NCBI GenBank assembly: GCA_045545475.1
Contig: JAZQAZ010000017.1
Location: 1-64,000 of the forward strand
DNA length: 64,000 bases
Reading direction: 5' to 3'
Source: Clostridia bacterium
GTDB taxonomy: Bacteria; Bacillota; Clostridia; CAKSNL01; HGM11501
Below the pieces are notes generated by a model. That model had not been told where the DNA came from and searched no databases. It saw nothing but the letters and a program-made list of their open reading frames with translations. How positions within the stretch are numbered: the stretch's first letter is position 1; each line of letters starts with the position of its first letter. The position numbers were made by a program, and so were the translations under genes. Of the stretch, positions 1 to 64,000 are shown piece by piece.

Positions 1-141
1 ATACAAATCCACATTACTTATTTATATAATATCAATATACAAAACCGTAATCAACCACGGATTTAAAAGGTTGATAGAAAGGAGAAAGGTATATTTGTAA
101 TGACTGTTAGATGAGTCATTTACATTATACCAGGAATAAAA

Positions 142-2904
142 ATGAAAAGGTTATTAAGCATCTTTCTTTGCACTTTAATGCTTTTTGCTTTTGCCATACC
201 CGCTTTGGCGGCGGATACTGAACTTCCGATTTCGGAAATCTCCGATTCTAAGGATATTAAAATTGAGGGCGGAACAATAAAGGAGCCTGCCCACGGAGGA
301 TATTTCGGATTTTCCGGCGTAAATATGGACCATAAAAAATCCGTTTGGGTAAAAGCAACTGTAAATGATAAAAGTGCAACAAACTTTGAAACATTGGCAA
401 TAGTAATGGATGATCCGAAAAAAGGTGCGGTTTTAGGCTATCTGCCTCTTACAACCGAGGGAGTGGACAGAATTTATAAGGCTTCCATCACTCAGGAATC
501 GGGAAATCACGACCTTTATTTCGTGCCTCTTTACGGAAAGGGCGATGACATCACCATAAAGGAAATATGGCTTTCCGAGGATAAGTATTATCACGATACA
601 CTCAGTATGCAGGCACTTGACGAAGCCATAGTTGACGATTATTCCGATAATTTAAAGGCAGTTGACTCTATGGGACGTGCGATAGCATCCTATGAAGAGG
701 TTGGAGATGTTAAAACTGACGGACGAAATGTTGGTATCATGTACTGGAACTGGTTTCCCCACGTGGACTCAAAGGTGGCAGCATATGTAATCCCTGAGGT
801 TATAAAGAAAAATCCCGAGGCAAGGTCCGATTATAACCACGATGCCTGGGATATGAACGGTAAGTTTTACTGGGGCGAGCCTGCACTGGGCTTTTATGAC
901 GGCTATGACTATTTCGTATACCGCCGTCATGCAGAAATGCTTGCATTAGCCGGAGTGGATGCAATATTCTTCGACTACACCAACGGACATAATACAATGA
1001 TTCCGAGACTGAATGTTGTGGCAGAAGCCTTCCGTGATGCAAAGGCATCGGGAGTTGACATTCCCCGTCTTTCTGCGTATAACTCTATGGGAGGCAGCGG
1101 CTCGGACAGCTACAGACAGATGGAATCCTTATACTTTAACTGCTTTATCGAAAATGACTATTCCGACATCTGGTTCTTCTGGGAGGGAAAGCCTCTCCTT
1201 GCAAGTAACTCCACTCCCAAATACGGAAGGGCGTTCGTTGAATCAGACGATTATGTAAAGGACGAAATTTTCCGTGAAGTATCTGATTTCTTTACATACC
1301 GCTATCAGGGACACAGAAATCAGATAACAGCAAATCACATTGATTCCAAAGGTACAGACGAATGGATATGGCTTGAAAACTTCCCGCAGATACTTAGAAA
1401 CAAGGATCCCGAGACCGGCAGACCTGAGTTTGTAGCCGTAGGCTGCGGTATCAATGAATCTACGGTATGGGGAGTTTCGAGAACTGGCGCTTTTTCCGAT
1501 CCCTATTGTAAGGGAAGAGGATTTTCTGAGGTGTTCGGTGAAGACTATACAGAAAACGGTGCAAGAATGGCATATTTCTTCCGTGAGCAGGCAGCTTTGG
1601 CACTTGATGCCGCACCGGAATTTGTTTATTTGAACGGCTGGAACGAATGGACAACCGTAAGAAATGCTGAGCATTCGGGATTGAAAAATGCTTTCATTGA
1701 TACTTTCGACGATGAAAACAGCCGTGATTTCGAGCCCACAAAGGGATTCCTCAAGGATGATTATTATCTCCTTATGACAGACTTTATAAGAAAATATAAG
1801 GGTGTACGTCCCGTAAGAGTGGCAAGCGGTGCAAAGACCATTGACATAGAAGGAGATGCTTCTCAGTGGGAGGGCGTTGGACCTGAATTTATCAACGCAA
1901 CGGGAAGCTATGAGAGAACGGGATATACTGCTCCTGTTGCATATACAAATACATTGGTTGATGCAAGCACAAATACAAACAACTTCATAAAAACTGCAAA
2001 GGTTTCCTTTGACTCTGAAAAGCTTTACTTTACAGCGGTAGCCGACAAGGAAATGAAGCAGGGAAATGACTTTATGTATTTATACATAAATGCGGACAGA
2101 AACTATGCTACAGGCTTTGAAGGCTACGACTATGTAGTAAATATGGGCGGTCTTGGCGTGCTTTCTGCTTTTACCGGAAACGGAACAGAAACAAAAAAGG
2201 TTAGCAATGCAAAAGTTAATGTAAAGGATAACCGCATCACTTTAGCTGTTTTGCGAAGTGAAATCGGTGAAACCGATAAGGTTGATTTGGAATTCAAGTG
2301 GACGGATTCTGTGGAGACTGACATTATCTCCTGGTATGCAAAGGGGTCAGTTGCTCCTCTTGGAAGATTCAACTATCACTATACTGAAATACCTGAAACA
2401 ACCCTTACTGAAGCAGAACGTGCAGAGGTTGGTAAGGATGCAATCGTAAAGGCAGGGGCATCTACCATGATTGCCGATGGCGGAAAGATGAAGGTATATG
2501 AAAAGGACATAAGAATTACGCCATTTGAAATGAACGGAACTCTTTATGTTCCCGAAGCTGCATTCTTGAATATTATGGGTGACGGCAGATCGAAGAGCGT
2601 TTACAATTACAAAAACAATATGATTAAAATCCGCCACTATGATATGAATGAAGAACTTACAGAGGTTATTAACAGCAGCTTTGCATATACAACTCTGGGT
2701 ACACTTGAGGCAAAGGTGAACGGCAAGGCAATTACCTTAAAAGCGCCCATTGTGGCGACAAACGGACTTATATATATTCCGCTTACATTCATAGAGGATG
2801 CTTACGGCTACACTGTTAAAAATTACGGAAACGGAATTTATTCCGTAAGCAAAGACGGTATTTTGGATGAAACTGTAAATGCAGTGTCTGCTCATCTTAA
2901 TTAA
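142..2904 (+). CDS. Secreted multidomain glycoside hydrolase (CBM6-like + GH99/GH71-like catalytic domain + beta-sandwich + copper-amine-oxidase-N-like C-terminal domain)
   Basis: Signal peptide; GNHDLYFV CBM6-like motif; VGIMYWNW, YWGEP, RRHAEMLALAGVD and GWNEW motifs; C-terminal PFEMNGTLYVP / APIVATNGLIYIPL repeats. Confidence 0.65.
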   Translation: MKRLLSIFLCTLMLFAFAIPALAADTELPISEISDSKDIKIEGGTIKEPAHGGYFGFSGVNMDHKKSVWVKATVNDKSATNFETLAIVMDDPKKGAVLGYLPLTTEGVDRIYKASITQESGNHDLYFVPLYGKGDDITIKEIWLSEDKYYHDTLSMQALDEAIVDDYSDNLKAVDSMGRAIASYEEVGDVKTDGRNVGIMYWNWFPHVDSKVAAYVIPEVIKKNPEARSDYNHDAWDMNGKFYWGEPALGFYDGYDYFVYRRHAEMLALAGVDAIFFDYTNGHNTMIPRLNVVAEAFRDAKASGVDIPRLSAYNSMGGSGSDSYRQMESLYFNCFIENDYSDIWFFWEGKPLLASNSTPKYGRAFVESDDYVKDEIFREVSDFFTYRYQGHRNQITANHIDSKGTDEWIWLENFPQILRNKDPETGRPEFVAVGCGINESTVWGVSRTGAFSDPYCKGRGFSEVFGEDYTENGARMAYFFREQAALALDAAPEFVYLNGWNEWTTVRNAEHSGLKNAFIDTFDDENSRDFEPTKGFLKDDYYLLMTDFIRKYKGVRPVRVASGAKTIDIEGDASQWEGVGPEFINATGSYERTGYTAPVAYTNTLVDASTNTNNFIKTAKVSFDSEKLYFTAVADKEMKQGNDFMYLYINADRNYATGFEGYDYVVNMGGLGVLSAFTGNGTETKKVSNAKVNVKDNRITLAVLRSEIGETDKVDLEFKWTDSVETDIISWYAKGSVAPLGRFNYHYTEIPETTLTEAERAEVGKDAIVKAGASTMIADGGKMKVYEKDIRITPFEMNGTLYVPEAAFLNIMGDGRSKSVYNYKNNMIKIRHYDMNEELTEVINSSFAYTTLGTLEAKVNGKAITLKAPIVATNGLIYIPLTFIEDAYGYTVKNYGNGIYSVSKDGILDETVNAVSAHLN

Positions 2905-2918
2905 AGGAGGGGATAAAT

Positions 2919-5900
2919 ATGAAAAAGTTAACTGCAATAATACTTGCTTTTATAATGATGCTTGGAACCATTTCGGCTTTTGCATCTTCTGAGGTTTATC
3001 CCTATTCTTCCGAGTGGAAAATTTCTGCAACAAGTGACTATTTAGGCTCACTTAAAAAGGCCTTTGACGGAGATAAAAGCACTTACTGGCACACAAGCTA
3101 TACGGCTGTGGGCGGCGAGATAACAGACAAAGATCCTCTGCCTTTCTACATTACGGCAGAGTTTCCCGAGGCAATAAATTTAACCGGTTGGCGCTATATG
3201 CCCCGAACCGACAACGGAACAGGTACTGTTCAGGAATATACAATTTTTGCATCAGCTGACGGGGTTAAGTTTTCTAAAATTGCAGACGGAGCATTTACCC
3301 ATGTTGACGATGTAAAACAGAGAACAGAAAAAGAAGCCACCTGGGACGGAGTAAAAGCAAAGGCTGTCATTATAAAGATAACCAAGGCTGTGGGAGACTA
3401 TGGAACAGCTGCCGAAATTTCCTTCTTAAAGGGAACAGGCGAAGGAAAGGTGATAGCAGGAGATACTGACAAGGAAGCAATTTTGGAAGAAGGGTCATCA
3501 GGTAAGACCTATTCCTATGATTCCTCCTGGCAGGTAGCGGTATCAAGCGAATATAACGGCTCCTTCAGTAAGGCATTTGACGAAGATGCCGCAACCTACT
3601 GGCATTCTGATTATAAAACCGAAGGCGGTGCTATAACGGAAAATGATAAGCCTCCCTATTTAATTACCGTTATTTTCCCCGAAAAAATAAACCTTACCGG
3701 CTGGCGCTACACTCCTCGGACAGATAACGGAACCGGTACTGTTGAAAGCTATGTGGTTTATGCATCCGAGGACGGAATAAACTTCGGAAAGGTTTATGAC
3801 GGTGCTTTCAGACACGAGGATAACGTTAAGCTTCGTACAGCTAAAAAAGCTACCTGGGACGGCGTAAATGCAAAGGCTGTAGCTATAAAAGTCACCGGTA
3901 CCGTAGGAGACTACGGAACAGCAGCGGAAATTGCATTTATAAAGGGCGAGGGCGAAGGTAAGAAAGTTACTTCCGAAATTACTCTTTCCGAGCTTAACGA
4001 AGTAATTGAAAATGCCGAAGCGGGCGAAGTAATCCCTGAAAGCTACGTGGAAATAACAGCCGAGTCTATGGGAGAAAAATATCCCTATAACGAAAGCTGG
4101 AAGGTGGAAGTTCCCAGTGAGCGAGGGGCAAATACAAAAAACAAAATGTTCGACGGAAACTCTTCTACATTCTGGGAAACTGACTATATAAACGAAAACG
4201 GTGTTGTTACAAAGGACGAACCTCCCTATAATATTGAAATCGAATTCCCCGAAGAAATTAATCTTACCGGCTGGCGTTATACCCCAAGACGTGACACTGT
4301 TGGAACAATAAGATTCTTTAACATTTATACATCCACCGACGGGGAAAACTATAAGTTCATCACTTCGGGAGAATTTCCATATGCAAAAGATGCAGCAGGC
4401 CCCACAAGAAATATTGCTTTCAAGGGCGGCAACGCAAGATTCCTTCGCATAGAGGTTACCGAAAGCTATTATGGCTATTGCGGTGCGGCAGAAATGGAAT
4501 TTTACATAAACGGAACGGGCGAGATGAAGTATAGTGAGCAGGAAACAGAGGGAACAAATTCTCTTGGCATCGGAAAAATAAAGCCCCGTGGCTGGTATGC
4601 AAGGGCAAGCAGTCAGTATTTCGGCTATCCCGTGTCCCAGTCAATCGACGGAAAAAATAACACAATATGGCATTCAAACTACAGCGTAATTGAAAATAAG
4701 GTAATAATGACGGAAAAGTTCCCCTTCACGGTTGAATATATCTTCCCTGAAAATCTTGAAATTTCGGGAATAAGCCTTCTTCCGAGACAGGATTCGGGAA
4801 ATCACGGACTTATTTTAGGGTGCAATATCTATGCATCCGACAGCGTGGAAGGCGAATATGTTTTGCTTAAAAAGGGAGTATCCTTTGACAAAAACAAAAC
4901 CGAAAAGGAAATTCCTCTTGCAGGTAACTTAAGTCTTCGTAAAATAAAAATTGAAATCAGGGAAGGAAATTTGTCCTGTGCATCACTTGCTGAATTCAGC
5001 GTATGGGAAAAGGATCCGGAAAAGGTTGACCTTACTCTTTCAGACTATGCCGAGGAAGAAAAGAAATATGCGACCTACACGGTTGATACGTCTTCTTTCA
5101 TTGCAATTTATGATGGCGAAAACTGGTCGGGAGCAGAGCCGGGTAACATCTTCGACGGTTCCACCGGTGGTATATGGCAGACCGATACGATTGAAGAAGC
5201 ACCCGTAATGCTGACAATTGATATGATAAGGCCACATACGATAAGCGGAATGACCTATCTTCCGAGACAAACACCTGACCTTCACGGACATTGGAAAAAG
5301 GTTTCAATTTACACCTCCCTTGATGGTGAAAACTGGGAAGAACTTTTCATTGATAAGACCTTTGATGTTGATTTAAGCTTAAAGGTTATTCCTTTCGGCA
5401 AAGAAGTAACCATGCGCTATATGCAGATTGAATTCTGGGATTATCACGCAAAGAGAGTTTCCTGTGCGGAAATTACCTTCAGCCAGAGTGCCAAAGCACA
5501 CGAAGAAGAGCTTATTGCAAATCAGGCAAGTTATACTCTTAAGATAGGCAATAATGAAATTTCTGCAGTAAAGGGTGGCGTTGCAACCACAAAGACGCTG
5601 GACGTAGCTCCCTTTATAGTTGACGGTTCTACTATGATTCCTTTAAGAGGTCTTTTAGAGGAAATGGGTGCAACCATAACATGGAATGGCGAAAGTGACG
5701 AAATTATACTGGATGCATCACCTTATGAAATCAGGCTTCAGATACAGAACGAGCTTGTATATGTTAAAGATCCCTTGTACGGAGATATTATGTATACACT
5801 TATAAATCCGCCCATAATAAAGGACAGCCGCACCTTCGTGCCGATAAGGTTTATTTCTGAAATACTGGGGTACAAGGTAAGCTGGGATGGAGAAACTCAG

Positions 5901-5921
5901 ACGGTTTTAATTGAAAAATGA
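2919..5921 (+). CDS. Secreted protein with five F5/8-type C (discoidin/CBM32) repeats and a C-terminal copper-amine-oxidase-N-like domain
   Basis: Signal peptide; five repeats of AFDG..T.WH / TGWRY.PR / AAEI-type motifs; C-terminal APFIVDGSTMIPLR, SRTFVPIRFISE, VSWDG; AAGGAGG RBS. Confidence 0.75.
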   Translation: MKKLTAIILAFIMMLGTISAFASSEVYPYSSEWKISATSDYLGSLKKAFDGDKSTYWHTSYTAVGGEITDKDPLPFYITAEFPEAINLTGWRYMPRTDNGTGTVQEYTIFASADGVKFSKIADGAFTHVDDVKQRTEKEATWDGVKAKAVIIKITKAVGDYGTAAEISFLKGTGEGKVIAGDTDKEAILEEGSSGKTYSYDSSWQVAVSSEYNGSFSKAFDEDAATYWHSDYKTEGGAITENDKPPYLITVIFPEKINLTGWRYTPRTDNGTGTVESYVVYASEDGINFGKVYDGAFRHEDNVKLRTAKKATWDGVNAKAVAIKVTGTVGDYGTAAEIAFIKGEGEGKKVTSEITLSELNEVIENAEAGEVIPESYVEITAESMGEKYPYNESWKVEVPSERGANTKNKMFDGNSSTFWETDYINENGVVTKDEPPYNIEIEFPEEINLTGWRYTPRRDTVGTIRFFNIYTSTDGENYKFITSGEFPYAKDAAGPTRNIAFKGGNARFLRIEVTESYYGYCGAAEMEFYINGTGEMKYSEQETEGTNSLGIGKIKPRGWYARASSQYFGYPVSQSIDGKNNTIWHSNYSVIENKVIMTEKFPFTVEYIFPENLEISGISLLPRQDSGNHGLILGCNIYASDSVEGEYVLLKKGVSFDKNKTEKEIPLAGNLSLRKIKIEIREGNLSCASLAEFSVWEKDPEKVDLTLSDYAEEEKKYATYTVDTSSFIAIYDGENWSGAEPGNIFDGSTGGIWQTDTIEEAPVMLTIDMIRPHTISGMTYLPRQTPDLHGHWKKVSIYTSLDGENWEELFIDKTFDVDLSLKVIPFGKEVTMRYMQIEFWDYHAKRVSCAEITFSQSAKAHEEELIANQASYTLKIGNNEISAVKGGVATTKTLDVAPFIVDGSTMIPLRGLLEEMGATITWNGESDEIILDASPYEIRLQIQNELVYVKDPLYGDIMYTLINPPIIKDSRTFVPIRFISEILGYKVSWDGETQTVLIEK

Positions 5922-5922
5922 T

Positions 5923-5956
5923 AAAAGACAGCAGGTTTTATTCCTGCTGTCTTTTT
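5923..5956 (+). terminator. Intrinsic terminator
   Basis: AAAAGACAGCAGG / CCTGCTGTCTTTT stem with U tract. Confidence 0.8.
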
Positions 5957-5959
5957 GTA

Positions 5960-5985
5960 ACCTTATTTTTATTTAAGCATATTAT
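5960..5985 (+). promoter_or_regulatory. Possible sigmaK-type sporulation promoter
   Basis: AC-N16-CATATTAT fits the sigmaK consensus AC-N16-CATAnnnT. Confidence 0.4.
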
Positions 5986-6012
5986 ATAATGAAAAATAAA
6001 AGGAGGGTTTTT

Positions 6013-6246
6013 ATGGCTGAAAAAAATGAAAACAAAAAGGACGATTGCTCAAGAATTCCCTATATGTGGCCTATGGGTTATAATACATACGGCATGCCCG
6101 TAGATGGTAACATGTGGCAGGGCTATCCTATGATGAATCAGTGTGCATGGCAAAATTATCCCATGCGTTGTCCCATGTGCGGAAACTTTATTACCATGGG
6201 AAACTGTATGCCTTATACGAACACATCTTTTCCCGAATCGGAATAA
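6013..6246 (+). CDS. Small Met/Pro/Tyr/Cys-rich protein, possibly spore-coat associated
   Basis: Strong AGGAGG RBS before ATG 6013; 77 aa; repeated WQ(G/N)YPM; CPMC; followed by a terminator. Confidence 0.6.
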   Translation: MAEKNENKKDDCSRIPYMWPMGYNTYGMPVDGNMWQGYPMMNQCAWQNYPMRCPMCGNFITMGNCMPYTNTSFPESE

Positions 6247-6340
6247 GAAAAAAGGCTGAAACCCTTTGGGTTTTCAGCTCTTTTTTGTATAATGCCTACA
6301 AAGGTGATATAAAAAAGTTTATTTTTATGCAATAATTTCA

Positions 6341-6369
6341 TTGACGAACCACTTTTTCTTTGGTATAAT
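6341..6369 (+). promoter_or_regulatory. sigmaA promoter of the threonine operon
   Basis: TTGACG-N17-TATAAT with extended TG. Confidence 0.75.
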
Positions 6370-6409
6370 CTCTTTATTAAATACATTTGTTTTCGGGTGG
6401 TGGACAAAC

Positions 6410-6841
6410 GTGAGCAAAAATTCTTTGGTTCTGGTTGACTCCAAGGTTCTCCCTGAGGTTTATTCAAAGGTTCTCGAAGCCAAGAGGTTTCTGGCGGAGG
6501 GCGATTGCAGGGAGATAAGTGATGCCGTTAAAAAGGCAGGCATATCAAGAAGTGCATATTATAAGTATAAGGACTATGTATTTCCGTTCAACCAGATGCA
6601 GGGAATTATAACACTGTTTTTTATCGTATCGGATAAAACCGGTGTATTATCTTCCATTCTCTCAACACTTGCAGAGGTGGGAGCGAATGTCCTTACCATT
6701 AATCAGAACATTCCCGTAAATTCCGTGGCTGATGTGTCAATCAGCATACAAAATGTGTCAGGTGGAGATTTGCAGGAGCTTATAGACCGTCTGGGTGCCC
6801 TTAAAGGGGTTAAGGATGTTCGTGTTCTGGCGAGACAGTAA
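6410..6841 (+). CDS. thrR: ACT-domain transcriptional regulator, ThrR/PheB family
   Basis: GISRSAYYKYKD HTH motif plus C-terminal ACT domain (NVLTINQNIP); first gene before hom; GTG start at 6410. Confidence 0.85.
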   Translation: MSKNSLVLVDSKVLPEVYSKVLEAKRFLAEGDCREISDAVKKAGISRSAYYKYKDYVFPFNQMQGIITLFFIVSDKTGVLSSILSTLAEVGANVLTINQNIPVNSVADVSISIQNVSGGDLQELIDRLGALKGVKDVRVLARQ

Positions 6842-6864
6842 GAAGCGAAAGGATGGACAGTCAG

Positions 6865-8073
6865 ATGAAAAACGTAGCGATACTTGGCTTTGGCACTGTG
6901 GGTAGCGGAGTTTATGAAATGCTCTCATTAAATGCGGGAAAAATAGAAAAAGCCGCAAAATCTCCCGTAAAAGTTAAATATATCCTTGATATAAGAGACT
7001 TTTCAGAGAGAGAAGATGCCCATATTTTTACTAAGGACTTTAATGTGATATTAGAGGATGAAGATGTTGATATAGTTGCTGAGGTGATAGGAGGGATTCA
7101 TCCTGCCTATGACTTTACAAAGGCAGCTATTCTAAAGGGAAAAAGCGTTGTTACATCCAATAAGGAGCTTGTTGCAACAAAGGGATGTGAGCTTTTAAAG
7201 CTGGCTAAGGAAAATAATGTAAATTATCTTTTTGAAGCATCCGTTGGCGGAGGAATTCCTTTAATTGCTCCCATACACAACTATCTTGCGGCAAATGAGA
7301 TTGAGGAAGTGGGAGGAATTCTCAACGGAACCACAAACTATATCTTAACCGAAATGTTTGAAAAAGGACGCAGCTTTGATGAAGCGTTAAAGAGTGCACA
7401 GGAACTTGGATATGCGGAGAGAAAACCTGAGGCGGATGTGGAAGGAATAGACGCCTGCCGTAAAATTTCCATTCTTATGTCACTTGTAACAGGCAAATTC
7501 TGTGATTCTGAGAAAATTTACACCGAAGGAATTACCGGCATTGATGAGGAAGATGTGGCATATGCCGAAATTCTTGACAGCGTAATAAAGCTTGTAGCTT
7601 ACGGTAAAAATACAAAGGATGGAATTTATGCCGCAGTTCGCCCGGCTATGATTAAAAACGAAAATCCGTTAGCTTCGGTAAGAAGTGTTTTCAATGCGGC
7701 ATACGTTAAAGGGAATGCTGTCGGCAAGGTAATGTTTTACGGTCGGGGTGCAGGAAAGATGCCAACAGCAAGTGCAGTAGTGTCTGATATTTTAGACGTT
7801 GCTAAATCCGGAGAATATAAGGGTTACTTCTGGGAAGAAGAAGCTTTGATGATTCCTCATGATGAGGTTAAAGAAAGCTATTTTGTCAGAATTTCCGCAA
7901 AGGATGAGGAAAAAGCGAGGGAAATCTTCTCTGAAGAGAACATAGTGAAGCTTCCCGGCGAAACAGAAGAAATTGCGGTAATAACTTCTCCCATGACAAA
8001 CGGTTCTTTTGAAGATAAATTCAAGGGCATTAAAGTAATTAAAAAAATACGCCTTCTCGGAGAAGATGAATGA
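6865..8073 (+). CDS. hom: Homoserine dehydrogenase
   Basis: GFGTVGSG, FEASVGGGIP, GILNGTTNYIL, GRGAG motifs. Confidence 0.95.
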   Translation: MKNVAILGFGTVGSGVYEMLSLNAGKIEKAAKSPVKVKYILDIRDFSEREDAHIFTKDFNVILEDEDVDIVAEVIGGIHPAYDFTKAAILKGKSVVTSNKELVATKGCELLKLAKENNVNYLFEASVGGGIPLIAPIHNYLAANEIEEVGGILNGTTNYILTEMFEKGRSFDEALKSAQELGYAERKPEADVEGIDACRKISILMSLVTGKFCDSEKIYTEGITGIDEEDVAYAEILDSVIKLVAYGKNTKDGIYAAVRPAMIKNENPLASVRSVFNAAYVKGNAVGKVMFYGRGAGKMPTASAVVSDILDVAKSGEYKGYFWEEEALMIPHDEVKESYFVRISAKDEEKAREIFSEENIVKLPGETEEIAVITSPMTNGSFEDKFKGIKVIKKIRLLGEDE

Positions 8074-8960
8074 TAAGGGTTAAGGTCCCTGCGACGAGTG
8101 CGAATCTGGGCCCCGGATTTGACTCCATGGGACTCTGCCTGGGACTGTATAATGAATATGAATTTGAAGAGACCGAAAAGGGAATAGAGATTGTGCAGGA
8201 CGGTTTTAATTACAAAAATTGTCCTCCTGAGCGCAATCTTATATACAAGGCAATGAAGGCCGTATTTGATGAATGCGGCAAAAGTCCAAGCGGTATTAAA
8301 ATAAAAATAGAAAGCAATATTCCGGCAACGAGAGGACTTGGTTCCTCTGCTGCCTGCATAATTGGCGGTATGGTCGGTGCAAATGCTATGTACGGCTTGC
8401 TAGGCCCCCGGGATATACTTAATCTTGCTTCAAAGATGGAGCATCATCCCGATAACGTGGTTCCCTGCCTTATGGGAGGCTTTACGGTGTCTTACTTTGA
8501 CGGAAAGGATGTAACCTACAGCAAATTTAATCTGGGCGATGAAATCAGCCTTGCTGTAATTTATCCCGACTCAAAGCTTTCCACAGGAAAGGCAAGAACC
8601 ACTCTTCCTTATAAGGTATCTCACCAAGATGCGGCTTTTAATGCTTCACATGCGGCATTGGTTGTTTCTGCGATAGCGGGAAAGAAATATCATCTTCTCG
8701 GCGAAGCAATGAAGGATAAGCTTCATCAACCATACAGAATGAAAATGATTCCGGACATGGAAGAAATTTTCAAGATGTATAAAGAGGCAGGAGCATACGG
8801 TGCTTACTTAAGCGGAAGCGGGCCGACTCTTGCGGCAATAATCCCCACAAAGGATAAAGAAAGCTTTAGAAATTTCGTTACAGAGAAGCTTTCTGGAAAG
8901 AATTATAATTTTGATATTTTTGGCTTTGACAACATGGGAACATACGTCAGAAAGCTTTAA
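8070..8960 (+). CDS. thrB: Homoserine kinase
   Basis: PATSANLGPGFD, GLGSSAA, HPDNV, LSGSGPT. Confidence 0.95.
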   Translation: MIRVKVPATSANLGPGFDSMGLCLGLYNEYEFEETEKGIEIVQDGFNYKNCPPERNLIYKAMKAVFDECGKSPSGIKIKIESNIPATRGLGSSAACIIGGMVGANAMYGLLGPRDILNLASKMEHHPDNVVPCLMGGFTVSYFDGKDVTYSKFNLGDEISLAVIYPDSKLSTGKARTTLPYKVSHQDAAFNASHAALVVSAIAGKKYHLLGEAMKDKLHQPYRMKMIPDMEEIFKMYKEAGAYGAYLSGSGPTLAAIIPTKDKESFRNFVTEKLSGKNYNFDIFGFDNMGTYVRKL

Positions 8961-8994
8961 ATAATATGAAGAATAAAGAAAGGATTGATTATAA

Positions 8995-10200
8995 ATGTTG
9001 ATAGTGCAGAAGTTCGGCGGAAGCTCTGTTGCAAATGCAGAAAGAGTTTTTAACGTGGCAAACCGCATTGCCGAAACTTACAGAAACGGAAACAGTGTTG
9101 TTGTAACAGTTTCCGCACAGGGTGACACAACGGATGATTTAATTGAAAAGGCAAAGGAAATCAATGAAAAGCCCTCAAAAAGAGAAATGGATATGCTTCT
9201 TGCAACAGGTGAGCAGATTTCAATTGCTCTTCTTGCCATGGCTCTTGAAAAAATCGGCATTCCCGCAATATCCTTAACAGGATGGCAGGCAGGTGTTAAT
9301 ACCGATTCCAAGTACGGTGTTGCGAAAATTAAGAGAATACACACAGAAAGAATTTTATCGGAGCTTGATGCGAAAAAGGTTGTTATTGTTGCAGGTTTCC
9401 AGGGCATAAATAAATATGACGATATTACGACTCTCGGAAGAGGCGGAAGTGATACATCGGCGGTTGCACTTGCAGCAGCGCTTCATGCGGATTTATGTCA
9501 GATATTCACCGACGTTGACGGTGTATTCACAACCGATCCCAGAATTTGCCCCGAAGCTAAAAAGCTTCCCGAAATCACATATGACGTGATGCTTGAGCTT
9601 GCATCTCTTGGTGCTAACGTACTTATGAACAGAAGCGTTGAACTGGCAAAAAAATATAATGTAAATTTAGAGGTACTCAGCAGCCTTAAGAAGGTGGAGG
9701 GTACATATGTCAAGGAGGTTACTAAAGTGGAAAAATCAAATGTAAGAGGTATAGCAAGAGATAACGACGTAGCAATGATATCGGTACTTGACGTGCCGGA
9801 TGAGCCCGGTATTGCCTTCAAAGTATTTTCTATGCTTGCAAAGCATAACATAAATGTTGATATGATTCTTCAGTCCATCGGTCGTGAAGATAAAAAGGAT
9901 ATAAGCTTCTCTGTTAAGAGTGACGAATGTGAAGACGCAGTTAAGCTTCTTTCCGAAAACAACATTATTGAAGCAAGAAAAATCGTTTACAAGGATAACG
10001 TGTCAAAGGTGTCTATCGTAGGTGCCGGAATGGTAAGCAATCCCGGTGTTGCTTCCATGATGTTCGAGGCTATGTATGATGCTCACATCAACATCCACAT
10101 GATTTGCACAAGTGAAATTAAGGTTTCAATTCTCATAGACAGAGAATATGCTGAAAAGGCAGTAAGAACCCTTCATGAAAAATACAATCTTGATAAATAA
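8995..10200 (+). CDS. lysC: Aspartate kinase
   Basis: VQKFGGSSV, TLGRGGSDTSA, TDVDGV, two ACT domains. Confidence 0.92.
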   Translation: MLIVQKFGGSSVANAERVFNVANRIAETYRNGNSVVVTVSAQGDTTDDLIEKAKEINEKPSKREMDMLLATGEQISIALLAMALEKIGIPAISLTGWQAGVNTDSKYGVAKIKRIHTERILSELDAKKVVIVAGFQGINKYDDITTLGRGGSDTSAVALAAALHADLCQIFTDVDGVFTTDPRICPEAKKLPEITYDVMLELASLGANVLMNRSVELAKKYNVNLEVLSSLKKVEGTYVKEVTKVEKSNVRGIARDNDVAMISVLDVPDEPGIAFKVFSMLAKHNINVDMILQSIGREDKKDISFSVKSDECEDAVKLLSENNIIEARKIVYKDNVSKVSIVGAGMVSNPGVASMMFEAMYDAHINIHMICTSEIKVSILIDREYAEKAVRTLHEKYNLDK

Positions 10201-10207
10201 TATTACG

Positions 10208-10239
10208 GCCCCTTGCAGATAATAGCAAGGGGCGTTTTT
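10208..10239 (+). terminator. Intrinsic terminator overlapping the RBS of the next gene
   Basis: GCCCCTTGC / GCAAGGGGC stem followed by GTTTTT. Confidence 0.7.
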
Positions 10240-10830
10240 ATGTCAAAATTAAAGGATTGGGTGCTTATTGCCACAGGAGCGTTTCTCCTTGCCGTAGGAA
10301 CAGTGCATTTTGCAGAAGAGGCATCCATAGTTTCGGGTGGGGCATCGGGAATAGCTGTTGCCGTTGCGGGAGTTGGAAGATGGTTCGGAATAGAAATTCC
10401 CTTATATCTTACAACGGCACTTTTGAATATTCCGCTTTTTGTAATTACGTTTTTAAAACGAGGAGGCAGATTTTTATACCGCTCGCTTTATGCGACGGTT
10501 ATGTTTACGGTGTTTTTATGGCTTTGTCCATTTATTCCCGTGCTTTTTCCGGTGGGAAAAGATATACTGGCATCGGCGGTTCTTACCGGGGTATTCCTGG
10601 GAACAGGATTGATTCTTGTTATAAATTCAGGAGCATCCACGGGTGGAACTGATATGCTGGCACTTATTATTCAGGATAAATGGCCGCACATAAAAATTAC
10701 ACTCATCATAAATGTAATTGATACGCTGGTTATTCTTTTCGGATATGTTGTTTTTGGAGCCGTTAATGCTTTTTACGGAATACTTTCTGTGTTCGTAACC
10801 ACATTTATAATGGATAAAAAGGTTAAATAG
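10240..10830 (+). CDS. YitT-family membrane protein (short form)
   Basis: SGGASGIA, NIPLF, ASTGGTD motifs; hydrophobic helices; no C-terminal soluble domain. Confidence 0.8.
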   Translation: MSKLKDWVLIATGAFLLAVGTVHFAEEASIVSGGASGIAVAVAGVGRWFGIEIPLYLTTALLNIPLFVITFLKRGGRFLYRSLYATVMFTVFLWLCPFIPVLFPVGKDILASAVLTGVFLGTGLILVINSGASTGGTDMLALIIQDKWPHIKITLIINVIDTLVILFGYVVFGAVNAFYGILSVFVTTFIMDKKVK

Positions 10831-10885
10831 CCTTGAAAATCGCCGTTTTTTGTTGTATAATCCAATAATGAAAGAGGGGATTTTG

Positions 10886-11758
10886 GTGAAAAGAACAAGA
10901 CTTAATTCTGCCTGCATAGAATGCCTTATAAAAAAGCACCTTACAGCATTTCCGGATGGTGTAAAAGAGAGTGATAAACTTTTGTATATGCAAAGAATGC
11001 TTGGGGTGTTATCAGGTGCAAGGGAAGATATGAGTGCACCCGAATTGGTTGAAGACATAAATAAAATAAAAGAAGAACTTTTTGGCAGGGGCGATGACTA
11101 CAGCAAAATAAAAAAGCATTTCAACGCTCTTATGTTAAAAGAAGAGTCTTCGCTTACATCAGAAATTGAGAAAGCAAAAAATCCGTTTAAGAAGGCACTT
11201 TCCTTTGCGATGGCGGCAAACTATATTGATTTCGGGGCAATGTATAAGGTGGACGAAGAAACCTTAAAGGAGTCGCTCTATAATAAAAAGGAAGAAGACT
11301 TTCCCGAAACCGAAAAACTTTATCAAGACCTTAAAAAGGCAAAGCATCTTTTATATATAACCGATAACTGCGGAGAAATTGTGGCAGATAAGATTTTTAC
11401 AAAGGAGATAATGAGGGAGTTTCCACCCCTTTCCGTAAAAGCTTTGGTTAGGGGAAAGGAGGTACTTAACGATGCCACAATTGAAGATGCTGAAGATGTG
11501 GGGATTGATTTAATCGTCCCGGTAATTAAAAACGGCACGGGAGTTCCGGGGACAAGCATTAAAAAACTGTCACCTGAAGCAAGAGAAGCTTTTAATGAAG
11601 CGGACGTAATAATTTCAAAAGGTCAAGGAAACTTTGAAACATTGATGTATTCGGGGAATAATATCTATTACATATTTATGTGTAAGTGTGCTATGTTTGC
11701 AAAAAGATTCGGCGTTGAACCGCTTACAGGAATGCTTATTAAGGAATTCACAATGTAA
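10886..11758 (+). CDS. DUF89/ARMT1-like damage-control phosphatase
   Basis: N-terminal CIEC, ANYID, DNCGE, KGQGNFE motifs. Confidence 0.85.
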   Translation: MKRTRLNSACIECLIKKHLTAFPDGVKESDKLLYMQRMLGVLSGAREDMSAPELVEDINKIKEELFGRGDDYSKIKKHFNALMLKEESSLTSEIEKAKNPFKKALSFAMAANYIDFGAMYKVDEETLKESLYNKKEEDFPETEKLYQDLKKAKHLLYITDNCGEIVADKIFTKEIMREFPPLSVKALVRGKEVLNDATIEDAEDVGIDLIVPVIKNGTGVPGTSIKKLSPEAREAFNEADVIISKGQGNFETLMYSGNNIYYIFMCKCAMFAKRFGVEPLTGMLIKEFTM

Positions 11759-11810
11759 AAAACACGGAAACCCTATGGGTTTCCGTGTTTTTTACATTGT
11801 GAATTCCTTA
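11740..11810. repeat. Perfect 34-bp inverted repeat with 3-nt loop; bidirectional terminator extending into both convergent genes
   Basis: TAAGGAATTCACAATGTAAAAAACACGGAAACCC-TAT-exact reverse complement. Confidence 0.95.
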
Positions 11811-12334
11811 TATACCTTTCCCTCTAAATCCTTCCAGGTGAATGTTCCGCCTTCAAACATCATATAGGAGTGAGGAGATTCTTCCTTCGGAATTGAAACC
11901 GACCCCGGATTTATATAAGTGAAATTATTGTGCCTTTCACAGGTCGGTACATGGGTATGTCCGTGAAGAAGAATATCGCCATCGGATAAAAGAGGCGGAT
12001 TTTTTGTATTGTAATTGTGACCGTGGGTTATGAAAATAAGTTTGCTTTCGTGGTAAAGAAGGGCATAGTCGGCAAGGATAGGGAAATTTAGCACCATCTG
12101 GTCAACCTCGGTATCGCAATTACCTCTCACGCACATAAGCTTTTCTTTCATATTGTTCAAAAGCTCAATGACTTTTTTCGGGTTATACTCTTCAGGAAGA
12201 TCGTTTCTTGGTCCGTGATATAAAATATCGCCTAAAAGTATAAGCTTGTCGGGCTTTTCTTCATTGAAACGGCAGAGCAATTTTTCTAGATAATATGCAG
12301 ATCCGTGAATATCAGATGCAATCATTAATTTCAT
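11792..12334 (-). CDS. yfcE: YfcE-family metallophosphodiesterase
   Basis: SDIHG, GDILYHGPRN, RGNCD, THGH, GHTH, NPGS. Confidence 0.9.
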   Translation of the reverse strand: MKLMIASDIHGSAYYLEKLLCRFNEEKPDKLILLGDILYHGPRNDLPEEYNPKKVIELLNNMKEKLMCVRGNCDTEVDQMVLNFPILADYALLYHESKLIFITHGHNYNTKNPPLLSDGDILLHGHTHVPTCERHNNFTYINPGSVSIPKEESPHSYMMFEGGTFTWKDLEGKVYKEFTM

Positions 12335-12459
12335 AAAAGTCAACTCCTTTTAATAAATTTTACCACAGCATTATCTTTTTGTCAAAAGAAAAACATTATT
12401 GACGGAAAACCTTAATTGTGGTATATTTATTTTGTTATTAATTTTATGAGGTGATTATA

Positions 12460-13494
12460 TTGAAAAAATATCTTTTACCCGAAGGCGGAAACTTTTATAA
12501 AGCAAATCTTCACTGCCATACCGTTATGTCAGACGGTAAGAAAACGGCAGAAGAAGTGAAGGAGCTTTACATGAAAAAAGGCTATTCCGTTGTGGCTTAT
12601 ACAGACCACGATATTATGGTTCCTCATGATGAACTGACAGATGATAATTTCCTGGCACTCCACGGCTTTGAAATGGAGGTAAATCCACCTGCGACAGAGG
12701 GCAATCCCTATGAAAAAACCTGCCACGTTTGCTATATCGGAATTGATAAAGATAATATCACCCAGCCTATGTGGCACAAAAGTAAGTACCGCTTCGGAAA
12801 TGCACCGAAGTATGAGAACCTTGTGAAATTTGATGAGTCGGAGCCTGATTTTGAGAGAGAATATAATCCGGAATGCATCTCTGAAATGATGAAAATCGGG
12901 CGTGAGAAAGGCTTTTTTGTAACCTATAACCACCCCACATGGTCAATGGAAAACTATAATGATTACATTCACTACGACGGAATGCATGCATTTGAAATAA
13001 TGAATGGCTGTCTTGCTTTCGGATGGGACGAGTATAATTCTCATGAGTATGACGATTTTTTGAGGAGCGGAAAGAGAATTTTCTGCATAGGAGCTGACGA
13101 TAACCACAACTATGCACCTGAAGACTCGCACTTTTTCGACTCATTTCACGCTTTTACTATGATAAAGGCGGAAAAATTAGAGTATAACACCATTACGAAA
13201 GCACTCCTGGACGGAAACTTCTATGCCTCCGAAGGTCCAGAAATTACTGAGCTTTACTGGGAAAACGGGGAAGTGCATATAAAATGCTCTCCTGCTGACA
13301 GGATTTATTGTACTTTCGGAATAAGAAGGGCGGGGGTTATATACCGCTCAGAAGAAGCACCTGTAACAAGCGCAACTTTCCCGATTCCCCCTGAGGCGGT
13401 TTATTTCCGCTTTACCGTGGTTGACGAGAGGGGAAGAAGAGCGTTTTCAAACGGATATTTCGTTGACGAAATGCCGAAGGCTGAAGATAAATAA
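12460..13494 (+). CDS. PHP-domain metallohydrolase (CehA/McbA-like)
   Basis: NLHCHT..SDG, YTDHD, YNHP, ADDNH; GAGGTG RBS before TTG. Confidence 0.75.
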   Translation: MKKYLLPEGGNFYKANLHCHTVMSDGKKTAEEVKELYMKKGYSVVAYTDHDIMVPHDELTDDNFLALHGFEMEVNPPATEGNPYEKTCHVCYIGIDKDNITQPMWHKSKYRFGNAPKYENLVKFDESEPDFEREYNPECISEMMKIGREKGFFVTYNHPTWSMENYNDYIHYDGMHAFEIMNGCLAFGWDEYNSHEYDDFLRSGKRIFCIGADDNHNYAPEDSHFFDSFHAFTMIKAEKLEYNTITKALLDGNFYASEGPEITELYWENGEVHIKCSPADRIYCTFGIRRAGVIYRSEEAPVTSATFPIPPEAVYFRFTVVDERGRRAFSNGYFVDEMPKAEDK

Positions 13495-13528
13495 AAAAGC
13501 ACTCCGCTTTTAGAGGAGTGCCGGAAAA

Positions 13529-13978
13529 TTATTTTTCTGCTAACTTATCTCTTATTTCCATAAGAACGGAAAGCTCTGTCTCAACAGGCTCTGCGGGAGT
13601 TTCTTCTTCTGCTACTTCTTCCTTCTTTTTAAGTTCTTCAAGCTTTTTCTGAACATTCATCATAACTCTTATTACAAAGAAAATGGAAAGTGCGATAATC
13701 AAAAAGTCAATGATGTTCTGAAGGAAAGCACCATACTTTATTGCAACTTCGGCAACTAATACTTCGCCGGCTTCGCTGAGTTCTTCGGGTCTCAAAACGG
13801 CCTTTAAATCAGCAAGGGAAACCTTTCCTGTTGCAAGGCTGATTAAGGGAGTGATGATATCGTTAACAAGGGATGTTACGATTTTGCCGAAGGCACCGCC
13901 TACTACAACGCCGACAGCCATGTCAACGATGTTGCCTCTCATAATGAAGGCTTTGAAGTCATTTACAAAATTTTTCAT
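13529..13978 (-). CDS. mscL: Large-conductance mechanosensitive channel
   Basis: FKAFIMRGNIVDMAVGVVVGGAFGKIVTSLVNDII; YGAFL; LMEIRD. Confidence 0.95.
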   Translation of the reverse strand: MKNFVNDFKAFIMRGNIVDMAVGVVVGGAFGKIVTSLVNDIITPLISLATGKVSLADLKAVLRPEELSEAGEVLVAEVAIKYGAFLQNIIDFLIIALSIFFVIRVMMNVQKKLEELKKKEEVAEEETPAEPVETELSVLMEIRDKLAEK

Positions 13979-14070
13979 TATATTACCCTCTTTCGTATAT
14001 TTATGGTACAAAAGACATTTTACCATATAATATAAAATAAATCAACAAAAAAATAAAGGAGTAGATAAAA

Positions 14071-14877
14071 ATGGACTGGAAAACATTATTTAATTCAATT
14101 GTTGCGTTCTGCACAACGGCAGGAATAAAGATTGTAATTGCACTCATTATTCTTATTGCGGGCTTTAAGCTTATCAAATGGTGCACAAAAATCTTTAGTA
14201 GGGAAGATAAATTAGCACATATCGATGCCAGCATAAAAAGCTTTCTTGCAAGCTTTCTGAGCATTGCGTTAAAGATTGTACTTTTAATTACAGTTGCGGG
14301 ATATCTCGGACTTCCCATGACATCGGTAATTACCGTGCTTGGCTCTGCGGCTGTTGCTGTCGGTCTGTCTCTTCAGGGAAGCTTGTCAAATCTTGCCGGC
14401 GGAATTATGATAGTCATCTTCAAGCCCTTTGAGGTGGGGGACTATATTGATACGGGCAGTCTGTCGGGAACGGTTACAGATATCGGTATATTTTACACAA
14501 AGCTCAAAACTCCCGATATGAAAACGGTTATCCTTCCGAATGGCGGACTTTCAAACCAGAACCTTACAAACTATTCCGATACAGATAAGCGCCGTGTGGA
14601 TTTTGAAATAGGAGTAGGATATGGCAGCGATCCTGAAAAGGTTAAAAAGGTACTTACAGATATTGCACTTTCTTTTGAAAATGTGGATAAGGATCCCGCT
14701 CCCTTTGTGGGACTTAATGGCTACGGAGACAGTGCAGTTAACTTTACTCTTCGTGTGTGGTGCGACGCCGGAGAATACTGGAATGTATATTTCGCAATAA
14801 ACGAAGAAATTATAAAGGCGTTTGCAAAGGAAAATATAGAAATTCCCTTCCCTCAGATGGATGTTCATATGAAATAA
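14071..14877 (+). CDS. mscS: Small-conductance mechanosensitive channel
   Basis: GLSLQGSLSNLAGG, KPFEVGDYI, IPFPQMDVH. Confidence 0.93.
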   Translation: MDWKTLFNSIVAFCTTAGIKIVIALIILIAGFKLIKWCTKIFSREDKLAHIDASIKSFLASFLSIALKIVLLITVAGYLGLPMTSVITVLGSAAVAVGLSLQGSLSNLAGGIMIVIFKPFEVGDYIDTGSLSGTVTDIGIFYTKLKTPDMKTVILPNGGLSNQNLTNYSDTDKRRVDFEIGVGYGSDPEKVKKVLTDIALSFENVDKDPAPFVGLNGYGDSAVNFTLRVWCDAGEYWNVYFAINEEIIKAFAKENIEIPFPQMDVHMK

Positions 14878-14882
14878 GACGA

Positions 14883-14911
14883 AAACGGCTTGTTTTTCAA
14901 GCCGTTTTTTT
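14883..14911 (+). terminator. Intrinsic terminator
   Basis: AAAACGGCTTG / CAAGCCGTTTT stem with U tract. Confidence 0.8.
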
Positions 14912-14923
14912 ACTTTTTTGATA

Positions 14924-14979
14924 AATTTTCATAAAATTTGCAAAAAACACTTTACAACTTTAGCTTGATGAAGTATAAT
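14924..14979 (+). promoter_or_regulatory. sigmaA promoter with HisR(YerC)-type operator and CodY-like box
   Basis: TTTACA(14951)-N17-TATAAT(14974); AACTTTAGCTTGATGAAGTA palindrome at 14956-14975; AATTTTCATAAAATT at 14924-14938. Confidence 0.65.
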
Positions 14980-15023
14980 GGTGTCATTGATGGGCACTGC
15001 CCGAAAAGAAAGGATGTATAAAA

Positions 15024-15815
15024 ATGAAAAAATTATTGGCACTCATAATGGCACTCGTAATGGTAGTAGCTTTAGCTGCTTGCACTGAGGAAGCTCCCGT
15101 AGAGGAAGTTGTTGAGGAAACTGCAATCGAAGAACTTGCAGACGGCGTTCTTACTATCGGTTACACAATCTATGAACCCATGAACTACATGGAAGACGGA
15201 AAGCTTACAGGCTTTGACACAGAATTTGCTGAAGCAGTTGCTGAAAAGCTTGGCGTTACTCCCGAGTTCGTTGAAATCAACTGGGACACAAAGTTTGTTA
15301 CAATCAATGCAGGACAGATTGACTGCATCTGGAACGGTATGACAATTTCTGAAGACGTAAAGGCTAACTGCAGCGTTTCCAAAGCTTATGTTAAAAATGC
15401 ACAGGTTGTTGTTATGAACGCAGACGTAATCGGAAACTATGCTGATGTTGAAAGCCTTAAGGACCTTAAGTTCACAGCTGAAGCAGGATCCGCAGGCGAA
15501 ACAGCTATCAAAGAAGCAGGACTTGATGCAAACTATGCACCTGTTGCTCTTCAGACAGATGCTCTCCTTGCAGTTGCTGGTGGTCAGGCTGATGCTTGTG
15601 TAATTGACATCACAATGGCAAAGACAATGACAGCTGAAGGAACAAGCTATGAAGGTCTTGACTATTCTATCGAACTTACAACTGAAGAATACGGTATTGG
15701 CTACAAGATGGATTCCGCTCTTGCTGCAGAAATCGATGCAGTTATCGACGAATTAAATGCAGACGGAACTCTTCCTGCACTTGCTGAAAAGTACGGCCTT
15801 AATCTTGCATTTTAA
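15024..15815 (+). CDS. Polar amino-acid ABC transporter substrate-binding lipoprotein
   Basis: Lipobox LAAC; GFDTEFA, IDCIWNGMTI, EEYGIG. Confidence 0.9.
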   Translation: MKKLLALIMALVMVVALAACTEEAPVEEVVEETAIEELADGVLTIGYTIYEPMNYMEDGKLTGFDTEFAEAVAEKLGVTPEFVEINWDTKFVTINAGQIDCIWNGMTISEDVKANCSVSKAYVKNAQVVVMNADVIGNYADVESLKDLKFTAEAGSAGETAIKEAGLDANYAPVALQTDALLAVAGGQADACVIDITMAKTMTAEGTSYEGLDYSIELTTEEYGIGYKMDSALAAEIDAVIDELNADGTLPALAEKYGLNLAF

Positions 15816-15896
15816 TTAACTTATAAATAAAAAGATAAAGGGCAGAGCTATCTGCCCCTTTATCTTGTGAAAATATTTAGCAAAGGCTTTGATTTG

Positions 15897-16544
15897 ATGT
15901 CTATGTTTCTTACAGTAACCTTAAGTCTTTTTGAAGGCTTGTGGACAACTTTTAAAATTTTCGGTCTTACTCTTCTTATGGCAATTCCGCTGGGCCTTAT
16001 AATTTCGTTTGGTTCAATGAGCAAGTTTGCATTTATAAAGTGGCCGGTAAAAACATTTATATGGATAATCAGAGGAACACCTCTGATGCTTCAGTTGATT
16101 ATTTTCGGATTTGGCCCCGGACTTCTCGGATTAAAAGGGATGAGCACATTTCTGGCCGTAATGATTGCATTTGTAATAAATTATGCATGCTATTTTTCCG
16201 AGATATTCCGTGGCGGAATAGAGTCTATTCCGAAGGGGCAATATGAAGCTGGTGCGGTTTTGGGACTTACCAAAACGCAGGTGTTTTTCAAAATTGTTCT
16301 TCTGCAGGTTATAAAGCATATTCTGCCTCCCATGAGCAATGAATTTTTAACCCTTGTTAAAGATACTGCATTGGCAAATACAATAATGATTTATGAAATC
16401 ACATGGAATGCTAAACGCTTTATGAACAGCAACGGAATACTTTGGCCGCTTTTCTATTCGGGTGTATTTTATCTTGCTTTATGCGGAATTTTGACACTTA
16501 TTTTCGGATATATCGAAAAGAAGCTGGATTATTATAAGGGGTGA
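15897..16544 (+). CDS. Polar amino-acid ABC transporter permease
   Basis: [34 protein letters not shown]; start could lie a few codons away. Confidence 0.9.
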
Positions 16545-16548
16545 AAAA

Positions 16549-17301
16549 ATGCTTGAAGTAAAGAACCTGAGAAAAAGCTTCGGGAAAACCGAGGTATTAA
16601 AAGGCATTGATTTTTCCCTTGAAAAAGGCGAGGTTTTATCTATTATCGGCTCATCCGGAAGCGGAAAGACTACGCTTTTACGATGCCTTAATTTCCTTGA
16701 ATTCGCAGAAGAGGGGACAATTACCGTTGACGGAAATGTAATATATGACGGTGTAAACAAAAAATCCATGACTGAAAATGAACTTCGTGAACGTCGACTT
16801 CATTTCGGAATGGTTTTCCAGTCTTTCAATTTGTTTCCTCAGTATAACGTGCTTGAAAACGTAACGTTAGCACCAAAGCTTCTTAAAAAGGGAACAAATG
16901 CGGAAATTGAAGAAAAAGCTCTTGCACTGATTGACAGAGTAGGGCTTTCTGACAAAACCGGAAACTATCCGTGCCAGCTTTCAGGCGGTCAGCAGCAGCG
17001 TGTTGCCATAGCCAGAGCACTTTGTATGAATCCGGATATTCTTTGCTTTGATGAACCGACAAGTGCTCTTGACCCGGAACTTACCGGAGAGGTGCTTAAG
17101 GTTATAAAGGGACTTAAGGATTCTGACAGTACAATGATTGTTGTAACCCACGAGATGGAATTTGCCAAAAATGTTTCCGACAAGGTTATATTTATGGCTG
17201 ACGGTATTATTGAAGAGGTAGGAACTCCCGAAGAGGTGTTTGACCATCCGAAGAGCGAAAAAACAAGAGCCTTCTTAAATAAGTCTCTTGAAAGCTTTTA
17301 G
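16549..17301 (+). CDS. Polar amino-acid ABC transporter ATPase
   Basis: [30 protein letters not shown]. Confidence 0.95.
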
Positions 17302-17312
17302 AGGTGATTTCA

Positions 17313-17588
17313 TTGAAGGAAAATAAAATTACCGGAGAAATGATTGATGAGCTTTTTTCTGTAATTACTGAAGTTAAAAATAATGAAGAGTGCATGGAGC
17401 TTTTTGAAGATTTATGCACAAAGCAGGAGATTGAAAAGATGGCACAGAGAATCCGTGCCGCAAAGCTTTTATCCGAAGGAAAAACCTACAATCAGGTAAT
17501 AGAGGAGACGGATATTTCATCCGCCACTTTAAGCAGAGTGTCAAAGGCGCTCCGCTACGGAAAAGGCTATAAAAAATTTATAAAATAA
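17313..17588 (+). CDS. YerC/YecD TrpR-related repressor (HisR-like)
   Basis: FEDLCT..EI..MAQR, TY.Q...T..SSATLSRV; GAGGTG RBS before TTG. Confidence 0.85.
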   Translation: MKENKITGEMIDELFSVITEVKNNEECMELFEDLCTKQEIEKMAQRIRAAKLLSEGKTYNQVIEETDISSATLSRVSKALRYGKGYKKFIK

Positions 17589-17648
17589 ACGGCGGTGCTA
17601 CTTAGGAAGAAGTCGGTTTTGACTTGTTATTTTCCGCTTATAGTACAC

Positions 17649-17682
17649 AAAAAATGCAGGACACATTGTGCCTGCATTTTTT
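17649..17682. terminator. Bidirectional terminator
   Basis: AAAAAATGCAGG / CCTGCATTTTTT. Confidence 0.75.
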
Positions 17683-17775
17683 ATGCTTATCTGAGTCAAA
17701 AAATCCCTAAGCTAAAACTGCAAATGTCCTTACGGACAAATTAAAAGCGGGTTGCATTTGCAGCCCGCTTATTTA

Positions 17776-19842
17776 TTAGCCCTGTTTGCTTTCAGCGATA
17801 ACCTTCTGTGCGATGTTCTCGGGAGCCTGCTCGTAACCTTCGAAATCAAAGGTGAAATAGCCTCTGCCCTGAGTCATAGAACGAAGGTCTGTTGCATAGC
17901 CTGTCATTTCGCTCATGGGAACATCTGCTTCAACGACGGTTTTACCTTTGGATTCTGCAGCATTGGAGCCTATTACTCTTCCACGACGCTTGTTTATATC
18001 ACCGTATACATCACCGATGTAATCATCGGGTATGGTTACGAAAAGTTTGCCTATGGGTTCTAAAAGAACGGGAGAAGCCTGAGCCATACCTTCCTTATAG
18101 GCAATGGCAGCAGCCATCTTGAAGGACATTTCTGAAGAGTCAACGGGGTGGTATGAACCGTCAACAAGTGTTGCCTTTAAGTTAACAACGGGATAGCCTG
18201 CCAAAGGTCCTTCCAATATACATTCCTGAAGTCCCTTTTCAACAGCGGGGAAGAAGTTCTTGGGAACTGCACCGCCGAAAATTTTCTCTTCAAATGTAAG
18301 GAATTCGGATTCACCGGGTTCAAATTCAATCCATACATCACCGAACTGACCATGACCGCCGGACTGCTTCTTGTGTCTTCCCTGAACCTTAACTTTCTTT
18401 CTGATGGTTTCACGGTAGGGAACCTTTGCTGTGGTGAGTGTAACCTCAACACCGAACTTAGCCTTTAATTTACTTACGATAACATCAAGATGCTGTTCGC
18501 CCATACCGGAGATTACCATCTGATGAGTTTCAATTCTGTTTTCAACTGTGAAGGTGGGATCTTCTTCCATAAGTCTTCTAAGGCCGGAATTTATCTTTTC
18601 TTCGTCACCCTTGCTCTTTGGAACAATTGCCATGGTAAGGACAGGACGGTCAAAAGTAATAGCGGGGAAAATGATGGGATTCTGCGTTGTGCAGAGTGTA
18701 TCACCTGTTGTGGTAAACGCCAGCTTGTTAAGTACGCCGATGTCACCTGCAGAAAGCTCTGCAACTTCCACCTGCTTTTTGCCGAGAAGCGTGTAAAGCT
18801 TGCCGGGTTTTTCGTTTGCATCCTTTGTGGAGTTATATAAAGGCATATCGGACTTTAATGTACCGGAGCAAACCTTTATGAGAGACATTTTTCCAACATA
18901 GGGATCGGCGATTGTTTTGAATACCTGAACAGATAAGGGAGCATCCGATGCAATCTTAAATTCAACATCCTTGCCACCCTTGTCAACGCCTTTAACAACT
19001 TCGTCTGCATCGGGAGCGGGGAAGTAGTTAACGAAAGCGTTGGACAAGAATCTTACACCCATGTTAAGGGCTGCACTTCCGGAATATACAGGAACTACGC
19101 TGCCTTCTTTAACACCCTTCTTAAGGGCGGTTCTCATTTCTTCTTCGGTAAACTCTTCGCCTGCAAAATAACGTTCCATAAGTTCATCGCTGGTTTCTGC
19201 AACTGCTTCACATAAAAAGTCTCTGCAGCTTGCAACTTCGTCGGCGATTGCTGCTGGAATCGGAATTTCGCCGTCATCACTTTTATCGGTATAAGCATAA
19301 GCCTTCATTGTAATGATGTTTACATAACCTGTAAGCTTGCCGCCTTCTGTGATAGGCATACGGAAGGGTGCAACACATGCTCCGAAGCTTTCCTTAAGCT
19401 CTGAAAGTGTTTTTGCATAGTCTGCATGCTCGTCATCCATTTTGTTAATGAATACAATTACGGGAAGACCTGCTTTCTTTGCACGTTCGAAAGAAAGCTC
19501 TGTTCCTACGGAAACACCGCTCTTAGCACTTACTACTATTAAAGCACCGTCAGCAGCTTTTATGCCTTCTGCAACTTCGCCTGCAAAGTCGAAATAACCG
19601 GGAGTATCAATTAAGTTTATCTTATAATCCTTATAGGTATAAGGAGATGTGATTGTATTGATAGTGAACTTACGCTTAACTTCTTCAGGATCAAAGTCAA
19701 GTAATGTACTTCCGTCAGCAATCTTTCCGAGCTTATCGGTTGCACCTGCACCGTATAAAAGAGCCTCTGCCAAAGTGGTCTTTCCAGCGTGTGAATGTGA
19801 TAATAATACAATGTTTCTGATTTTGTCTGTAGCTATGCCCAT
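17776..19842 (-). CDS. Elongation factor G paralog (EF-G2/FusA2-like)
   Basis: HAGKTT, DTPGYFDF, NKMD, KKQSGGHGQFG, GSYHPVDSSE; AAGGAGG RBS before ATG 19842; not adjacent to rpsL/rpsG/tuf. Confidence 0.9.
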   Translation of the reverse strand: MGIATDKIRNIVLLSHSHAGKTTLAEALLYGAGATDKLGKIADGSTLLDFDPEEVKRKFTINTITSPYTYKDYKINLIDTPGYFDFAGEVAEGIKAADGALIVVSAKSGVSVGTELSFERAKKAGLPVIVFINKMDDEHADYAKTLSELKESFGACVAPFRMPITEGGKLTGYVNIITMKAYAYTDKSDDGEIPIPAAIADEVASCRDFLCEAVAETSDELMERYFAGEEFTEEEMRTALKKGVKEGSVVPVYSGSAALNMGVRFLSNAFVNYFPAPDADEVVKGVDKGGKDVEFKIASDAPLSVQVFKTIADPYVGKMSLIKVCSGTLKSDMPLYNSTKDANEKPGKLYTLLGKKQVEVAELSAGDIGVLNKLAFTTTGDTLCTTQNPIIFPAITFDRPVLTMAIVPKSKGDEEKINSGLRRLMEEDPTFTVENRIETHQMVISGMGEQHLDVIVSKLKAKFGVEVTLTTAKVPYRETIRKKVKVQGRHKKQSGGHGQFGDVWIEFEPGESEFLTFEEKIFGGAVPKNFFPAVEKGLQECILEGPLAGYPVVNLKATLVDGSYHPVDSSEMSFKMAAAIAYKEGMAQASPVLLEPIGKLFVTIPDDYIGDVYGDINKRRGRVIGSNAAESKGKTVVEADVPMSEMTGYATDLRSMTQGRGYFTFDFEGYEQAPENIAQKVIAESKQG

Positions 19843-20012
19843 AGATGTTAGCCTCCTTGTAAATAAATTGCTGTTACGTATAAAATTACGTATAAAATAT
19901 AAATTCTGCACAAAAAAAGAAAATCCTTTCGCTATTTTGGTGTCAAAATACACAAAAAAATGACAACTAAAAAGGCAACATGCACAGAATTGATTTCAAA
20001 GGAAAAAAGTGC

Positions 20013-20041
20013 TTGACTTTAAATGGAAGTTGTACTATAAT
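20013..20041 (+). promoter_or_regulatory. sigmaA promoter of rpsF operon
   Basis: TTGACT-N17-TATAAT. Confidence 0.8.
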
Positions 20042-20069
20042 AATAAGGCTGTAAAAAGCAAAAATATAA

Positions 20070-20112
20070 ATCCTTGCGCTTATTTTTAAGCGCCAAAGAC
20101 CGTGAGGAGGTG
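20070..20112 (+). promoter_or_regulatory. S6:S18 ribosomal protein leader RNA
   Basis: TCCTTGC anti-SD, GCGCTTA/TAAGCGC hairpin, conserved GACCG motif, then GAGGAGGTG. Confidence 0.75.
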
Positions 20113-20118
20113 CAAAGA

Positions 20119-20415
20119 ATGGCAGAAGTAATTAATAAGTACGAGACCATATTTGTCCTTGATGTAAACATGGGAGACGAAAAGATCGAAGAGCTTTCCA
20201 ATAAGTTCCAGGAGCTTATTGCAGCTAACGGTGAAGTTGAAAGTGTTGAAGTTTGGGGCAAGAGAAGACTGGCTTATCCTATCGATTATAAGACAGAAGG
20301 CTACTATGTTCTTGTAAACTTTTCTTCCAAGCCCGAATTTCCTAAGGAACTTGAACGTATCTACGGAATTACAGAAGGCGTGCTTCGTACAATCGTTGTA
20401 AGAAAAGAAGCATAA
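20119..20415 (+). CDS. rpsF: 30S ribosomal protein S6
   Basis: KYETIF, WGKRRLAYPI, EGYY. Confidence 0.97.
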   Translation: MAEVINKYETIFVLDVNMGDEKIEELSNKFQELIAANGEVESVEVWGKRRLAYPIDYKTEGYYVLVNFSSKPEFPKELERIYGITEGVLRTIVVRKEA

Positions 20416-20429
20416 AAGGAGAAAAGAAA

Positions 20430-20867
20430 ATGCTTAACAAAGTAGTATTAATGGGACGTTTTACGAAAGACCCCGAGCTGAGGAGCACTCCTCAGGGTGT
20501 GTCTGTCTGCAATTTCCGTCTCGGCGTACAGAGAAACTATAAGACAAACGGAAGCTATGAAAGTGATTTCATTGATTGCGTTGCATGGAGAAACACTGCG
20601 GAATTTATTTCTAAGTTCTTCAGAAAAGGTAATCTTGTATGCGTTGAAGGCTCACTTCAGCAAAGAAGCTGGGAGCAGGACGGACAGAGAAGAACAACTC
20701 TGGAAGTAATGGTAGACAACACCTATTTCGTAGAAAACAAGAGGGATGCCGAAGGTGGCGATTTCGGAGGAGCAACATACGGTGCTCCCGCACAGGCACC
20801 CGCAGAACCGAAGGAGTCTTTTTCATCCGATAGCTTTAATGCAATGGATGATGATTTACCCTTCTAA
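20430..20867 (+). CDS. ssb: Single-stranded DNA-binding protein
   Basis: MLNKVVLMGR, DFIDCVAW, C-terminal DDDLPF. Confidence 0.97.
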   Translation: MLNKVVLMGRFTKDPELRSTPQGVSVCNFRLGVQRNYKTNGSYESDFIDCVAWRNTAEFISKFFRKGNLVCVEGSLQQRSWEQDGQRRTTLEVMVDNTYFVENKRDAEGGDFGGATYGAPAQAPAEPKESFSSDSFNAMDDDLPF

Positions 20868-20892
20868 CTTATAATTAAAGGAGGTTAACGAC

Positions 20893-21141
20893 ATGGAAAG
20901 AGAAAGAGATGATAGACCTCAGAGAAACAGAAAACCCAGACGTAAGGTCTGCCAGTTCTGTGCCGATAAGGTTGAATTCATAGATTACAAGGATGTTGCA
21001 AAGCTTCGTCGTTTTGTATCTGAGCGTGCCAAGATTCTTCCCAGAAGAATTACAGGTACCTGTGCAAAGCATCAGAGAGAGCTTACAGTTGCAATAAAGA
21101 GAGCAAGACATATCGCACTCATTCCTTATTCTGCTGAATAA
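20893..21141 (+). CDS. rpsR: 30S ribosomal protein S18
   Basis: [24 protein letters not shown]. Confidence 0.97.
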
Positions 21142-21148
21142 TCATTAC

Positions 21149-21180
21149 ACCGCTTGTCAATGGACAAGCGGTTTTTTTCT
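21149..21180 (+). terminator. Intrinsic terminator
   Basis: ACCGCTTGTC / GACAAGCGGT with U tract. Confidence 0.85.
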
Positions 21181-21197
21181 TGCATTTCAACTTTCAT

Positions 21198-21248
21198 AAA
21201 GCTTTCGATTTTGAAAGCGTTGACAAATAAAAGAAAATGTGTTATATT
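21198..21248 (+). promoter_or_regulatory. sigmaA promoter with cre/LacI-like site
   Basis: TTGACA(21220)-N17-TATATT; TGAAAGCGTTGACA at 21212-21225 fits TGWNANCGNTNWCA. Confidence 0.6.
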
Positions 21249-21278
21249 AAGCAAGAATAAATAAGGGAGGCGGTTAAA

Positions 21279-22607
21279 ATGACAAAACTGACGGTTGATT
21301 TTTCTGAAATGAAAGGGAAAATTAAGCCTATGCATTCTGTAAATAACGGCCCTGTCGGAGGTACCTGGGGAGTTGGAAATGTTGAACTTTTCAAGGAAGC
21401 GGGAATTGCCTATGCAAGAAATCATGATGCTGCTTTTGCCTCGGCATACGGCGGGGAGCATGCTGTTGACGTATCAAACATATTTCCTGATTTTGATGCA
21501 GACGAAACAAAGGAAGAAAACTATGATTTCGTGCTGACCGATGTTACCGTTAAGAAGTGTATGGAGGCAGGCACAAAGGTTTTCTACCGTCTGGGACAGA
21601 AAATTGAACACGCCATTAAAAAATACGGAGTTAATCCCCCTGAGGATTTTAAAAAGTGGGCGGTTATCTGCGAGCATATCGTAAGACACTATACCGATGG
21701 ATGGGCAGAGGGTTTTGATGCGGGAATAGATTACTGGGAAATATGGAACGAGCACGATAACGGCGAACCGGATAAAAATCCCTGCTGGACAGGAACAATG
21801 GAACAGTTTTACGATTTTTATGAAGTGGCGGCAAAGCATCTTAAAGAACAGTTTCCCCATTTAAAAATCGGCGGTCCTGCAATGGTTGGCTCAACTCCCA
21901 ACTATAAAAAGGCAGAGGAGTTTGTGTCGGAAATGGCAAAGCGAAATGTACCGCTGGACTTTTTCTCCTATCATTTTTATACCACGAGTGCCCACGGAAT
22001 GAGCTGGACGGCAAACTATACAAGAGAATTGCTTGATTCCTATGGCTATAGCGATACGGAAATCATCCTTGACGAGTGGAATTACTGCACAGGATGGGAC
22101 AGGGAAAATATGACACACTCCTATAAAACAATCCGTTCGCTCCGCGGTGCGGCATATGTAAGTGCCTGTCAGATTGACGCACAAAAATCCCCTATCGATA
22201 TGTTTATGTATTATGATGCAAGACCCGGCACAGGCTTTAACGGGATGTTTGAGCTTGGAACATATGAACCGATGAAACCCTATTATTCCTTCTTAGCCTT
22301 CAACGAGCTTTATAAGCTCGGAGGCGAAACAAAGTCGGAAAGTGACGATAATGATGTTTATGTTCTTTCTGCAAAGGGCGATAAAAAGGCAGTTCTGATT
22401 TCATACTATGGTGCTGTGGATGCGGAAGATAAGGTTATAGAGCTTCATCTTTCGGGATTTGAAAAGCCGAATAACAAGGTGTCCTATAAGATGCTGGATA
22501 ACGAATATGATCTGGAACTTACCAAGGATGAATATATAAACGGCGAAGCAGTAACGCTTTACATTAAAATGGAAGCAAATACGGTGTTGCTTCTTACTAT
22601 TGAATAA
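21279..22607 (+). CDS. GH39-like glycoside hydrolase (clan A), paralog 1
   Basis: IKPMHSVN, RNHD, FYRLG, YWEIWNE acid/base, LDFFSYH, LDEWN nucleophile. Confidence 0.8.
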   Translation: MTKLTVDFSEMKGKIKPMHSVNNGPVGGTWGVGNVELFKEAGIAYARNHDAAFASAYGGEHAVDVSNIFPDFDADETKEENYDFVLTDVTVKKCMEAGTKVFYRLGQKIEHAIKKYGVNPPEDFKKWAVICEHIVRHYTDGWAEGFDAGIDYWEIWNEHDNGEPDKNPCWTGTMEQFYDFYEVAAKHLKEQFPHLKIGGPAMVGSTPNYKKAEEFVSEMAKRNVPLDFFSYHFYTTSAHGMSWTANYTRELLDSYGYSDTEIILDEWNYCTGWDRENMTHSYKTIRSLRGAAYVSACQIDAQKSPIDMFMYYDARPGTGFNGMFELGTYEPMKPYYSFLAFNELYKLGGETKSESDDNDVYVLSAKGDKKAVLISYYGAVDAEDKVIELHLSGFEKPNNKVSYKMLDNEYDLELTKDEYINGEAVTLYIKMEANTVLLLTIE

Positions 22608-22689
22608 TTCTGAAAACCGCCCGACGGGCGGTTTTTTCTTGCATTTGTTTGATTTTTGTGCTATAATTCAAGGCGAAGGACGTGATACT

Positions 22690-23460
22690 ATGGACTACAA
22701 TTATCATACTCATACGGTGAGGTGTCATCACGCCGTTGATACGGCAGAAGAATACATAGAGCGTGCAGTTTCCTGCGGCATAAAATATATGGGCTTTTCA
22801 GACCATGCACCTTTTCCTCATCCTGACGGAAATGAAGCGGGCTACAGAATGTGTGCATCTGAAGGCAAGGCGTACTGTGATGAAATAAAGGCACTTAAGG
22901 AGAAATATAAAGAAAAAATCGATATAAAAGTCGGCTTTGAAATGGAATATTTCCCTGACAGCTTTCCCGAAATGTTAAAAAGAGTTAAGGATTACGGTGC
23001 GGAGTACCTTATTTTGGGTCAGCACTTTGCAAAGGAAGAATATTACCACGTTCCCTATACGGGAGCTGCCACTGACGATATGGAATATCTTAAACTCTAT
23101 GTGAAAACCGTAATTGAAGGAATGGCTACGGGTAAGTTTACCTATGTCGCCCATCCTGACCTTATGAGGTATACGGGTGATGAGGCAATATATAAAGAAG
23201 AAATGAGAAAAATATGTATCGCATCAAGAGAATGTGGCATTCCTCTTGAAATAAATTTCCTCGGAATATATGACGGCAGACATTACCCGAATGAAGGATT
23301 CTGGGCTATTGCTGCCGAGGAAAAGAGTCCCGTAACCTTTGGGTTTGATGCCCACGGTGCAAAAAGGGCTTATGATGAAGCATCTTTGCTGAAGGCAGAA
23401 GAAATGGTAGAAAGGCTTGGACTTAACTATATAGGAAAGCCCGATATCTTATTTATATAA
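22690..23460 (+). CDS. PHP-family histidinol-phosphatase-like protein
   Basis: NYHTHT.RC.HA, GFSDH, GFEMEY, AHPD, GFDAH. Confidence 0.85.
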   Translation: MDYNYHTHTVRCHHAVDTAEEYIERAVSCGIKYMGFSDHAPFPHPDGNEAGYRMCASEGKAYCDEIKALKEKYKEKIDIKVGFEMEYFPDSFPEMLKRVKDYGAEYLILGQHFAKEEYYHVPYTGAATDDMEYLKLYVKTVIEGMATGKFTYVAHPDLMRYTGDEAIYKEEMRKICIASRECGIPLEINFLGIYDGRHYPNEGFWAIAAEEKSPVTFGFDAHGAKRAYDEASLLKAEEMVERLGLNYIGKPDILFI

Positions 23461-23470
23461 GGAGAATGTT

Positions 23471-24508
23471 ATGGACAGATGTGAAAAACTGTTGAAAGAA
23501 ATCGGCCATGCGGTTTTGATAACCTCTGACGAAAACTGCTATTACTACTCAGGCTTCACCGGTGGCGACAGCTTTCTTTTGATAGCGGATGGCTACCGGG
23601 GACTTTTTACTGACGGGCGCTATACCGTTCAGGCAAAGGAGGAGGCACCTGATTTTGAAGTTTTCGACCGAGATGTTATAAATAATCTTAAGAAAGTGGT
23701 GTCGGACAGAAAAATCGAGGTTGCGGGCTTTGAAGAAGCAAATATGACCGTTGCTACAATGGCACGTTTTACAGGGATATTCAAGCTTGTTCCTGTGGGT
23801 GGAAAAATAAACGCTTTAAGAAAAATAAAGGATGCATCGGAAATTGAAAAAATAGCGGCGGCACAAGCTCTTTCTGAGGCGGCATTTAACCATTTTCTTG
23901 AAAATGCAAAAGCGGGAATGACAGAAACCGCCGCTGCAAGCTTGATTGAAGGCTATATGAGAAAAAACGGAGCAAGAAGACCAAGCTTTGAAACAATCGT
24001 TGCATCAGGCGTAAGGGGAGCGATGCCCCACGCAAGGGCGGAGAATATAAAGATAGTTCCGGGCATTCCCGTGGTGTGCGATTTCGGATGTGTTTTAGAT
24101 AATTACTGCTCTGATATGACAAGAACGGTATTTTTTTCTTATGCGGATGATAAGTGCAAAGAAATTTATAATATAGTAAAAAAAGCAAATCTTGCATCAC
24201 TTTCCGTTGCAAAGGAAGGTTTAACAGCAGGGGAAGTTGACAAGGCGGCAAGGGATATAATAGAAAAAGCGGGTTACGGGAAAGAATTTTGCCACAGCTT
24301 GGGCCACGGTGTGGGGTTAATGGTTCATGAGGCACCTTATGCAAGAAGCAAAAGCGATGAAATACTTGAAAGCGGAATGACACTTACAATTGAGCCGGGA
24401 ATTTATGTTCCCGATTTTTGCGGTGTCCGCATAGAGGACCTTGTGATAATCGAAGAAAATGGAGTAAGAAATTTAAATAAAATAACAAAAGATATACTAA
24501 TTCTGTAA
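23471..24508 (+). CDS. Xaa-Pro aminopeptidase (M24B)
   Basis: TDGRY, YCSDMTRT, HSLGHGVGL.VHE, TIEPGIY, GVRIED; upstream of efp as usual in Firmicutes. Confidence 0.92.
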   Translation: MDRCEKLLKEIGHAVLITSDENCYYYSGFTGGDSFLLIADGYRGLFTDGRYTVQAKEEAPDFEVFDRDVINNLKKVVSDRKIEVAGFEEANMTVATMARFTGIFKLVPVGGKINALRKIKDASEIEKIAAAQALSEAAFNHFLENAKAGMTETAAASLIEGYMRKNGARRPSFETIVASGVRGAMPHARAENIKIVPGIPVVCDFGCVLDNYCSDMTRTVFFSYADDKCKEIYNIVKKANLASLSVAKEGLTAGEVDKAARDIIEKAGYGKEFCHSLGHGVGLMVHEAPYARSKSDEILESGMTLTIEPGIYVPDFCGVRIEDLVIIEENGVRNLNKITKDILIL

Positions 24509-24608
24509 AAAAATCATAAATATAGTATTTTTAGTAAAAAAAGACTTGAAATTTATAAAGATTTAGTATACAATATAAAAGATAATAATAGTAGAAAGGA
24601 TGATTATC

Positions 24609-25166
24609 ATGATATCTGCAGGTGAATTCAGAAACGGCGTTACCTTTGAAATGGACGGCAACGTATTCCGTATCGTAGAGTTCCAGCACGTAAAGCCCGG
24701 TAAAGGTGCGGCTTTCGTACGTACAAAAATTAAAAACGTTATTTCCGGCGGTGTAATTGAAAAAACATTCAACCCCACCGAAAAATTTGAAAAGGCTCAC
24801 ATCGACAGAAGAGAGATGCAGTATCTCTATAATGACGGCGAACTTTTCTATTTCATGGATCCCGAAACATTTGATCAGACTCCTTTGGGAGAAGACACAC
24901 TTGGTGACGCCCTTAAGTTCGTTAAGGAAAACGACACCGTAACAATTCTTTCCTACAAGGGCAACGTATTTGCAGTTGAACCCCAGAACTTCGTAGTACT
25001 CGAAGTTACAGAAACCGAACCCGGCTTCAAGGGCGATACAACAACAAACGTTACAAAGCCTGCTACTCTTGAAACAGGTGCTGAAATCGCTGTTCCTCTC
25101 TTCATAGATATCGGCGATAAGATCAGAGTTGACACAAGAACCGGCGAATATATGGAGCGTGCATAA
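24609..25166 (+). CDS. efp: Elongation factor P
   Basis: [35 protein letters not shown]. Confidence 0.97.
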
Positions 25167-25172
25167 GCAAAA

Positions 25173-25379
25173 AATTTCAACAAAGAAATTTTTTGCGGGA
25201 ATCGTCACGAGCGTTGAAGCGGAGTGACGATACAAAGGAAAAACCGAAGAGGTTTTTCTCGTGAGAATTTCAACAAAGAAATTTTTTGCGGGAATCGTCA
25301 CGAGCGTTGAAGCGGAGTGACGATAAAAAGGAAAAACCGAAGAGGTTTTTCTCGTGAAATTTCAACAAAGAAATTTTTT
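25173..25379 (+). repeat. Tandem 93/92-bp direct repeat (2 copies plus a 22-bp third start) built from palindromes; REP-like
   Basis: Units start at 25173, 25266 and 25358 with AATTTCAACAAAGAAATTTTTT; the full copies differ by one substitution and one indel. Confidence 0.9.
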
Positions 25380-25409
25380 ATTGAAACCCGATAGAAAGGT
25401 GGAAGAACT

Positions 25410-25805
25410 ATGAGCAAATTAACAGAAAAAGCTCAGTATCTTAAAGGTCTTGCAGAAGGTATAAACTTAAGCAAGGAAACAAACGAAGGAAAGCTTTTCG
25501 CTGCAATTATTGAAATGCTTGAAGAAACTGCTGCTGAATTAAAGAACGTGAAAGAACAGCTTGACGAAGTTGATGAGTGTCTTGCTGATGTTGAAGATTT
25601 CCTTGACGAAGAATTAGATGATGAAGATGACGAGTATGATTTTGATGACGAAGGCATTTTCATTGAATGCCCCAAGTGCGGCGATAAAGTTTATGTGGAA
25701 TTCGATGAAATCAACGACGATGCAACCGTAGATTGTCCTTCCTGCGGTGAGAAAATCGAAATTGAATTCGATTGCGACTGCGAAGATTGCGAAGACTGCG
25801 AATAA
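25410..25805 (+). CDS. CD1247-N-domain acidic zinc-ribbon protein
   Basis: YLKGLAEG N-terminus, CPKC and CPSC ribbons, CDCEDCEDC tail; typical position after efp in Clostridia. Confidence 0.85.
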   Translation: MSKLTEKAQYLKGLAEGINLSKETNEGKLFAAIIEMLEETAAELKNVKEQLDEVDECLADVEDFLDEELDDEDDEYDFDDEGIFIECPKCGDKVYVEFDEINDDATVDCPSCGEKIEIEFDCDCEDCEDCE

Positions 25806-25855
25806 TAAGAAGAAAACGCCGTGCAACGCACGGCGTTTTTTACACGAGGTAATTT

Positions 25856-26194
25856 ATGAATATACAAATTTTCGGAAAAAGTAAATGCTTTGATACTAAA
25901 AAAGCGGAACGATATTTCAAGGAACGAAGGATAAAATATCAGCTTATTGACCTTCCTGAATACGGAATGAGTAAGGGCGAATACAATTCGGTTAAAAATG
26001 CCGTGGGTGGCATGGAGGCTTTAATTGATAAGGATGGAAAGGCTTACAAGGATTTGTATATAGAATATACCCGTCCTTCCGATGTGGAGGCAAAGCTTCT
26101 TGAAAATCCGGTGCTTTTCAAAACACCTATTGTCAGAAACGGTAAAGCTGCAACGGTTGGCTACCAGCCAGATATATGGAAAACCTGGGAATAA
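25856..26194 (+). CDS. ArsC/Spx-family protein
   Basis: MNIQIFG..KCFDTKKAERYFKER, KTPIVRNG..ATVGY. Confidence 0.88.
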   Translation: MNIQIFGKSKCFDTKKAERYFKERRIKYQLIDLPEYGMSKGEYNSVKNAVGGMEALIDKDGKAYKDLYIEYTRPSDVEAKLLENPVLFKTPIVRNGKAATVGYQPDIWKTWE

Positions 26195-26204
26195 TAAGTT
26201 ATAT

Positions 26205-26236
26205 AAAAATCCTGAAACGAAAGTTTCAGGATTTTT
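26205..26236. terminator. Bidirectional intrinsic terminator
   Basis: AAAAATCCTGAAAC-GAAA-GTTTCAGGATTTTT. Confidence 0.85.
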
Positions 26237-26356
26237 GTTATATTCTGCTTTATTCGCAGAGTTATATTTTTGATAAATCAAAAACGATATTTTATCAGCA
26301 GTAGACTAATAAAGCTGAATGGAGTTCATTTGAATTCCATTCAAAACACCCCAACA
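26205..26356 (-). ncRNA. Candidate ~150-nt small RNA
   Basis: Minus-strand TTGACA(26391-26386)-N18-TATGAT(26367-26362) with extended TG; three hairpins; ends at the bidirectional terminator; no ORF over 12 aa following an RBS. Confidence 0.4.
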
Positions 26357-26465
26357 CATTAATCATAACACAAAAGACTATGCTTTGTCAATAAAAATAT
26401 GTTCAAATTTACCATATTCTCCGTTTTATACAAAAATAAATTGTGAACTTTTAACAGTTTGCCTA

Positions 26466-26494
26466 TTGAAATAGCTACTTTTTCATGCTATAAT
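26466..26494 (+). promoter_or_regulatory. sigmaA promoter with no substantial ORF before the next terminator
   Basis: TTGAAA-N17-TATAAT with extended TG. Confidence 0.75.
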
Positions 26495-26500
26495 AAACTC

Positions 26501-26937
26501 ACAAAGAAGAAAGAGAGGTAAGGTCCAATGAGATAGTAAGAAAGCTCTTTTAAGAAGGTACAATTTAATAGTGAAGGTTAAAAATAATTCAATGTAAGTA
26601 AGTTGGTTAATTTATTGGTAGGAAAATAAACAGTAAAGAAGGAATTTGCTAAGAAGAATTGAAGACACGGCGGTGTGATACGCTTTATATATAAGTGATT
26701 GTTAATCGGCCAGGAAACCTTCATTAAGAGAGCTATCGGAAATTCGCCTTTTGCAAAACGACAAAACATAAATCCATCCCGTTGGGGAAGTGAAAGAGTG
26801 AGTAGTTTTGGAAGAATTGAATGAGCAAAGGGCAGATTAAGAAAGCGAGGATTAAAAAAGATGTTAGATATCAAGAGTGAACAGAAATAACCCTTGGTCT
26901 TGCGTAAAGAAGCATGATCAGGGGTTATTTCTATTTT
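26501..26937 (+). ncRNA. Candidate ~435-nt structured non-coding RNA of unrecognised family
   Basis: Own promoter and terminal hairpin; no + strand ORF in the ORF track; long-range helices 26543-26559/26717-26734 and 26746-26754/26825-26833; recurrent AAGAA. Confidence 0.6.
26883..26937 (+). terminator. Long terminal hairpin / terminator of the candidate ncRNA
   Basis: AGAAATAACCCTTGGTC / GATCAGGGGTTATTTCT 17-bp stem with two G-U pairs, then ATTTT. Confidence 0.7.
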
Positions 26938-27028
26938 AAAGAAAAATCGCAACTTTGTCCTGTAACCGCAATATTTTCATGTTGAAAAAAATCCCTATAT
27001 ATGGTAAGATTAAAGTGGCAAAGATACA

Positions 27029-27057
27029 TTGACATTAAATAGGGCAAAAGCTATAAT
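27029..27057 (+). promoter_or_regulatory. Perfect-consensus sigmaA promoter
   Basis: TTGACA-N17-TATAAT; a second candidate TTGAAA-N17-TAAGAT lies at 26982-27010. Confidence 0.8.
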
Positions 27058-27076
27058 AATTCCGGAGGTGATTTTA

Positions 27077-28669
27077 ATGAAAGTTTGCGTTATACAACCT
27101 TTGTATCCTACAGATTATTCAAGATCTGACGAAATGTTTTTATGGGAAATGGAAGCTATGGATAAATGTGACGGAAGTATGGATTTAATCGTGCTACCGG
27201 AATCTACCGACGTTCCTTGCTTCGCAAAAACAAGAGAAATGGCTCTTGAAAGCTATAAAAAATTTAACAGAAAACTTATCGAAAAAGCATCAGAAACTGC
27301 GAAAAGATGCAATGCGGTACTTTTTATAAATGCATATAAGGAGGTAGAAACCGGTCTCCGTAATACTACCTACGCTTTCGACAGAGAAGGCAAAATTGCA
27401 GGATATTATTTCAAGCAGCATTTGACACCCGGCGAAACAAGCGAAAGAAAGCTTGACAGCGACTATACCTTTGAATTTTCCGATACCGACATTATCACAA
27501 TCGACGGTGTACGTTATGCATTTTTAACCTGTTACGACTTTTATTTTTATGAGGCGTTTGCGAAAATCGCACTTGCACGCCCCGATATAATAATAGGATG
27601 CTCCCATCAGCGTTCCGATACGCACGAGGCACTTTCCATTATGTCAAAGTTCCTTGCTTATAATACCAACGCTTATGTGGTTCGTTCTTCCGTTTCCATG
27701 AATGAAGAAAGCACCATCGGTGGCGGAAGTATGGTGGTGTCACCGAAGGGAGAAATGCTTCTCAATATGGGAAGCAGGGTTGGTATGGAGTGCGTAGAAA
27801 TCAATCCCGAAGAAAAATATTATAAGCCAGGAGGTTTCGGAAACCCCGACATGGCTCATTTTGAATATATAGAAAAGGGACGCCGTCCCTGGAAATACCG
27901 TCCTGCGGGAAGTGCAATCGTAAAGCACGATGCTCTAATGCCATATCCCAGAATCTGTGCACACCGTGGATTTAACACTATAGCACCCGAAAACAGTATG
28001 CCTGCCTTTGGTGCGGCCATCGCCTTGGGTGCCGAAGAGATAGAGTTTGACCTTTGGTACACAAAGGACGGGGAAGTGGTATCGATTCACGATCCCGATC
28101 TTGACAGGGTGTCTGATGGTACTGGCAAGGTTTATGACCATACATATGAAGAGCTTTTAGCCTACGATTTCGGAATAAAATATTCCGAGGAATTTAAAGG
28201 ACTTAAGATAATCAAATTTGAAGAAATTCTTGAAAAGTTTGCCTGCCACGTAATTATGAATATTCATATTAAAAGCGTGGACAATGTAAATCCTCTGCCT
28301 GAGGAACATCTTAAAAAGATAATTGACCTTATAGATAAATATGACTGTGCGAAATACTCCTACTTTATGACGGGTAATGATGCGGTTCTTTCTCAGCTCA
28401 AGACTCTGGCACCCGATATATGCCGTTGCTGCGGCGGAGGGGATGCACCTTTAGAAATGGTTGAGCGCGGATTAAAATACGGCTGTAAGAAAATTCAGCT
28501 TGTAAACTGGGCATTTAATAAGGAAATGATTGATAAAGCCCACGAGAATGGAATGCGATGCACGATTTTCTGGGCAGATGAAACAGAGCAGGCGAAAAAA
28601 TATCTTGATATGGGTGTTGACGTAATTTTAACCAACGACTATCAGAGAATATCGCAGGTTATAAAGTGA
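27077..28669 (+). CDS. Carbon-nitrogen hydrolase (nitrilase fold) fused to glycerophosphodiester phosphodiesterase
   Basis: N-half LIVLPE, YFKQHL, TCYD (E-K-C triad); C-half CAHRG, APENS, EFD, IHD, ILTND; GGAGGTG RBS. Confidence 0.85.
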   Translation: MKVCVIQPLYPTDYSRSDEMFLWEMEAMDKCDGSMDLIVLPESTDVPCFAKTREMALESYKKFNRKLIEKASETAKRCNAVLFINAYKEVETGLRNTTYAFDREGKIAGYYFKQHLTPGETSERKLDSDYTFEFSDTDIITIDGVRYAFLTCYDFYFYEAFAKIALARPDIIIGCSHQRSDTHEALSIMSKFLAYNTNAYVVRSSVSMNEESTIGGGSMVVSPKGEMLLNMGSRVGMECVEINPEEKYYKPGGFGNPDMAHFEYIEKGRRPWKYRPAGSAIVKHDALMPYPRICAHRGFNTIAPENSMPAFGAAIALGAEEIEFDLWYTKDGEVVSIHDPDLDRVSDGTGKVYDHTYEELLAYDFGIKYSEEFKGLKIIKFEEILEKFACHVIMNIHIKSVDNVNPLPEEHLKKIIDLIDKYDCAKYSYFMTGNDAVLSQLKTLAPDICRCCGGGDAPLEMVERGLKYGCKKIQLVNWAFNKEMIDKAHENGMRCTIFWADETEQAKKYLDMGVDVILTNDYQRISQVIK

Positions 28670-28677
28670 GGGATTTT

Positions 28678-29517
28678 ATGAAGATCCACGAGATAAATAT
28701 AAGAGATCCATATATACTGCTTCACGAAGGTAAATATTATCTTTTCGGCTCGCAGGCGGGTGAGAGGGAAAATAGCCAGATAGGGTTTGATTGTTACATA
28801 AGCGATAATCTTGAGGATTTTTCTGAGCCAATCTCTGCATTTACCTATTACGAGGGATTTTTCTGCAAAAAAGAATACTGGGCACCGGAGGTTCATTTCT
28901 ATAACGGAAAGTTTTATATGTTTGCAACCTTCCACCCGGAAAACGAGAGACGCGGGACATTTATTTTGGTTTCCGACAAGGCAGAAGGTCCTTATAAAAT
29001 GCACTCTGAAAGAATAACTCCTGCTGACTGGGAGTGCCTGGACGGAACGCTTTATGTTGAAGGCGACACTCCTTATATGGTTTTCTGCCATGAATGGGCA
29101 CAGATAGGAAACGGAACTGTTTGCGGAGTTGAGCTTTCAGCTGACCTTAAAAAAGCGGTGGGCGAGCCATTTTTGATGTTTGATGCAAAAAGCGGCCCCT
29201 GGGTTGGAAATATCTTCGATAAAGAAGCTTATGTAACCGACGGTCCCTTTATGATAAAGAGGGAAGATGAGCTTATCTGCCTCTGGTCAAGCTTCGGAAA
29301 GTGCGGCTTCGATGGTGGCTATGCCGTAGGAAAGGTAATTTCCGAAAGCGGAAAAATTGTCGGACCGTGGAAGCATTGCGATAAGCCTTTATACGATAAG
29401 GACGGCGGGCACGGAATGCTCTTTAAGACAAAGGAAGGAGAAGAACTTTTTACATTCCATGCACCAAACCGCCCTGCAGGTGCGGAAAGACCAAAATTTA
29501 TTAAACTTGATTTATAA
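28678..29517 (+). CDS. GH43 glycoside hydrolase
   Basis: IRDP, WAPEV, CLDG, TDGP, GGHG. Confidence 0.85.
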   Translation: MKIHEINIRDPYILLHEGKYYLFGSQAGERENSQIGFDCYISDNLEDFSEPISAFTYYEGFFCKKEYWAPEVHFYNGKFYMFATFHPENERRGTFILVSDKAEGPYKMHSERITPADWECLDGTLYVEGDTPYMVFCHEWAQIGNGTVCGVELSADLKKAVGEPFLMFDAKSGPWVGNIFDKEAYVTDGPFMIKREDELICLWSSFGKCGFDGGYAVGKVISESGKIVGPWKHCDKPLYDKDGGHGMLFKTKEGEELFTFHAPNRPAGAERPKFIKLDL

Positions 29518-29532
29518 GAAAGCGGTGGTAAT

Positions 29533-31353
29533 ATGACAAAGGAACTTCTTGAAATTAAAAAAGACGGTTTTTACTTAAACGGCGAAAAGTTTTACGTTGT
29601 ATCCGGTGACATTCAGTATTTCAGAATCTATCCCACAGAATGGCACCGTCATTTTAAGCTGGCAAAGGATTTCGGACTTACCTGCATACAGACCTATGTG
29701 CCCTGGATGCTTCACGAGCCTGAAAAAGGAAAGTTTGATTTTACAGGCAGACTTGATATCTGTGCTTTCCTTGATATGGCGGCAGAATACGGCTTTAAGG
29801 TGTTGCTTCGTCCCGCTCCATACATCTGCGGAGAGTGTGAATTCGGCGGACTTCCGCCCTGGCTGCTCTTTGAGGATGATATCGAAATAAGAAGCCGTGA
29901 CGAAAAGTACTTAAAGCACGTTGTTGAATACTATGATGTATTACTCCAAAAGGTACGCCCCTATCTTTCTACCAATGGCGGTCCCATCATAATGGCGGCA
30001 ATCGAAAATGAATATGGCGGTGCGGGCTATGATAAGGTTTATTTAAAGGCACTTTATGATATGTTAAGAGAACGTGGAATTGACGTTCCTTTATACACCA
30101 CAGATAACTCCCAGGCGATGCTTAACATCGGCGGTCTTGATAACGTAATGAAGGGCTCGAACTTCAGAGGCTATGACGGTGAGGCTACAAGATTTGCAGA
30201 CTATACCGAAAAAGCATTCCCGGACATTCCATTCTTTGTGGGAGAGCTTTGGGCAGGACGTGCTATTTACTGGGGGGAACCCTATCATAAGAGAGATCCT
30301 AAGCTTGCGGTGGATGCCTTTAAGGAATGCCTCGGACGCGGATTTGTAAACTTCTATATGTTCTCGGGCGGTACAAACTTCGGATTTTCTTCCGGTGCAA
30401 TAATCGGAAAGTCCTTTACGCCCCGCCCCGATACACCGGTAAGATTTATTGCCCACACCACAAGCTATGACGAGGATTCTCCTGTTTCCGAGGGCGGTAT
30501 TCCCACGGAAAAGTATTATCTTTGCAGGGAGGCTCTTGATGAATTTTTAGGCAAAGAAGTAAGGAAGGACAGAACTTTTCCCTTCGATTACGAAGTGCAG
30601 ACTCCTGAAATCAGGCTTACGGAATGTGCCCGTCTTTTTGACAATATAGATAATTTAACCGTTAATGAAATAGAGCGTCCCAATGTCAGAACTATGGAAT
30701 ACTTAAAGCAGCAGCGCGGATTTATAATGTACTCAACAGACATTGAAACCTGGGAAACTGCAGAAAGCTATCGTCTTACACTTGTCGGTGTTCATGACCG
30801 AGCTGTTGTGTTTGACAATGAAAATTTCATTGGCGAAGTGCTCAGAGGAAGAAAGGAAGAGTCTCTCATGGTTGATATGAAGGGCAGAAGCCCCCATATC
30901 GACATACTGGTTGAGGATATTGCAAGACTTAACACCACCAAGGAAATCGACAACGACAGAAAGGGTATTACCCGTTATGTAATGTTTGATGCCGCAAAGC
31001 TTTACGGCTGGAAGATGCGCTCACTTCCCATGGAGGATATTTCAAAGGTAGAGTATAAAAAGGCAGACGATTTCACCTTTAAGGAAAACGATCCCATATT
31101 CTATAAGGGTACCTTCGATGCCAAGGCAGGCGTTGATACCTATCTTGATATGAGGTCATGGGAGAGAGGCTTTGTTGTAATTAACGGCTTCAACCTCGGT
31201 CGTTTCTGGGGCGTTGGCCCTCAGTATACCCTTTTTGTACCCGGAGGACTTCTTAAAGATAAGGACAATGTAATTGAAATCTTCGAGGTGAGTCCCAAGG
31301 AGAAAAAAGAAATGGTAGGAACATTAACAGAGCCCATTATGGAAGGCGACTGA
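29533..31353 (+). CDS. GH35 beta-galactosidase
   Basis: TYVPW..HEP, RPAPYICGE, IENEYG, NFYMFSGGTNFG, TSYD, NLGRFW.VGPQ. Confidence 0.92.
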   Translation: MTKELLEIKKDGFYLNGEKFYVVSGDIQYFRIYPTEWHRHFKLAKDFGLTCIQTYVPWMLHEPEKGKFDFTGRLDICAFLDMAAEYGFKVLLRPAPYICGECEFGGLPPWLLFEDDIEIRSRDEKYLKHVVEYYDVLLQKVRPYLSTNGGPIIMAAIENEYGGAGYDKVYLKALYDMLRERGIDVPLYTTDNSQAMLNIGGLDNVMKGSNFRGYDGEATRFADYTEKAFPDIPFFVGELWAGRAIYWGEPYHKRDPKLAVDAFKECLGRGFVNFYMFSGGTNFGFSSGAIIGKSFTPRPDTPVRFIAHTTSYDEDSPVSEGGIPTEKYYLCREALDEFLGKEVRKDRTFPFDYEVQTPEIRLTECARLFDNIDNLTVNEIERPNVRTMEYLKQQRGFIMYSTDIETWETAESYRLTLVGVHDRAVVFDNENFIGEVLRGRKEESLMVDMKGRSPHIDILVEDIARLNTTKEIDNDRKGITRYVMFDAAKLYGWKMRSLPMEDISKVEYKKADDFTFKENDPIFYKGTFDAKAGVDTYLDMRSWERGFVVINGFNLGRFWGVGPQYTLFVPGGLLKDKDNVIEIFEVSPKEKKEMVGTLTEPIMEGD

Positions 31354-31357
31354 TATT

Positions 31358-31396
31358 AATACTCCCAATCACTTGTGATTGGGAGTATTTTTTTTA
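31358..31396 (+). terminator. Intrinsic terminator
   Basis: AATACTCCCAATCAC / GTGATTGGGAGTATT with U tract. Confidence 0.85.
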
Positions 31397-31426
31397 GTTT
31401 CGGAAAAACTTTCGATTCAAAACCTA

Positions 31427-31455
31427 TTGACATGATAAACGAAAAAAAGTATAAT
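31427..31455 (+). promoter_or_regulatory. Perfect-consensus sigmaA promoter of the GH39 triplet
   Basis: TTGACA-N17-TATAAT. Confidence 0.8.
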
Positions 31456-31493
31456 GTGCCTATAAAGGAAAAAAGAAAACGGAGGAATGGAAA

Positions 31494-32816
31494 GTGGCTA
31501 AAATAACGGCGGATTTTACGAAAATAACAGGCAGAATAAAGCCGATGCACGGCGTGGGACAGCCTCCCATAACGGGACTTACCAACGAAATGTTTCATTA
31601 CCTTAAGGAAGCGGGGATTCCTTATGCCCGTCTTCACGATGTCGGAGGAATGTTCGGAGGCGGCTGCTTTGTTGATATTCCGAATCTTTTTCCCGACTTT
31701 GATGCAGATGTAAAAGATCCGGCAAGCTATACTTTTGAATTTACCGACAAATTAATCGAAGGTCTTATGGAAAACGGCTGTGAGCCCTTCTTCCGTCTCG
31801 GCATAACCATAGAAAATTATGTTGATGTAAGAGCATACAGGGTTGACCCGCCCAAGGATTTTGATAAGTGGGCGAGAATCTGTGAGCAGGTTATAAGGCA
31901 CTATAACGAAGGCTGGGCAAACGGCTATAACTATGATATAAAATACTGGGAAATATGGAATGAGCCTGAAGGAAAGGCTATGTGGAACGCACCGTTTTCA
32001 GAATACTGCCGTTTATATGATATTACAAGCAAGCACTTAAAGGAGTGCTTTGGCGATAAAATAAAGGTGGGTGGTTATGCCTCCTGCGGATTTTACGCCC
32101 TTGATAAGGATCTTGAAATGACGGGAATCGGCCTTGATCCTTCCAACACTATGGAACGTTATATAAAAAACTTCTACACCTTTATGGAATATGTGTCGGA
32201 GCACAAATGTCCTCTTGACTTTTTCTCCTGGCATTCTTATTCTGCCGTTCACGCTGTAAAGCGCTATGGGGAGTACAGCCATAAAATCCTCGAAAAGTAC
32301 GGCTATGGCAATATTGAAGAAATATTGAACGAATGGAACCCCTGCCACACTATGGAGAATAAAAAAGGCGGCTGGGCGGCGGCACAAAATCTTGCTATGA
32401 TGCTCGGTATGCAAAAGAGCACCCTTACCATGATGAATTATTACGATGCAAGATGCGGCAGCTCTATTTTCTCCGGGATGTTCAATCCTGATACAAAGAA
32501 GCCCTATCCCAACTACTACGGCTTTATGTCCTTCAACAGCTTATATAGGCTTGAAAACGAAATAGAGGCAGAATCTGATGATGCCAACCTTTTTGTAGGC
32601 GGAGCAACAGACGGCAAGAAGAAGGTTTTACTTCTTTCCAATATCAACGGAACGGAAACAGAAACCGAGTTTTGCATAAATGGTGCCGACATTTCGGATG
32701 TTGAAATTTTAATGATTAATGACGAATATGAATATTCTCCCACGGGCAAAGAATTTGTTGACGGAAAGCTTGTGATTCCTCCGCATACCTGCGTGGAAAT
32801 CAAGTTTTATGCATAA
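31494..32816 (+). CDS. GH39-like glycoside hydrolase, paralog 2
   Basis: RLHD, FFRLG, YWEIWNEP, LDFFSWH, LNEWN. Confidence 0.8.
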   Translation: MAKITADFTKITGRIKPMHGVGQPPITGLTNEMFHYLKEAGIPYARLHDVGGMFGGGCFVDIPNLFPDFDADVKDPASYTFEFTDKLIEGLMENGCEPFFRLGITIENYVDVRAYRVDPPKDFDKWARICEQVIRHYNEGWANGYNYDIKYWEIWNEPEGKAMWNAPFSEYCRLYDITSKHLKECFGDKIKVGGYASCGFYALDKDLEMTGIGLDPSNTMERYIKNFYTFMEYVSEHKCPLDFFSWHSYSAVHAVKRYGEYSHKILEKYGYGNIEEILNEWNPCHTMENKKGGWAAAQNLAMMLGMQKSTLTMMNYYDARCGSSIFSGMFNPDTKKPYPNYYGFMSFNSLYRLENEIEAESDDANLFVGGATDGKKKVLLLSNINGTETETEFCINGADISDVEILMINDEYEYSPTGKEFVDGKLVIPPHTCVEIKFYA

Positions 32817-32826
32817 GGAGAGCACT

Positions 32827-34149
32827 ATGACTAAAATAAAAGCTGATTTTACAAAGATAACAGGAAAGATAAAGCCGATGCACGGCGTGGGACAGCCGCC
32901 TATGAACTTTGGCTCGGAAGAGCTTTTCCACTATCTTAAAGAAGCGGGCATTCCGTACTCCCGCCTTCACGATGTGGGCGGATGGCTTGGTGGAGGACTT
33001 TATGCCGACATTCCAAATCTTTTCCCCGACTTTGATGCGGACGAAAATGACCCTGCCAATTACACCTTTGAATTTACGGATATGCTCATCGGTTATCTTA
33101 TGAAAGTGAACTGTGAGCCTTTCTTCCGCCTTGGCGTAACCATTGAAAACCGCTGGGATTTACGCTCTTTTCGTGTATTTCCTCCCAAGGACTTTCATAA
33201 GTGGGCAAGAATTTGCGAGCACGTTATAAGACACTATAACGAAGGCTGGGCAAACGGCTTTACATACGGAATAGAATATTGGGAAATATGGAACGAGCCT
33301 GAAGGAAACCCCATGTGGCAAGGAACCTTTGAAGAGTACTGCGAGCTTTACGATATATCAAGCAAGCATCTTAAAAACTGCTTTGGCGATAAGATAAAGG
33401 TAGGCGGCTATGCCTCCTGCGGATTTTATGCCATCGACAAGGACCCTGATATGACAGGCATCGGGCTTGATCCGAAAAATACAAAAGAAAGCTACCTGGT
33501 AAACTTTCATAACTTTATGAAATATGTGTCCGAGCACAAATGCCCTCTTGACTTTTTCTCCTGGCATTCCTATTCTGCTGTTCACGATGTTAAAAGATAT
33601 GCTTCTTATTGTCACAGCGTTCTTGAAAAATTCGGCTACGGCAATATTGAAGAAATCATAAACGAGTGGAACCCCTGCCATACCATAAAAAATAAACGTG
33701 GCGGCTGGGCGGCGGCACAAAACCTTGCGATGATGCTTGGTATGCAGAAATCTTCCGTCACTATGATGCATTATTACGATGCACAAATAAGCTATTCCAT
33801 TTTCTCAGGAATGTTCAATCCTGACCTTGGAATTCCTTATCCCAACTACTACGGCTTTATGTCCTTTAACAGTTTATATAAGCTTAAAGACGAGGTTTTC
33901 ACAGAAACGGACGATGAAAATTTATTCATAGCCGGTGCGACAAACGGAAAGAAAAAGGTTCTTGTTATGTCAAACATCAACAATAAGGAAATAACGGCAG
34001 AGTTTGACATAACCGGGGCGGATGTTTCAGACGTTGACATATTTATGATAAATGACGAATACACTTACACGCTTACAGGCAAGGAAATAGTTGACGGAAA
34101 GCTTGTAATTCCCGCCAACACCTGCGTGGAAATTAAATTTTATAATTAA
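32827..34149 (+). CDS. GH39-like glycoside hydrolase, paralog 3 (close duplicate of paralog 2)
   Basis: Same motifs; long near-identical stretches with 31494-32816; AAGGAG RBS before ATG 32827. Confidence 0.8.
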   Translation: MTKIKADFTKITGKIKPMHGVGQPPMNFGSEELFHYLKEAGIPYSRLHDVGGWLGGGLYADIPNLFPDFDADENDPANYTFEFTDMLIGYLMKVNCEPFFRLGVTIENRWDLRSFRVFPPKDFHKWARICEHVIRHYNEGWANGFTYGIEYWEIWNEPEGNPMWQGTFEEYCELYDISSKHLKNCFGDKIKVGGYASCGFYAIDKDPDMTGIGLDPKNTKESYLVNFHNFMKYVSEHKCPLDFFSWHSYSAVHDVKRYASYCHSVLEKFGYGNIEEIINEWNPCHTIKNKRGGWAAAQNLAMMLGMQKSSVTMMHYYDAQISYSIFSGMFNPDLGIPYPNYYGFMSFNSLYKLKDEVFTETDDENLFIAGATNGKKKVLVMSNINNKEITAEFDITGADVSDVDIFMINDEYTYTLTGKEIVDGKLVIPANTCVEIKFYN

Positions 34150-34160
34150 GGAGAGTTTTT

Positions 34161-35507
34161 ATGAACAGTGTAAAGGTTGACTTTTCCAAAATCAAAGGCG
34201 AAATGAAGGCACTTCACGGTGTATGCTGTGCACCATATTCCATTAATGCCGGTCCCAATCAGGGAGCGATTGACAAATACTTCAAACAGGGGCATATTCC
34301 TTATTGCCGTCTTCACGACTGCACCGGCGGCTATGGCGGAACATACTTTATTGATATTCCCAATGTGTTCCCCGATTTTGATGCGGACGAAAACGATCCC
34401 GCAAATTATGATTTCCATTACAGCGATGAATACATAAAGGCAATCCAGGATTCCGGCTGCGAAGCTTACTACCGCCTTGGTGTTACGATTGAGTGGGGAA
34501 GTAAAAAATATACTTCTGTTATGCCTTCTGACTTTTCAAAGTGGGCAAGAATTTGCGAACATATAATAATGCACTATAACAAGGGTTGGGCAGACGGCTT
34601 TGAATATGACCTTAAATACTGGGAAATATGGAACGAGCCCGAAAACCCGGGAAATCAGTGGGGCCCCTGCCAGTGGAGCGGAACAAAAGAAGAGTTTTAT
34701 GACCTTTACAGAGTATCTTCCAAATACCTTAAGGAAAAGTTTCCTGAAATTAAAATCGGAGGCTATGGCTCCTGTGGCTTTTACGCTGTTACAAGGGAGA
34801 AAATTCCTGAAGGACATAAGACCTTTGTGCCTTACTTTACAGACTTCCTCAAAATGATAAAGGAAGAAAAACTTCCTCTTGACTTCTTTTCCTGGCATAT
34901 TTATACCGGCGATGAGCTTGAATTACTTGCTCACGCAAAGTATGTAAGGGAGACACTTGATTCATATGGCCTTAATGAAACAGAGTCTCATCTTAATGAA
35001 TGGAACATCCACGCCGAGGGAAGAGGCTTCCCCTCTAAGCACACAATGGAAGGTGCAAGCTTCAATGCGGCAGTTCTTTCAATGCTTCAGGAAACTCCCT
35101 ATCTTGATAAGGCGATGTATTATGCTTTTCAGTATAGGACAGGCTACAACGGATTTACTAACCCCATCACTCATGAAGCGCAGTATCCCTGGTTCTCCTT
35201 TGTGGCATTCGGCGAGCTTTATTCCCTTAAAAATCACGTTGATGTAGCTGTGGAAGGTGAGTACATCTATGCAACTGCGGCAACAAACGGAAAAACTTCC
35301 GGCGTTCTTTTATCGAACTTCAAAAACGAGGATGGCGTAATTAAAACCGAGCTTACGGGAATCCCCGAAAATGCAACGGTTACACTTTACCGTATAAGAG
35401 AGGGAGAAATGCTTAAGGAGGATTTCTCTGTTTCTGCATCGGGAAATCTCGCACTTAAGATAAACCTTCCATTATGGCAGGTAGCATACTTAAAAATAGA
35501 AGCATGA
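34161..35507 (+). CDS. GH39-like glycoside hydrolase, paralog 4
   Basis: RLHD, YYRLG, YWEIWNEP, LDFFSWH, LNEWN. Confidence 0.8.
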   Translation: MNSVKVDFSKIKGEMKALHGVCCAPYSINAGPNQGAIDKYFKQGHIPYCRLHDCTGGYGGTYFIDIPNVFPDFDADENDPANYDFHYSDEYIKAIQDSGCEAYYRLGVTIEWGSKKYTSVMPSDFSKWARICEHIIMHYNKGWADGFEYDLKYWEIWNEPENPGNQWGPCQWSGTKEEFYDLYRVSSKYLKEKFPEIKIGGYGSCGFYAVTREKIPEGHKTFVPYFTDFLKMIKEEKLPLDFFSWHIYTGDELELLAHAKYVRETLDSYGLNETESHLNEWNIHAEGRGFPSKHTMEGASFNAAVLSMLQETPYLDKAMYYAFQYRTGYNGFTNPITHEAQYPWFSFVAFGELYSLKNHVDVAVEGEYIYATAATNGKTSGVLLSNFKNEDGVIKTELTGIPENATVTLYRIREGEMLKEDFSVSASGNLALKINLPLWQVAYLKIEA

Positions 35508-35631
35508 TTATAAGGAGATACTTTTAATAAGTATCTCCTTTTTATAAGTGACAAAATTACATGTTTTGGTGACATATTTCTATTGCTTTTTTTTATGCAA
35601 AGCGGTATACTTTAAAAAGGAGGTGGGATTT

Positions 35632-37179
35632 GTGTCCGGAAATTTGTTTAAGTGGCTTGACTATTGCGATGATATAAGATATTACTGTGACGAAGAAGAC
35701 AGAGGAGATGCAAAAGTTAAGTTTTATTCCCACGGCGAAACGATGGAAATGTATGTTGCCGCAGAAAAAAGCCGTGTGCGGAAGATTGAACTGAGATGGA
35801 AAAGAAAAACGGAGCATCCCGTATATGTTTTAGGCGATTCCTGGGAGAGAGCCTGCGGAAACCTTTCCTGGCACCCCTTAAGCGGTGAGCGTGCTATGCC
35901 ATGGTATTTCCTGGCAACTGACGGAAGCAGGACATTGGGTGTAGGTGTTAAGACAGGAGCATCAAGTTACGTATGCTTTTCGTGTGATGCATCGGGTATA
36001 ACTGCGTCGGTTGATTTAAGGTGCGGCGGAGTCGGAGTTGACCTTTCGGGAAGAGAAATTCTTGCCTGCACCTTCTTTAGCAAAGTATATTACGATATTT
36101 CGCAATTTGAAGCAGCAAAGGAATTCTGCCGCCTTTTATGTGACAATCCCATACTTCCGAAAGAGCCTGTTTACGGCGGCAATAACTGGTATTATGCTTA
36201 CGGCAAATCAAGCTATGAAGAAATTATGGCAGATGCCCGTTTGATAGCACACCTTGCGGGAGACAACAAAAACCGCCCATTTATGGTAATAGATGACGGC
36301 TGGCAGATTAATCCCTGCGACGGACCATGGCTACCCAATGAAAAGTTTGGCGACATGAAAAAGATTGCCGACGAATTCAAAGCTATGGGTGTACGCCCTG
36401 GAATATGGTTCCGCCCACTTATGAATACCGCTGTTCAGGCGGAGCATCCCGACTGGTGTCTTGTCAGAGGAAATTCGCGGTGTCTGGATCCGTCTCATCC
36501 CGAGGTTAAGAAGCTAATAAAGGAAGATGTTGAAAGAATAAAAAGCTGGGGCTTTGAGCTTATCAAGCACGATTTTACTAACTTTGATGTAAACGGAAGC
36601 TATTCGTATGACCTTAAAGGAAGCATAACTAATTTTTCGGGATGGTCATTTTATGATAATAAAAAGACCGGTGCGGAAATTTTAAGGGAGCTTTATAAGC
36701 TCATAAAGGAAACTGCTGGAGATATATACATTATCGGCTGTAACACATCACCTCACCTTTGTGCAGGATATGTGGAGATAAACCGCGTGGGAAATGACAC
36801 CAGCGGTAAGATGTGGAACTATAACAGAAAGAACGGACTTAATTCTCTTGCGTTCAGGCTTTGTCAGGACAATGCTTTTTACAAGGTGGATGCCGACTGT
36901 GTGGGAATATTTGGAGATAACATCCCCTGGGAATTGAACCGTCAGTGGCTTGATATTTTATCAAGAAGCGGAACACCTCTGTTTGTGGCAGTCGAGCCTT
37001 CGGCTATGACTCCGCAAATGGAGAGGGACTTAAAGGAAGCCTTCAGAATAAATTCCCTTCAGGAGGATGTGGCAGAACCCCTTGACTGGATGTATAACAC
37101 CAGCCCTCAAAACTGGATGATAAACGGACAACGGTATGAATATGACTTTTTTATGGATGAATATCCCGAAATAAAGTGA
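35632..37179 (+). CDS. GH36/GH27-like (clan D) alpha-galactosidase-type hydrolase, paralog 1
   Basis: NNWY, VIDDGWQ, GIWFRP, LDPSHP, IKHDF, RVGNDT; AGGAGGTG RBS before GTG 35632. Confidence 0.8.
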   Translation: MSGNLFKWLDYCDDIRYYCDEEDRGDAKVKFYSHGETMEMYVAAEKSRVRKIELRWKRKTEHPVYVLGDSWERACGNLSWHPLSGERAMPWYFLATDGSRTLGVGVKTGASSYVCFSCDASGITASVDLRCGGVGVDLSGREILACTFFSKVYYDISQFEAAKEFCRLLCDNPILPKEPVYGGNNWYYAYGKSSYEEIMADARLIAHLAGDNKNRPFMVIDDGWQINPCDGPWLPNEKFGDMKKIADEFKAMGVRPGIWFRPLMNTAVQAEHPDWCLVRGNSRCLDPSHPEVKKLIKEDVERIKSWGFELIKHDFTNFDVNGSYSYDLKGSITNFSGWSFYDNKKTGAEILRELYKLIKETAGDIYIIGCNTSPHLCAGYVEINRVGNDTSGKMWNYNRKNGLNSLAFRLCQDNAFYKVDADCVGIFGDNIPWELNRQWLDILSRSGTPLFVAVEPSAMTPQMERDLKEAFRINSLQEDVAEPLDWMYNTSPQNWMINGQRYEYDFFMDEYPEIK

Positions 37180-37196
37180 CGAAAGGATAGAGGAAA

Positions 37197-38768
37197 ATGG
37201 TAGATATTTTAAGAAATCCCGACCTTGTTAAAATTTACTGTGACGAGGAAAATGTTGATACAAAGGTAGAGTTTGAAACGGAAGACAGAAAATTAAAGAT
37301 TTTTGTCACGGCAAATGAAAGCCGCCCCAGAATGATTTGTCTTCGCTGGTACTATAAAACCGAAGAAGCCGTTTCTGTTATGGGCGATAAGTGGGAGAGA
37401 GCTTACGGCGATATGACCTGGCACTCACTTAACGGCGAAACCTTTATGCCCTGGTACTTTATTGTAAATAACGGTAAGGACAATGCATGCTGCGGCGTAA
37501 TGACAGGCTGCTCAAGCTTTGTGTCCTTTCAGTACGATGCATCGGGCGTAACTGCCTGGGTTGATGTCCGCTGCGGCGGCGTTGGCGTTGATTTATCGGG
37601 ACGCACTCTTTTGGCCTGCACAGTAGTTTGCGAGCATTATGAAAATATGTCAGCTTTTAATGCGGCAAAGGCGTTTTGCCGTGTGATGTGCGAAAACCCC
37701 ATACTTCCAAAGGAGCCTGTTTACGGAAGCAACAACTGGTATTACGCTTACGGCAAATCAAGCTATGAGGAAATTATGGAGGATGCAAAATTAATTTCCC
37801 GTATCGCAGGCGAAAATAAAAATCGTCCATTTATGGTAATTGACGACGGATGGCAGATTAATTCCTGCGACGGTCCCTGGCTTCCCAACGAAAGATACGG
37901 CGATATGAAAAAGGTTGCTGACGGCTTTAAGGAAATGGGAATCCGCCCCGGTATCTGGTTCCGTCCTCTCCACAGTTCCACAGTTGAAAAAGAACATCCT
38001 GAATGGCTTATTAACAGAAACACAATGAAGTTTTTAGACCCCTCTCATCCTGAGGTTAAAAAGCTCATCAAGGAGGACATTGAAAGAATCGTTGGCTGGG
38101 GATATGAGCTTATTAAGCACGATTTTTCCCAGTGCGATATGTTCGGTCACTTCGGATGGGACTTAAATGGAAGTATCACAAACTACAAGGACTGGTCCTT
38201 CTATGACCGTAAAAAGACAAGTGCGGAAATCACTCTTGATTTCTATCGCCTGATAAGAGAAACTGCAGGAGATACATATATAATCGGATGTGATACTGTA
38301 AGCCATCTTTCGGCAGGCTTAGTTGAAATCAGCCGTGTGGGTACTGATACCAGCGGAAGATGCTGGTCTGTTACACGAATGAACGGCGTAAACTGCCTTG
38401 CCTTCAGAATGTGTCAGAACGATGCATTTTACAAGGTGGATGCCGACTGTGTAGGCCTTATGGCGGATAATATTCCATGGAAACTGAACCGTCAGTGGCT
38501 TGATCTTCTCTCAAAAAGCGGCTCGCCCCTTTTTGTTTCAATGCAGCCTTCTGTAATAACACCGGAGATTTTTGAAGACCTTAAAAAGGCATTTAAGATT
38601 AACTCCATCCAGGAAGATGTGGCAGAGCCACTTGACTGGATGTATAACAATCAGCCTCAGAAGTGGCTTATAAACGGGGAAGAGGTAGAGTACGATTTTG
38701 TTATGGACAGCCCTCCGAGACTTTTAGGATATAAGATAGGCGACTTAAGCTCAACAAATATGTTTTAA
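37197..38768 (+). CDS. GH36/GH27-like hydrolase, paralog 2
   Basis: Same motifs (IDDGWQ, IKHDF, RVGTDT). Confidence 0.8.
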   Translation: MVDILRNPDLVKIYCDEENVDTKVEFETEDRKLKIFVTANESRPRMICLRWYYKTEEAVSVMGDKWERAYGDMTWHSLNGETFMPWYFIVNNGKDNACCGVMTGCSSFVSFQYDASGVTAWVDVRCGGVGVDLSGRTLLACTVVCEHYENMSAFNAAKAFCRVMCENPILPKEPVYGSNNWYYAYGKSSYEEIMEDAKLISRIAGENKNRPFMVIDDGWQINSCDGPWLPNERYGDMKKVADGFKEMGIRPGIWFRPLHSSTVEKEHPEWLINRNTMKFLDPSHPEVKKLIKEDIERIVGWGYELIKHDFSQCDMFGHFGWDLNGSITNYKDWSFYDRKKTSAEITLDFYRLIRETAGDTYIIGCDTVSHLSAGLVEISRVGTDTSGRCWSVTRMNGVNCLAFRMCQNDAFYKVDADCVGLMADNIPWKLNRQWLDLLSKSGSPLFVSMQPSVITPEIFEDLKKAFKINSIQEDVAEPLDWMYNNQPQKWLINGEEVEYDFVMDSPPRLLGYKIGDLSSTNMF

Positions 38769-38770
38769 TA

Positions 38771-38806
38771 AATAAAGGAAGGAATTAAAAAATTCCTTCC
38801 TTTATT
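38771..38806. terminator. Bidirectional terminator-like palindrome
   Basis: AATAAAGGAAGGAATT-AAAA-AATTCCTTCCTTTATT between convergent genes. Confidence 0.75.
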
Positions 38807-38811
38807 ATATA

Positions 38812-39483
38812 TTATTTACAAAATACGTGCTTGCCGATGGTGGTTATGACTGGGCGACTTCGTATCCATTTGTTTGTTGCGGTTTTTGGGTTGTAATAGT
38901 AAATGGCACCGCCTGTCGGGTCCCAACCGTTTAAGGCATCCTTGGCGGCACGGATACAGCTTGCGGTAACAGCGGCGTTAATCTGTCCGTCGTCCACGGC
39001 GGTAAAAGCCTGAGGCTGATAAATCACCCCGGCTATGGTGTTTGGAAAGGACGGATGCTCCACTCTGTTTAATACCACGGCACCTACTGCCACCTGTCCT
39101 TCATAGGTTTCCCCCCGTGCTTCACCGTTTATAATGCGGGCAAGCAGATTTACATTGGCGGAGGAAGAGGAGGAAGAAGATGAACCTGTAGGAAGGCCAA
39201 TGGCGGCTAAGGTGGCGTTTCCTGCAATACCGTCTGCTTTAAGACCGTTAGCTCTTTGGAATTTTATTACCGCATTTTTCGTCTGCTGTCCGTAAACGCC
39301 GTCAACGCTTCCTTTATAATATCCCCACTCCTTTAAGCGTGATTGGATGTTTCTTACTTCAGTTCCCTTACTTCCTATTTTGGAAAGAGCAGAAAGGGGA
39401 GATGCGTCTTCGTATGTTATAAAGGAAAAGGCGACAACCAGAGCCATAAGACCAAAGAATATTCTGTTTCTTATTTTTTTCAT
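38812..39483 (-). CDS. sleB: Spore cortex-lytic enzyme
   Basis: Signal peptide, peptidoglycan-binding domain (VDGVYG, ADGIAG), Ser linker, GEARGE.YEGQVAVGAVVLNRV, GWDPTGGA.YYYNP. Confidence 0.93.
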   Translation of the reverse strand: MKKIRNRIFFGLMALVVAFSFITYEDASPLSALSKIGSKGTEVRNIQSRLKEWGYYKGSVDGVYGQQTKNAVIKFQRANGLKADGIAGNATLAAIGLPTGSSSSSSSSANVNLLARIINGEARGETYEGQVAVGAVVLNRVEHPSFPNTIAGVIYQPQAFTAVDDGQINAAVTASCIRAAKDALNGWDPTGGAIYYYNPKTATNKWIRSRPVITTIGKHVFCK

Positions 39484-39553
39484 TATTAATACCTCTGTGA
39501 AGTGATTTTTCGTTAGTTTTTGTGAATTCTGATAAAATATACATATTAATCCC

Positions 39554-39582
39554 TTGCGAAATATCGGAAAACGTGTTATAAT
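39554..39582 (+). promoter_or_regulatory. Upstream sigmaA promoter (P1) facing the S10 operon
   Basis: TTGCGA-N17-TATAAT with extended TG. Confidence 0.6.
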
Positions 39583-39704
39583 AACCGATATAGAGGCGGA
39601 TTTTATATAAAAACTCTGTCTTTATAGTAATCTTGCACAAAAAGTTTTCTGAAAAACTGTATTTCTGACGAATTTTACAAAATATAAAAAATGTTAAAAA
39701 ATAG

Positions 39705-39733
39705 TTGACAAACGGTGGTTTACATGGTATACT
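39705..39733 (+). promoter_or_regulatory. sigmaA promoter (P2) of the S10 operon
   Basis: TTGACA-N17-TATACT with extended TG. Confidence 0.85.
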
Positions 39734-39739
39734 CATAGA

Positions 39740-40087
39740 GTCGGTCCATGTGGGCCACTGTTTTTGTGTGCGTTTTTGGGGCACATGAAGACAGACTACC
39801 GATGAAGCAGGAGGTTGCGGCAATGCCGGTTTTCCTGCCGAGGGAGTCCGATTCAGAGAAACCGGGCGAAAGCGCAAATGCTTTGCACAGAGTGGCATAA
39901 GTAAGAAGGGAAAGTGTGGAAACCTTCTGAAAGTGCGGATCCCGGCAAGCATGCCGGGAATTATAGTTGGGGTGGATGAAACACCCGGGCGAGTGTAAGG
40001 CGAGTTCTTCTGAGTCTCCTTGGGGTATATAATAATGAAGTAATGCCCTTAACCCAAAGCAAATAAAATAAGGAGGCGATTTTACTC
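39740..40087 (+). promoter_or_regulatory. Structured 5' leader of rpsJ (Firmicutes S10-leader-like)
   Basis: GATGAAGCAGGAGGTTGC motif resembling Firmicutes rpsJ leaders; many GC-rich hairpins; no + strand ORF in the track. Confidence 0.7.
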
Positions 40088-40411
40088 ATGGCAAAACAGA
40101 AAATCAGAATCAGATTGAAAGCTTATGACCATGCTCTTCTTGACCAGTCCACAGACAAAATTGTGGAAACAGCTAAGAGAACAGGTTCTGAAGTAAAGGG
40201 TCCCATTCCTCTTCCTACAGAAAAGGAAATCGTGACAATACTTCGTGCGGTTCATAAGTACAAAGATTCTCGCGAACAGTTTGAAATGAGAACTCACAAG
40301 AGACTTATCGACATTCTCTCTCCCACACAGAAGACTGTTGAAGCTCTCGGCAGACTCGATGTTCCTGCCGGCGTACAGGTTGAGATTAAGCTTGTTCAGA
40401 ACGCAAAATAA
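40088..40411 (+). CDS. rpsJ: 30S ribosomal protein S10
   Basis: [30 protein letters not shown]. Confidence 0.98.
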
Positions 40412-40494
40412 GAACATCACATTAAAACTCCGGTTTACCGGTCAATGTTGGCGCAAGTCAACCAATAACCAATTTTAAGGAGGACGTTATACTC

Positions 40495-41127
40495 ATGGAA
40501 AAGGCAATTATCGGTAAGAAAATCGGCATGACTCAGGTTTTCGCTCCGGACGGAAAAGTAATTCCCGTAACCGTAGTGGAAGCAGGTCCTTGCACAGTAA
40601 TCCAGAAGAAGACCGTTGAAAAGGACGGCTATGAAGCAGTTCAGGTCGGCTTCGCACCTCTTAAGGACAAGCATGTAACAAAGCCCCTTAAGGGACACTT
40701 CGCTAAGGCGGAAGTTGAAGCAAAGAAATATCTTCGCGAATTCCGTTTAAGCGACACATCAGCACTCAACGTAAAGGACGAGATTAAGTGCGACATATTT
40801 GCAGAAGCAGATAAGGTTGACGTAATCGGTATTTCCAAAGGTAAGGGATACGCTGGCGTAATAAAGCGCCACAACGCATCCAGACTTAAGGAAACACACG
40901 GTACAGGTCCCGTTCACAGACATCCCGGTTCTATGGGCGCTTGCTCCACTCCTTCAAGAGTACTTAAGGGTAAGAAGCTTCCCGGACATATGGGTGTTGA
41001 CAGAGTTACTGTATTAAACCTTGAAATCGTAAAAGTTGATGCCGAAAGAAATCTTCTTTTGATAAAGGGTGCGATTCCCGGTGCTAAGGGCGGAATCGTA
41101 ACAGTAAGAAACGCTATAAAGGCGTAA
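40495..41127 (+). CDS. rplC: 50S ribosomal protein L3
   Basis: [19 protein letters not shown]. Confidence 0.98.
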
Positions 41128-41151
41128 GACTTAAGGAAGGAGGAATTTTAA

Positions 41152-41775
41152 ATGCCTAAAACTGATTTATTTGATATGACAGCTGCAAAGGTTGGCGAAA
41201 TTGAGCTCGCTGATGCAGTATTCGGTCAGGAAGTAAACGGTGCAGTGCTTCACACAGTTGTTGTGAATTACCTGGCTAACCAGAGACAGGGCACTCAGTC
41301 TACAAAGACCCGTACAGAAGTAGAAGGCGGCGGTGCTAAGCCCTACAGACAGAAGGGAACAGGCCGTGCAAGACAGGGTTCTTTAAGAGCTCCTAACCAC
41401 GTTGGTGGCGGTATTGCATTAGGTCCCAAGCCCAGAGATTACAGATACACTGTAAACAAGAAGGTTAAGGCCCTCGCTATGAAGTCTGCTCTTTCCGCAA
41501 AGGTTTTAGAAAACAAGATTTTTGTTATTGACGACCTTAAGATGGATGAAGTTAAGACAAAGACAATGGCACAGCTTATCGCAAAGCTTGGCGAAGACAA
41601 GAAGGCACTCGTTGTTACATGCGATAAGAATCAGAACGTATATCTTTCCACAAGAAACATTGAAGGTGCAAAAGCTTCCTTCGTTGGTATGCTTAACGTA
41701 TATGACTTAGTTAAGTACGATAAGCTCATCGTGGCTAAGAGTGCGGTAGAGAAACTCCAGGAGGTGTATGCATGA
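41152..41775 (+). CDS. rplD: 50S ribosomal protein L4
   Basis: [21 protein letters not shown]. Confidence 0.98.
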
Positions 41776-42071
41776 TGAAAACAGCATATGATATCATAAA
41801 GAAGCCCCTTATCACAGAACAGGGTATGGAGCAGATTGCTGACAGAAAGTATACTTTCGTAGTAAGCCTCACCGCTAACAAGATTGAAATTAAAAAGGCT
41901 GTTGAGGAATTGTTCCCCGGCACTGAGGTTGAAAAGGTTACAACCGCAAGATACCTCGGTAAAGTAAAGAGAATGGGCGCAACATCCGGCAGCAGACCCA
42001 ACTGGAAAAAGGCAATAGTTAAGCTTACAGAAGGAAGCAAGACAATTGAAGCTTTTGAAGGTTTGGTATAA
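41772..42071 (+). CDS. rplW: 50S ribosomal protein L23
   Basis: PLITE, ANKIEIKKAVE, WKKAIV. Confidence 0.97.
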   Translation: MMKTAYDIIKKPLITEQGMEQIADRKYTFVVSLTANKIEIKKAVEELFPGTEVEKVTTARYLGKVKRMGATSGSRPNWKKAIVKLTEGSKTIEAFEGLV

Positions 42072-42112
42072 GCTGTACGTAGAGTAAAAGAAAGTTAGGA
42101 GTTTGATTAAAA

Positions 42113-42946
42113 ATGGCTATAAGAAAATACAATCCTACCTCTCCTGCGCGCAGACAGATGACGGTTTCTACATTTGAGGAAATCACCACAAATAAACCCG
42201 AGCGTTCTCTTCTCGAACCTATGAAAAACAATGCCGGAAGAAACTCTTACGGCAGAATCACAGTTCGTCACAGAGGCGGCGCAAACAGGAGAAAATACAG
42301 AATCATCGATTTTAAGAGAAACAAGATTGACATGGCAGCAACTGTTATGACAATTGAGTACGATCCCAACAGAAGTGCAAACATTGCACTCGTTCAGTAT
42401 GAGGACGGCGAAAAGGCTTATATCCTTGCTCCTCAGGATCTGCACGTTGGCGATCAGGTTATGTCTGGTGCAGGCGCGGACATTAAGCCCGGTAACTGCC
42501 TTCCCATCAGATCAATTCCCGTTGGTACACTCATCCACAACGTTGAGCTTTCCAAGGGTAAGGGCGGTCAGCTCGTAAGAAGCGCAGGTGCTTCTGCTCA
42601 GCTTATGGCTAAGGAAGATAAGTATTCTCAGATCAGAATGCCTTCCGGCGAAGTAAGAATGATAGATGTTGACTGCAAAGCAACAATAGGCGTAATAGGC
42701 AACCAGGATCATGAAAACATCACTATCGGTAAAGCCGGCAGAAAGAGACATATGGGTATTCGTCCCACAGTCCGCGGTGTTGTAATGAACCCCAACGACC
42801 ATCCTCACGGTGGTGGTGAAGGTAAGTCACCCATCGGTATGCCCAGCCCCGTTACACCTTGGGGTAGACCCGCACTTGGTCTTAAGACACGTAAGCAGAA
42901 GAAGTATTCTTCCAAGTACATCGTTAAGACACGTAACGGTAAATAA
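42113..42946 (+). CDS. rplB: 50S ribosomal protein L2
   Basis: [29 protein letters not shown]. Confidence 0.98.
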
Positions 42947-42964
42947 TAGAAGGAGGATTTTAAT

Positions 42965-43240
42965 ATGGGACGCAGTGTAAAGAAAGGCCCCTTCGTTGAT
43001 GCGAAGCTTTTAAGCCGTATCGAAAAGATGAACGAAGCAGGCGAAAAAAGAGTTCTTAAAACTTGGTCAAGATCTTCCACGATTTTCCCTGATTTTGTAG
43101 GTCATACAATAGCAGTACATGACGGAAGAAAGCATGTTCCGGTTTATGTAACAGAAGATATGGTTGGTCATAAGTTAGGTGAATTTGCTCCTACAAGAAC
43201 CTTCAAAGGTCATGCAGGTGCAAAGACAACCGGAAAGTAA
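42965..43240 (+). CDS. rpsS: 30S ribosomal protein S19
   Basis: [19 protein letters not shown]. Confidence 0.98.
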
Positions 43241-43267
43241 TATCTCGTAAGAGAGGAGGAATTGTCG

Positions 43268-43621
43268 ATGGAGGCAAGAACAGAAGCGAAAGCAGTTGTA
43301 CGCTATATTCGCATATCACCCAGAAAGGTGAATATTGTTAACGACCTCATCAGAAACAAGCCTGTAGGTGTTGCAATGGGTATTCTTAAGAACACCCCCA
43401 AGGCTGCTTCTGAGGTTTTAATAAAACTTTTGAACTCCGCAATCGCAAATGCGGAAAACAATTTCGGCATGAATCCTGATGATTTATACGTAGCTGAGGC
43501 TTATGCTAATGCGGGTCCTACACTTAAGAGAATAAGACCCAGAGCTCAGGGACGTGCGTTCAGGATCTTAAAGAGAACATGTCACATTACTATCGTTGTT
43601 AAAGAAAGGGAGGCAAAATAA
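43268..43621 (+). CDS. rplV: 50S ribosomal protein L22
   Basis: [21 protein letters not shown]. Confidence 0.97.
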
Positions 43622-44355
43622 TGGGCCAGAAAGTTAATCCCCACGGTTTGAGAGTCGGCGTTATTAAAGACTGGGACTCCAAGTGGTACGCTGACAAGAA
43701 AACTTTCGGTGATAATCTCGTAGAAGATTACAAAATCAGAACCTTCCTTAAGAAGACACTTTTTGCCGCTAACGTATCCAAGATTGAAATTGAGAGAGCA
43801 AACAATAAGCTTTCCGTTTCCATCAATACGGCAAGACCCGGTGTTATCATCGGTTCAAAAGGTTCTGAAATCGAAAAGCTTAAGGCACAGCTTGTTGCAA
43901 TGACCGGTAAGGAAGTTGCATTGAACATAGTTGAAGTTAAGAATCCTTCAACAAATGCACAGCTCGTTGCTGAAAGCATCGCTGCACAGCTCGAAAAGCG
44001 TATTTCTTTCAGAAAGGCTATGAAGAGCTCCATGCAGAGAGCAATGAAGATGGGAGCAAAGGGTATCAAAACTACTTGTTCCGGTCGTCTCGGCGGTGCA
44101 GAAATCGCCAGAACAGAGCACTATCATGAGGGAACAATTCCGCTGCAGACATTAAGAGCGGATATCGACTACGGCTTCTGGGAGGCTAACACAACCTACG
44201 GTAAGATCGGTGTTAAGGTTTGGATCTACAAGGGTGAAGTTCTCCCCGGAACAAAGGCAGCAGCAGAAATCGCTCCTCCTGTTTCCGAAAAGCCCAGAAG
44301 AGAGCGTAGAGCTCCCCGCAAGACGGAAGGAGGCAAAAACAATGTTAATGCCTAA
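43621..44355 (+). CDS. rpsC: 30S ribosomal protein S3
   Basis: [33 protein letters not shown]. Confidence 0.98.
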
Positions 44356-44773
44356 AAGAGTTAAGCACAGAAGAGTATTCAGAGGTAGAATGAAGGGTAC
44401 CGCTCAGAGAGGTAACATGGTTACTTACGGAGATTTCGGTCTTCAGGCTTTAGAGCCCTCCTGGATCACTTCTAACCAGATCGAAGCTGCCCGTATCGCA
44501 CTTACAAGATACATCAAGAGAGGCGGCCAGGTATTCATTAAAATATTCCCCGACAAGCCCGTAACTGAAAAGCCTGCCGAGACACGAATGGGTTCCGGTA
44601 AAGGTTCACCCGAATACTGGGTAGCAGTTGTTAAGCCCGGAAGAGTTCTCTTCGAGGTTAAGGGTGTTGACGAGGAAACAGCAAGAGAAGCTATGAGACT
44701 TGCAATGCATAAGCTTCCGGTTAAGTGCAAATTTGTTAAAAAGGAAACGGAGGGTGATTCTTGTGAAAATTAA
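44342..44773 (+). CDS. rplP: 50S ribosomal protein L16
   Basis: [17 protein letters not shown]; GGAGG RBS before ATG 44342. Confidence 0.98.
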
Positions 44774-44957
44774 AGAAATTCGTGAATTATCCTTAGAGGA
44801 ACTGAATACAAAGCTTACAGACCTTAAGAGCGAGCTTTTTAATCTCAGATTCCAGCATGCGACAAATCAGCTTGACAATCCCATGAAGATCGTTGAGACA
44901 AAGAAGTCAATTGCTAAAGTTATGACGGTCATCAAAGAGAAAGAGATGAACGCGTAA
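44763..44957 (+). CDS. rpmC: 50S ribosomal protein L29
   Basis: [15 protein letters not shown]; GTG start after GGAGG. Confidence 0.96.
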
Positions 44958-44979
44958 GCTCGGAAGGAGGTAAATGTAA

Positions 44980-45237
44980 ATGTCTGAAAGAAATTTTCGT
45001 AAAGTCAGAATAGGTGTTGTAAAGAGCGACAAGATGGATAAGACAATCGTTGTTGCAATTGAAGAACACGTAAAGCATCCTCTCTACGGCAAGGTTGTTA
45101 AGAGAACTTATACTCTTAAGGCTCATGATGAATTAAATGAGTGCCAGGTAGGCGATAAGGTAAAGGTTATGGAAACAAGACCTTTAAGCCGTGACAAGAG
45201 ATGGAGACTTGTTGAAATCGTAGAAAAAGTAAAATAA
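44980..45237 (+). CDS. rpsQ: 30S ribosomal protein S17
   Basis: [22 protein letters not shown]. Confidence 0.98.
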
Positions 45238-45276
45238 TTAGTTCCAAGCTAAATAATCGGAAGGAGTTGAAGAATC

Positions 45277-45645
45277 GTGATACAGCAGCAGTCTCTTTTG
45301 AAGATAGCAGACAATACAGGTGCTAAGGAAGTTATGTGCATCCGTGTACTTGGCGGATCAGGCAGAAAGTATGCGTCCGTTGGTGACGTTATCGTATGCT
45401 CCGTTAAGAAAGCAGCACCCGGTGGTATTGTTAAAAAAGGTGATGTTGTAAAGGCGGTTGTAGTTCGTACAGTTAACAATTTAAGACGTGCGGACGGTTC
45501 TTATATAAGATTTGACGAAAACGCTGCGGTTATTATACAGGATGACAAGAACCCCAAGGGAACCCGTATATTTGGCCCCGTAGCAAGAGAGCTCAGAGAA
45601 AAAGAGTATATGAAGATACTTTCTCTTGCTCCCGAAGTTCTGTAA
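45277..45645 (+). CDS. rplN: 50S ribosomal protein L14
   Basis: [26 protein letters not shown]. Confidence 0.98.
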
Positions 45646-45657
45646 GGAGGTACCAAT

Positions 45658-45978
45658 ATGTCGCTTCATATTAAAGAGGGTGACCAGGTAGTAGTATTAT
45701 CCGGTGCCCATAAAGGTAAAACCGGCAAGGTGCTTTCCACAAACCCCAAGGCCGGCAAAGTAGTTGTTGAAGGCGTTAACATGATCACAAAGCATCAGAA
45801 AGCTAAGAGCCAGACACAGCCCGGCGGAATCATTAAGCAGGAAGCACCCATTTACGCATGCAAGGTTATGCATGTTTGCCCCAAGTGCAATAAGCCTACA
45901 AGAATAGGCTACAAGCTGCTTGAAAACGGCAGTAAGGTTCGCGTTTGTAAAAAGTGCGGAGAAACCTTTAACGACTAA
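45658..45978 (+). CDS. rplX: 50S ribosomal protein L24
   Basis: KOW motif GD.VVVLSG..KGK.G; VEGVN; two CxxC. Confidence 0.97.
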
Positions 45979-45997
45979 AGAGAGGAGGTTGTAACGA

Positions 45998-46537
45998 ATG
46001 GCAAGACTTGAAACATTTTACAAAGAACAGGTAACCAAGGCATTGGTTGAAAAGTTCGGATATAAGAATCCCATGGAAATCCCCAAGATTTCTAAGATAG
46101 TTATAAATATCGGTGTCGGCGAAGCCAAGGATAATCCGAAGGAACTTGAAGCTGCAATCAGCGATCTTGAGAAGATCACAGGTCAGAAGGCTGTTACTAC
46201 AAAGGCAAAGAAGTCTATCGCTAACTTTAAGCTTAGAGAGGGCATGCCTATCGGATGTAAGGTAACACTCAGAAGAGACATGATGTATGAGTTCCTCGAC
46301 AGATTCATCAACGTTGCACTTCCCCGTGTAAGAGACTTCAGCGGAATCAGCCCTGACAGTTTCGACGGTAGAGGTAACTACAACGTAGGTATCAAGGAAC
46401 AGATCATATTCCCTGAAATCGAATACGACAAGATTGATAAAATCAGAGGTATGGATATCGTAATCGTAACGACTGCGAAGACCGATGAAGAGGCACGTGA
46501 GCTCCTTACACTTATGGGTGCTCCGTTCACTCGCTGA
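45998..46537 (+). CDS. rplE: 50S ribosomal protein L5
   Basis: ITGQK, FKLREG, LPRVRDF, FDGRGNY. Confidence 0.98.
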
Positions 46538-46558
46538 GCAGGGAGGAAAGGATAAGTT

Positions 46559-46744
46559 ATGGCTAAGAAATCTATGATCTTAAAGCAGCAGAAAGAGCAG
46601 AAGTATTCCACAAGAGAATATAACAGATGCAAAATCTGCGGCAGACCCCATGCATATCTGAGAAAGTACGGCATTTGCCGTATCTGCTTCAGAGAGTTGG
46701 CTTACAAGGGCGAGATTCCCGGTGTAACAAAGGCCAGCTGGTAA
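46559..46744 (+). CDS. rpsZ: 30S ribosomal protein S14 (zinc-binding type Z)
   Basis: 61 aa; RCKICGR, CRICFRE, KASW. Confidence 0.97.
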
Positions 46745-46773
46745 TCCATTCTAACGGAAAAGGAGGCATAATA

Positions 46774-47172
46774 ATGCAGATAACAGATCCTATTGCTGAT
46801 ATGCTTACACGTATCAGAAACGCTAATTCTCAGAAACACGAGTCTGTACAGGTTCCCGCTTCTAACATGAAGAAGGCTATCGCTCAGATTCTTCTTGAGG
46901 AAGGCTATATAAAAGGATACCAGGTTACAGAAGATAATAAGCAGGGCATGATTGATATCACCCTTAAGTATGGTGCAAACAAGGAAAAGGCAATCACCGG
47001 TCTTAAGAGAGTATCCAAGCCCGGTCTTAGAGTATATGCTGCGAAGGAAGACCTTCCCAGAGTATACAGAGGACTTGGTATTGCAATAATCTCAACTTCA
47101 CAGGGTATCATGACTGATAAAAAGGCAAGACTTGCCAACGTAGGCGGAGAGGTTCTTGCATTTATCTGGTAA
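46774..47172 (+). CDS. rpsH: 30S ribosomal protein S8
   Basis: [27 protein letters not shown]; AGGAGG RBS before ATG 46774. Confidence 0.98.
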
Positions 47173-47204
47173 TTAATAAATTAAAGAATTAGGTGGTGAG
47201 TTAA

Positions 47205-47750
47205 ATGTCAAGAATAGGTAGAATGCCTATCACAGTCCCCGCCGGGGTAGATGTAAAGATAGAGGGAACACTTGTTACCGTTAAAGGACCCAAGGGTACT
47301 TTAACTCAGGAAATACATCCCGATATGATAATCGAAAGAGAAGGCGCTGAAATACTTGTAAAGCGTCCCTCTGAGCAGAAGGAGCACAAGGCGCTCCACG
47401 GACTTACCAGATCTCTTTTGAACAACATGGTAATCGGCGTAACTGAAGGCTTCAAGAAGGAACTTGAAATCAACGGTGTTGGTTACAGAGCACAGAAGCA
47501 GGGTAAGAAGCTCATATTGAATCTTGGCTATTCTCATCCGGTTGAAATGGAAGAATTCGAGGGTATTACCATCGAAGTACCGGATCAGAACAAGATCATT
47601 ATAAGCGGTCCTGATAAGCAGGTAGTTGGCGCATTTGCAGCTAACGTTCGTGAAAAGAGACCTCCTGAGCCTTATAAGGGCAAGGGCATCAAGTATGTTG
47701 AAGAACATATAAGACGCAAGGAAGGTAAAGCCGGTAAGGCAAAGAAATAA
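47205..47750 (+). CDS. rplF: 50S ribosomal protein L6
   Basis: [22 protein letters not shown]. Confidence 0.98.
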
Positions 47751-47772
47751 GTAAGAAGGGAGTAAGTCTCAA

Positions 47773-48129
47773 ATGATTACTAAGTCGAGCAGCAATAAAG
47801 CAAGACAGAAGAGACACTTAAGAGTTCGTAATAAGATTTCCGGAACAGCGGAAAGACCCAGACTCAGTGTTTACAGAAGTCTTAAAAATATGTATATCCA
47901 GCTCATCGACGACACAAAAGGTGTAACTTTAGTAGCTGCTTCCACAAAGGAACTTGAAGGTTCTAATGGCGGCAATAAGGGAGCTGCTTTTGAAGTCGGC
48001 AAGCTTATAGGCACAAAGGCTATTGAAAAAGGTATCAAGACCGTAGTATTTGACCGTAGCGGCTACATTTATCACGGCCGAGTTAAAGAGGTCGCTGATG
48101 GTGCCAGAGAAGCCGGACTCGAATTTTAA
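47773..48129 (+). CDS. rplR: 50S ribosomal protein L18
   Basis: [27 protein letters not shown]. Confidence 0.98.
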
Positions 48130-48161
48130 GAGTCGGGATAAGAAAGGAAGTGTAGCATAAA

Positions 48162-48668
48162 ATGTCAGAGCGTTTTGATAGAGCAAACAACGTTGAAGAT
48201 GAAATCCAGGAAAAGGTTGTCAGCATAACACGTGTTGCAAAGGTTGTTAAGGGCGGTCGTACTTTCCGTTTCGCTACATTAGTTGTAGTAGGTGACGGAA
48301 AGGGTCGCGTAGGCGCCGGCACAGGTAAAGCTGCTGAAATTCCCGATGCAATCAGAAAGGGAATCGAAGACGCTAAGAAGAACATGATAACCGTTCCGAT
48401 TGAAAACGGAACAATTCCTCACGAGATTACAGGTCAGTTTGGTGCAGGCGAAGTATTGCTTATGCCCGCTAAGCCCGGTACCGGTATCATCGCCGGCGGA
48501 AGTGTCAGAGCAGTTGTTGAACTTTGCGGTATCAAGGATATTCGTGCAAAGTCCATGAGAAGCAATAACCCCAGAAATGTGGTTAAGGCAACAATTGAAG
48601 GCCTTTCAAATCTTGTTGATGCTAACATTGTAGCAGCAAAAAGAGGAAAGTCCGTTGAAGAACTCTAA
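48162..48668 (+). CDS. rpsE: 30S ribosomal protein S5
   Basis: [18 protein letters not shown]. Confidence 0.98.
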
Positions 48669-48686
48669 TACAAGGAGGGTTTTAAG

Positions 48687-48866
48687 ATGGCAAAACTTAA
48701 GATTACACTTGAGAAGAGCTTGATCGGACGTAAGGATGACCACATCGCAACAGCGAAGGCTCTCGGACTCAAGAAGATAAGAGATGTCGTTGAAAAAGAC
48801 GACTGCGCAACAATCAGAGGTATGGTTAACAAGATTTCTTATCTTGTTAAGTGTGAAGAAATATAA
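48687..48866 (+). CDS. rpmD: 50S ribosomal protein L30 (absent from the ORF track)
   Basis: Manual translation [30 protein letters not shown]...[17 protein letters not shown]; AAGGAGG RBS. Confidence 0.96.
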
Positions 48867-48889
48867 TTAGGAAAAAGGAGGTGCAGCAA

Positions 48890-49330
48890 ATGAAGTTGTA
48901 CGAGCTTAGTCCTGTTCCCGGAAGCACAAAGGAAGCTAAAAGAAAGGGTAGAGGTCACGGTAGCGGCAACGGTACCCAGGCAGGTCGTGGTCACAAGGGC
49001 CAGAAGGCAAGAAGTGGCGGCGGCGTAAGACCCGGATTTGAAGGCGGACAGATGCCTTTAATCAGACGTATCCCCAAGAGAGGCTTCACCAACATATTTG
49101 CTAAAAAATATGCTGAGATCAACGTTTGCGAATTGAACGTATTCAATGACGGAGACGTTATCGGCGTAACCGAGCTCATGGAGAAAGGCATCATCAGTAA
49201 AGCATACGACGGACTTGTAGTTCTTGGTAACGGTGAAATCACAAAGAAGGTAACCGTAAAGGCAGCAAGATTCTCCAAAGTTGCAGCTGAAAAGATTGCA
49301 ACAGCCGGTGGAAAGGCCGAGGTGATTTAA
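48890..49330 (+). CDS. rplO: 50S ribosomal protein L15
   Basis: [28 protein letters not shown]. Confidence 0.98.
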
Positions 49331-49331
49331 A

Positions 49332-50642
49332 GTGATAGAAACTTTAAAAGCCGCATGGAGACTTCCGGATTTAAGAAAGAAAATTTTATTTACATTGTTC
49401 ATGCTTATCGTGTTCAGACTGGGATCTGCTATTCCTGTTCCCGGTCTGCAGCCCGGTATGCTGGGCAATCTCGGCCAGACCGGAGAGTTCAATATGTTCA
49501 GTATAATGAACCTCTTCTCCGGTGGTGCCTTCAGCCAGGCAACAATATTTGCAATGGGTATTTCTCCCTACATCAACAGCTCCATCATTATGCAGCTCTT
49601 AACAGTTGCGATTCCCGCACTTGAGAGAATGCAGAAAGAAGGAGAAGAGGGCAGAAAGAAAATACAGTCAATTACAAGATGGGTAACAATTGCTCTTGCT
49701 CTTATACAGGGTATAGGAATTTACTTCCTTCTTATCCAGTATGGCATGACAGTTAATCCTTCAGCTAAATTCATTGACGGATTTATTGTAGTTGCAACTC
49801 TTACAGCAGGTACTGCATTTGTAATGTGGCTCGGCGAACAGATTACCGATAAGGGTATCGGCAACGGTATCTCTCTTATAATCTTCATCGGTATCGTGGC
49901 AAGTATCCCCTCCATTATCAATAACGTGGTAATGAGTTTTGATTTCAAGACAGAGTGGTGGATCGAGCTTCTTATAATAGTATATGCTCTTGCAATGATT
50001 GCTTTTGTTGTATATTTCGATTCCAGTGAAAGAAGAATTCCTGTTCAGTACTCCAAGAGAGTAGTTGGCAGAAAGATGTACGGCGGTCAGTCCACATACA
50101 TTCCCTTAAAGGTTGCTATGGCGGGCGTACTTCCCATCATCTTCGCAATTTCCATTCTTTCTTTCCCCACAACGATTATACAGCTTACAACAGGCCAGAC
50201 AGAGGTTGCTAAAATCGCAATTAATCATCCTTGGCTTGCAAAGATTGTTGAGATATTCTCACCCGGAAACTGGGTATATTGCGTGATTTACTTCCTGTTA
50301 ATCATTGCATTTACCTACTTCTATACTTCAATCAGTTTTAACCCCATTGAGATAGCTAACAACCTTAAGAAGAACGGCGGTACTATTCCGGCTATCAGAC
50401 CCGGAAGAGATACCAGCGACTTTATCAGCAAGGTTCTTGCAAGAATAAATCTTGCAGGTGCACTCTTCCTGAGCATAGTTGCAGTGTTGCCTTTAGTACT
50501 TGGTCTTATATTCCCCAAGTTTGCAACACTTGGCTTAATCGGAGGATCTTCTGTACTCATCTTGGTTGGTGTTGCTCTTGAAACAGTTAAGCAGATAGAA
50601 GCACAGATGATGATGAGACATTACAAAGGATTTTTAGATTAA
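49332..50642 (+). CDS. secY: Preprotein translocase subunit SecY
   Basis: GISPYINSSII, WLGEQIT..GIGNG.SL, RRIPVQY, IRPG. Confidence 0.98.
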   Translation: MIETLKAAWRLPDLRKKILFTLFMLIVFRLGSAIPVPGLQPGMLGNLGQTGEFNMFSIMNLFSGGAFSQATIFAMGISPYINSSIIMQLLTVAIPALERMQKEGEEGRKKIQSITRWVTIALALIQGIGIYFLLIQYGMTVNPSAKFIDGFIVVATLTAGTAFVMWLGEQITDKGIGNGISLIIFIGIVASIPSIINNVVMSFDFKTEWWIELLIIVYALAMIAFVVYFDSSERRIPVQYSKRVVGRKMYGGQSTYIPLKVAMAGVLPIIFAISILSFPTTIIQLTTGQTEVAKIAINHPWLAKIVEIFSPGNWVYCVIYFLLIIAFTYFYTSISFNPIEIANNLKKNGGTIPAIRPGRDTSDFISKVLARINLAGALFLSIVAVLPLVLGLIFPKFATLGLIGGSSVLILVGVALETVKQIEAQMMMRHYKGFLD

Positions 50643-50668
50643 TCTTTGGCGAAAGGTCGACAGTTAAA

Positions 50669-51307
50669 ATGAAACTTATTATGTTAGGACCTCCAGGTGC
50701 AGGAAAGGGTACTCAGGCAGAATTTCTTTCTGAGAAATATGAAATTCCTCAGATTTCAACCGGTGCTATTATAAGAAGCGTTATCACCTCAGGCAGCGAA
50801 TTCGGAAAAAAATTAAAGGCTTTGATTGACGAAGGAAATCTCATTTCTGATGAAGATGTTCTTAAGTTAGTTAAGGAAAGAATCGAGGAACCTGATTGTG
50901 CGAAAGGATATATCCTTGACGGATTTCCCCGCACAATAGCACAGGCAGAAGCACTGGAAAGAATGGATATTACCATCGATAAGGTATTATCCATAGAACT
51001 TTCGGATGAAGAAATCCTAAGTAGGCTTTCCGGAAGACGCGAATGTGCGTCCTGCAGAGCAACCTATCACATCGAAGATAATCCCTCAAAAGTCGAAGGG
51101 GTATGTGACAGATGCGGAGGCAAGCTTATATGTCGTGAAGACGATAAGCCTGAGACAATAAAACACCGTCTTGCGGTTTACTATGAATCCACAGCTCCTC
51201 TTAAAGCTTTTTATGAGGAAAGAGGACTTCTTGTTACCGCTCACGGAAAGAAACTTCTTGAAGAAACCAAACGAGAAGTGCTTAGAGCACTGGGTGAATT
51301 AAAGTGA
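50669..51307 (+). CDS. adk: Adenylate kinase
   Basis: GPPGAGKGTQ, LDGFPRT, zinc lid CASC/CDRC. Confidence 0.97.
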   Translation: MKLIMLGPPGAGKGTQAEFLSEKYEIPQISTGAIIRSVITSGSEFGKKLKALIDEGNLISDEDVLKLVKERIEEPDCAKGYILDGFPRTIAQAEALERMDITIDKVLSIELSDEEILSRLSGRRECASCRATYHIEDNPSKVEGVCDRCGGKLICREDDKPETIKHRLAVYYESTAPLKAFYEERGLLVTAHGKKLLEETKREVLRALGELK

Positions 51308-52050
51308 TTTTAATTAAATCGGATTCTGAAATTGAACTTATGTATGAAAGCGGTCAGATAACGGGCGGAGCTCTTGCCTTGGCAGAAGAGAGCATACGCC
51401 CGGGAATGACAACCGGCGAACTTGACTCTCTTATAGAAAAATATATAAGAAGTCACGGCGCCAGGCCTTCATTCAAAAACTATAACGGTTTTCCGGCGTC
51501 TGCATGTATTTCCGTAAATGAGGTAATCGTTCATGGAATACCCGGAGACAGAGTTTTGAAGGATGGGGATATCGTCAGCGTGGATGTGGGCTCCTACTAT
51601 AAAGGATATCACTCCGACGCGGCGAGAACCTTCGCTGTGGGTAATGTCACCGAGGAAGCTAAAAAGCTTATTGAGGTGACGAAGCAAAGCTTTTTCGAAG
51701 GAATTAAAGCCGCTTATCCCGGAATGAGGATAGGCGATATCGGAAGCCGCGTCCAGGCTTACGCCGAGAGCTTCGGCTACGGTGTAGTAAGGGACATGGT
51801 GGGCCACGGAATAGGAAGGGCACTTCATGAAGCACCCGATGTTCCCAACTTCGGAAAAGAGGGCAGAGGCATACGCTTATTGGAGGGAATGTGCATAGCT
51901 GTTGAGCCCATGATAAACGAGGGAACCTACGAACTTAAAACTCTCTCCGATGGTTGGACGACGGTAACTCTTGACGGTAAGTTATCGGCACATTATGAAA
52001 ATACCTTGGCAATAACCAAGGATGGGCCGAGAATTCTTACCCTGATTTAA
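51304..52050 (+). CDS. map: Methionine aminopeptidase type I
   Basis: CISVNE.IVHGIP, GHGIG..LHE, EPM, SAHYE. Confidence 0.97.
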   Translation: MILIKSDSEIELMYESGQITGGALALAEESIRPGMTTGELDSLIEKYIRSHGARPSFKNYNGFPASACISVNEVIVHGIPGDRVLKDGDIVSVDVGSYYKGYHSDAARTFAVGNVTEEAKKLIEVTKQSFFEGIKAAYPGMRIGDIGSRVQAYAESFGYGVVRDMVGHGIGRALHEAPDVPNFGKEGRGIRLLEGMCIAVEPMINEGTYELKTLSDGWTTVTLDGKLSAHYENTLAITKDGPRILTLI

Positions 52051-52061
52051 GGAGGATACAA

Positions 52062-52346
52062 ATGGAACCCGGAGATTTGGTACTGTCGGAAAAAGGAAGA
52101 GACAAAGACCGATATTACGTGGTAATGGAAGTCTGGCCGGAATACTGCTTTATAGCAGACGGCGACATCCGAAAAACAGACAGACCGAAGAAGAAAAAAA
52201 TCAAACACGTTGTGCAGACTGGCTTTGACAGTGAGTTTATTAAAAAGAAATTCGCAGAAGGTCAAAGGGTAACAAATACCGAACTGCGCAATGAAATAAG
52301 CAAATTTATTAACTCGCTTAATCCATCGGCATTTCCGGTGGAATAA
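52062..52346 (+). CDS. KOW-domain (L14e-like) RNA-binding protein
   Basis: GDLV.S.KGRDK, ADG..RK...PKKKK.KH; conserved position between map and infA. Confidence 0.85.
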   Translation: MEPGDLVLSEKGRDKDRYYVVMEVWPEYCFIADGDIRKTDRPKKKKIKHVVQTGFDSEFIKKKFAEGQRVTNTELRNEISKFINSLNPSAFPVE

Positions 52347-52361
52347 AGGAGGTAGAAAACC

Positions 52362-52723
<362 letters not shown>

Positions 52724-52777
52724 TTCCCACTAAGAAAAATATTTTTATGACATGCGAAAGCAGGAGGTGTAAGTTAA

Positions 52778-53149
52778 ATGGCTAGAATTGCCGGTGTAGA
52801 TTTACCGAGAGAAAAGCGTATCGAAATTGGTCTTACCGCCGTTTACGGAATTGGTCGCACAACTGCGACTGAAATTCTTACAAAAGCAGGCGTAAATCCT
52901 GACATCAGAGTTAAGGATCTTACTGACGATGATCTTGCAAAGATCAGAGAAGTAATGGCTACTGAAGAGTACAAGGTTGAAGGTGACCTTCGTCGCGATA
53001 CAGCTCTCGACATTAAGAGACTCGTTGAGATCGGCTGCTACAGAGGAATGAGACATAGAAAAGGTCTTCCCGTAAGAGGTCAGCGTACCAAGACGAATGC
53101 TCGTACCAGAAAAGGTCCCAGAAAGACCATGGCGAACAAGAAGAAATAA
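52778..53149 (+). CDS. rpsM: 30S ribosomal protein S13
   Basis: [25 protein letters not shown]. Confidence 0.98.
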
Positions 53150-53171
53150 TAAGTAAGGGAGGATATTTTTC

Positions 53172-53573
53172 ATGGCTAAGACTGTTGTGGCTAAGAAAGC
53201 TGTTAGACGTCGTAAAGAGCGCAAGAATATCGAGCGCGGCGCCGTTCATATCAGCTCCACATTTAATAACACAATTGTAACAATAACAGACACTGCAGGA
53301 AACGCTCTTTCCTGGGCAAGTGCAGGTGGATTAGGATTCCGCGGTTCAAAGAAGAGCACTCCTTTCGCAGCTCAGACAGCTGCTGAAACAGCAGCAAAGG
53401 CTGCTATGGAGCACGGCCTTAAAACTGTAGAAGTTTATGTAAAGGGCCCCGGTGCAGGTAGAGAAGCTGCTATTCGAGCTCTTCAGGCAGCTGGTCTTGA
53501 GATCAGCATGATTAAGGACGTAACACCCATTCCTCACAATGGATGTCGCCCGCCCAAGCGTAGAAGAGTTTGA
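53172..53573 (+). CDS. rpsK: 30S ribosomal protein S11
   Basis: [27 protein letters not shown]. Confidence 0.98.
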
Positions 53574-53599
53574 TTTAGGGGAAAGGAGGAAGTTTATTT

Positions 53600-54193
53600 A
53601 TGGCTAGAAATACACAGCCCATCGTTAAAAGATGTAAGACGCTCGGAATTGAGCCCGGCGTAATGGGTTATAACAAGACAACAAACAGAAACCCCAATCC
53701 GAACAGAAAGAAAAAGTCGGAATACGGTATTCAGCTTAATGAAAAGCAGAAGGTTAAGTTCATTTACGGCGTACTTGAGAAGCAGTTCAGAAAGTACTAT
53801 GTAATGGCAACCAAGAGACACGGTATCACAGGTGAAATGTTACTTCAGATTCTTGAATCAAGACTGGATAACGTTGTATACCGTTTAGGTCTTGCTAACA
53901 CCCGTCGTGAATCAAGACAGATCGTTGTTCACGGTCACGTTACCTTAAACGGTAAGAAGGTTAATATTCCTTCTATCCTTGTTAAGCCCGGCGACGTTAT
54001 CGCTGTAACTGAAAAGTGCAAGAGTAACGATCATTTCAAAGCAATCTTTGAAGCAAACGAAGGCAGAATCATCCCCAAGTGGCTTGATTTTGATAAGAAT
54101 ACCCTTACAGGTAAGGTAGTAAGCCTTGCTGAGCGTACGGATATTGATTTCCCCGTTGAGGAAACTCTTATTGTCGAGTTGTACTCTAAGTAA
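53600..54193 (+). CDS. rpsD: 30S ribosomal protein S4
   Basis: SEYG.QL.EKQK, LESRLDNVVYRLG, IVELYSK. Confidence 0.98.
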   Translation: MARNTQPIVKRCKTLGIEPGVMGYNKTTNRNPNPNRKKKSEYGIQLNEKQKVKFIYGVLEKQFRKYYVMATKRHGITGEMLLQILESRLDNVVYRLGLANTRRESRQIVVHGHVTLNGKKVNIPSILVKPGDVIAVTEKCKSNDHFKAIFEANEGRIIPKWLDFDKNTLTGKVVSLAERTDIDFPVEETLIVELYSK

Positions 54194-54249
54194 GATTTGC
54201 TCCCTCATTGTAAAATTAATTAAATTAATAAAGGGAGGTAGCGCTTATC

Positions 54250-55200
54250 ATGATAGAAATAGAAAAGCCTAAAATAAGCTGTACAGAGCTTAATGATGAA
54301 AAGACTTACGGAAAGTTTGTTGTAGAACCTCTTGAAAGAGGTTACGGCACGACACTTGGTAACTCTCTTAGAAGAATCCTTTTGTCGTCGCTTCCCGGTG
54401 TTGCTGCTACCAGCGTTAAGATTGACGGAGTGCTTCATGAGTTCTCCACAATTAACGGTGTGAAGGAAGACGTAACAGATATCATTATCAACATCAAGCA
54501 GCTTATTGTAAAGCTTCACGGGGAAGGCCCTAAAACCATCTATATAGATGCAAAGGGCGAACAGGAGATTACAGCCGCTGACATAAAGCATGACAGCGAC
54601 GTTGAAATCATCAACGGTGATCTTCATATAGCAACCCTTAACGAGGACGCTAAACTGTATATGGAAATCACAATCGGAAAGGGCAGAGGTTATGTAAGTG
54701 CTGAGCGTAATAAACAGAATCAGCAGCCTATAATCGGCCTTATCAGTGTGGACTCCATCTACACCCCCGTACCCAAGGTAAATTACTATGTGGAAAACAC
54801 ACGTGTAGGACAGATTACCGACTATGACAAGCTTACACTTGAAGTTTGGACTAACGGTACTTTGACTCCTGACGAGGCAATTTCCTTAGGTGCAAAAATA
54901 TTAAACGAACATCTTAATCTGTTCATCGACTTGTCTGACGATGCAAAGAATGCCGAGATTATGGTAGAAAAAGCAGCGCCCAGCCAGAGTAAACTTCTGG
55001 AAATGACAATCGAAGAACTTGATCTCTCAGTACGTTCCTACAACTGCTTAAAGCGTGCAGGAATCAACACTGTTGACGATCTTATTCAGAGAACAGACGA
55101 AGATATGATGAAGGTTAGAAACTTAGGACGTAAGTCTTTGGAAGAAGTTATTAATAAGCTTCATGGCCTTGGACTTTCATTGGCGTCCGAAGAAGAATAA
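54250..55200 (+). CDS. rpoA: RNA polymerase alpha subunit
   Basis: [31 protein letters not shown]. Confidence 0.98.
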
Positions 55201-55213
55201 GGAGGTGCGTTAG

Positions 55214-55555
55214 ATGCCCGGTACAAGAAAATTAGGTCGTAAGACCGATATCAGAATAGCTATGCTCAAGAATCTGGTTACCGCACTTTTAGAAAACGGC
55301 AAGATTTCCACCACAGAAGCACGTGCGAAGGAAATCCGTCCCATCGCTGAAAAGATGATCACTCTTGGTAAGAAGAACACTCTTCATACAAGAAGACAGG
55401 CTCTTGCTTTCATTCAGAGCGAAGACGTTGTAAAGAAGCTGTTTGATGAGATTGCTCCCAAGTATGCAGAACGCAACGGAGGATACACCAGAATTTATAA
55501 GGGCGGAGTAAGACGCGGTGACGCGGCTCCTACTGCCATCATCGAGCTGGTTTAA
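55214..55555 (+). CDS. rplQ: 50S ribosomal protein L17
   Basis: [26 protein letters not shown]. Confidence 0.98.
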
Positions 55556-55565
55556 TTCAAAGCTT

Positions 55566-55600
55566 AAAAAACACCGTTCCAAAAGGAACGGTGTTTTTTT
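55566..55600. terminator. Bidirectional terminator ending the ribosomal cluster
   Basis: AAAAAACACCGTTCC-AAAA-GGAACGGTGTTTTTT. Confidence 0.88.
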
Positions 55601-55609
55601 GTGTTAAAA

Positions 55610-56161
55610 TCAATTTTCTTCTTTTTTAAGTCTTGGCAGAACATCAAATCTTATTATTCCGATAATTAATGATACAAGCAATACTCCGTCGGCGATGGCA
55701 CCTTCGTAAGATGTAACCGCAAGATTGTAGCAAAGGTAACATATATGAGTTAAAAAGGAAACTGTTCTTATTACAGTTGTATTTTTATTTCCGTATGCAA
55801 TGGTTGAAAGGTCTTTCGCAAAAATAAGCATTATGCTTTTAAATCCTTCAAATGTCCATATGCCGAAGGCGGTAAATATAACACAGAAAATTATCTGGAA
55901 AACCGTGGTTTTCTTGCCCGCTGCTACCTGCTTTGTAAAAATGATGTTTCTTACGCATCCAACGGCATTAAGGATTCCTCCTGAATATGCACCAAGCAGG
56001 AAATACTGCAGAATAAATAGTGCTTCATTAACTGTTCTGAAAAATAAAATGTGCTTGTGCTTTTTAAACTGGAAAGATAAAAAGTTAGCACCAAGTCCTA
56101 AAATACCAACTGTACGGGTTATAATAAGCTCAAGCAGTGGTGTTATAGTAAAAAATGGCAT
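55610..56161 (-). CDS. YgjV-family inner membrane protein
   Basis: SFQ.K, QY.LLGAYSG, RN motifs; multiple hydrophobic helices; AAGGAG RBS. Confidence 0.7.
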   Translation of the reverse strand: MPFFTITPLLELIITRTVGILGLGANFLSFQFKKHKHILFFRTVNEALFILQYFLLGAYSGGILNAVGCVRNIIFTKQVAAGKKTTVFQIIFCVIFTAFGIWTFEGFKSIMLIFAKDLSTIAYGNKNTTVIRTVSFLTHICYLCYNLAVTSYEGAIADGVLLVSLIIGIIRFDVLPRLKKEEN

Positions 56162-56279
56162 AATAAAATCTCCTTGCATTTAACTATCTTATGTGCTATA
56201 CTATAACACAAGACAGAAATAAACACAATAGTTGTTCAAAATATTGATAAATGAACATTTTTGTGAACGGAGTGATGCC

Positions 56280-56975
56280 ATGAAACTCAGCGAAAGACAA
56301 AGGGAAATATTCAATCTTATATGCGAAAATAAGAAAATGTCCGTGGAGGAGTTAACTGCTGCCGTGTATGTTTCGGGAATGACGGTGAGAAGGGATTTAG
56401 CGGAGCTTTCTAAAAACGGTTATGTAAAAAGATACCGTGGTGGGGCAATGTGCCTGCCGGAAAACAATAGCTTTCCCGTTTCTTCCCGCATGCACATTGA
56501 AGAGGATGAAAAAAGAGCACTTGCCAAAAAGGCGGCGGAATTTTTGAAAGACGGCTTAAATATATTTATCGATAGCTCATCAACATGCCAGTTTATAATC
56601 CCTCACATAAAAAAATTTGAAAATATAAAAATAATAACAAACTCGGTAAATGCACTTATTTCGGCATCAGAATTTCACATTCCTTGTTTTATAATCGGAG
56701 GACAGTATTTAGAAAGCGATATGTGTTTTATCGGAACTGCGGCGGAAAAACAGGCCGAAAATCTCAATGTGGATATAGCTTTTATCTCCACTCAGGGAAT
56801 AACGGAGGACGGCGTTATCACAGATTCATCTCCCCAAATAACAGGCGTTAAGGAAGAAATAATGAAAAATGCAAAGCACACGGTGTTCCTTTTTGAGAAA
56901 TCGAAAATCGGAATAAAAGGGCTTTATACCGTTTGCCGCAAGAATGATGAAAACGTGACGGTGGTTACGCTATGA
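56280..56975 (+). CDS. DeoR/GlpR-family transcriptional regulator
   Basis: VS.MTVRRDL..L, RGGA, IFIDSSST, ITNS. Confidence 0.9.
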   Translation: MKLSERQREIFNLICENKKMSVEELTAAVYVSGMTVRRDLAELSKNGYVKRYRGGAMCLPENNSFPVSSRMHIEEDEKRALAKKAAEFLKDGLNIFIDSSSTCQFIIPHIKKFENIKIITNSVNALISASEFHIPCFIIGGQYLESDMCFIGTAAEKQAENLNVDIAFISTQGITEDGVITDSSPQITGVKEEIMKNAKHTVFLFEKSKIGIKGLYTVCRKNDENVTVVTL

Positions 56976-57053
56976 AGAAGGGGTTATATTGATTAAATTC
57001 TGAAATTGTGTTATACTACCAACATAAAGATATGGTTATGGAGGAACTTGGCA

Positions 57054-57862
57054 ATGGAAAAATTAAAAGTTGCGGTTGAAAAAAACAGACAGCTTATTTT
57101 AGATGCTGAAAGGTATATATGGAAAAATCCCGAAACGGGATATAAAGAGGTGAAAACTTCAAAATATATGGCGGACGCTTTCCGTACCCTTGGCTATGAA
57201 CTTACCATGGCAGAGGGAATAACAGGCTTTTGTACTGTTATTGACACGGGAAAAGAGGGCCCCACACTTCTTATATTAGGTGAGCTTGATTCAATAATAT
57301 GTCCAAATCATCCCGAATCCGATCCAGAAACCGGAGCAGTTCACTCATGCGGACACAACGCACAGTGTGCGGCACTTCTTGGTATTGCCGCCGCTCTTAA
57401 AGAACCTGGCGTGCTTGAGGGTTTATGCGGAAGGATAATGCTCCGCTTGTAAACGATAACGGGCTTATTGAAATTACGAAAGAAGCGGCAGGAAAAATAC
57501 TGCCCGAATATACATTCACCATCAATGAAGGGATAAGCTCAGGAAGCACAGATATGGGCGACCTTTGCTGCATTATGCCCGTAGTTCACCCTTATGCAGG
57601 CGGTGCGAAGGGAACAGCACACGGAAGCGATTATTATATAGTCGACCCGGAAGCAGCCTGCATTGCATCGGCAAAAATGCAGATGGCAATGCTTTATATT
57701 CTTCTTTCAGACGAGGCAAAGCGTGCAAAAGAAATAATTAAAAACTATAAGCCGTTATTTGCTTCTAAGGAAGAATATTTTGCTTATGTTGACTCCTTAA
57801 ATAAAGCAGGAGACAGAATAAAGTACGGCGAAAGCGGAGAAGCGATAGTTGATACACTGTAA
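57054..57862 (+). pseudogene. M20 amidohydrolase with internal deletion and frameshift
   Basis: N-fragment NPETGYKE, GELD, HSCGHNAQ ends at GRI; C-fragment APLVND...GSTDMGDL...HP in another frame; the central region is missing. Confidence 0.8.
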
Positions 57863-57937
57863 AATGAACTTGCAAAGAATAGAATTTTGTGGTAAAATAT
57901 AATTCGATTTTTCAGAGTAAGCTTTTTGGAGGCAAAT

Positions 57938-59086
57938 ATGAAAAAGATACAAAGTAACTGGATAAAAATGCTCCTGCTTGGTGCATTCCTTATTTTGTTT
58001 TACAGGGTTACTGAGAACTACAAAGGAAGCCTTGATTGGATAGGTGATTTTATAGGAGTATTTACACCCTGCATAATAGGGGTGGTTATAGCTTTCTTTC
58101 TGTGGAAACCGGCAGAAAAGCTAGAAGTGCTTATAGGAAAAGCGAAATGGAATTTTTTAAGAAGCCATAAAAAGGCGGTATCAATTTTAAGTATTTATCT
58201 TATTATTGTCATCATTATGGCACTTGCGGTTAATTTTATCCTTCCTGTACTATCTAAAAACGTGAAGGATCTGGCAATTAATGCTCCTTCATATATAGAT
58301 AAAGCTGATAAATTCCTGAAAGAAAACAAATATCTTTCAGAGATAGATATTTTTGAGACAATGAACGGGAAGCTGGAGAACTTTGTTAAAGAAAATCTTA
58401 CTTTAAGCAATATAAATAAGTATATTTCGGTACTGGGTAATATTGCAGGTTCTTTCCTTAATTTCTTTTTAGGAATTGTTTTTTCCATATATATTCTTTT
58501 TGACCGTGAAGGAATTAAAAAATTCTGGAAAACCGTGGGAGATAAGTTTCTTTCCGGAAAAGGCGGCATTGTTTTAAGAAAGTACATTGCGAAAACTGTA
58601 GGGTTGTTTTATTCCTATTTTTCAGGTCTTGCCATAGATGCTCTGATAGTTGGATTTGTAACATCGGTTGCACTTGGAATTTTCCGTGTGCCTTATGCTG
58701 TGCTTCTCGGTGTTTTGGCGGCAATAGGAAATATGGTGCCGTTCTTCGGACCTATTGTGGCAACGGTTGTGACTTTTATAATAAGTATGCTTACTGTAGG
58801 GCCTGTCAACGCACTTTGGATTATTGCTTTCCAGATAATACTGGGACAGGTTGATTCAAATATTATTCAACCAAAAATATTAAGTAAATCCACCGGAGTA
58901 AGTCCGCTGCTGGTTCTTTTTGCTGTGATAGTATTCGGTGAATTGTTCGGATTTTTCGGAATGGTTTTGGGAGTACCGCTGATTGCCACGATTAAGATGA
59001 TTGCGGACGATTATTTTGATAACGGAGAACTTGACGGCAGCATGCCGGAAGATATAACAAAGAAAGGAAATGATATAAATGAGTGA
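57938..59086 (+). CDS. AI-2E family transporter
   Basis: NMVPFFGP, NIIQPKIL, G.SPL, FG.LFG..GM.LGVP. Confidence 0.9.
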   Translation: MKKIQSNWIKMLLLGAFLILFYRVTENYKGSLDWIGDFIGVFTPCIIGVVIAFFLWKPAEKLEVLIGKAKWNFLRSHKKAVSILSIYLIIVIIMALAVNFILPVLSKNVKDLAINAPSYIDKADKFLKENKYLSEIDIFETMNGKLENFVKENLTLSNINKYISVLGNIAGSFLNFFLGIVFSIYILFDREGIKKFWKTVGDKFLSGKGGIVLRKYIAKTVGLFYSYFSGLAIDALIVGFVTSVALGIFRVPYAVLLGVLAAIGNMVPFFGPIVATVVTFIISMLTVGPVNALWIIAFQIILGQVDSNIIQPKILSKSTGVSPLLVLFAVIVFGELFGFFGMVLGVPLIATIKMIADDYFDNGELDGSMPEDITKKGNDINE

Positions 59087-59915
59087 ATGTACACACAACT
59101 GTGAAACCTGCAATGTGGGTGATTGCGGAGAAAGAACAAAAGAAAGCTTTTTGGAAAAGCCCCACGAGCTTTCCGACATCAAAAAAGTAATAGGTATCGT
59201 AAGCGGTAAGGGCGGCGTAGGTAAAAGTCTTGTTACGGGCTTAATGTCCGTACTTTCAAGAAGAGCAGGCTTTAATACTGCGGTTCTTGACGCCGATATC
59301 ACAGGTCCATCCGTTCCCAAAATGTTCGGAGCGAAGGAAAAAGCCCTTGGTGCAGAAAACGGAATTTATCCCGTTCAGACAAAAACCGGTATAAGACTTA
59401 TGTCCATTAATCTTTTAATGGAAAACGAAACAGATCCTGTTGTATGGCGTGGTCCCGTTATCGCAGGTGCCGTTAAGCAGTTCTGGACAGATGTAATCTG
59501 GGGCGATGTTGACTTTATGTTTGTCGATATGCCTCCGGGAACAGGCGATGTTCCTCTTACGGTTTTCCAGTCCCTTCCTGTTGACGGAATTATCGTAGTA
59601 GCATCTCCCCAGGAGCTTGTAGGAATGATTGTTGAAAAGGCACTTAATATGGCAAAGCTTATGAATATTCCGGTTTTAGGCCTTGTTGAAAATATGAGCT
59701 ATGTGACTTGCCCCGACTGCGGAAAGCAGATAAAGGTATTTGGCGAAAGCCATATTGATGAAATTGCAAAGGCGAAAGATCTTACGGTTCTCGGAAGAAT
59801 TCCATTTGATCCCAAGCTTGCCGCTGCCTGCGATGCAGGTATGCTTGAGCTTTTTGAGGGCGATTGGCTTAAGGATGCAGAAGCTCTCCTTGAAAAGCTC
59901 TGTCCCGAAGAATGA
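59079..59915 (+). CDS. Mrp/NBP35 Fe-S cluster carrier ATPase
   Basis: N-terminal Cys cluster, SGKGGVGKS, DADITGPS, WRGP, DMPPGTGD, ENMS..CPDC. Confidence 0.93.
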   Translation: MSECTHNCETCNVGDCGERTKESFLEKPHELSDIKKVIGIVSGKGGVGKSLVTGLMSVLSRRAGFNTAVLDADITGPSVPKMFGAKEKALGAENGIYPVQTKTGIRLMSINLLMENETDPVVWRGPVIAGAVKQFWTDVIWGDVDFMFVDMPPGTGDVPLTVFQSLPVDGIIVVASPQELVGMIVEKALNMAKLMNIPVLGLVENMSYVTCPDCGKQIKVFGESHIDEIAKAKDLTVLGRIPFDPKLAAACDAGMLELFEGDWLKDAEALLEKLCPEE

Positions 59916-60751
59916 AAAATTATAAAATTGATGAGATAGGCGGAACACTATTAAACCTCAAGGTAAAGAGAAATGCAGGAAAAACCTTTGTACCGCCTCA
60001 TACACATGACTTTGCGGAGATTGTTTATATATACAGCGGAAGCGGTGTCCACGAAATCGGTGATGTAAGCTACAGTGCAAAGGAAGGGGACTTACTTTAT
60101 GTAAATCCCGGAGAAAGGCACGCCTACAGCACCGAGGGAAATATGGATTTTTACGAGGTTTTATTGAAAGGTGAATTCTTCAGCGAAAATGAGGCACTTT
60201 CCGATAACATATTTGCACTTTTTATGCTTACCGCATTTTCCGATTTTGAAAGCGAAATAACGGAAAACGGAAGAAAAGTCAGCTTTCATAAGGAAGAAGG
60301 AATGACAGAGCTTTTCAAATGCCTTGAGAAGGAATATAAAAATGCCGAAGCAGGGTACGAAACAGTAGTGAGAAGTTTAGTTTCCATAATTCTTGTAAAG
60401 CTTTTCAGAAAGCTTTCATTGCACGATGATAAAACCTCGGAAAAGATAAATTCAAAGTTTTCGGAGTATATAAAAAAGCATTCGGGAGAGAGAATTACGC
60501 TGTCAAGCGTGGCAAAGGAGTTTTTGTATAATCCATCCTATTTTTCAAGGATGTTCAAAAATTACTTCGGAATGACCTTTTCAGAATATGTGGGCAGAGA
60601 ACGGATTGAAAAGGCAGGAAAGATGCTTCGTGAAAGCGATATGTCCGTAAGCGAGATTGCGGCAGAGGCTGGCTTTTCCAATATGAATATGTTTTATAAA
60701 AAGTTCAGAGAGTATAAGGGATGCCTTCCTGCCGAGTACAGAAAAAAGTAA
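59912..60751 (+). CDS. AraC-family regulator with cupin sensor domain
   Basis: HTHDF.EI cupin motif; YFSRMFK; GFSN...FYKKFR...G..P.EYR. Confidence 0.92.
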   Translation: MKNYKIDEIGGTLLNLKVKRNAGKTFVPPHTHDFAEIVYIYSGSGVHEIGDVSYSAKEGDLLYVNPGERHAYSTEGNMDFYEVLLKGEFFSENEALSDNIFALFMLTAFSDFESEITENGRKVSFHKEEGMTELFKCLEKEYKNAEAGYETVVRSLVSIILVKLFRKLSLHDDKTSEKINSKFSEYIKKHSGERITLSSVAKEFLYNPSYFSRMFKNYFGMTFSEYVGRERIEKAGKMLRESDMSVSEIAAEAGFSNMNMFYKKFREYKGCLPAEYRKK

Positions 60752-60830
60752 AAATCTGATAGTTAAAAGTAAAAAGATGCTATTTTTTATATAGCATCTT
60801 TTTTGTATAATAAAATTAAGGAGGGATAAT

Positions 60831-62312
60831 ATGTTATACTTAAATAAAGAAGAATTAAGAGATAAAATTTTCGGCTGCTGGATTGGTAAAAATATAGGCG
60901 GAACCATGGGTGCACCGTATGAGGGAAGCAGTGCTATGCAGGATATAGAAGGCTTTAAGTCAGCTAAGGGTGAGCCTCTGCCAAACGATGACCTTGACCT
61001 TCAGCTTATCTGGCTTCGTGCAGTTGAGCAGGAAGGTCCCTGGCACTTATCCGCAACGGTGCTTTCTGAATACTGGCTTCAGTTTATAACACCCCACTGG
61101 AACGAGTACGGCGTAGGTAAAAGCAATTTGACAGCTGGTTTTTTGCCTCCCATGTCGGGCGAGCTTAACAACGAGGTATGGCGTCACTCCAACGGTGCAT
61201 GGATCCGCTCGGAAATATGGGCGTGCCTCGCTCCCGGCTATCCCGAGATTGCCTGCCGTTATGCCTTTATGGATGCATCGGTTGACCACGGAACAAGCGA
61301 AGGAACTAATGCGGAGCTTTTCACCGCCGCACTTCAGAGCCTTGCTTTCAGGGAAAACGATGTAAGAGCGATTATAGATAAGGCTCTTTCTTTTATTTCC
61401 GAGGAGAGCAGGGTTTATAAAAGCGTAAAAAAGGTAATTGAATTATACGATGCAGGTGTTGATTACAGAACTGCCCGTGAGGAAATAGTGAAGATGAACT
61501 CTGACCTTGGCTGGTTTCAGGCACCGTCCAATGTGGCATTTGTATTAATTGGGCTTATCTACGGCGAGGGCGACTTTAAAAAGAGTATGATTTATTCCAT
61601 TAACTGCGGCGACGATACCGACTGCACCGGTGCCACCGTCGGTGCAATTATGGGCATTTTACACGGCGGAAAAAACATTCCTTCCGACTGGAAGGAATAT
61701 ATCGGAGATTCCATAAAAAGCATCTGCATTGCACCTGACGATACAATGGCGGCAACAAGTTGCACAAAGCTTACAGAACGTGTTATGAGAATGATTCCTA
61801 TGGTTTTCAGGGCAAATAATATGGTTATGGAATTTACCGATGGCGAAACAAAGTATGACGATAACATAAAGGGAAGCGCCTGGTGGGATCAGACAAGTGT
61901 TGAAACACACCTTTTCGGACTTCCTGATGTAAGAGAAAAATTCAAGTTTAAACGCTACAGCTTTGAAGCCTTCCACACGGTGCATACCGACGGCTATATC
62001 GAATTTAACGGTAAGCCTGAAATTGCACCCGGTGAAGAAATTGAGCTTACCCTTTATATGAAAAACCTAAAGGTAGATCAGCGTTATGCCTATATCACAC
62101 TTCATCTTCCCGAAGGATGGAGGGCCTCATATGATAGGGCGGCGTTTATCGACAGATACTATAATATAGCTCATCCCGAACTTAAAACAGAATGTAAGAT
62201 AAAGATAGCAGCAGGTGAAAAAGTTCTGCCTAAAAACAGAATCATAATGGATATTGAATTTGAGGGCAAGGCAACAGATGCCTATGCTACGATAAATATA
62301 CTGGGGAAATAA
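60831..62312 (+). CDS. ADP-ribosylglycohydrolase-family protein with C-terminal beta-rich extension
   Basis: GKNIGGTMGAP.EG, PNDDLD, SNGAWIRSE, GDDTDCTGAT. Confidence 0.85.
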   Translation: MLYLNKEELRDKIFGCWIGKNIGGTMGAPYEGSSAMQDIEGFKSAKGEPLPNDDLDLQLIWLRAVEQEGPWHLSATVLSEYWLQFITPHWNEYGVGKSNLTAGFLPPMSGELNNEVWRHSNGAWIRSEIWACLAPGYPEIACRYAFMDASVDHGTSEGTNAELFTAALQSLAFRENDVRAIIDKALSFISEESRVYKSVKKVIELYDAGVDYRTAREEIVKMNSDLGWFQAPSNVAFVLIGLIYGEGDFKKSMIYSINCGDDTDCTGATVGAIMGILHGGKNIPSDWKEYIGDSIKSICIAPDDTMAATSCTKLTERVMRMIPMVFRANNMVMEFTDGETKYDDNIKGSAWWDQTSVETHLFGLPDVREKFKFKRYSFEAFHTVHTDGYIEFNGKPEIAPGEEIELTLYMKNLKVDQRYAYITLHLPEGWRASYDRAAFIDRYYNIAHPELKTECKIKIAAGEKVLPKNRIIMDIEFEGKATDAYATINILGK

Positions 62313-62403
62313 GATATGAGATGTTAAAATACTCCGGACCGCAAAAAGACAGTTTATTTTATATATTCTTACAAAGCTTAGGTATTAAAAGCGTAAAAAA
62401 GCA

Positions 62404-62430
62404 GAAAAATCGCCGTACGGCGATTTTTTT
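62404..62430 (+). terminator. Intrinsic terminator
   Basis: AAAAATCGCCG / CGGCGATTTTT with U tract. Confidence 0.7.
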
Positions 62431-62448
62431 ATTATGAGTCTTTTTGCT

Positions 62449-62537
62449 GCGAACAAACTTCACCACTCGGCGTATCACATACGCCTTCGGGCAGGCGTAA
62501 AAAACTGTAAGCAGTTTTTTACGTTCAGTTTGTCCGT
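62449..62537. repeat. Branched palindromic (REP-like) element
   Basis: Outer GCGAACAAACT / AGTTTGTCCGT stem enclosing GGCGTAT/ATACGCC and CGTAAAAAACTG/CAGTTTTTTACG hairpins. Confidence 0.55.
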
Positions 62538-62562
62538 TCCAAAGCATTTTTCCTATCTCATG

Positions 62563-62598
62563 AAAAAGGGGCTGTAATTATTTCACAGCCCCTTTTTT
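62563..62598. terminator. Bidirectional terminator downstream of the glycyl-radical gene
   Basis: AAAAAGGGGCTGT / ACAGCCCCTTTTT. Confidence 0.8.
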
Positions 62599-62630
62599 GT
62601 TAATTTAGCGCTTACGGCCCGGATGTATGC

Positions 62631-64000
62631 TCAGCTCAATTTCTGTATGGTACGTTGTATCACCATTCTTTTCAGTTCGTCAGACAGATTCTGGAAGTAT
62701 TCTGAATAGCCTCCGACGCGCACAATAAGATTTTTGTGCATTTCGGGATTTTTGTATGCTTCCATCAAGGTTTCCAATGAAGTACATGTAATCTGTATAT
62801 GTATGCCTCCGCCATCCATATATCCTAAAATAAGAGCCTTCAGAGTGGCGTTTTTAAAATCGGGATTTATATTAAAGTTAAGCACGGGGATGCCTAATGC
62901 GGATTTAAGATCGACAGAAGTTACGCTGTTCAGCAAAGCGGTAGGCCCTTCTGTATCTTTTCCGAAAATGGCACCTAAAGAATCGCAAAGCGGAGAGCCT
63001 TTTTCTCTGCCGTCAGGGGTTGCACCTATATTCTTTCCTGCCCCCACCTGCGACATAAACTGAATTGATGCCGGTAAAAATCCTTCGCCTATATATGGCT
63101 TTTTATCATCAAGCATAGAAAATACATCAGAAGAAAGCCTGCTTGTAAAATTGTTGGCATCGGTATTATCGTTGCCGAAGCTCACTTTGTGATTTCTGGC
63201 ATTTCTTAAAAATTCCTTATCGTTTGTCTTAAGCAGTTCGATGAATAACGGCACATCATAAAGCTTTTCCTCAAATATGAAATCGCGGATTACAAGCATT
63301 GAATCTATTACATTTATCATACCGGCAAAGTTTATGATACTCCATTTATACCTTGCTCCGCCATTGTTATATTCCAATCCTAAGTCAATGCAGTCATCAA
63401 TAAGCAGTGTACGCATCGGCAGGGGGTTATATTTTGCGCGCTCTCTTTGTGAACTGTTAATTTCTGCGGTTACGGTTTCGACAACGGATGCCACTTCTTT
63501 AATGTAGCATTCGTAAAATTCTTCAAAGCTTTTTGAATCGGCGAGCTTTTCGTATATAACATTTTCCAGTATTAAAAGCAGATTTATACCGGCGTCAAGT
63601 GATCCTACGTTTGAAAGTCCGGCAAGCATTGACTCGGTACAGCCGCCACCGCAGAATTTTTTTAAATCTTCATCCTTGATAAACGGGAATTTGTTTTTAA
63701 ATCCTTCAATTATTACTTTTTCGTTGTAAAAGGCGGGCTGTCCGTTGTTTGTTCTTACAATTTCAAAAGCCTTGTCCCATATTTCATCAGGAGTGCTGTC
63801 GTTTATGAAAAGCTCTGTCATAGGGCGTCTTTTGCCTTTGGAGGCTTCAAGGCACTGGAGAGTAATCGGATTGTAATCTGTGCCAAGAGCCATCGAATAG
63901 CCGTTATTGACATCTAAATTATCAAACAGGTTTTTTAGTAAATCAACAACACATTCACCGTTGTAATAAGGATATAACCCGGAGGCTAAACAGCCGAGAT
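62631..64000 (-). CDS. Glycyl-radical enzyme (PFL-like family), 5' end outside the window
   Basis: GGGCTE Cys loop, ATPDGR, LIVRVGGYS glycyl motif; frame stays open from 63893 to the window edge (LYPYY). Confidence 0.88.
   Translation of the reverse strand, partial: LGCLASGLYPYYNGECVVDLLKNLFDNLDVNNGYSMALGTDYNPITLQCLEASKGKRRPMTELFINDSTPDEIWDKAFEIVRTNNGQPAFYNEKVIIEGFKNKFPFIKDEDLKKFCGGGCTESMLAGLSNVGSLDAGINLLLILENVIYEKLADSKSFEEFYECYIKEVASVVETVTAEINSSQRERAKYNPLPMRTLLIDDCIDLGLEYNNGGARYKWSIINFAGMINVIDSMLVIRDFIFEEKLYDVPLFIELLKTNDKEFLRNARNHKVSFGNDNTDANNFTSRLSSDVFSMLDDKKPYIGEGFLPASIQFMSQVGAGKNIGATPDGREKGSPLCDSLGAIFGKDTEGPTALLNSVTSVDLKSALGIPVLNFNINPDFKNATLKALILGYMDGGGIHIQITCTSLETLMEAYKNPEMHKNLIVRVGGYSEYFQNLSDELKRMVIQRTIQKLS

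Follow-up and report, generated by a model that had tools for sequence, protein, structure and literature searches.

A structured and probably translated RNA of gut and rumen Clostridia, with two tiny reading frames and no entry in RNA catalogues

We describe an uncatalogued RNA of gut and rumen Clostridia that is structured and probably translated. It lies on the + strand of a 64,000-nt stretch of Clostridia DNA, referred to here as the window, and combines a folded middle region with two very short open reading frames, each preceded by an extended Shine-Dalgarno (SD) sequence. Judged from comparative sequence evidence, it is most likely either a stable message loaded with ribosomes or a dual-function RNA, in both cases encoding a conserved nonapeptide, a reading to which we give about an even chance. 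The features are as follows.

26466-26494, + strand: sigma-A type promoter, 11 of 12 consensus matches, TG extension present
26510-26519, + strand: extended Shine-Dalgarno 1 (SD1), AAAGAGAGGT, 9 nt upstream of the first start codon (ATG1)
26528-26536, + strand: mini-ORF, ATG AGA TAG, followed by an in-frame TAA at 26537-26539
26543-26559 with 26717-26734, + strand: P1, a long-range helix closing the 5' domain in the minimum-energy fold
26665-26694, + strand: mini-pseudoknot or two-state motif, ACACGGCGGTGT-GAT-ACGC...ATATA (alignment A2, 31 sequences)
26746-26833, + strand: P2 domain, with P2 (26746-54/26825-33), P2b (26762-7/26805-10, identified by eye only) and P2a (26777-80/26785-88, loop GTTG)
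26840-26851, + strand: extended Shine-Dalgarno 2 (SD2), AGAAAGCGAGGA, 10 nt upstream of the second start codon (ATG2)
26861-26890, + strand: ORF2, MLDIKSEQK and a stop, 9 codons plus stop
26883-26937, + strand: intrinsic terminator, 17+3 pairs in the minimum-energy fold, also seen in alignment A1 and model R1

The promoter consists of a -35 element TTGAAA (26466-26471), a 17-nt spacer, TG at 26486-7 and a -10 element TATAAT (26489-26494), and transcription is predicted to start near 26501. Relatives have the same layout at a fixed distance to the mini-ORF. In the terminator, the 5' arm (26883-26899) pairs with the 3' arm (26916-26932), ATTTT follows, and the apical loop carries GTAAAGAA. The stem ACCCTTGA/TCAAGGGT and its A/G-rich loop recur in different families in the 3' module alignment. 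The hairpin was not among the outputs of a simple terminator scan. An earlier note on this DNA had proposed a near-consensus extended sigmaA promoter, a long terminal hairpin and a + strand rich in stops; each of these was borne out, the longest stop-free stretch on that strand being 41 codons. The RNA would be about 430 nt long with discrete ends, at about 26501-26937.

Contigs from four gut metatranscriptome runs of a single study cover 26508-26919, including a 330-nt contig at 26547-26876 with 1 difference and another at 26508-26583 with 0 differences; such contigs cannot give ends, strand or level, and RNA libraries can include DNA. The same four libraries contain many variant forms of the ORF2 module. 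Neither flank (26100-26468 or 26920-27300) was covered by contigs from these four runs, which is not evidence of transcript ends.

Relatives were sought in Clostridia genomes, as the earlier note had advised, and a large family was found. With the ORF2 pattern, it was detected in at least 120 species-level genomes, all Clostridia MAGs, among species-representative genomes. The carriers are gut and rumen Clostridia with one copy per genome, and the distribution is patchy within genera: in the genus of the window, 6 of 12 genomes have the element. By blastn, relatives were found in 9 of 61 related genomes, three of them full length, and one match of 29 nt was spurious. At E<=1e-12, model R1 located single copies of the element in 16 of 38 genomes from another family, and genome G000 also has a single copy. 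The isolate Vescimonas fastidiosa MM35 carries the element too, unannotated, at about 65.2-65.5 kb of NZ_AP023416.1. Model R1 did not find it in any of five more genomes (G005, G008, G011, G010 and G013), 89-97% complete and drawn from the same genus or family, where the best matches were serS starts or plain terminators; the element is therefore dispensable. A phage or plasmid origin was rejected, as no match occurred in phage records or viral contigs and the lone 'plasmid' match is an 861-kb Vescimonas replicon. In 62 of the 129 loci listed the closest ORF downstream is convergent, in 48 it is co-directional and in 19 there is none; the protein families vary, and no conserved element or gene follows the terminator. 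Because neighbouring genes are unrelated across genomes, the RNA is a free-standing unit and not a leader. The earlier description is thereby supported in these points: the RNA is large, structured and free-standing, and it has a promoter and a terminator of its own.

Comparison with Rfam 15 at the gathering score gave no match at the element, the sole match in the window being an S10 leader at 39794. At E<=10, the body had no match; the only ones there were terminator-like, at the 3' hairpin, apart from a weak snoRNA-like match of 54 nt. The 10 homologous loci searched likewise had no family match, only an unrelated T-box and tRNA elsewhere. With no significant covariance-model match, the RNA is uncatalogued, in keeping with the earlier note, which saw no hallmark sequences of RNase P, tmRNA, SRP and T-box RNAs. 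The tmRNA possibility was rejected specifically: ARAGORN reported nothing at 26000-27300, a canonical tmRNA lies on another contig (159.5 bits), and ORF2 has an SD and an ATG, both of which a tmRNA tag frame lacks. A canonical 6S RNA was also located elsewhere in the genome. This is a new RNA family whose kind is partly known.

SD2 is nearly invariant across 110 aligned 3' modules and is predicted to be mostly unpaired. The frame behind it has 8-10 codons and the family consensus M-[LI]-D-x-K-x-x-x-K-stop, and in 89 of the 129 pattern loci listed the peptide is MLDIKSEQK. Variants taken from sequences retrieved without ORF2 as a probe include MLDIKNEQK, MKLDFKSEQK, MLDTKSEQK, MIDIKSEQK, MLDIKIEEE and MNTDFKSNRK, all in an 8-10-codon frame with synonymous third-position changes. 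M, L/I, D and K5 alone are close to invariant; positions 4 and 6-8 vary (I/T/N/F/L/P; S/N/I/Q), and the final residue is K, E, R, N or G. Synonymous changes (TTA/CTA/CTC, GAT/GAC, ATC/ATT, AAG/AAA and CAG/CAA) are found along the frame, and one-codon indels stay in frame. The 5' arm of the terminator contains codons 8-9 and the stop, and in all 110 aligned modules the stop lies within this arm; it is always TAA, TAG or TGA, and the opposite arm covaries as TTA, CTA or TCA. The synonymous changes, the in-frame indels and the restriction to these three stops despite a covarying stem show, at the level of comparison, that the frame is under coding selection. As signs of coding selection these are strong, and ORF2 is probably translated. 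The nucleotides of ATGTTAGATATCAAGAG are conserved in the 3' module alignment beyond coding need, and this stretch may act at the RNA level as well. No paper containing MLDIKSEQK was found in the literature, and concept searches returned nothing relevant; supplementary lists of candidate RNAs or small ORFs may still hold it.

The 5' module has a second, even shorter frame. SD1 lies about 10 nt from the predicted transcript start and is AGAAAGGAGGT or AAAGGGTGAT in relatives, forms that presumably complement the 3' end of 16S rRNA over more bases than a usual site. The mini-ORF begins some 27 nt into the predicted transcript. Relatives have ATG, one or two codons and a stop (MYR, MNR, MEK, MRK and others), with the last sense codon mostly Arg or Lys, and two-codon forms occur in L039, L040 and Vescimonas. 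A regular expression recovered ATG-N6-stop behind an SD in 108 of the 129 loci listed, at a fixed distance to the promoter. In some loci the whole module is in tandem, with two copies, or three in L196. Both ribosome-binding sites are predicted to be open. The earlier note had missed these two conserved tiny ORFs behind strong ribosome-binding sites, and its term 'non-coding' is not supported, given the mini-ORF, ORF2 and the substitution pattern of the latter.

The minimum-energy fold of the + strand has -104.7 kcal/mol and z = -5.2, and none of 100 shuffled sequences did as well; for the - strand, z = -2.6. P1 starts 6 nt past the mini-ORF stop in the window and a median of 9 nt after it in relatives. 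P1 is kept in G009 and G004 with changes on both strands. A helix of at least 6 pairs that spans at least 40 nt and starts within 12 nt of the mini-ORF stop was found in 54 of 73 relatives, versus 26 of 73 shuffled sequences. Helix covariation was tested on segment alignments, the whole-length MAFFT alignment being too gappy for structure. In the mini-pseudoknot, helix a (26665-8/26673-6) encloses a loop (26669-72) that pairs with 26681-4 as helix b. Across the 31 sequences, 89.5% of cells are paired, versus 20-70% when the alignment is slid. Two pairs of helix a have one compensatory change each, the R:Y pair is GC in 19, AU in 9, other in 2 and a gap in 1, and 0 of 500 shuffles reached the covariation score. 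P2 and P2a give 93.2% paired cells in 19 sequences (40-59% when slid), with both-side changes in 7 of 14 pairs and a covariation score that 0 of 500 shuffles reached. The covariation in homologs that the earlier note had named as a check is present in the mini-pseudoknot, P2 and P2a. The minimum-energy fold also contains both long-range helices it had drawn, 26543-26559/26717-26734 and 26746-26754/26825-26833; of its nested stems, CAAAAC/GTTTTG and TCCC/GGGA (P2a) appear there.

These comparisons show conservation of the middle fold within the subtype of the window. The pseudoknot motif is present in 35 of the 58 'TCC-type' sequences and in 2 of the 9 'other' ones but in none of the 37 'ACC-type' sequences, and among the AT-rich matches of a metagenome scan it was seen only in this RNA. 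Because the pseudoknot core is limited to one of two subtypes, the universal parts of the family, as far as sequence comparison tells, are the two translated modules and not the fold. That the two subtypes have different middles bears on the role of the fold.

We propose the following model for a ribosome-loaded message or dual-function RNA. The consensus promoter would drive a strong, discrete transcript that ends at the intrinsic terminator, both ends being predicted. By analogy with Bacillus 5' stabilisers, ribosomes may load and quickly terminate at SD1 and the mini-ORF, abutting the base of P1 and shielding the 5' end from 5'-to-3' decay; the mini-ORF would then be a stabiliser. P1, the mini-pseudoknot and P2/P2a could serve as a spacer, scaffold or sensor; a conserved fold would also suit a regulatory activity of the RNA by base pairing or protein binding, for which no target was found. 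SD2 would drive translation of ORF2 into MLDIKSEQK, and because the ORF2 stop lies in the terminator 5' arm, translation and the 3' hairpin would be physically coupled. The 9-residue peptide has no linked gene and no obvious target. A bolder form of the idea, which we hold to be unlikely, is a new 'ribosome-engaged' RNA class in which fold, 3' end and lifetime read out the translation state, or in which the ORFs deliver a tiny M-L-D-x-K-x-x-x-K signal, intracellular or host-directed, with the pseudoknot core as a ligand or protein sensor.

The best-surviving alternative, possible although we would not expect it, is a translation-sensing riboregulator, in which both ORFs are ribosome sensors and are not made for their products. 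Occupancy at the mini-ORF (by P1) and at ORF2 (in the terminator) would set the fold, 3' end or half-life, so that the amount of a trans-acting RNA, such as a protein or RNA sponge, follows translational capacity, antibiotics or starvation; a nascent MLD.K chain might delay termination at the hairpin stop. The invariable position of the ORF2 stop, the short distance from the mini-ORF stop to P1, and the surplus conservation of ORF2 nucleotides argue for such a role, as do the Lys or Arg that mostly precedes the stop in both ORFs and the cross-family conservation of stem and loop in the terminator, something a plain terminator would not usually show. There is also a precedent in mccA, with ribosome-controlled termination and stabilisation (PMC4231749). 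Against it, nothing conserved past the terminator is there to be switched on, and the RNA has no known target. The candidate antiterminator, formed by ORF2 codons 4-6 with the terminator 5' arm, averages -4.8 kcal/mol versus about -32 for the terminator region, with a mean z of -0.74 (below -1.64 in 15%), and is missing in some lineages; from the modelled energies it would be weak and a minor possibility. Masking of SD2 by the segment of the 5' module before ATG1 is not predicted and was rejected (partition-function mean pairing probability 0.03). Across the 88 distinct sequences of two classes, the base preceding CC is complementary to the one following GAGG in 69 (TA 39, AT 30, TT 12, AA 7); the comparison took in 95 sequences, 7 of them outside both classes, and is confounded by lineage.

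That the RNA is purely structural and non-coding, as the earlier note had it, seems to us improbable. The fold would then bind a protein or ligand, and the SDs and ORFs would protect ends or be incidental. The covariation in the mini-pseudoknot, P2 and P2a, the fold z of -5.2, the cover by RNA-library contigs and a pseudoknot motif unique to this RNA among the AT-rich matches of the metagenome scan all fit this picture. The pseudoknot is, however, absent from the 'ACC' subtype, both ORF modules are present in both subtypes, and structure by itself cannot explain the stop, frame and synonymous-change pattern of ORF2.

A cis-acting leader or attenuator of the downstream CN_hydrolase-GDPD fusion gene (27077-28669) is very improbable. 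Attenuators classically have a short ORF that runs into a terminator, and the same gene follows the element in G000, G002, G003 and G004, all of the genus of the window. Yet this gene has, as the earlier note had seen, its own promoter, which matches at 12 of 12 positions (27029-27057); in G009 and G007, of the same genus, a convergent gene directly follows the terminator; and elsewhere the downstream gene is unrelated and often convergent (62 of the 129 loci listed). The earlier view that the RNA is unlikely to be a leader of the next gene therefore stands, since neighbours vary among genomes. Least credible of all is a decayed gene or a serS 5' remnant, an idea prompted by the MLDIK with which both ORF2 and seryl-tRNA synthetase begin (SerRS of G000 starts MLDIKFVKENPE) and by the true serS starts that are the next-best R1 matches in element-free genomes: SerRS stays MLDIK or MLDIR where ORF2 is MKLDFK, MKLDLK or MNTDFK, without co-variation, the sole serS match of the pattern scan among the loci listed is preceded by a normal T-box leader with no relation to this RNA, conservation with covariation over many families is unlike a pseudogene, and a - strand frame of 124 codons is interrupted in close relatives. 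We treat the MLDIK likeness as coincidence. In the G002 copy, which is 96% identical, the - strand frame (26578-26952) shrinks to 69 codons; over 73 relatives, the median of the longest stop-free stretch on that strand is 63 codons. The frame is an artefact of a pyrimidine-rich strand. Pairing of the RNA with a putative divergent - strand transcript was also rejected (mean z -0.14, 40 loci).

The family escapes annotation, as gene callers skip 3- and 9-codon ORFs and RNA catalogues have no model for it, and it is nonetheless widespread in gut and rumen Clostridia, with versions present in gut metatranscriptome libraries. If made, the nonapeptide would be among the smallest conserved coding frames known from bacteria, and the mini-ORF is a conserved 'minigene' of a kind seldom met in nature. 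The combination of a strong 5' ribosome site, a structured core and a terminator-embedded ORF offers a test bed for how ribosomes influence RNA stability and termination in non-Bacillus Firmicutes. A family covariance model would improve MAG annotation and reduce unexplained metatranscriptome reads, and the cultured carrier V. fastidiosa MM35 makes experiments feasible.

Among known systems, OLE, ROOL, GOLLD, raiA, T-box, tmRNA and 6S resemble this RNA in being several hundred nucleotides long, in a covarying multi-helix fold and in their presence in RNA libraries. None of them gave an Rfam match to it, and none is known to carry two SD-led ORFs. Leader-peptide attenuators (trp/his; the antibiotic-sensing erm, cat and ABC-F leaders) have a short SD-led ORF before or inside a terminator hairpin. 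The RNA shares this layout, its short ORF overlapping the intrinsic terminator in the 110 aligned modules, but lacks a regulated downstream gene and a regulatory codon run, and its candidate antiterminator is predicted to be weak. STAB-SDs, as in cryIIIA and the ermC leader, are ribosome-binding sites at the 5' end that stabilise Bacillus mRNAs. SD1 is likewise an SD-like sequence near the 5' end of a Firmicute RNA with putative extended complementarity to 16S rRNA; in Bacillus, ribosomes at such sites block 5'-to-3' decay. On hbs mRNA, a strong SD is reported to block RNase J1 (PMC5737220). Here, in contrast to the Bacillus sites, SD1 precedes a conserved ORF of 2-3 codons and can repeat in tandem.

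The mccA heptapeptide transcript of the microcin C operon (Zukher et al. 2014) is short, abundant, ribosome-bound and stabilised, with a ribosome-controlled terminator, and has a very short ORF (7 codons, versus 9 here) just upstream of the intrinsic terminator (PMC4231749). mccA heads an operon with peptide-modifying enzymes and its peptide ends in Asn, whereas our RNA has no linked gene and the nonapeptide does not end in Asn; it also has, unlike mccA, a structured leader of about 330 nt, a second mini-ORF and a weak alternative hairpin. A microcin C-type precursor, which is a heptapeptide with a terminal Asn encoded beside an MccB-type adenylating enzyme, was rejected: the peptides here run to 8-10 residues with K, E, R, N or G as the last one, and neighbours vary. 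Dual-function RNAs such as SR1/SR1P (B. subtilis) and RNAIII/hld (S. aureus) are independent structured transcripts that encode a small peptide. SR1 and RNAIII have no sequence or Rfam relation to this RNA, and SR1P and hld peptides are 26-39 residues long, versus 9 here plus an ORF of 2-3 codons. The likeness lies in the organisation: a structured RNA with its own promoter and terminator and a small peptide frame, here probably translated. By its promoter, its terminator and the RNA-library contigs of one study, our RNA is an independent transcription unit.

The element, an RNA of about 430 nt at about 26501-26937 (+), sits in an intergenic gap of ~880 nt. The features of the locus are listed below.

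25856-26194: ArsC-family gene, upstream of the element
26466-26494 (+): element promoter, TTGAAA, 17 nt, TG-n-TATAAT; 11/12 matches plus the TG extension
Constant spacing from the -10 box (+): extended Shine-Dalgarno 1 (SD1), AAAGAGAGGT in the window, AGAAAGGAGGT or AAAGGGTGAT in relatives
26528-39 (+): mini-ORF, ATG AGA TAG TAA
26840-51 (+): Shine-Dalgarno 2 (SD2), AGAAAGCGAGGA, ahead of ORF2
26861-90 (+): ORF2, ATG TTA GAT ATC AAG AGT GAA CAG AAA TAA, encoding MLDIKSEQK
26883-99/26916-32: terminal hairpin, then ATTTT
27029-27057: promoter of the next gene, 12/12 matches
27077-28669 (+): CN_hydrolase-GDPD fusion gene (domain search), downstream of the element

The earlier note had proposed a structured RNA with its own promoter and terminator, followed by a gene with a separate promoter. 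Both promoters were found, and the + strand of 26500-26937 folds at -104.7 kcal/mol (z = -5.2, none of 100 shuffles as good; - strand z = -2.6) into a structure containing the terminal hairpin and both long-range helices that the note had named. The observation is confirmed; the description as non-coding was not supported, two tiny ORFs having been overlooked, each behind a Shine-Dalgarno sequence. Across 129 loci, the closest downstream ORF (at least 90 codons, crude ORF calling) is convergent at 62, co-directional at 48 and missing at 19, and the encoded proteins vary from lineage to lineage. A role as leader of the next gene was rejected on that gene's own promoter and the differing neighbours; the element is a free-standing, discrete unit. 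The downstream protein in the window unites carbon-nitrogen hydrolase (residues 26-229) and glycerophosphodiester phosphodiesterase (296-521) domains, an unusual pairing.

SD1 is followed after about 9 nt by an ATG, one or two codons and a stop. By regular expression, ATG-N6-stop occurs at 108 of the 129 loci (MYR 26, MNR 10, MEK 8, and others), the last residue being mostly Arg or Lys; two-codon forms also occur in the family. At some loci the whole SD and mini-ORF module stands in tandem, with two copies at L033, L038, L047, L068, L090, L112 and L035, and three copies of AGGAGGAT(A/C)GTCC(G/A)ATGGGC(C/T)G(T/A)TAA on the metagenome contig L196, where they precede the pseudoknot motif by about 200 nt. 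Another metagenome contig, L240, carries the 5' half only (promoter, mini-ORF, helix P1, pseudoknot motif), followed by an ABC-transporter ATPase-like coding region that replaces helix P2 and ORF2; the junction reflects a rearrangement or else a chimeric assembly.

The peptide MLDIKSEQK is encoded at 89 of the 129 pattern loci. Because the search pattern fixed most of ORF2 codons 1-6, unbiased evidence comes from sequences found via R1, a covariance model of the 3' module (SD2, ORF2 and terminator), or via the pseudoknot motif. These encode MLDIKNEQK, (M)MLDIKSEQK, MKLDFKSEQK, MKLDLKSEQK, MLDIKIEEE, MNTDFKSNRK, MLDTKNHEK, MLDTKSEQK, MIDIKSEQK, MLDNKNDQK and MIEPKQEEQK, with an ORF2 of 8-10 codons without exception. 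Codons vary synonymously for Leu (TTA/CTA/CTC), Asp (GAT/GAC), Ile (ATC/ATT) and Lys (AAG/AAA), and indels are whole codons. The 5' arm of the terminator contains codons 8-9 and the stop; CAG/CAA and AAA/AAG covary with the opposite arm while remaining synonymous, and in aligned 3' modules the stop is TAA, TAG or TGA opposite TTA, CTA or TCA, never a sense codon. This pattern of frame, codons and stops is not explained by structure alone, and shows coding selection on the ORF2 frame. Mimicry of serS by ORF2 was rejected after comparison with SerRS starts and the serS match, and conservation of a 124-codon frame on the - strand was not found among relatives.

The family splits into two subtypes by the sequence before the mini-ORF start (ATG1).

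Subtypes and occurrence of the mini-pseudoknot motif
TCC type (the window's): ...TCC before ATG1; motif in 35/58
ACC type: GGTGATACC before ATG1; motif in 0/37
Other: neither sequence before ATG1; motif in 2/9

The motif, AACACGRCGGTGT-N-ACGY-N-ATATAGA, comprises two overlapping helices with 89.5% of cells paired versus 20-70% when slid (31 sequences); one R:Y pair is GC in 19, AU in 9, other in 2 and a gap in 1, and the covariation score was matched by none of 500 shuffles. Since a 4-nt loop is common to both helices, they must be one of two things: a pseudoknot of very compact form, or a pair of alternative states. A metagenome scan found the compact form only in element RNA, the other matches being GC-rich or coding chance matches. 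For P2 with its hairpin P2a, 93.2% of cells are paired versus 40-59% slid (19 sequences), with both-side changes in 7 of 14 pairs. P1 pairing, read from alignments, is kept in two genomes of the window's genus (G004 and G009) despite changes on both strands, and 54 of 73 relatives have a P1-like helix beginning at most 12 nt from the stop of the mini-ORF, versus 26 of 73 shuffled. These comparisons show that the fold is conserved. Masking of SD2 and a strong antiterminator were rejected.

A strong divergent promoter lies on the - strand at 26362-26391 (TTGACA, 18 nt, TG-n-TATGAT; 11/12 matches), and at 41 of 91 loci such a promoter keeps a set distance (59-90 nt) from the element's -35. Downstream of it, a conserved WTGTTGG start is mostly followed by a hairpin and T run within 20-60 nt, which suggests that a very small second RNA, from the - strand, forms a divergent unit with the element. 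In the window this putative RNA, some 150 nt long, would extend from about 26355 to 26203; it had no cover among the contigs of four gut metatranscriptome libraries, and pairing between it and the element RNA was looked for and not found. The conserved stretch between the promoters (26411-26463, +) reads ATTCTCCGTTTTATACAAAAA ... TTGTGAACTTTTAACAG in the window, while relatives have AAATTTCTSTG...ACAAAA and the partly palindromic AACTTTGTACAAAAT; it is likely a site for a shared regulator or an UP-like element. Immediately past the ArsC-family gene lies a hairpin of 16 pairs (26203-26238) with A and T runs on its two sides, which resembles a bidirectional terminator; its weak, sub-threshold Rfam matches to the unrelated sRNAs rli38, Yfr10 and MicC are terminator likeness only.

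A blastn search of 61 related genomes recovered the element at full length from three genomes of the window's genus (96, 93 and 77% identity); two further members of the genus and two other families gave partial matches, confined to the two ends of the element. Searching species-representative genomes with a pattern built on the best-conserved stretch gave at least 120 stretches; among the matches listed, all are Clostridia MAGs from gut and rumen, with names such as Acutalibacteraceae, Oscillospiraceae, Ruminococcus, Fimenecus and Monoglobaceae. When the class was sampled evenly with 401 genomes, a looser pattern matched 13; four of the matches are AAAAG forms, one confirmed as the element (genome G186), and the remaining three may be serS starts. 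With R1, 16 of 38 genomes (6 of 12 genera) of another family proved to carry the element, one copy apiece, and none of five further genomes of the window's genus or family (89-97% complete) did. Genome G000, of the window's genus, has a single copy; the isolate Vescimonas fastidiosa MM35 carries the element, unannotated there. It was absent from the phage records and viral contigs searched. Gut metatranscriptome contigs (four libraries, one study), which cannot show ends, strand or level, span 26508-26919, among them near-identical stretches 330 nt (26547-26876) and 76 nt (26508-26583) long; many matches end loosely at 26855 and 26896, which shows that the same libraries also contain the ORF2 module in versions from other organisms.

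Rfam 15 gave no gathering-score match at the element, which the earlier note had not recognised; at E<=10 its body matched nothing save one weak 54-nt snoRNA-like hit, and the 10 homologous loci searched are also without an Rfam family match. The window's only gathering-score match is an S10-Clostridia ribosomal protein leader (RF03136, 40.6 bits) at 39794-39871 (+). The peptide word MLDIKSEQK was not found in the literature and a concept-level search was fruitless; supplementary candidate lists of microbiome surveys may include the element.

SD1 and the mini-ORF would load ribosomes that shield the 5' end of the RNA, and the tandem copies fit a dosage-type protective role. Both SD1 and SD2 are predicted to be open, so translation is probably constitutive. 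We give an even chance to the element encoding the conserved nonapeptide, either as a stable message loaded with ribosomes or as a dual-function RNA; the main rival, that ribosome occupancy is the signal itself, appears unlikely. For a stable message, STAB-SD is one precedent of 5' end protection. Another is the Bacillus hbs mRNA, on which a strong 5' SD blocks RNase J1 (PMC5737220). ORF2 and the terminator would resemble the mccA heptapeptide transcript, where, according to PMC4231749, termination is induced by ribosome binding, which also makes the RNA very stable and abundant. In outline such systems are known, as translated small RNAs or peptide messages whose stability is coupled to ribosomes; what is new is the family and the way it is built, with a minigene, a fold and an ORF in the terminator.
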